DNA of 25,381 bases, taken from the NCBI GenBank assembly GCA_027623195.1, contig JAQBUT010000035.1, positions 1 to 25,381 of the forward strand. The letters run 5' to 3'. The DNA is from Chloroflexota bacterium. Its GTDB lineage: Bacteria; Chloroflexota; Dehalococcoidia; Lucifugimonadales; JADFKI01. Under the pieces are notes generated by a model. That model had not been told where the DNA came from, made no database searches, and saw nothing but the letters and a program-made list of their open reading frames with translations. Position numbers and translations under genes: made by a program. This document shows, in pieces, positions 1-25,381 of this stretch (positions within the stretch are counted from its first letter, which is position 1; each line of letters starts with the position of its first letter).

Positions 1-142
1 GCCTCTGTTTCTCGGCAACGCTGAAGTGCTGAACTACGTCACGTCCAACATCAGCGGCCGGTACTCGCTCAGGCGTAAGGCCGTTAGGTGGGTGCGTAGG
101 GCGGGGACCAGAGACAGGGCGGGAAACAAGGCTAATGCCTGA
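1..142 (+). CDS. 3' end of an unidentified CDS entering from the left edge
   Basis: Frame starting at nt 2 is open (PLFLGNAEVLNYVTSNISGRYSLRRKAVRW...KANA) to TGA 140-142, with host-like GC-rich codons; product not recognised. Confidence 0.5.
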   Translation, partial: PLFLGNAEVLNYVTSNISGRYSLRRKAVRWVRRAGTRDRAGNKANA

Positions 143-155
143 GACGTTAAAAACC

Positions 156-1292
156 CTACCAAATAAAATGCAGGTTGAGTATCTGCTTGTCCCCGTTATC
201 ATATGCGCCTACATTGAAATTTGAGCCCTTTCCGATTTTGCCAGACAGAACTTTCGCGTTCTTGATTGTAAGAAGGGGTGTAATCCAGCCTTCTACTTGT
301 TTGTTAACCTCATCACGGATTTCCAGCGTTTCATCCTTGTCGAATGGGCCTTCGCCTATGGTATAGGCGTTGTGAAAATCGTTGTAATGGAATCCTTTGT
401 CTTTGGCGCAGCGCATTACTTCGCCCTTGATGCCTCTGATGGCGCGGTCCCTGCGCTTCTCGTAGGGCACCGGCACGTATGGTTTGCTCACCTTTTTCTC
501 TGTCTTGCCGGACTTCTTTTCCGAAAGACCGGAGGATTTGCCGTACCATTTCGCTAAATCGGCATCGCTAATTTCGTCAGCCAGGCTGGACTCGCCATCT
601 GACGAACTGTCCAGGTTGTCTTCGACTTCCCTCTTTCCGCTCTTGATGAGTCTTTTCCTCAATTCTTTGGCAGTACCTACGGCAATCTGCAGGGCCTGAT
701 CAACAACGGGCGATTCCTTGTAGGTGATAGGCCGATCATACTGCGCCAGAATGTCGGCCAGTTCCTGCACGGCCTCCTTATCTTTGGAGGAAATCTCATT
801 GATCTGGGCCGAATCCACCACTGCTTTGATCTGCGCGAAGTTGTTTCCAATGTCGGACTTTCGCTGGTTGTCTTCCTTCTCCCAGTTTTTGGGGTAGAGG
901 CTTCCATACAAACTGAATACGCCGTAAGACCAGGATTCGTCGAATGTTGGCTTCCTTTGAATGAAATCTACAGCGCCTGAGTCTACATTGGAACTCTTTG
1001 CGAAACCAATGTGCTCAACGAGTCTCTGCACGTACCGGTTGCCGAAGTCGGCTGATATCTTGCGCATAATCGTCGCTCTTTGTTGCGAGTACATCCGCTG
1101 GGACATAAGCGGGCTGCTCAAGATATTGACGTGTTCCTGAAATGAAGAGGAGTGTGTTAGTGCCGTTTGTCGGTCGGATACCTGATTGTGCTCATCCTGC
1201 CCTACGGGGCGCGAGGTATTTTGGAGGTGACCTTGCCGCTGGGCAGCCTTGACCTCACCTTCGGATTTGCCCGGTGCTTTTGATAGGCGCAA
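156..1292 (-). CDS. Hypothetical protein resembling an eCIS effector/polymorphic toxin (GNxxVQR and IQR motifs, unknown C-terminal domain)
   Basis: 378-aa ORF, TTG start after AGGGGG RBS. QRATIMRKISADFGNRYVQRLV...FIQRK resembles the LQRxxGNxAVQR/IQR signature of DUF4157-type proteins. An S/E/K-rich linker precedes a ~105-aa C-terminal domain. Confidence 0.55.
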   Translation of the reverse strand: MRLSKAPGKSEGEVKAAQRQGHLQNTSRPVGQDEHNQVSDRQTALTHSSSFQEHVNILSSPLMSQRMYSQQRATIMRKISADFGNRYVQRLVEHIGFAKSSNVDSGAVDFIQRKPTFDESWSYGVFSLYGSLYPKNWEKEDNQRKSDIGNNFAQIKAVVDSAQINEISSKDKEAVQELADILAQYDRPITYKESPVVDQALQIAVGTAKELRKRLIKSGKREVEDNLDSSSDGESSLADEISDADLAKWYGKSSGLSEKKSGKTEKKVSKPYVPVPYEKRRDRAIRGIKGEVMRCAKDKGFHYNDFHNAYTIGEGPFDKDETLEIRDEVNKQVEGWITPLLTIKNAKVLSGKIGKGSNFNVGAYDNGDKQILNLHFIW

Positions 1293-1445
1293 CTTAATAA
1301 TCCCCCTGTGGCCTTGAGATTCCTATCTTTACACGACAGCCGTACTTGACTTCGTCTAGCAGGCGTCTGTGTAATCATATTGGCGATTACGTTGTTACTT
1401 GCCAGGAACGCCCCGGACATGCCTTGATGTCTGGGAGTTGTTTAG

Positions 1446-1469
1446 GCATTTGTTGCGAACAAATGCTCC
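1446..1469. promoter_or_regulatory. Candidate LexA/SOS box (GAAC-N4-GTTC type) within a 9-bp inverted repeat upstream of uvrA
   Basis: CGAAC-AAAT-GCTCC at 1456-1469, one mismatch to GAAC-N4-GTTC; overlaps palindrome GCATTTGTT-gcg-AACAAATGC (1446-1466); uvrA is a classic SOS gene. Confidence 0.5.
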
Positions 1470-1511
1470 AGTAGCCGTGTAAAAAGAGTCTCCAACAAGT
1501 CGCCCCCACAA

Positions 1512-1520
1512 TGGTAGAAT
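1512..1520 (+). promoter_or_regulatory. Possible extended -10 promoter for uvrA
   Basis: TG-G-TAGAAT about 90 nt upstream of the ATG. Confidence 0.35.
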
Positions 1521-1609
1521 GGTAACAACTCCACTATCGAATAAACCTCGGTGAATCAGCATTTCTGATGCTTCCCTCATACTAAGCCAGCGTGGACTAA
1601 GGACAAAAA

Positions 1610-4579
1610 ATGCCGCTTGATAAGATCGTTGTGAAGGGCGCCCGCGAGCACAACCTCAAGAACGTAGACGTGACCATACCCCGCGACAAGCTGGTGGTCA
1701 TGACGGGCGTCTCTGGGTCGGGTAAGAGTTCATTGGCCTTCGACACCATATACGCTGAGGGACAGCGCCGCTTCGTTGAGTCGCTGTCGTCGTACGCGCG
1801 GCAGTTCCTAGGCCGTATGGATAAGCCCGACGTGGACTATATTGAGGGCCTTTCGCCAGCCATCTCCATCGACCAGAAGGGCGTCTCGCACAACCCGCGC
1901 TCTACTGTGGGCACTGTCACCGAGATTTACGACTACCTGCGGCTGCTATTCGCCAGGGTCGGCCACCCCCACTGCTACAAGTGCGGCAGGCCGGTTGAGA
2001 AGCAGACGGTCCAGCAGATCGTGGACGCCATCCTGGATATGGACGAAGGCGCTCGCATTCAGGTAATGGCGCCTATCGTGCGGCGGCGCAAGGGTGAGCA
2101 CAAGGAGGTCTTCGAGGAGGCCAGGCGCGGCGGTTTCGTGCGCGTCCGGGTCAACGGCGAAGTACACGACTTGTCCGAAACTTTTGACCTGGACAAGAAA
2201 AAGTGGCACGACATCGAGGTGGTGGTGGACAGGCTGGTGGTAGGCGACAGCGCCGAGCAGAGCCGTGTCGCCGACTCGGTGGAGACCGCGCTGAAGATGG
2301 CCTCGGGCGTCGTGCTGGTGGCGGTCGTGGACGGCGAGGAGTTGATCTACTCCGAGAACTTCGCGTGCGTGCACTGCAACATCAGCCTCGGCGAGATGGA
2401 GCCGAGGACATTCAGCTTCAACAATCCGCATGGGGCCTGCGCTACATGCACTGGCCTTGGCTATAAGCTGGAGGTGGACCCCGACCTGGTTATCCCCGAC
2501 AAGAGCCTGAGCATCGCCGAGGGTGCGGTGCAGCCTTGGGCTCGCTCCGGCACCATGAGTCCCTGGTACCTGAGCCAGCTTGGCTCTCTGGCCAGGGCGT
2601 TCGATTTTGATGTAGACGTTCCGGTGAGCGACCTGCCTGAAGACGCCATTGAGGTGATGTTGTACGGCACCAAGGGCAGGCGCATTCAGGTTCGGCACGA
2701 CACCAAGAAGGGCAAGACCTACCAGTGGGACGCCAAGTTCGAGGGCGTGTGCGTTAACCTGCAACGCCGGTTTATGGAGACAGAGTCCGACCATGTGCGT
2801 ACCGACATCGAGCGCTACATGTCGTCCAGGGCGTGCCAGTCCTGCGACGGGCAGCGGCTAAAGCACGAGGCGTTGGCCGTTTCGGTCTGTGGCCTCAACA
2901 TCATGGACCTAACCCACAAGTCTATTTCGGCCTCGCTGGACTGGATCGCGGCGATTGGCGGCGATGCGCCTGATATTTCGGGCAAGACCAAGAATGTCAG
3001 GGTCATGGCATCCAAGAACGGCGCAAAGTCTGGTAAAGCCAAGGTCAAAGTGGAGCATCCCCAGGTTCTTTCGGACCGGGAGAAGGCCATTGCCGACCAG
3101 ATACTCAAGGAGATCAACGCGCGGCTGAACTTCCTGCTGAACATCGGGCTGGACTACCTTACGTTGTCGCGAACGGCTTCGACGCTCAGCGGAGGAGAGG
3201 CGCAGCGAATACGGCTTGCCACTCAGATAGGCTCCGGCCTCATGGGCGTTCTGTATGTCTGCGACGAGCCTTCCATTGGCCTGCACCCGGCCGACGACTA
3301 CAGGCTCATCGGTACGCTGAAGCGGCTGGTCAACTTGGGAAACACGGTAATTATCGTGGAACACGACGAGGCTATCATGCGGGCGGCAGACTGGCTGGTG
3401 GACCTTGGCCCCGGCGCGGGGGAGCATGGCGGCCACATAGTCGCTTCGGGCACGTTAGAGGAGGTCATGGCCAATCCGGACTCGCTTACGGGCCAGTACC
3501 TGAGTGGCCGCAAGAAGATTCCTCTGCCGGATAAGCGGCGCAAGAGCAACGGCTCCAAGATTACCATCCGTGGCGCTTCGCAGAACAACCTCAAGGACAT
3601 CGACGTGGAGATACCGCTGGGGCAGCTGGTCTGCGTCACTGGCGTGTCGGGCTCCGGCAAGAGCACTCTCATCAACGAGATCTTGTATAAAAAATTAGCC
3701 CATCAATTCTATAAAGCAAAAGATCGGCCCGGCGCGGTGAAGGCCATCGAGGGCATCGAGCAGATCGACAAGATCGTGAACATCGATCAGTCGCCCATTG
3801 GCCGCACGCCCCGCAGCAACCCTGCGACCTACACCGACACCTTCACGCCCATCCGCGAGCTGTTCTCCACGGTGCCTGAGGCGCGCATGAGGGGTTACAA
3901 GCCCGGGCGCTTCTCCTTCAATGTGAAGGGCGGACGCTGCGAGGCTTGCAGCGGCGACGGCTACATCAACATCGAGATGCAGTTCCTGCCGGACGTTACG
4001 GTGCCGTGCGAGATTTGCGAGGGCAGCCGGTACAACCGCGAGGCGCTGGAGATCAAGTGGAAGGGCTGCACCATCGCCGAGGTGCTGAACATGACGGTGA
4101 CCGAGGCGTTGCCGGTGTTCGAGAACATACCGCGAGTGCGCAACCGCTTGCAGACGATGCAGGACGTTGGTCTGGGCTACATCCGACTTGGGCAGCCGGC
4201 CACGCAGCTTAGCGGCGGCGAGGCCCAGCGTGTGAAGCTGGCGAAGGAGCTTTCCAAACGCGCCACAGGTCAGACGCTTTACATTTTGGACGAGCCGACG
4301 ACGGGGCTGTCGTTCGAGGACTGCTCGCACCTGTTGCTGGTGCTACAGAGGCTGGTGGACTCGGGCAACACGGTGGTCCTGATCGAGCACCACCTGGACA
4401 TGATCAAGAACGCAGACTGGCTGATCGACCTGGGCCCCGGCGCGGGAGACAGCGGCGGCGAGGTGATAGGCGTGGGCACGCCGGAGGACATCGCCCGCAT
4501 GAAGCACTCCTACACCGGCCAGTACCTGGCGCCCATGCTAGGCGTCGCCATCGCCGAGGAGGTTGGCGCGGCGGATTAG
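1610..4579 (+). CDS. uvrA: Excinuclease ABC subunit A
   Basis: GAREHNLKN start, two Walker A (GVSGSGKS), two LSGGEAQR signatures, CxxC zinc fingers, 989 aa. Confidence 0.99.
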
Positions 4580-4668
4580 GTTTTTCAGAAGGAGAGTCTG
4601 ATGAGCGAGAACCCGATGAAAAGAACGGTCCTGCTTATCTTCGAAGACTGCAATCCTTAATCGTAAAC

Positions 4669-5922
4669 ATGGTGACGACACATAAAAGAAACCACTACGT
4701 ACCTGAATGGTATCAACGCCGATTCCTGCCTATTGGTGTGAATTCTGCGGAATTTTACCGCCTCGACTTGAAACCCGATTCCGTGGTGGATGCCAAGGGC
4801 AAAACGCACAAGTTGGGAAATTTAAAGAAAGGGGGCCCCCAAAAGTTATTCGTTGAAGAAGATCTGTACACCACAACAATCGCGGGTTTGGAATCGAATG
4901 AAATAGAGCGGACATTTTTCGGCCGAGTTGACAGATTGGGCCAACAAGCGGTGGATTATTTTGCCACGTTTGACTCTCTCGGTGAAGGGATGTTCAAAGC
5001 CTACCAAGATCTGATCCCTTTTCTTTGCATGCAAAAGTTTCGGACCCCTAAAGGGCTTAAGTATCTTTCGCAACTAGTGGAAGCCGATGACAAGAATATA
5101 ATCCTTAGTGAACTTCAACGCCTTACACGAATATATGGTGCGGTGTGGACGGAAAGTATTTGGTGCATCGCGGACGCCACAAGCTCAGATACAAAGTTCA
5201 TTGTGTCCGATCATCCTGTGACTGTTTACAACGAAGACTGCAAGCCCGAGTCCGAGTTTTGCAGGGGTGCTAATGATCCCGAGGTGCGACTAGTTGGTTC
5301 GCACACACTGTTTCCGCTCAGTCTTGACAAATTGCTTGTGCTCACCAATCTTTCTTGGGTACGAAATCCATATCAGAGTCCTCTCAACATTAGGCCAAAC
5401 CCAGAGCTAAATAGGCCTACTGTGATGAGTTTCATGGATATCCAGGTGGGCAGGAAATTGACAGATACGGAAGTGAACGAAGTCAACTACATCATCAAAC
5501 GACGAGCGTACAGATATGTCGCGGCCGCGGATAGGGAATGGCTATTTCCAGAAAGCAAGATACCAAGAAGAAACTGGCGTAAACTCGGAGGAGGCTACCT
5601 TCTTTTCCCTGATCCCCGGTCGGTGTCATTCAGTAATGGGATCATGATGGGTTACCAAGATGGTTCAGTGGTGACCTTTGACGAGTACGGGCGCAGCCCA
5701 ATGCAAGAAGGTTATGGCGACAAAAATGGCAGAGACGGGGAATGGAAGACCTTTCAAGCATTTCAGGGTGAATTTGCCAGGATTTTTGGCCCCAAAAGAA
5801 AGGGTATCTCGCTGCATCCAGATTTTGGGACGGCTTTTAGCGAAGACAGCGAGGAGATGCACCAGCTTAACCTGGAAGCAGAGAAAAAGTTCAGACCGAA
5901 ATTTGCCCGGAGACGTTGGTAG
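4669..5922 (+). CDS. DUF4238 family protein
   Basis: N-terminal HKRNHYVPEWYQRRF (HYVP motif) and FIVSDHPV motif; visibly more AT-rich codons than its neighbours. Confidence 0.8.
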   Translation: MVTTHKRNHYVPEWYQRRFLPIGVNSAEFYRLDLKPDSVVDAKGKTHKLGNLKKGGPQKLFVEEDLYTTTIAGLESNEIERTFFGRVDRLGQQAVDYFATFDSLGEGMFKAYQDLIPFLCMQKFRTPKGLKYLSQLVEADDKNIILSELQRLTRIYGAVWTESIWCIADATSSDTKFIVSDHPVTVYNEDCKPESEFCRGANDPEVRLVGSHTLFPLSLDKLLVLTNLSWVRNPYQSPLNIRPNPELNRPTVMSFMDIQVGRKLTDTEVNEVNYIIKRRAYRYVAAADREWLFPESKIPRRNWRKLGGGYLLFPDPRSVSFSNGIMMGYQDGSVVTFDEYGRSPMQEGYGDKNGRDGEWKTFQAFQGEFARIFGPKRKGISLHPDFGTAFSEDSEEMHQLNLEAEKKFRPKFARRRW

Positions 5923-5995
5923 ATTCTTGATCACAATTTAGGATTGTGATCTGTCCGAGCGCGGCGTAGATATTGATTTGTGTAGAGGCCTAAAC

Positions 5996-6778
5996 ATGCG
6001 TACGAATACACTGAAGCAAAAGCTGGCTGCGGGCCAGGCGGCGTTTGGGGCGATGATTACTTTTCCGGAGCCGGCGGCGGTGGAGATGCTGGGGCACATG
6101 GGTTTCGACTGGGTGCTTATCGATAACGAGCACGGGTCGGTGACCATCGACACGGCGGAGAACATGGTCCGCGCGGCCGAGCTTACCGGCGTTGCGCCTA
6201 TCGTCAGGCCGGTGGCCAACCGTCCGGAGATCATCGCGCCGTTCCTGGACCGTGGCGCGTGGGGCGTTCAGGTGCCGCACGTCAACACGGCGGACGAGGC
6301 CAGGGCGGCTGTCAGCGCGTGCAAGTACTACCCCGAGGGCGAGCGCGGCATGTTCAGTCGCGGCAGGCCTGCGGACTACGGCATCGTCGGCTCCACCACC
6401 GACTACGTGGCGGAGGCCAACGCGCAGACGCTGGTGTGCCTGATGCTGGAAGAGGTCGAGGCCATCGAGAACATTCCGGAGATCGTGAAGGTGCCGGGCA
6501 TCGACGTGCTGTTCATCGGCTCGGGCGACCTTTCGCAGTCCATGGGCTACCCCGGCCAGCAGACCCATCCTGAGGTGCAGGAGGTCATGGAGCGCGGCGT
6601 GAAGCTAATCCGAGACGCGGGCATCGTGGCGGGCTGTAGCTGTCCTGATAACCTGGTGCCCAAGTTCCTTGGGCTGGGCGTGCAGTACTTCCACGGCAAC
6701 GTAGGCAATTTTATTCACACGGCGGGCTCGTCTTACCTCAAGGGCATGCGAGAGGCGGCGTCGTCGCTGTCTATGTAA
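5996..6778 (+). CDS. HpcH/HpaI aldolase/citrate lyase family protein
   Basis: GFDWVLIDNEHG, LDRGAWGVQVPHV, YYPEGERG, GIDVLFIGSGDLS motifs; ATG 5996 after GAGG. Confidence 0.93.
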   Translation: MRTNTLKQKLAAGQAAFGAMITFPEPAAVEMLGHMGFDWVLIDNEHGSVTIDTAENMVRAAELTGVAPIVRPVANRPEIIAPFLDRGAWGVQVPHVNTADEARAAVSACKYYPEGERGMFSRGRPADYGIVGSTTDYVAEANAQTLVCLMLEEVEAIENIPEIVKVPGIDVLFIGSGDLSQSMGYPGQQTHPEVQEVMERGVKLIRDAGIVAGCSCPDNLVPKFLGLGVQYFHGNVGNFIHTAGSSYLKGMREAASSLSM

Positions 6779-6790
6779 CGGCTATTGGGA

Positions 6791-7923
6791 TTATGCTCCC
6801 GAGGTGGGTGGCATTGGCGGCACGATCTGCACCTGCCCTGCGTTGGACGGCATAACCAGCTTGCGCACCGGGTAGTTGATCTCCACGCCTTGGTCCGTCA
6901 GGCATCTGTGGATGGTCTTGACAAGCTCGTTGGTGAGAGCGAACGACCCCAGGCGGTCCGTGGCCTGGACGAAAACCCAGAAGGTGATGTTGCTGTCGCC
7001 GAACTCCTCGAATCCGAACCAGGGCTCCACGTCGTGGATGGCGTGCGGCGATTCTGCGACTAGTTTCTCCGACGCGGTCGTCACGACGTCTTGTACGTGG
7101 TCAAGGTCCGAGTCGTAGCTGACGCCGCAGAAGACCATTACATTCATGGCGGGTGTAGGGCTGTAGTAGTTGGTGACGATGCTCTCGGCCATGCGGGAGT
7201 TGGGGATGATGACGAGGTTGTTGAACATGGTGCGGATCTTCGTGCTGCGCCAGCCAACCTCTGTGACGTATCCAGCAGGGCCTCCCTCCAGTTGGATGTA
7301 GTCGCCCATGTTCAACTCGCCCTCGGTGACGACGTACGTGCCAGCGAAGAAGTTGGACAGCGTGGGCTGCACCGCCAGCGCCACCGCGATGCCGCCGATG
7401 CCCAGGCCAGCCCAAATCGGACTGATTGGGATGCTCAGTGCAGTCATTACGGATAGCGTACCTATGGAATAAACTGCCAGCGGCAGCAAGCGGCAGCAAG
7501 CGGCGAATCGGCGGGAGCAGGCGGTCGTCTAGCTGCGACTGTGTGCGTTGCGCCATGTTTTGAATGTACCAGGTAACCAGAATGTCGAGAGTGTGGTGAG
7601 CCAGGTACGAAAGCTCGGCGATGATGATTACCAGCCATGCCCTGCGAATCCAGTCAGCCCACGTGGTGAAAACGGCGTAACGAGGGTCTGAGAGTTGCGT
7701 GATGACCAGTGCGCAGGCGAAGAGGCCGGTGATCGCGATGAACAGGACTATGGGTCCTCGGAAGGTCTGTAGCAATTTGACGCCCAAGGCGTTCGGGGAA
7801 CGGTTGGCCCAGCGTCGGATGACGAGGCGCATTACTATGTTGGCCATGCCGGAGATAACAAGGAATAAGGCTGGCGGCCGACACCGGCCCCCAAAGTTCG
7901 GAGTCCGTTATGAGTGTGGGCAA
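6791..7923 (-). pseudogene. MscS small-conductance mechanosensitive channel, disrupted by two frameshifts
   Basis: C-terminal part (GIGGIAVALAVQPTLSNFFAG...GWRSTKIRT...IPNS) joins the N-terminal TM part if one copy of the 10-bp duplication at 7481-7500 is removed. Removing one extra base near 7870 joins the upstream TTG start at 7923 (MPTLITDSELWGPVSAAALFLVISGM). Repaired length 373 aa. Confidence 0.8.
7480..7504. repeat. 10-bp tandem duplication (GCGGCAGCAA)x2.5
   Basis: gcggcagcaa gcggcagcaa gcggc read directly. Confidence 0.95.
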
Positions 7924-7989
7924 TATCCTGTTGGCTCCTCTGATGGGCGGGTGCTGAGGATTTTAGCATGCGGTGGCTGCGAATAGCGC

Positions 7990-9174
7990 CTAGTTGCCGG
8001 CCTCGGTCTGGTCGGTACGGGCCTGTTGTCCGGCATTTTCTATGAGCTGGGAGATTTTCGTCTCCACATTGTTGCCCCAGTAGAGTGTTCTGTGAGGGTA
8101 GGGAATCTCGATGCCCGCCTCGTCAAAGGCCTTCTTCACACGCTTCCGGTACTCTCCCATCACCTCCCATTGCCTGATGGGCAGGGTCTCGCCCAGTACC
8201 TTGATGGCGATGCCGGAATCGTCGAAGGAGTTTACGCGCAGGACCTTGATCTGATCGGTTATCAACTCCCCGAAGAACTCATCGGCAGACATGGCCGCCC
8301 CGACTTCGTTGAGCACGTCAAACACTCGATCTAGATCTTCCTTGTAAGCCACACTGATATCCAGGTTGACGCGAGACTTCTCCTTGGTGAAGTTGCTGGC
8401 AGTGCTTATTTCGCCGTTGGGTATGTAGTGCTGAATGAAGTCCAGGTCTCGCAGCACGGTGCGGCGCAGGTTGACGTCCTCCACCAGCCCCGCCGTGCCG
8501 GCAACGCGGACGACGTCTCCCACGCGGTACTGGTCTTCCAACAGAACGAACAGGCCTGCGATGATGTCTTTTACCAGGCCCTGCGATCCGAAGCCGATGG
8601 CTATTCCTGCGATGCCCACGCCCGCCAGCACCGGTCCTACGGGGACTCCGAAGACGGACATCAATGTGAATAGCATGACCAGCAAGATGGCCACACTGAT
8701 GGTCCCCCTTGCCACACCCTCCAGGGTTTGGGCCCTCTTTTCAACCTCGGACTGGCCCAATGAGTCCTGTCTGCTCTTCATCAACAGGCGTACCGCTTTA
8801 GGGGAAAAGCGGCTGCTTACCTTCAACGCGAGGAGCGCCAAAACCAGTATGGCAATAGTCTTAAGTGCTCTGGGCCCTAGCCATGACCCCGTGGTCGCTG
8901 CGGCTGATCGCGCCAATGCCTGGGTCCTGTCCGTGTTCACGCCTAACTGGGTCAGGACGGTGAAAACTGTAGCCAGCAATAGCATGGAGACTATCAGGAT
9001 GGACAGGAGCCTTGCGGTTGGCCGGACATAATCCATAATGTCCAGAAAAACCAGGGAGTCTATAGCCTGGAAAACTGCATGAATCACTTTGGGAAGTAGA
9101 AACCAGAGGACCCCGGAGACCAGTAAGAATCCTGCAAGAGTTCCGATTATTACGATTAGTTGTGGACTGGACAT
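7990..9174 (-). CDS. MscS family mechanosensitive channel (YbiO-like)
   Basis: GIAGIAIGFGSQGLVKDIIAGLFVLLEDQYRVGDVV, LRRTVLRD, IPNGEI motifs; ATG 9174 preferred over TTG 9219. Confidence 0.92.
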   Translation of the reverse strand: MSSPQLIVIIGTLAGFLLVSGVLWFLLPKVIHAVFQAIDSLVFLDIMDYVRPTARLLSILIVSMLLLATVFTVLTQLGVNTDRTQALARSAAATTGSWLGPRALKTIAILVLALLALKVSSRFSPKAVRLLMKSRQDSLGQSEVEKRAQTLEGVARGTISVAILLVMLFTLMSVFGVPVGPVLAGVGIAGIAIGFGSQGLVKDIIAGLFVLLEDQYRVGDVVRVAGTAGLVEDVNLRRTVLRDLDFIQHYIPNGEISTASNFTKEKSRVNLDISVAYKEDLDRVFDVLNEVGAAMSADEFFGELITDQIKVLRVNSFDDSGIAIKVLGETLPIRQWEVMGEYRKRVKKAFDEAGIEIPYPHRTLYWGNNVETKISQLIENAGQQARTDQTEAGN

Positions 9175-9273
9175 CTGCAACGAAACCCCACACCGAAAGT
9201 ACTCTGACCGCGAAATCAACTAGACGAAACGGAAACTATGCGATTTTAGCAGATGTGTAAGGCCCTAGTTTGC

Positions 9274-9864
9274 TTACCTTGCCTCGATCAGGTCGCGTAT
9301 CGACTCCAGAGTGGCGGGGCCGATGCCGCCTACCGCTAGCAGGTCGTCCACGGTTAGGTAAGGGCCGTGGGCGTTGCGGTAGCTGAGTATAGCCTGTGCT
9401 CGGACGTCGCCTATTCCCGGCAGCGTCTTGAGCAACTCAACATCTGCCGAATTCAAATCGATTTTTTTGGATTTATTTGCAGACCCGGCATTGGCTGTTG
9501 ATTTAGCTGTCGTCGAATTGGCGGCAGCAGCGGAGGAAGATTCGCCAAGGGCTGGGATGTGCCAATGGTCCTCGTCGCTCAGGCGGATGGCCAGGTTGAC
9601 GGCAGCAAGGTCCGCCTCAGAGGTCGGGCCTCCTGCGGCCTGGAGAACCTGCTCCAAGCGGTCGTCTTTCAGCAGGCTGTACACTCCTGGAAACTGCACG
9701 GCGCCGGTGATGTACACCCCAATTTGCTGGCTCTGCTGAGGTGTTGGCGGGGGAAGGGTTATCTCTATGCCGCCGGAGGATGAGGGGCGTAAGAGAAACG
9801 CCATGACTCCCGATGCCACGGCGATTATGGCGGCTGTGAGCAGTATTTGTGGAAGAAACTTCAT
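9274..9864 (-). CDS. comEA: Competence DNA-binding protein ComEA (TM + SLBB + helix-hairpin-helix)
   Basis: VYITGAVQFPGVY, AAGG, VNLA, IDLNSAD, LPGIG, VGGIGPAT motifs. Confidence 0.92.
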   Translation of the reverse strand: MKFLPQILLTAAIIAVASGVMAFLLRPSSSGGIEITLPPPTPQQSQQIGVYITGAVQFPGVYSLLKDDRLEQVLQAAGGPTSEADLAAVNLAIRLSDEDHWHIPALGESSSAAAANSTTAKSTANAGSANKSKKIDLNSADVELLKTLPGIGDVRAQAILSYRNAHGPYLTVDDLLAVGGIGPATLESIRDLIEAR

Positions 9865-9893
9865 GTAAGTGTCATCAGTCTCGAATAAGTGAG

Positions 9894-9923
9894 AATATGG
9901 CACGTTAAATAGTCGCCTGTCAA
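9894..9923 (-). promoter_or_regulatory. Possible sigma70 promoter for comEA
   Basis: Minus-strand TTGACA (9923-9918), 18-nt spacer, TG-C-CATATT. Confidence 0.35.
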
Positions 9924-9946
9924 CGGGGACGCCAAGCTCGCGTTTC

Positions 9947-9976
9947 TTGACCCGCCTTGGACGGCGTACCTATAAT
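9947..9976 (+). promoter_or_regulatory. Sigma70 promoter of the pheS-pheT-moeA operon
   Basis: TTGACC-N18-TATAAT. Confidence 0.7.
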
Positions 9977-10083
9977 GGCTCGGGACAGGCATTTGGCAAT
10001 TCTCGCCTTCTTGATGGGTAGAAACCACGCTACGACGGGAACCGCGAGCCGAATGTTTTTTTGTGATGTCTTGTGAGGTAAGG

Positions 10084-11139
10084 ATGGCGGAAAGCACGGG
10101 AGCAGCCCAGGTTGAAGAGCTTATGGCCAGCGCTATGGCTGAGTTGGAAGCCGCTGATAATCTGGAACGGTTGGAGGAGTGGCGAGTTTCCTATCTGGGT
10201 CGCCGAGGTAAGCTTACGTTGATACTTCGGGGCTTGGGAGGGATGTCCCCTGATGAGCGGCGATTTGTCGGTGGGGCGGCCAACCGAGTGAAGACGTTGC
10301 TGGAGGAGAACCTCGGGCAGCGAGAGCAGGTCATCAAGCAGGCCCTGTCCGAAGGCGCGGGCGAACGGGACGCCATTGACGTTACGCTTCCCGGGTGGCC
10401 AACGCCTCAGGGCGGACTTCATCCCACTACCAGGATCGTTCGCGAGATTCTGGGAGTGTTCCAGTCCATGGGTTTCCAGGTGGTTGAAGGGCCTGAGGTG
10501 GAGTGGGAGCGCTACAACTTCGAGATGCTGAACATCCCCAAGGACCATCCAGCGAGAGATGCCTTCAATACGCTTTGGGTTGATCACACAGACGAGAACG
10601 GCGAAATGCCCATGTTGCTTCGCACGCATACTTCCCCGATGCAGGGGCGGTACATGGAGCAGAACAAGCCGCCCATACGCATTGTCTCCCCTGGGAATGC
10701 GTATCGTTACGAAGCTACGGACGCCACGCACGAGTGGCAGTTCACGCAGATCGAAGGGTTGGCGGTGGACCGGGGCGTAACATTTGCCAACCTAAAAGGA
10801 ACGCTGTTCGAATTTGCCAAGCGCATCTTCGGCGAAGAGCGTCAGGTGCGATTCCGTTGTGACTTCTTCCCCTTTGTGGAGCCGGGTGTGGACATGTCTA
10901 TAGACTGCTTTAGCTGTAGTGGTCGTGGCTGTCGAATATGCTCCGACACGGGCTGGATCGAGATCATGGGAGCTGGCATGGTGCACCCCAGGGTGTTGGA
11001 GGCGGTAGGTTTGGACCCGTACATATACACGGGCTTCGCCTTTGGCATGGGACCGGAGCGAATCGCCATGCTGAAGTACGGCATCGACGACATTCGCCTT
11101 TTTCACGCCAACGACCTGCGATTCTTGAAACAGTTCTAG
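10084..11139 (+). CDS. pheS: Phenylalanine--tRNA ligase alpha subunit
   Basis: HPARD, LLRTHTSP, DATHEWQFTQIEGL, FFPFVEP, GFAFGMGPER motifs; ATG after GAGGT. Confidence 0.99.
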   Translation: MAESTGAAQVEELMASAMAELEAADNLERLEEWRVSYLGRRGKLTLILRGLGGMSPDERRFVGGAANRVKTLLEENLGQREQVIKQALSEGAGERDAIDVTLPGWPTPQGGLHPTTRIVREILGVFQSMGFQVVEGPEVEWERYNFEMLNIPKDHPARDAFNTLWVDHTDENGEMPMLLRTHTSPMQGRYMEQNKPPIRIVSPGNAYRYEATDATHEWQFTQIEGLAVDRGVTFANLKGTLFEFAKRIFGEERQVRFRCDFFPFVEPGVDMSIDCFSCSGRGCRICSDTGWIEIMGAGMVHPRVLEAVGLDPYIYTGFAFGMGPERIAMLKYGIDDIRLFHANDLRFLKQF

Positions 11140-11227
11140 TGACTCGAAATGAGTTCTTGGTGATTGGTTATCGGTGAGATCGCGGACTAGAAACTAACTA
11201 CTAATTACCAAAAAACTAACAACTAAG
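11138..11227. repeat. Intergenic inverted array of degenerate 7-mers
   Basis: Left arm agttctt/ggtgatt/ggttatc/ggtgaga; right arm actagaa/actaact/actaatt/accaaaa/actaaca/actaag; arms pair, e.g. TTGGTGATTGGT with ACTAATTACCAA allowing G-U. Confidence 0.6.
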
Positions 11228-11240
11228 CCCAGAGGCGTTT

Positions 11241-13724
11241 ATGAAGGTACCCATATCCTGGCTTAAGAAATACGTTCCTGTGGACATGCCTGCCAAGGAG
11301 CTGGCGCATCGTCTGACAATGGCCGGCAACGAGGTGGGCGAGGTCGATGTGATCGGCGGAAGCTGGGACCCCGACAAGGTCGTGATCGGGCATGTCCTGA
11401 AGATCGAACCTCACCCCAATGCAGATAGGCTGCGGCTGCCTACCGTGGACATCGGCAACGGCGAAACCGCAACAGTCGTATGCGGAGCGCCGAACGTGGC
11501 GGAGGGCCAGAAAATAGCCTTTGCAAAGGAGGGCGCCCTTCTCTTCAGCCCGAGAACGGGAGGCGTTGAGGAGCTCAAAGCTGCGAAAATCCGTGGCGTA
11601 GAATCGTCCGGTATGGTCTGCTCCACCCTGGAACTGGGCATGGGCGAGGACCATTCCGGCATACTTGTGTTGGATGACGCCGCGGTTGTTGGCACGCCGC
11701 TTGTTGACCTTCTTGGCGATGCCGTCCTGGACGTTGAAGTTACGCCAAACCGACCGGACTGCCTTTCCATTCTGGGGATAGCCCATGAGGTTGCCGCGCT
11801 TACCGGGGCCACAGTTACGGAGCCCGATATCTCTTATGAAGAGGTCGGCGAGGCAATCGACGGGCAGGCAAGTGTGGAGATAGAAGACCCGGAGCTCTGC
11901 GGTCGATATACGGCGACACTTATCAAAGACATCAAAATTGGCGACTCACCTCGGTGGATGCAGGAGGCCCTGATCAGGTCCGGGCAGCGGCCCATAAACA
12001 ACATCGTGGACATCACTAACTACGTGATGTTGGAATACGGCCAGCCTTTGCACGCCTTCGATTTCGGCAAAGTGAAGGAAAGCAAGATCATCGTTAGGGC
12101 AGCCCGTCCCGGAGAGAAGCACGTAACCCTGGATGGTGAAAATCGAAATTTAGAGCCTCCGATGCTCGTAATCGCTGATGTCAGCGATGCGGTGGGCATG
12201 GCAGGCGTCATGGGTGGGGCCAACACCGAGATTGACGAAACAACAAGAACAGTCTTTTTGGAGTCGGCAAACTTCAGCGCGACGAACACCCGGCGTACGC
12301 GGAATGCATTGGGCGTTAACACCGAGGCGTCTTATCGCTTTGAGCGGGGTATAAGGGCAGAGCTTGCGCCGTTGGCTTTGCGCAGAGCAACCAGGCTTAT
12401 TGTGGAGTTGGCTGGCGGCAAGGCAGCCCCTGGCATCATAGATATTTACCCAGGTGAAAAGCCCGCGCCGGTGGTCAAGATAAGCAGGCAACGCATTCGA
12501 CAAATGCTGGGCGTCGATTACAGCCTGGCCAAGATTGAGGAGGTGCTGACCTCCCTGGGCTTCAAGCTCGGTAAGCCGCCGGAGGGCCTCCTCGACATGA
12601 TGGAGTCCTTTGCAGGCGAAGCCCTTCCTGAGCGTCAGGAATCGCTTTGGGTTGAGGCTCCTTACTGGCGTTCCGACATTAACATAGAGGAAGACGTTAT
12701 AGAGGAGTTGGCGCGAATTATCGGATACGACAGCATTCCAACATCGATGTTGGCCGTACCGATACCCCACAACGCGCCTAACCCTGCCAGAGAGATGCGG
12801 GAGCGCATCAAGGACCTGCTTGCGGCCGCAGGGATGTATGAGGCTACCTCCTATTCGCTGGTCAACACGGACATGTTGTCCAAAGTGAATGCCCTGGATG
12901 CCCACAAACCGCCCATAAAGATATCCAACCCTATTAGCGCGGATTTCGAGTACCTCAGGACGAGTCTACGAGGCAGCATGCTCACGACCTTGGCTTATAA
13001 CAGACGTATTTCCCAAGGCGAGGGCATTCGGTTATTCGAGGTTGGAAAGGTTTTCCTGGCGTCGGAGGATGCGAAAGAGCGAGACCTTCCTGACGAGCGC
13101 GAAACGCTTATAGGCGTTCTGTCGGGCCCACGCTTCCCGACGTCCTGGACGGCCCCACAAGGCGAGCTAGGGTTCTTCGATGCCAAAGGCATACTTGAGG
13201 GGCTGTTCCGGTCGGTTGGCGCGCAGGTGGATTTTGAGGGCTTCTCGGAAGACGCGGTGCTGGAGCCTGGCAAAACGGCTCAACTGTTATGCAACGGCAG
13301 CCCGGTTGGCGTTATAGGTCAGGTTAGTCCTGATGTGCTGAGGCGCTTTGACCTCGACGGAAGCACTGTGGCCATGTTCGAGGTTGATTTGGCGTCTTTG
13401 CGACTGGCATCGACTTCATTGGAGCGCAAGTATCAAGGCACTAGTAGATACCCTGAGTCCTACAGGGACCTGGCGTTAATTGTGGATGCCAATACTACGT
13501 CCGCTCAGATAGAGGCCATAATCAATCGCCATAAATTGGTTGTCCGTAGCCTTCCCTTCGACGTTTATTCCGGAGACGGAGTGCCCGAAGGAAAGAAGTC
13601 GGCGGCCTTTCGATTGGTGTTCCAATCGGACAAGGAGACGCTTACTTCCGAGCAGGTGGACAAGTTTCAGAGTGATATTCTGAGGCAACTTCAGCGAGAG
13701 CTAAGCGCCGAGTTGCGAGGGTAG
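11241..13724 (+). CDS. pheT: Phenylalanine--tRNA ligase beta subunit
   Basis: HPNADRL, VCGAPNV, TPNRPDCLS, GQPLHAFD, ASYRFERG, C-terminal RDLALIV/GKKS anticodon-binding domain. Confidence 0.99.
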   Translation: MKVPISWLKKYVPVDMPAKELAHRLTMAGNEVGEVDVIGGSWDPDKVVIGHVLKIEPHPNADRLRLPTVDIGNGETATVVCGAPNVAEGQKIAFAKEGALLFSPRTGGVEELKAAKIRGVESSGMVCSTLELGMGEDHSGILVLDDAAVVGTPLVDLLGDAVLDVEVTPNRPDCLSILGIAHEVAALTGATVTEPDISYEEVGEAIDGQASVEIEDPELCGRYTATLIKDIKIGDSPRWMQEALIRSGQRPINNIVDITNYVMLEYGQPLHAFDFGKVKESKIIVRAARPGEKHVTLDGENRNLEPPMLVIADVSDAVGMAGVMGGANTEIDETTRTVFLESANFSATNTRRTRNALGVNTEASYRFERGIRAELAPLALRRATRLIVELAGGKAAPGIIDIYPGEKPAPVVKISRQRIRQMLGVDYSLAKIEEVLTSLGFKLGKPPEGLLDMMESFAGEALPERQESLWVEAPYWRSDINIEEDVIEELARIIGYDSIPTSMLAVPIPHNAPNPAREMRERIKDLLAAAGMYEATSYSLVNTDMLSKVNALDAHKPPIKISNPISADFEYLRTSLRGSMLTTLAYNRRISQGEGIRLFEVGKVFLASEDAKERDLPDERETLIGVLSGPRFPTSWTAPQGELGFFDAKGILEGLFRSVGAQVDFEGFSEDAVLEPGKTAQLLCNGSPVGVIGQVSPDVLRRFDLDGSTVAMFEVDLASLRLASTSLERKYQGTSRYPESYRDLALIVDANTTSAQIEAIINRHKLVVRSLPFDVYSGDGVPEGKKSAAFRLVFQSDKETLTSEQVDKFQSDILRQLQRELSAELRG

Positions 13725-13728
13725 GTAG

Positions 13729-15030
13729 ATGGTGCATCAGGGACATAGCCACCGCCATTATGGCGAAAATATGCTAAGTGTGGAGGAGGCTCTAGAACGG
13801 ATTCTCAGCTTTGTCCACGTGCTGGAAACGGAAGAGAAGCCTCTGTTGGAGGCACTTGGCCAGGTGCTGGCTGAAGACGCCGTATCTCAGCACAGCATCC
13901 CACCTCTGGATAATTCGGCGATGGATGGCTATGCCTTGCAGGCGGCTGACGTTGTGGGGGCCTCGAAAGACAAACCAGTCAAGCTCAAGGTAATCGGGCT
14001 TGTCGCAGCGGGTCAGTTGCCGACTGAAAAAGTGATACCAGGAACGGCTGTGCGTATCATGACAGGCGCGCCGGTGCCGGACGGGGCTGATGCAGTTGTG
14101 CCTTTTGAGGATACGGACGAGCTGGATAGGCGGGCTCTCGGCGGCGAGATTACCGAGGTGGAAATTCGGTTCGAAGTGGCCAAGGGCGCGGACATACGAC
14201 CTGCCGGGCAGGATGTGCAGCCCGGGACCGTTGTTCTGGCCAAGGGAAGCTCGATTCGTCCACCTGAAGTCGGAGTGCTGGCGTCATTGGGCTTCGCTAC
14301 TGTAAAAGTGGTGAGAAGGCCCGTGGTGGCGATCCTGGCCACCGGTAACGAACTTTTGGAGCCTGGTGAAGCTCATGGCTCCGGAAAGATATTCAACAGC
14401 AACAGCTTCAGCGTGGCGGCGAGCGTTTTACGATACGGGGGCGTCCCGAAGCTGCTAGGCATTGCCAGGGACGATCTGGATTCCATGAATGCCAAGCTTC
14501 AGGAAGGCCTGGACGCAGACATACTGATAACGTCCGCAGGGGTTTCCAAGGGCGATTACGACATGGTGAAGGATGTGCTGTCCCAACACGGCAAGATCGA
14601 CTTCTGGTCGGTGCGCATGAGGCCCGCCAAGCCGTTGGCTTTCGGGGTGTTGGATGCTCCTGATGGCAGAAAGGTCCCCCACCTTGGCCTCCCGGGAAAT
14701 CCCGTCAGCGCAATGGTGGCGTTCGAGCAATTTGGACGCGCGGCCATTCACAAGATGATGGGAAGGATTCAACTGGGCAAGCCCACTATTAGGGCGGTTC
14801 TTGACGAACCTATTTATAATAACGACGGCCGCAGGGTGTATGCCCGGGCTATAATCACTCGACAAAATGGTACCTACCACGTTAAGCTGACAGGCGACCA
14901 GGGCTCGAATCTGCTGACCTCAATGGCCCGCGCCAACGGACTAGCCATTTGCCCTGAGGGCATTCCAAAGATGGGTACGGGCGAAGTGGTCGAGGTGCAG
15001 ATGCTAGATTGGCCGGAGGATGTATTTTGA
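13729..15030 (+). CDS. moeA: Molybdopterin molybdenumtransferase MoeA
   Basis: NSAMDGYA, IMTGAPVPDGAD, TGNEL, GLPGNPVSA motifs; alternative start 13771. Confidence 0.97.
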   Translation: MVHQGHSHRHYGENMLSVEEALERILSFVHVLETEEKPLLEALGQVLAEDAVSQHSIPPLDNSAMDGYALQAADVVGASKDKPVKLKVIGLVAAGQLPTEKVIPGTAVRIMTGAPVPDGADAVVPFEDTDELDRRALGGEITEVEIRFEVAKGADIRPAGQDVQPGTVVLAKGSSIRPPEVGVLASLGFATVKVVRRPVVAILATGNELLEPGEAHGSGKIFNSNSFSVAASVLRYGGVPKLLGIARDDLDSMNAKLQEGLDADILITSAGVSKGDYDMVKDVLSQHGKIDFWSVRMRPAKPLAFGVLDAPDGRKVPHLGLPGNPVSAMVAFEQFGRAAIHKMMGRIQLGKPTIRAVLDEPIYNNDGRRVYARAIITRQNGTYHVKLTGDQGSNLLTSMARANGLAICPEGIPKMGTGEVVEVQMLDWPEDVF

Positions 15031-15587
15031 TGACTGAACAACAGGTACAGGACGGGGTAAAAGAGGAACACTTTCCAGAATTCCTCATCTCACAAGAGCA
15101 GGCGCTGCAGATTGGTCGCTCCTTGCCCCTTATGATCGTGGGACGAATGAGTTATGCCGACAGGCAGACGTTTGGCCAGGAACCGGACCCTGCTGCGGAC
15201 GTTAATAACTTGATCAAACGTGTGGTAGACAGCAGCGGTAAGGACCCGGATTTTCTATTGCCGGATACGCCCTTGAAGGAAGCCATATTTAGGGTCATTC
15301 TTTCCCATGGCAACGATCCGATGACGGCTGAAGATATCAGCGAGATACTGTCGGAGAGATGGGCCATGACGGCGTATCCCAGGAACGTTACTCCGCAGGT
15401 AATCCAGCGATTGTTGGAAAACAGCAAGAGCTACTGCATAGTAAAGGTCCCGGAGCCTGAGGACCTTATCCTTGAAGAGGAGTTGGTGGAAGAGGAACTA
15501 GACGAGGGCGACGAAGAGGAACCCGATTCTGAGGATGAGTCCACTGACGCTGAAGATGCCAGTGATGAAGAGGAATCTGAGGACTGA
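15030..15587 (+). CDS. Hypothetical protein with HARE-HTH-like domain and D/E-rich tail (RNA polymerase delta-like architecture)
   Basis: ATG overlaps the moeA stop (TGATG); LKEAIFRVILSHGNDPMTAEDISEIL helix-turn-helix-like segment; last ~40 aa mostly D/E. Confidence 0.6.
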   Translation: MTEQQVQDGVKEEHFPEFLISQEQALQIGRSLPLMIVGRMSYADRQTFGQEPDPAADVNNLIKRVVDSSGKDPDFLLPDTPLKEAIFRVILSHGNDPMTAEDISEILSERWAMTAYPRNVTPQVIQRLLENSKSYCIVKVPEPEDLILEEELVEEELDEGDEEEPDSEDESTDAEDASDEEESED

Positions 15588-15647
15588 CTTTGAATTTCTC
15601 TTGGGGAGGCCGAATTAAAAGGTCTCGTTCCCATATTAAGTTATTAC

Positions 15648-15690
15648 AAAAAGAGAAGGCGACCCACCGTGGTGGGCCGCCTTCTTGATT
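15648..15690. terminator. Intrinsic terminator between convergent genes
   Basis: Stem AGAAGGCGACCCACC-gt-GGTGGGCCGCCTTCT with an A-run on the left (U-tract on minus) and T-rich sequence on the right. Confidence 0.8.
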
Positions 15691-15706
15691 TAGCTTAGCA
15701 TTAGCC

Positions 15707-15847
15707 TTATTCGTTCTTCTTTTTACGCTTCTTGCCGACTACCTCGGTAGCCTCGCCGCTTGCGATTGGGACAGAAACCATGGGCCTCTTGGATTCGGCC
15801 TTCTTTGGCTTCTTAGCCTCACGCCTAGGCATACTGCCTTTAGCCAC
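15707..15847 (-). CDS. Small highly basic protein (46 aa)
   Basis: GTG start after strong GGAGGTGA RBS; MAKGSMPRREAKKPKK...GKKRKKKNE; followed by the terminator. Confidence 0.75.
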   Translation of the reverse strand: MAKGSMPRREAKKPKKAESKRPMVSVPIASGEATEVVGKKRKKKNE

Positions 15848-16604
15848 CGTCTCACCTCCCCGTAGGGTATTGGACATTTTTGCCCTGTTTACCTCAGTGT
15901 AGACTAAATTCATGCCTAAGTAAAGATGGCCGCGCAGTTGGCCAAGCCGAAACGCTCTCCTGCGTAGGACTTTGGATTAGGGAAGATTGCGGTAACACTG
16001 GCGTAACATACGCTGCCTTAATATGGAATTAACCACAGGAGAATAACTATCAACTAGTCAGGGATCATAGGCCGGTATATGTCGGCAGGGAGAGCATGAT
16101 ATGAGGTCATCGGCAACAGCTATTAAGCAGACAGGCGTAAATTGCGCCAGCAATATTTTGACGCTTATTACCTTCTTTGTGTTGAACCTAATATTCATAA
16201 TCCCCATAGCGCAATTCTTCCTCCGCACGCTTAATTAGGCATTGATTAAAATTAGGTCCTGCTTTTCAATCTCGGGGTTCCAAAACAGATTATTATATTC
16301 TTCTAATACAATGACTGAAAAGTGATTGACCCCCTACAGTACTTTCGAGGTATAAAGTACCTACGTAAGCTAACGTTGAGAGCCCAAGGGATCCAGCTAG
16401 TGGATGCGTACGCATATCGGCAATACCGGGTTGCCGAACTTCTCAACCCCACATTTCCCAGATGGGCAAAAAGTGTGATTGGGCTTACGCTTAAATCAAA
16501 GAATGTATCTCCACTATATAAGCTTAGTAAGGCCATTAAGTAGTAAAATACACCCATAGATTAGGACTATTCTGCTGATTACGCAATCATGCTGGAGGCA
16601 CCTC

Positions 16605-17093
16605 ATGGGTGAAGGCAATAAGGCCCCTCTCAGGGTAGGTTTTGACTCCAAAGTACGTCTGGAGTTCCACGGTTCTACTATCACCTCAGACGCAGGATTA
16701 CTGGCATGCAGAGAGCTTGATGACGCCCTGGGATTAACCGATTCCACCGACGAATACCTCAAGGAGGGTCGAACCGGTAAAAACATTCTCCATAAGCTAA
16801 TTCCTCTCCTTCGACAATCGATCTACAGCCGTCTTGCTGGATACGACGACACCAACGACGCGGACCGCCTTTCCCAAGACCCTGCCATGAGAGTTGTCGT
16901 CGGCTGGAAGGGCGCTGACAGGAAAGCTGCTAGCACCAGCGAGATGAGCAGGTTCGAGACAGAGTTGCTTACCCAGGAGGACAACCTCAAGGGCCTGGAA
17001 CGGCTGAATGTGGAATGGGTAAAACGCGCTGTAGCCAAGACAGTTCGCCAGCGCGTCATCCTGGACGTGGATAGCTCGGAGAGTCGGGTTCAT
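16605..17093 (+). pseudogene. IS1380 transposase, N-terminal 163 codons
   Basis: LEFHGSTITSDAGLLACRELDDALGL, RQSIYSRLAGYDDTNDADRL, SRFETE, ILDVDSSESRVH (consensus ESPVHG); similarity stops at 17093. Confidence 0.9.
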
Positions 17094-17150
17094 TGCTCGC
17101 GAATTGCTCGGGATGTATTGGCACCAGAAGCTCCAAAACTAGAAACCTAA
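17094..17150 (-). other. 5' stub of a third gene cassette, cut at the transposase junction
   Basis: Follows G/TTAGGT core site; GGAG RBS then GTG CCA ATA CAT CCC..., running into transposase DNA. Confidence 0.45.
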
Positions 17151-17219
17151 CGCCGTGCACACGGGCGCGCGATAGCGCGTCCGAGCGGCGCAGCCGCGTT
17201 GTGCTGCACCTTGTTATGT
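17145..17219 (-). mobile_element. Integron attC site (75 bp)
   Basis: Minus strand: ACATAAC (R'', contains the cassette stop)-aagGTGCAGCAC...GTGTGCACggc-GTTAGGT (R'); pairing arms with an extrahelical base. Confidence 0.85.
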
Positions 17220-17512
17220 GGTTGATTTTTCATCGTAAGGTATCTCTGCCCCAGAAGCATGAGCCAAATAGCTGAACACCTTAGTATTTGTAAAGCCGAC
17301 AGCAACAAAAGCGTTTAACACAATTCTTAGGCGACGTTGCACCTGTTCGTTTGTGCCACCAGATTGAAAACTGCCTGGATGCTCTGCGCAATATTCTTGT
17401 GGCGCTCGATTGGCTCTCCATTGAAATGATGAACTATATCGAAATACTCATCCGTAAAACCCATATCGACCAAGCGATCTAGTAGCTCCACTGTTTCGAT
17501 TGGTGCACTCAT
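17214..17512 (-). pseudogene. Cassette 2 hypothetical protein (~99 aa), frameshifted
   Basis: ATG 16 nt after the core site. A one-base shift near 17395 continues YCAEHPGSFQSGGTNEQVQRRLRIVLNAF...DEKSTT to a TAA inside the attC R'' site. Confidence 0.7.
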
Positions 17513-17527
17513 ATCTGCTCATAGAAC

Positions 17528-17641
17528 ACCTAACACCCACTTAAGCGGCCGAAGCAGTTGGCGATTGGCTTGCGTACGCAAGCCAAGTGACAATTGCTGA
17601 GGTCCGAGCGGCTTTGCCGCGCCTTGAAGTGCATGTTATAC
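17528..17641 (-). mobile_element. Integron attC site (114 bp)
   Basis: Minus strand: GTATAAC-atgCACTTCAAG...CTTAAGTGggt-GTTAGGT; internal perfect 22-bp palindrome 17565-17586. Confidence 0.85.
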
Positions 17642-18259
17642 GCCATTCTCACTCACTACTCGCATTACGATAGAAACGATCTGGTCTCTTTCAGCTGTAT
17701 CGAACCATTCTCTTGTAGTTCCTACGCGATTGTATTGACTAGAGACTTCAGCCTTAACTAGACCCTCGAGTTCAATCAGGCGAGCGGGCTCGATGTGAAC
17801 TATAGGCTTAAACACTATCTCTCCCCCAAAAGTCCTATGGTAAGCCGCTGCTCTCTTCTCAAAGTCATGGGTAATCCCAACCTTAGTATGAAAGCAATTA
17901 ACCGTGTTCTTATTTTGTTTATGAATTGGTTTCAATTCGGCCGTGGTTGGATAGGCTATATAGAAGCCTGTGTTTTCGACCGCAGACCGTATCGCCTTTA
18001 GTGGGGCTTTCAATCGTTCTTGTTTTGGCGGGCGTGTCTTGGTGGTATCACCTCTGACACTTCCAAGCCATCCGTTTTTGATGCAGTATCTTACAAACCC
18101 TTTTGCGCCCAGAGGATGATCATGACCTTTGCAAATAGCCACCAGTTCGGGCACTGTTGCACTACCAGGCCCGAGAGCCGAGGCAAGCTTCTCCCAACTC
18201 GATAGATTATGCGAGGCTTTTATATTGGGATTATTGGCGATTCGAAATTTCTCAGGCAT
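17636..18259 (-). CDS. Cassette 1: GIY-YIG (T5orf172-like) nuclease with a small N-terminal domain (207 aa)
   Basis: FYIAY...TKVGITHDFEKR...ELEGLVK...REWF pattern; ATG after AAGGA RBS; TAA inside attC R''; cassette 5' end GTTATACGCCA is the exact complement of its 3' end TGGCGTATAAC. Confidence 0.75.
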   Translation of the reverse strand: MPEKFRIANNPNIKASHNLSSWEKLASALGPGSATVPELVAICKGHDHPLGAKGFVRYCIKNGWLGSVRGDTTKTRPPKQERLKAPLKAIRSAVENTGFYIAYPTTAELKPIHKQNKNTVNCFHTKVGITHDFEKRAAAYHRTFGGEIVFKPIVHIEPARLIELEGLVKAEVSSQYNRVGTTREWFDTAERDQIVSIVMRVVSENGV

Positions 18260-18276
18260 TGCGTTGCTTCCTTGGC

Positions 18277-18340
18277 GTATAACATTGTTTAGATTGATCC
18301 GCATTACACCCCAAATGCTATCACAAGTGCCGTATAAGAC
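18277..18340 (-). mobile_element. attI-like site (first cassette crossover at G/TT, 18283/18282)
   Basis: Minus strand TAATGCGGATCAATCTAAACAAT-GTTATAC resembles the attI1 end CTAAAACAAA-GTT; no attC-type arm next to the core site. Confidence 0.55.
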
Positions 18341-18728
18341 GCCTGAGAAACAAGAATCGAACCGGTCGTAACTGACGAATTATCCGCTTGCCCACCGAGA
18401 TGCTGGTCTTATCACGGCGTGTTATGCGGATCGGCATAATACCCTTTGTTCGTTTCGCACGTTTCCAACCAGCTTCATCGGATTGAAAGTCTCCGTGCCA
18501 ATATCGAATCCTTCTGGAGACGCCGTTTATTTGCTTTTCCCGTAGCAGATTTAAGCCGGTCTGTCAGCTACCCTTTTGAAGCGTGCCAAAATTGCAGCCG
18601 AGTCCTACACGAAATCCTCGTTCATGTGGATACTTCAACTACATTGACTGATTATCTCTGATTCCGCAAGGCAGGGCTCAATGTTTGGGATTGGAACCGC
18701 ATGGAGCACGTCATGCCAGGAGGCTCAC

Positions 18729-18771
18729 ATTCCAGTTCCGACTCCGTCGAGAATCCTCGATGAAATCGGGA
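18729..18771 (+). pseudogene. Possible 5' stub of integron integrase intI
   Basis: AGGAGG RBS, 5 nt, then ATT (possibly mutated ATG) and PVPTPSRILDEI, similar to the IntI N-terminal PRLLDQV; divergent from the cassettes as expected; only ~14 codons. Confidence 0.3.
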
Positions 18772-18852
18772 CTTGCTGAAGTCATGGTGTCGAGGGATAT
18801 GTTCGATGAAATGCTGGAAAGGATTGGGAGGCTGAGACCTGTACCTGGATAG
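18772..18852 (+). pseudogene. IS1380 transposase, C-terminal 26 codons
   Basis: LAEVMVSRDMFDEMLERIGRLRPVPG-stop matches the LAEVAVPRxLFxxILERIxRLR C-terminus typical of IS1380 transposases. Confidence 0.75.
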
Positions 18853-18916
18853 CAAACCACCGGCGAGCCTAAATTCATGAACGTATCGAGACTACCCAGG
18901 GCGAAGTGCGCGACGT

Positions 18917-19024
18917 GTAAGGTGAAGTTCGGCCTGAAACGGCCGTTTAGAGTCTTTCCAAGTCGATGGGAACTCCATTCCTCTAGATGAGGTGAATTTG
19001 AGTGCGGTTTGTGGCGTTTGACAA
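18917..19024 (+). repeat. 108-bp direct repeat, copy 1 (within the IS right end)
   Basis: Identical to 22957-23064 except one base (18953 T vs 22993 C); offset 4040 bp. Confidence 0.97.
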
Positions 19025-19046
19025 TTTCAGAATGCCGCCATATAGT
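19018..19046 (+). promoter_or_regulatory. Outward-facing sigma70 promoter in the IS right end
   Basis: TTGACA-N17-TATAGT; -10 ends ~80 nt upstream of the kinase ATG; GGAGG RBS at 19113-19117. Confidence 0.75.
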
Positions 19047-19127
19047 CGGTGCTATCTCAGGAGAGCATGGTTATGCAAGGACTGGATGCCATCTGGGAAA
19101 TATCGGCTTGAGGGAGGTTAGTTTTCA

Positions 19128-22100
19128 ATGCCCAGTGAGCGTATTCAACAGCAGATTGACCGCCTTCTTGATGAGGCTGTAGAGGCCCTTTCCAGATTCG
19201 ACTGGGAAGCGGTTGCCGAACGCGCCAAAGCAGTACTAAGATTCGACTCTTCGAACGCCGACGCTATTTCATTTCTTGATGCTGCTCAGGGTGGTGCCGA
19301 CGGGCAGGAACAACCTCTGGCCACTCAGGAATCTCCGAACCGGGCTGCATCACCTTCTGAATCTGAGCCCACATCCTTCTCAGACGGCCGGTACCAGGTC
19401 AAGCGCTTCCTGGGCGAGGGCGGTAAGAAGAAAGTCTACCTGGCCCACGACGAGCTGCTGGACAGGGACATCGCCTTCGCACTAATCAAGTCCGAGGGCT
19501 TGGACGCCATATCCCGCGAGCGCATCACCCGAGAGGCGCAGGCCATGGGCAGGCTTGGCTCGCATCCCCATATCGTTACCGTGCTGGACCTTGGCGAACA
19601 GAACGGCCAACCCTACATGGTCATTGAGCTTCTTGCCGGCGGCGACGTAGAAGGCGTCGTGGAAGACGCACCAGACCACAAACTGCCTTTAGAGCAGGCG
19701 GTACGCATCGCCATCGAGACTTGCAGAGGCCTGGAGTTCGCCCACAGCAAGGGCATCATCCACCGGGACCTGAAGCCCGGCAACGTCTGGCTCACCGGCG
19801 ACGGCACCGCCAAGATAGGCGACTTCGGCCTGGCCGTGGCGATTGACAGGAGCAGGCTAACCCAGGCAGGCATGATGGTGGGCACCGTAAGCTACATGCC
19901 GCCAGAGCAGGCCATGGGAGGTGAGGTAACACCCAAGGCAGACCTCTACTCTCTGGGCGCAATGCTGTACGAGATGGTGGCTGGCCGACCGCCATTTCTC
20001 GGCGACGACAACATCGCCATCATAGGTCAGCACATCAACACGCAGGCCGTGGCCCCCACGTGGCACCGCAGCGACTGCCCCCGTCCGCTGGAAGCCCTCA
20101 TCATGCGGATGCTGGCCAAGAACCCCGACGAGAGGCCAGCCAACGCTGGAGATGTGCGGGTGGCACTGGAGGCAATCGATCTGTCCGCCGCCAAATCCAT
20201 AGAGCAATCAGTAAACGAGACCCATGTGCTAGATAGCCTTGCCGGAGACGTCTTCGTAGGCAGGCAGGCCGAGATGGGCCAGCTAAAAGCAGCGCTGGAG
20301 GACGCCCTGTCGGGTAAGGGCCGCATGGTCACCCTGGTAGGCGAGCCAGGCATAGGCAAGACCCGGACAGCGCAGGAGCTAGCCACCTATGCTGGACTTC
20401 GTGGCTGTCAGGTGTTGTGGGGACGCTGCTACGAGGAGCAGGGCGTGCCTCCCTACTGGCCCTGGGTACAAGCCATCCGCAGCTACGTCCGGGAGCGCAC
20501 CCCCGAAGAACTCAGAAGTGAGATGGGTTCCGGTGCCGCCGACATCGCCGAGGTCATCTCCGATGTAAGAGCAAAACTCCCTGATTTAGAAAGTCCGCAG
20601 CAGTTGGACAGTCCGGAGCAGGCCCGTTTCAGGCTCTTCGACTCCATTGCGGCCTTTCTGAAGACCGCCAGTCAGAGAAAGCCCATCGTGCTTATGCTGG
20701 ACGACCTGCACTGGTCGGACAAGCCATCACTAATGTTTCTGGAATTTCTCACACGGGAACTGGCCAACACCAGGCTGTTGGTTGTCGGCACGTACAGGGA
20801 CGTGGAGCTAAGCCGTCAGCACCCCCTGGCCGAGACGCTAGGGGAGCTGACCCGGCAAAGGCTTTTCGAGCGGGTGCTGTTAAGAGGACTATCACAAGCA
20901 GACGTAAGCCGGTTCATCGAAGTCTCCTCTGGAATCACGGCGCCCCTCACACTGGCCCGCGCCGTGTACACCCAGACCGAGGGCAATCCGTTGTTCGTCA
21001 CCGAGGTAGTTCGGCTGCTGGTGCAGGAGGGCGAGCTTACGCAGGACCGCGTCCGTGACCGCGACTCCTGGGAGATACGTGTGCCCGAGGGAGTGCGGGA
21101 GGTCATAGGGCGACGCCTGAACCGCCTCTCCCAACGCTGCAACGAGACGCTGACGGTAGCAGCCGTGGTGGGCCGTGAGTTTACCCTGACCCAACTGGAC
21201 CGGCTAATAGACGACTTGACCCAGGACATGGTGCTGGACGTGCTGGAAGAGGCGCTAGCAGCCCGGCTCATCGAGGAGCTACCAACATCGGTGGGCCTCT
21301 ACCAGTTCACCCACGCCCTCATGCAGGAGACGCTCATCAACGAGCTGAGCCTGACCCGCCGCGTCCGCCTCCACGCCCGCATCGCCGAAACGCTGGAGGC
21401 GCTATACGGCGACGATGCAGAGTCCCATGCGGCAGAGCTGGCCCACCACTTCGCCCAGGCCGAGGCCGTGTTGGGGCCTGAAAAGTTGGCGCGGTGGTCA
21501 AAAACGGCGGGCGAACGAGCTCTGGCTTCGCTGGCCTACGAGGATGCAGAAATATTGTTCGCTGGTGCGATTGCGGCTATAGGTGATATCGACACGAAGA
21601 AAGAAACTGCTGAAATCTATTACGGTTTGGGCCGCTCTCAGGTTGCACAAGGTAAGGAAACGTCAGCTGTATCAAATTTTCGCCGTTCATTCGAATACTA
21701 CGTTCAGGTCGGGGACAATGCGAATGCAGTGGCTGTTGTCGAACATCCCTACGCCGCATCGTCGGCAGTACTCATGACTGACTTGCTTTCCCAGGCGTTG
21801 AAACTTGTCCGCCCTGGTTCGATTGAGTCCGCCCGTGTCCAGGCCTCCTATGGTTTTTCTGTTGGTGTATCCGGCAGCGGATATGAGGAAGGCATGCGGT
21901 ATTTCCGCGACTCCCTGGAAATTGCCAGGCGAGAGAAGGACCGAGCTTTGGAACGGCGGATTTTGGCAGCCTCAGCCAACGTGGATGGCTTTCACGGTGA
22001 ATGGAAGAAATGTCTTGAAAGCAGTCTTGAATCCCTTAAATTATCATCTGAGGCTCATGAATACCCCATCGACAGACTTCGCGCCCACCTTTGGGTCATC

Positions 22101-22928
22101 ATCAGCTCGGCCACCCTAGGTGATGCGAAACTGGCAATCGAACATGCAGATGAAATGCTGACCCATGCCGAGTCGCTACGCGACATCACCTGGGTCCATA
22201 GGGCAATTCTCACGAATCTGTGCCTTGCAGTAGCTAAGGGGAAATGGGAAGACGGCCAACTTCTGGCTGAAAGATGTTGGCATCCGTACCACCAAGAAAG
22301 AGCGAACGACTTGCAGGGACTTACGGCGTACCAGACTGGTGCTAATAAAGTTGGCGAAGCATACCTGAATAGCTGGCCGGAATCACCAGTCTTCTTCGAA
22401 GGGTTTGACTGTTTGATCCGGGCGCTGGTTTCGAAGATTACAGGTAGCGAGAAGGATTTTGAAGAAATTAAAATTCGAGCTAATAGGATTAAAACTAATC
22501 CTGATTCGAGGCCCTTGGGTTTCGTGGCCGTTAATGCGGCTCTCGGTTTAATTGCGACCGTCAGCAATGATGTTCATCTAGCTTCTAGCCAATATCTTGC
22601 ATTAAGCCCAGACCGGAACACCTTCTGTTTACAAGCCGTTGTTAGCCATGATCGCCTTCTCGGACTGCTAGCCCAAACAATAGGCAACCTCGACGACGCT
22701 CAATCCCACTTCGAAGATGCCATCGCCTTTTGCCGCAAGGCAGGCTACCGTCCCGAGCTAGCGTGGTCCCTGGGCGACTACGCCGACATGCTGCTGCAGC
22801 GCGGCGAAGACGGCGACAAGGAAAAGGCCACCGCCATGCTGGACGAGTCCCTGGCCATATCCACCGAGTTGGGCATGCGGCCCCTCATGGAGCGCGTGCT
22901 GTCCCGGCGGGAGATACTGAAGGCGTAA
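19128..22928 (+). CDS. Ser/Thr protein kinase - STAND (AAA_16-type) NTPase - helical/TPR-like repeat protein
   Basis: GEGGKKKV, HRDLKPGN, DFG, YMPPE kinase motifs; FVGR, GEPGIGKT Walker A, LMLDDLHW Walker B, TEGNPLFV, YQFTHAL; helical C-terminus. Confidence 0.93.
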   Translation: MPSERIQQQIDRLLDEAVEALSRFDWEAVAERAKAVLRFDSSNADAISFLDAAQGGADGQEQPLATQESPNRAASPSESEPTSFSDGRYQVKRFLGEGGKKKVYLAHDELLDRDIAFALIKSEGLDAISRERITREAQAMGRLGSHPHIVTVLDLGEQNGQPYMVIELLAGGDVEGVVEDAPDHKLPLEQAVRIAIETCRGLEFAHSKGIIHRDLKPGNVWLTGDGTAKIGDFGLAVAIDRSRLTQAGMMVGTVSYMPPEQAMGGEVTPKADLYSLGAMLYEMVAGRPPFLGDDNIAIIGQHINTQAVAPTWHRSDCPRPLEALIMRMLAKNPDERPANAGDVRVALEAIDLSAAKSIEQSVNETHVLDSLAGDVFVGRQAEMGQLKAALEDALSGKGRMVTLVGEPGIGKTRTAQELATYAGLRGCQVLWGRCYEEQGVPPYWPWVQAIRSYVRERTPEELRSEMGSGAADIAEVISDVRAKLPDLESPQQLDSPEQARFRLFDSIAAFLKTASQRKPIVLMLDDLHWSDKPSLMFLEFLTRELANTRLLVVGTYRDVELSRQHPLAETLGELTRQRLFERVLLRGLSQADVSRFIEVSSGITAPLTLARAVYTQTEGNPLFVTEVVRLLVQEGELTQDRVRDRDSWEIRVPEGVREVIGRRLNRLSQRCNETLTVAAVVGREFTLTQLDRLIDDLTQDMVLDVLEEALAARLIEELPTSVGLYQFTHALMQETLINELSLTRRVRLHARIAETLEALYGDDAESHAAELAHHFAQAEAVLGPEKLARWSKTAGERALASLAYEDAEILFAGAIAAIGDIDTKKETAEIYYGLGRSQVAQGKETSAVSNFRRSFEYYVQVGDNANAVAVVEHPYAASSAVLMTDLLSQALKLVRPGSIESARVQASYGFSVGVSGSGYEEGMRYFRDSLEIARREKDRALERRILAASANVDGFHGEWKKCLESSLESLKLSSEAHEYPIDRLRAHLWVIISSATLGDAKLAIEHADEMLTHAESLRDITWVHRAILTNLCLAVAKGKWEDGQLLAERCWHPYHQERANDLQGLTAYQTGANKVGEAYLNSWPESPVFFEGFDCLIRALVSKITGSEKDFEEIKIRANRIKTNPDSRPLGFVAVNAALGLIATVSNDVHLASSQYLALSPDRNTFCLQAVVSHDRLLGLLAQTIGNLDDAQSHFEDAIAFCRKAGYRPELAWSLGDYADMLLQRGEDGDKEKATAMLDESLAISTELGMRPLMERVLSRREILKA

Positions 22929-22956
22929 GCAATACGCCAGTCAGCTCTTATGCCAC

Positions 22957-23146
22957 GTAAGGTGAAGTTCGGCCTGAAACGGCCGTTTAGAGCCTTTCCA
23001 AGTCGATGGGAACTCCATTCCTCTAGATGAGGTGAATTTGAGTGCGGTTTGTGGCGTTTGACAACACCGGAACGAGGTCATAAAGTCTGTATTATCTCAA
23101 GATGGTGTGTATATGAATGCGCTGCAATCCATCTGGGAAATCCCTG
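22957..23146 (+). repeat. Second IS1380 right end: 108-bp repeat copy 2, diverged tail and IR
   Basis: 22957-23064 matches copy 1; 23065-23141 aligns ungapped to 19025-19101 at 51/77; retains TTGACA-N17-TAAAGT and CCATCTGGGAAAT (23129-23141). Confidence 0.85.
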
Positions 23147-23486
23147 TAAAAATTGATACCTGTTCCTGATAATGCAATCATTATGGCGAATCCTGTAGTA
23201 AATTGAATAAGAACTATTAACGAATCTGGGGGACGCGGCAAATGGCCCGCCGCTTTGACGACCCACACAGAGGGAGCGGACCTTCCTAAGAGGCGAGGAA
23301 TCCATGTGATTACGCTCGGAAAACTCCTCGCCAGAACTGCGGGTCGCAGCGCCTTACCGAGTTCTCTGATGACTAGCTTAAGCGTTCACGGGTCCAGCTC
23401 AGAGTAGCCTGACTTACCTACAGGACCGTCTCTGACTTAATAGCTCGTCGCGAGACTGGAAGCGGAGCGAAAGCATTAGGTGAGGG

Positions 23487-23861
23487 GTGAAGGATCTGAC
23501 CGACAGGAAAGGAGCTTTGGGAAAATCGCAGGGACCGGTTAACTTCGGCGAGATACTAGAGGCCTGCTTGTTTTGCGCGGACGGTGGCGGCACATTCCAC
23601 ATAGGCGATGTCAAAACCAGGGTCTTGGACAACCATTTGGGGTCACATGCTCAGTATTCAGACGAGCGGAGCTTCAGAAATTCGATCCAAGGACGTATCG
23701 AGAAGAGGGCGTCGGGTAGGGCGGAATCGGTACCACCATATTACTTCGTCGGGCTTAGTCGCGGCTTCTATCAAATTACTGAATACGGACATGACGCATT
23801 AAAGGCGTACAAAAAGAATGGCTATTGGGTAGGCTCCCCGAGTTATCACGGACGACCGTAG
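23487..23861 (+). CDS. Small winged-helix-like protein (Mrr N-terminal-like)
   Basis: GTG after AGGTGAGG RBS; SRGFYQITEYGHDAL wing motif; directly upstream of hsdM. Confidence 0.55.
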   Translation: MKDLTDRKGALGKSQGPVNFGEILEACLFCADGGGTFHIGDVKTRVLDNHLGSHAQYSDERSFRNSIQGRIEKRASGRAESVPPYYFVGLSRGFYQITEYGHDALKAYKKNGYWVGSPSYHGRP

Positions 23862-23921
23862 GGGGAAGCCTCTCTTAGGAAGTGCTAACACTTACCTTCC
23901 CAAAAAGGAAACGAAACACCA

Positions 23922-25381
23922 ATGGCAGTCAAGAAATCAGAACTCTACTCTTCGCTTTGGGCTAGCTGCGACGAACTTCGTGGCGCAATGGACGCTTCTC
24001 AGTACAAAGACTATGTACTGGTGCTGCTCTTCGTGAAGTATGTAAGCGACAAGTACTCTGGAGTTCCCTATTCTTCCATCACGGTCCCGGAGGGAGCCAG
24101 CTTTAAGGACATGGTAGCCCTGAAAGGCTCTAGCGACATCGGCGAAAAAATAAACACGAAGATCATCGGACCGCTCGAAAAAGCAAACAACCTGTCAGGC
24201 ATGCCGGACTTTAACGACCCCACCAAGCTCGGCACCGGCAAAGAGATGGTGGATCGGCTCTCCGACCTTATCGCCATATTCGAGAACCCGGCGCTCAATT
24301 TCTCCAGCAATCACGCTGGTGATGACGACATCATGGGCGATGCTTACGAATATCTGATGCGCCACTTCGCCACTGAGAGTGGCAAGAGTAAGGGGCAATT
24401 TTACACTCCTTCTGAAGTAAGCCGCATCATGGCGCAGATCATCGGCATTCACGATGCGAAAACGACAAATGCCACAACCGTCTATGACCCCACATGCGGA
24501 TCAGGTTCGCTGCTCTTGAAAGTGGGCGACCAGGCCAGTGCACAGGTCACCCTCTACGGGCAGGAGAGCGACGCCGCCACCGCTGGCCTCGCCCGCATGA
24601 ACATGATTTTGCACGACAACCCTACCGCGCTCATCAGACAGGGTAATACTCTTGCGAATCCTCTGTTTACCGAAGCCGGACAGCTTAAGACGTTTGACTA
24701 CGTGATTGCGAATCCACCGTTTAGCGACAAGCGTTGGGGCACCGGATTTAACCCGCTTGAGGACATCCACGAGAGGTTCAAGCTTTTCGGAGTGCCTCCT
24801 GCGAAACAGGGCGACTACGCGTACCTTCTGCACATCATCAGGTCTCTCAAGAGTCAGGGTAAAGGCGCCTGTATCTTGCCGCACGGGGTGCTGTTTCGGG
24901 GCAATGCCGAGGCTGCCATACGAAGTAACTTGATTCGCAGGGGCTACATTAAGGGCATCATCGGGCTACCTGCCAACCTCTTTTACGGCACCAGCATACC
25001 CGCCTGCATCGTCGTGGTGGACAAGGAAGGTGCTTCTACGAGACAGGGTATCTTTATGATTGATGCCTCTCGGAACTTCATCAAAGAAGGCCCCAAGAAC
25101 CGCCTGCGCGAGATGGACATTCACAAGATTGTCGATATCTTCAACAATCAGACTGAGGAGCCCAAGTATTCCAGGATAGTGAGCTTTGAGGAGATTGAAA
25201 AGAACGAGTTCAACCTCAACATACGCCGTTACATCGACGGCCAGCAGGCTGAGGATGTCCAGGATATTGAGGGGCACTTGCGTGGTGGCATACCGGAGTC
25301 TGACGTGGACGAGCTTGAACAATACTGGTCGGTCTGCCCACAACTTCGAGGAACCCTTTTTACAGAGATGCGCCCCGGGTA
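23922..25381 (+). CDS. hsdM: Type I restriction-modification methyltransferase subunit M (partial, runs off the window)
   Basis: MAVKKSELYSSLWASCDELRGAMDASQYKDY, GQFYTP, YDPTCGSGSLL, ANPPF, LPHGVLFRG, FNLNIRRY; absent from the ORF track because it has no stop in the window. Confidence 0.96.
   Translation, partial: MAVKKSELYSSLWASCDELRGAMDASQYKDYVLVLLFVKYVSDKYSGVPYSSITVPEGASFKDMVALKGSSDIGEKINTKIIGPLEKANNLSGMPDFNDPTKLGTGKEMVDRLSDLIAIFENPALNFSSNHAGDDDIMGDAYEYLMRHFATESGKSKGQFYTPSEVSRIMAQIIGIHDAKTTNATTVYDPTCGSGSLLLKVGDQASAQVTLYGQESDAATAGLARMNMILHDNPTALIRQGNTLANPLFTEAGQLKTFDYVIANPPFSDKRWGTGFNPLEDIHERFKLFGVPPAKQGDYAYLLHIIRSLKSQGKGACILPHGVLFRGNAEAAIRSNLIRRGYIKGIIGLPANLFYGTSIPACIVVVDKEGASTRQGIFMIDASRNFIKEGPKNRLREMDIHKIVDIFNNQTEEPKYSRIVSFEEIEKNEFNLNIRRYIDGQQAEDVQDIEGHLRGGIPESDVDELEQYWSVCPQLRGTLFTEMRPG

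Follow-up and report, generated by a model that had tools for sequence, protein, structure and literature searches.

Gene content of the window

The window (the whole 25,381-nucleotide stretch of DNA analysed here) contains an intact forward-strand gene at 19128–22928 for a 1266-aa protein with a Ser/Thr kinase domain, an AAA_16 STAND ATPase domain, and TPRs. This Pkinase, AAA_16, and TPR architecture is shared with PknK/MalT-type proteins; unlike that type, the protein reaches the cut-off of no curated NCBIfam model, and its kinase and ATPase portions match a TOMM kinase/cyclase model below cut-off. As judged from the translation, it has the catalytic and Walker motifs of a predicted active Ser/Thr kinase and STAND ATPase (HRDLKPGN at 212, DFG at 232, Walker A at 405, and Walker B at 522). 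The usual beta-3 lysine is out of place, and lysines are present within the glycine-rich loop. No solved-structure match was found for residues beyond the kinase domain, and the 25 best PADLOC matches shown cover the kinase domain only, not the STAND or sensor part, so that any defence role is hypothetical. The viral contigs searched contained no relative of the kinase or of the inverted repeats (IRs) described below.

The gene contains an exchangeable helical sensor block (21490–22682, forward strand): its GC3 is 0.49 vs 0.75–0.85 in the flanking parts, and in the allele found in X3/X4, two of the four sequencing runs compared (X1–X4) and belonging to a second study, the block is replaced by 1205 other letters (joint 21489–22683, with 255 letters on the shorter side). 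The X3/X4 allele then continues through the spacer behind the gene 30 letters into the adjoining insertion sequence (IS), one letter under the bridging rule, and the kinase–spacer–IS-body join is present in the second study.

Upstream of the kinase gene, a small block of integron-like cassettes is encoded on the reverse strand. It comprises a gene with a T5orf172-like domain (17636–18304, likely start 18259; PF10544, E 5e-4), an attC-like site whose R'' contains the stop of that gene (site 1, 17528–17641), a second attC-like site (site 2, 17145–17219), and a third cassette cut off at 17094. Both sites have the R' sequence GTTAGGT and RYYYAAC..GTTRRRY cores; predicted folding goes beyond that of shuffled sequences at site 1 only (z -3.6/-5.4, 0/200 shuffles equally stable), site 2 lying within the shuffles (z -1.4/-1.5). 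The region before the first cassette (18277–18520, reverse strand), which has a 92% copy on contig C19, may be termed attI-like, and the X3/X4 records start inside it, at 18281. No integron integrase (TIGR02249) match over cut-off was found in the 87%-complete bin. The block resembles a CALIN, an attC cluster without an integron integrase, with which it shares two attC-like sites, cassette genes on one strand, and the lack of IntI in the bin; it differs in its small size, two cassettes and part of a third, and in being enclosed by IS arms. On the other side, a Type I methyltransferase gene, hsdM (23922–25381, forward strand), is cut by the contig end, and HsdS was not found in the bin. Searches for Rfam families and tRNA genes found none.

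The IS1380 left end and its target duplication

The cassettes are preceded by an IS1380 left arm (16448–17093, forward strand), probably a mosaic, which encodes transposase codons 1–163 from an ATG at 16605. Sequence comparison assigns its left IR (16448–16465, forward strand) to isoform C, which is not the isoform of RE1, the type-A right end located before the kinase gene. The transposase matches PF13701 (E 3e-38), and its NF033539 score (E 1e-29) is under the cut-off because the protein is truncated. Relative to an intact 443-aa relative, codons 1–163 lie at 16605–17093 and codons ~409–443 at 18709–18849; codons 164–408 are absent from the block, which contains no intact transposase. These pieces match IS1380/DDE_Tnp_1_4, in agreement with the family assignment made in a first-pass annotation of this DNA.

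Up to ~16790, the left arm matches an intact 1743-nt multicopy IS, and thereafter a diverged isoform; it has 35 differences from the intact 1743-nt record, and all 28 listed ones fall within 16790–17003. Its identity to type A is 83%, vs 96.7% between RE1 and an intact type-A copy, i.e. the two arms are different isoforms. In X1 and X2, the intact 1743-nt record starts at 16448 and finishes with a 21-letter IR match, the same run that RE1 has in common with the tip of another right end, the third, which is located on contig C60. Except for one 74% match, no intact type-C element was detected in 400 class-level genomes (E<=1e-60).

The first-pass annotation found no target duplication and proposed that the 6.7 kb from the left IR to the second right end, RE2 (16448–23146), might form one mobile unit. 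A 5-bp duplication is nonetheless present: TCAAC at 16443–16447 (forward strand), directly before the left end, has its right copy at C60:69–73 in the same genome, beside the third right end. The reconstructed empty site can be aligned with G002 across 102 columns without any gap, two relatives in which the site is empty bear out the pairing, and the X3/X4 records depart from the window at 16447 and lack the insertion at 16448. Since the duplication pairs the left IR with C60, the 6.7-kb unit is not what inserted; its two ends also differ in isoform, and the mismatch between TCAAC on the left and TAAAA after RE2 excludes it. Of the seven TCAAC sites further along the window, none is preceded by an IR-like 18-mer ending in GG. 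Among the properties of a transposition unit, 16448–23146 has a complete outward promoter pointing from the right end towards the cargo (an 11/12 sequence match) and lacks both a shared flanking duplication and one IS copy supplying all parts. This is a cautionary case: what looks like a 6.7-kb unit does not hold together when the remaining genome is taken into account.

Right ends bracketing the kinase gene

RE1 (18709–19106, forward strand) is the 3' remnant of a type-A IS1380 element, retaining the last transposase codons, the stop codon (18850–18852), and the full right end, with 96.7% identity over 335 nt to the intact copy L047 and 93% to a remnant on contig C3. Its outward sigma-70-type promoter, TTGACA-17-TATAGT (19018–19046, forward strand), matches the consensus at 11/12 positions and is, by consensus match only, the best-scoring site within 16000–24000, 81 nt upstream of the kinase ATG. 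The right IR and a target-like pentamer, CTTGA, follow (19089–19106 and up to 19111, forward strand), with 21 nt between the IR and the ATG. Several kinase homologues carry their own TTGAC-N17-TACACT-like leader at the equivalent position, and the RE1 promoter has probably taken the place of the native one and now serves the kinase–STAND–TPR gene. The sequencing runs listed as containing the locus included no RNA run, a result uninformative about expression. The left flank of L047, also CTTGA, was considered as the native kinase leader and excluded because the sequence is unrelated. In X1 and X2, the segment from this IR into the kinase gene (19079/19076–19796) is a single contig with zero differences. 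X3/X4 contain an IR-to-kinase joint with a different N-terminus, a weak hint with just 26 letters on the short side.

Behind the gene, whose stop codon TAA ends at 22928, a 28-nt spacer (22929–22956, forward strand), unique in the genome and without IR resemblance, leads to RE2, which begins 28 nt beyond the stop as annotated earlier. The direct repeat described in the first pass was also recovered: the copies starting at 18917 and 22957, 4040 bp apart, are identical at 107/108 nt (the sole mismatch being T/C at 18953/22993), and identity then falls to 51/77, the drop coming directly behind the -35 hexamer TTGACA(A), with the IR core kept at 18/18 positions at 19089–19106 and 15/18 at 23129–23146. 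Comparison with other copies shows RE2 to be a chimera of a type-A body (22957–23064, forward strand), 5'-truncated at the pentamer GTAAG, and a promoter-bearing tip of another isoform, termed B (23065–23146, forward strand), which includes TTGACA-17-TAAAGT (23058–23086) and the degenerate IR. The same pattern of like bodies with unlike tips was seen twice more in the clade, in other genomes (L061/L112, 0.99 in the body and 0.69 in the tip; L051-type/L162, 0.90 and 0.73), and the L061/L112 chimeras sit on megabase-scale contigs. The reading frame at the empty site of L112 gave an ambiguous result. A tip that is hypervariable at every transposition is excluded, tips being invariant among the 17 and 11 copies of two expansions.

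With a direct repeat on both sides of the kinase gene, its excision by recombination is physically possible, as proposed earlier. A 4040-bp circle (type-A right end, kinase gene, and spacer) could have been excised at another locus and have entered, through homologous recombination, a right end already in place that combined an A body with a B tip; this single step would account for the one-point start of the repeat and its 107/108 identity, and chimeras of the required kind exist in the clade. Contig C25, which ends in the right end of RE1 with the same four flanking bases, hints at a second upstream kinase context. We nevertheless regard the circle as unlikely, as it requires a pre-existing chimera, whereas the normal continuous form is a transposase end with A body and A tip (L047, C3, and L021), and as an illegitimate join at 22956/22957 would still be needed. 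The depth of the kinase contig was also close to that of the chromosomal flank in all four runs (36.7–38.3/36.2, 6.2–7.9/6.6, 18.8/19.9, and 8.9/7.6), which, although depth here is a weak measure, speaks against the earlier suggestion of amplification and hints that the gene is present at about one copy. In the contigs, the only data used here, the short words of the circle junction all occur in the linear form too. If true, the circle would provide a simple route to move a sensor-variable STAND kinase within a population.

The genome contains at least three other 5'-truncated type-A ends, on C3 (396 nt), C25 (164 nt), and C14 (119 nt), the last being 27 nt ahead of an ORF. Each of the four truncated ends begins with a target-like pentamer (Fisher p ~0.003, driven by C25; the RE2 pentamer, taken alone, ranks within the top 15%), a pattern that favours the transposase over random deletion as their cause. 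Sense ORFs followed 20/40 remnant ends vs 13/38 intact copies (p 0.18, not significant), the non-intact set also including interrupted copies.

The clade has 18-bp terminal IRs, and matched 5-bp duplications flank 11/40 intact relatives vs 2.6% for random pairing. It also performs ISEcp1-like capture of downstream DNA, as the earlier annotation had noted for ISEcp1, a member of the family: of 31 copies whose duplications do not match, 5 carry, no more than 6 kb away, an IR-like 18-mer followed by GG and the left pentamer (0.96 expected), and one case, L065, consisting of the IS and 454 nt between TATAA copies, was verified against the corresponding empty site in L081. The usual likeness of alternative ends was judged from the clade's own cases. 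At the present locus, a type-A IS could accordingly have carried a kinase module ending past the stop codon into another right end at GTAAG, leaving RE2, or the left IR might now be able to use RE2 as an alternative end. Two of the five candidates terminate at another element's terminus, GTAAG is a known target duplication in the clade (L095), and IR-like 18-mers directly precede the C25 and C3 remnants (13/18 and 11/18, scores attained by 7 and 154 of 5000 background sequences). Against this, the best 18-mer just before RE2 scores 7/18, the background mode, and lacks GG; no IR-like GG end occurs anywhere between the kinase stop and RE2. The outer flank is TAAAA, the predicted upstream GTAAG with a left end is absent, and the left arm and RE1 differ in isoform in a block devoid of intact transposase. 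Capture is accordingly judged improbable here, to the same degree as the circle.

The first pass had also asked whether other kinase–STAND paralogs are bracketed by the same IS. None of 29 homologous kinase/STAND loci in 19 other genomes, and none of 17 additional loci in three close relatives, had IS1380 DNA in the flanks fetched, which gives no support to IS bracketing as a trait of the kinase family. One IS match, beside the kinase locus L118, came from non-IS1380 query DNA and disappeared with a clean library.

Origin of the arrangement and comparison with known systems

The layout may in part reflect the way an assembler joined sequences across collapsed IS repeats when the population was mixed, with the left arm, the cassettes, the kinase gene, and the B tip/hsdM tail perhaps on separate molecules. 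A repeat lies in each join, an intact IS begins at the same left end (16448), C25 offers an alternative entry, and the contig stops inside hsdM in a bin without HsdS. Depths in X1, which may be the source sample, are unlike among the pieces (flank 36.2, cassettes 19.5, kinase 36.7, and tail 4.4–13; again a weak measure). The B tip/hsdM tail is without cover in X2–X4 and the cassette block in X3/X4, which was not counted as evidence. The IR-to-kinase contiguity in X1 and X2, the kinase–spacer–IS-body join in a second study, and the chimeras on megabase-scale contigs make this explanation of the layout quite unlikely. For the same reasons, the inner bracket (RE1–kinase–RE2) is probably real, an artefact there being very unlikely, whatever the status of the outer joins; that one of these is artefactual is possible, though we lean against it.

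Promoter fixation inside an IS1380 patchwork is, with modest confidence, the best reading of the locus. A type-A IS1380 would have landed directly ahead of the kinase gene's ribosome-binding site, where RE1 now ends at a target-type pentamer, and its outward promoter would have replaced the native one and now presumably drives transcription. This IS has lost most of its transposase and its left end through deletion, and the 398-nt right end is what is left. A second type-A copy, downstream in the same orientation, may have been trimmed to its last ~190 nt, and the tip of the chimeric RE2 may have been exchanged for that of the other isoform via recombination in the conserved -35 block, in whatever order. 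Separately, an intact type-C IS1380 inserted in the chromosome at 16448, where the TCAAC duplication is found, and the cassette–RE1–kinase block may have been joined to the type-C left arm by IS–IS recombination or by the assembler. These steps would leave an IS-promoter-driven, probably single-copy kinase gene between two non-autonomous ends, rather than a demonstrated transposition unit. Promoter fixation is supported by the target duplication and its empty site, the isoform split, the promoter position, the homologues without IS1380 DNA in their flanks, the other truncated type-A ends of the genome, the recurrent chimeras, the X3/X4 kinase allele in runs that lack the 16448 insertion, and the published ISEcp1 precedent cited below. 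Counted against it are the truncated ends at target-like pentamers, a promoter identified by consensus match only, and the lack of significant enrichment of remnants before sense ORFs. The passage of every outer join of the block through a repeat was likewise counted on that side.

A more far-reaching idea, which we consider highly improbable, is that trimmed right ends of the clade work as portable sites of both promoter supply and recombination, placed on either side of genes and swapping tips at the -35 box; the bracketed sensor-variable receptor, immune-like or signalling, would leave as a 4-kb circle and come back in at any other right end without intact transposase in the block, so that the population would shuffle both promoter and location.

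Descriptions of ISEcp1-type capture and promoter donation come mostly from work on resistance genes in Proteobacteria and Bacteroides. IS26 translocatable units and pseudo-compound transposons, as outlined in PMC11102541, carry cargo between direct IS repeats and can form circles and tandem arrays. The kinase gene likewise lies between direct IS repeats, but these consist of 108 nt from a defective end and not of a whole active IS, and neither circle nor array was seen in the contigs. In the promoter-fixation case taken from PMC9330008, a ~200 bp ISEcp1 remnant lies upstream of blaOXA-232. As in that account, most of the IS has been deleted here and a right end with a complete promoter stands directly ahead of the gene; the present locus differs in the second remnant behind the gene and in tips swapped between isoforms near the -35 box. 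With the ISEcp1/ISPme1 transposable modules (TMos, or transposition units) of the IS1380 family, as defined in PMC12589106, PMC9330008, and PMC3281130, the locus and its clade share the DDE_Tnp_1_4 transposase, a 5-bp AT-rich duplication, a complete outward promoter in the right end, and, in L065, downstream capture by an alternative right end. Unlike the modules as defined there, the window lacks an intact transposase, an alternative end behind the cargo, and a duplication around the proposed unit; its host is a Dehalococcoidia-type bacterium, and the neighbouring gene is a signalling gene rather than a resistance gene. The event at the locus is thus of a known type, the lineage being new: in uncultured Dehalococcoidia, an IS1380 clade shows the same capture and promoter-donating behaviour, together with promoter tips exchanged between isoforms.

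Organization of the bracketed kinase gene

The kinase-STAND-TPR gene (19128..22928, plus strand) encodes an intact protein of 1266 aa with a kinase-AAA_16-TPR architecture, in which catalytic and Walker motifs are present; among the best PADLOC matches listed, the kinase domain alone was matched. The usual beta-3 lysine is missing (IAFALIK) and the glycine-rich loop contains lysines (GEGGKKKVY); this arrangement (residues 96–121, window 19413–19475) is WNK-like. Paralogues within one genome can be 90–98% alike in the kinase or ATPase and only 29–43% in the sensor block. The sensor block of the present gene (21490–22682) has a low GC3 (0.49). In the allele found in metagenome runs X3 and X4 (a second study), this 1.2-kb block is cleanly replaced, with 96–97% identity on either side.

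The direct repeat described in the first-pass annotation was confirmed. Its copies, in the first and second IS1380 right ends (RE1 and RE2), start at 18917 and 22957 (spacing, 4040), are identical at 107/108 positions and then at 51/77, and RE2 begins 28 nt past the kinase stop. CGTAAG occurs twice, 32 nt apart, at the kinase stop and the RE2 start (22924–22961), possibly by chance. The identity break immediately follows the -35 hexamer of an outward-facing promoter common to both ends. The predicted promoters (19018–19046, 11/12; 23058–23086, 10/12; consensus matches only) were the top two among nine sites in 8 kb. The transposase is in two pieces, codons 1–163 in the left arm and codons about 409–443 ahead of RE1, between which two attC-like sites and a T5orf172-type cassette lie on the minus strand; no integron integrase was found in the 87%-complete bin. 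The most likely reading, held with moderate confidence, is that a promoter in an IS1380 right end became fixed upstream of this labile signalling gene, which is followed by a trimmed, tip-swapped second right end, everything lying in a patchwork of IS fragments; such an event would be of a known kind, here in a new lineage.

The population comparison was made from contigs only, in four runs from aquatic and estuary metagenomes, X1 being possibly the source sample. Kinase depth, a weak measure, was close to that of the chromosomal flank in 4/4 runs, and thus the amplification suggested earlier is not evident. An integrated 4040-bp circle, matching the repeat spacing, is an improbable alternative. 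In X1, the cassette block reaches about half the depth of kinase and flank, and the tail beyond RE2 between one-eighth and one-third of it. The right inverted repeat (IR) of RE1 and the kinase start share one contig with zero differences in X1 and X2, and the X3/X4 kinase allele continues past the spacer to include 30 letters of the IS body; the inner bracket is therefore probably genuine and predates the insertion at 16448. That it is an artefact seems quite unlikely, while the outer joins of the block are uncertain.

Insertion at 16448 and the RE2 junction

The earlier statement that target duplication is absent holds at RE2, which is followed by TAAAA, but not at the left IR (16448–16465): the TCAAC directly before it recurs at the start of contig C60, after a third kind of tip and a perfect IR. 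The window and C60 flanks joined with a single TCAAC align gap-free over 102 columns with the IS-free site of the relative G002, and two copies force a 5-nt gap; the IS-free gene order is the same in a second relative, G001. In X3 and X4, a long record departs from the window exactly at 16447. In X1 and X2, a 1743/1744-nt record starts at 16448, and its last 21 letters match the IR, a run common to the C60 tip and RE1; the end of contig C20 has the same 68 nt. The pentamer, the empty site, and these records together show that an intact, multicopy IS (type C) inserted at 16448. The window follows this IS and then diverges (35 differences over 16448–17035; the 28 listed all fall in 16790–17003). 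An intact type-A element (L047) is 96.7% identical to RE1 and only 83% to the left arm, and an IR-like GG end precedes none of seven TCAAC sites further downstream in the window. Given these data and the TAAAA flank, the proposed 6.7-kb unit (16448–23146) is not a single IS, and it is not what inserted.

Capture of the kinase gene as a module is improbable. All four truncated type-A ends in the genome, RE2 included, begin at target-like pentamers (null fractions, 0.148, 0.007, 0.075, and 0.127; combined p about 0.003), so that transposase action at the RE2 junction is possible. However, the 18-mer before RE2 matches the IR at best at 7/18, the background mode, compared with 13/18 and 11/18 before the remnants on contigs C25 and C3. 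These remnants (C25:36691–36872 and C3:10484–10989) are truncated right ends directly behind IR-like 18-mers and target pentamers, and probably mark where a module landed in another IS copy or deleted into one. Contig C25 terminates in four flank bases identical to those of RE1.

Homologous loci and genome setting

A search of 200 genomes (E<=1e-100) yielded 29 homologous loci in 19 other genomes, and 17 further loci came from three close relatives. The suggested check for the same IS end beside other paralogues was negative: IS1380 DNA was found in the fetched flanks (up to 1.5 kb) of 0/29 and 0/17 loci, which also counts against capture. Three family members do have an IS1380 remnant farther away, at 2.3 kb (on the opposite strand), 4 kb, and 5 kb. 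G002 has a homologue at a locus syntenic with contig C24 of the present genome, where there is none; the family thus comes and goes in the absence of these IS ends. Homologues at L116, L035, and L022 have extra N-terminal or C-terminal module copies nearby, possible arms for recombination.

The window comprises all of C39, one of the 65 contigs of an 87%-complete genome. Many contigs of this genome end in common 64–98-nt sequences of several families, one of them also found after a kinase C-terminal remnant in G001 (L021:2007–2130). The same IS end occurs in 63 genome loci (by title, 58 from Dehalococcoidia, 3 from Chloroflexota, and 2 from other phyla). Elsewhere in the window, a 378-aa ORF (156–1292, minus strand) has no Pfam or NCBIfam match, a low-GC DUF4238 gene (4669–5922, plus strand) lies directly 3' of uvrA, and a 124-aa ORF (23487–23861) has no family match; the frame of the last is uncertain because a low-depth X1 contig has an additional T following 23543.

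Tip exchange and capture in the IS1380 clade

Two copies in a single genome, L032 and L033 (the pair L061/L112), are 99.2% alike over 4773 nt, and of their 39 differing positions, 25 are concentrated in the final ~80 nt preceding the IR; a third body/tip mismatch separates the L051 type from L162. The abrupt fall in identity is thus a feature of the clade. As tips are invariant within active expansions, the differences are not programmed but stem from recombination that occasionally takes place between isoforms near the -35 box. Four genomes (L050, L058, L068, and L096) keep a ~50-nt tip 13–18 nt upstream of a shared 85-aa gene, where it would be a domesticated IS end; in three of these, the ribosome-binding site includes the target pentamer. 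In three genomes (L007, L008, and L009), a ~105-nt type-A tip on a foreign body lies 28–29 nt upstream of a short-chain dehydrogenase gene common to all three.

The 40 intact copies of the clade (1730–1774 nt) are not independent, 28 of them stemming from two genomes; matched 5-bp duplications (consensus roughly YTNAR) flank 11/40. Both ends could be examined in 43 copies, of which 31 lack a matched duplication. Five of those 31 show their left pentamer again behind an IR-like GG end no more than 6 kb away, a pattern for which the pentamers of other copies give an expectation of 0.96. One locus, L065, consists of the IS plus 454 nt between TATAA copies, with the empty site in L081, and is a verified capture of downstream DNA. 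The ISEcp1-like ability ascribed to these elements is thereby upheld for the clade. The other 26 unmatched copies may reflect recombination between copies or longer modules. At L112, the left pentamer again follows an 11/18 GG end, 25 nt past the IR, giving a candidate 25-nt module. A literature search, mostly of titles and abstract openings with few subscription journals, returned no title on transposable modules in Chloroflexota or on tip exchange. As far as the parts of the sources consulted show, capture by this clade resembles the transposable modules of ISEcp1 and ISPme1 (PMC12589106, PMC3281130, PMC9330008).
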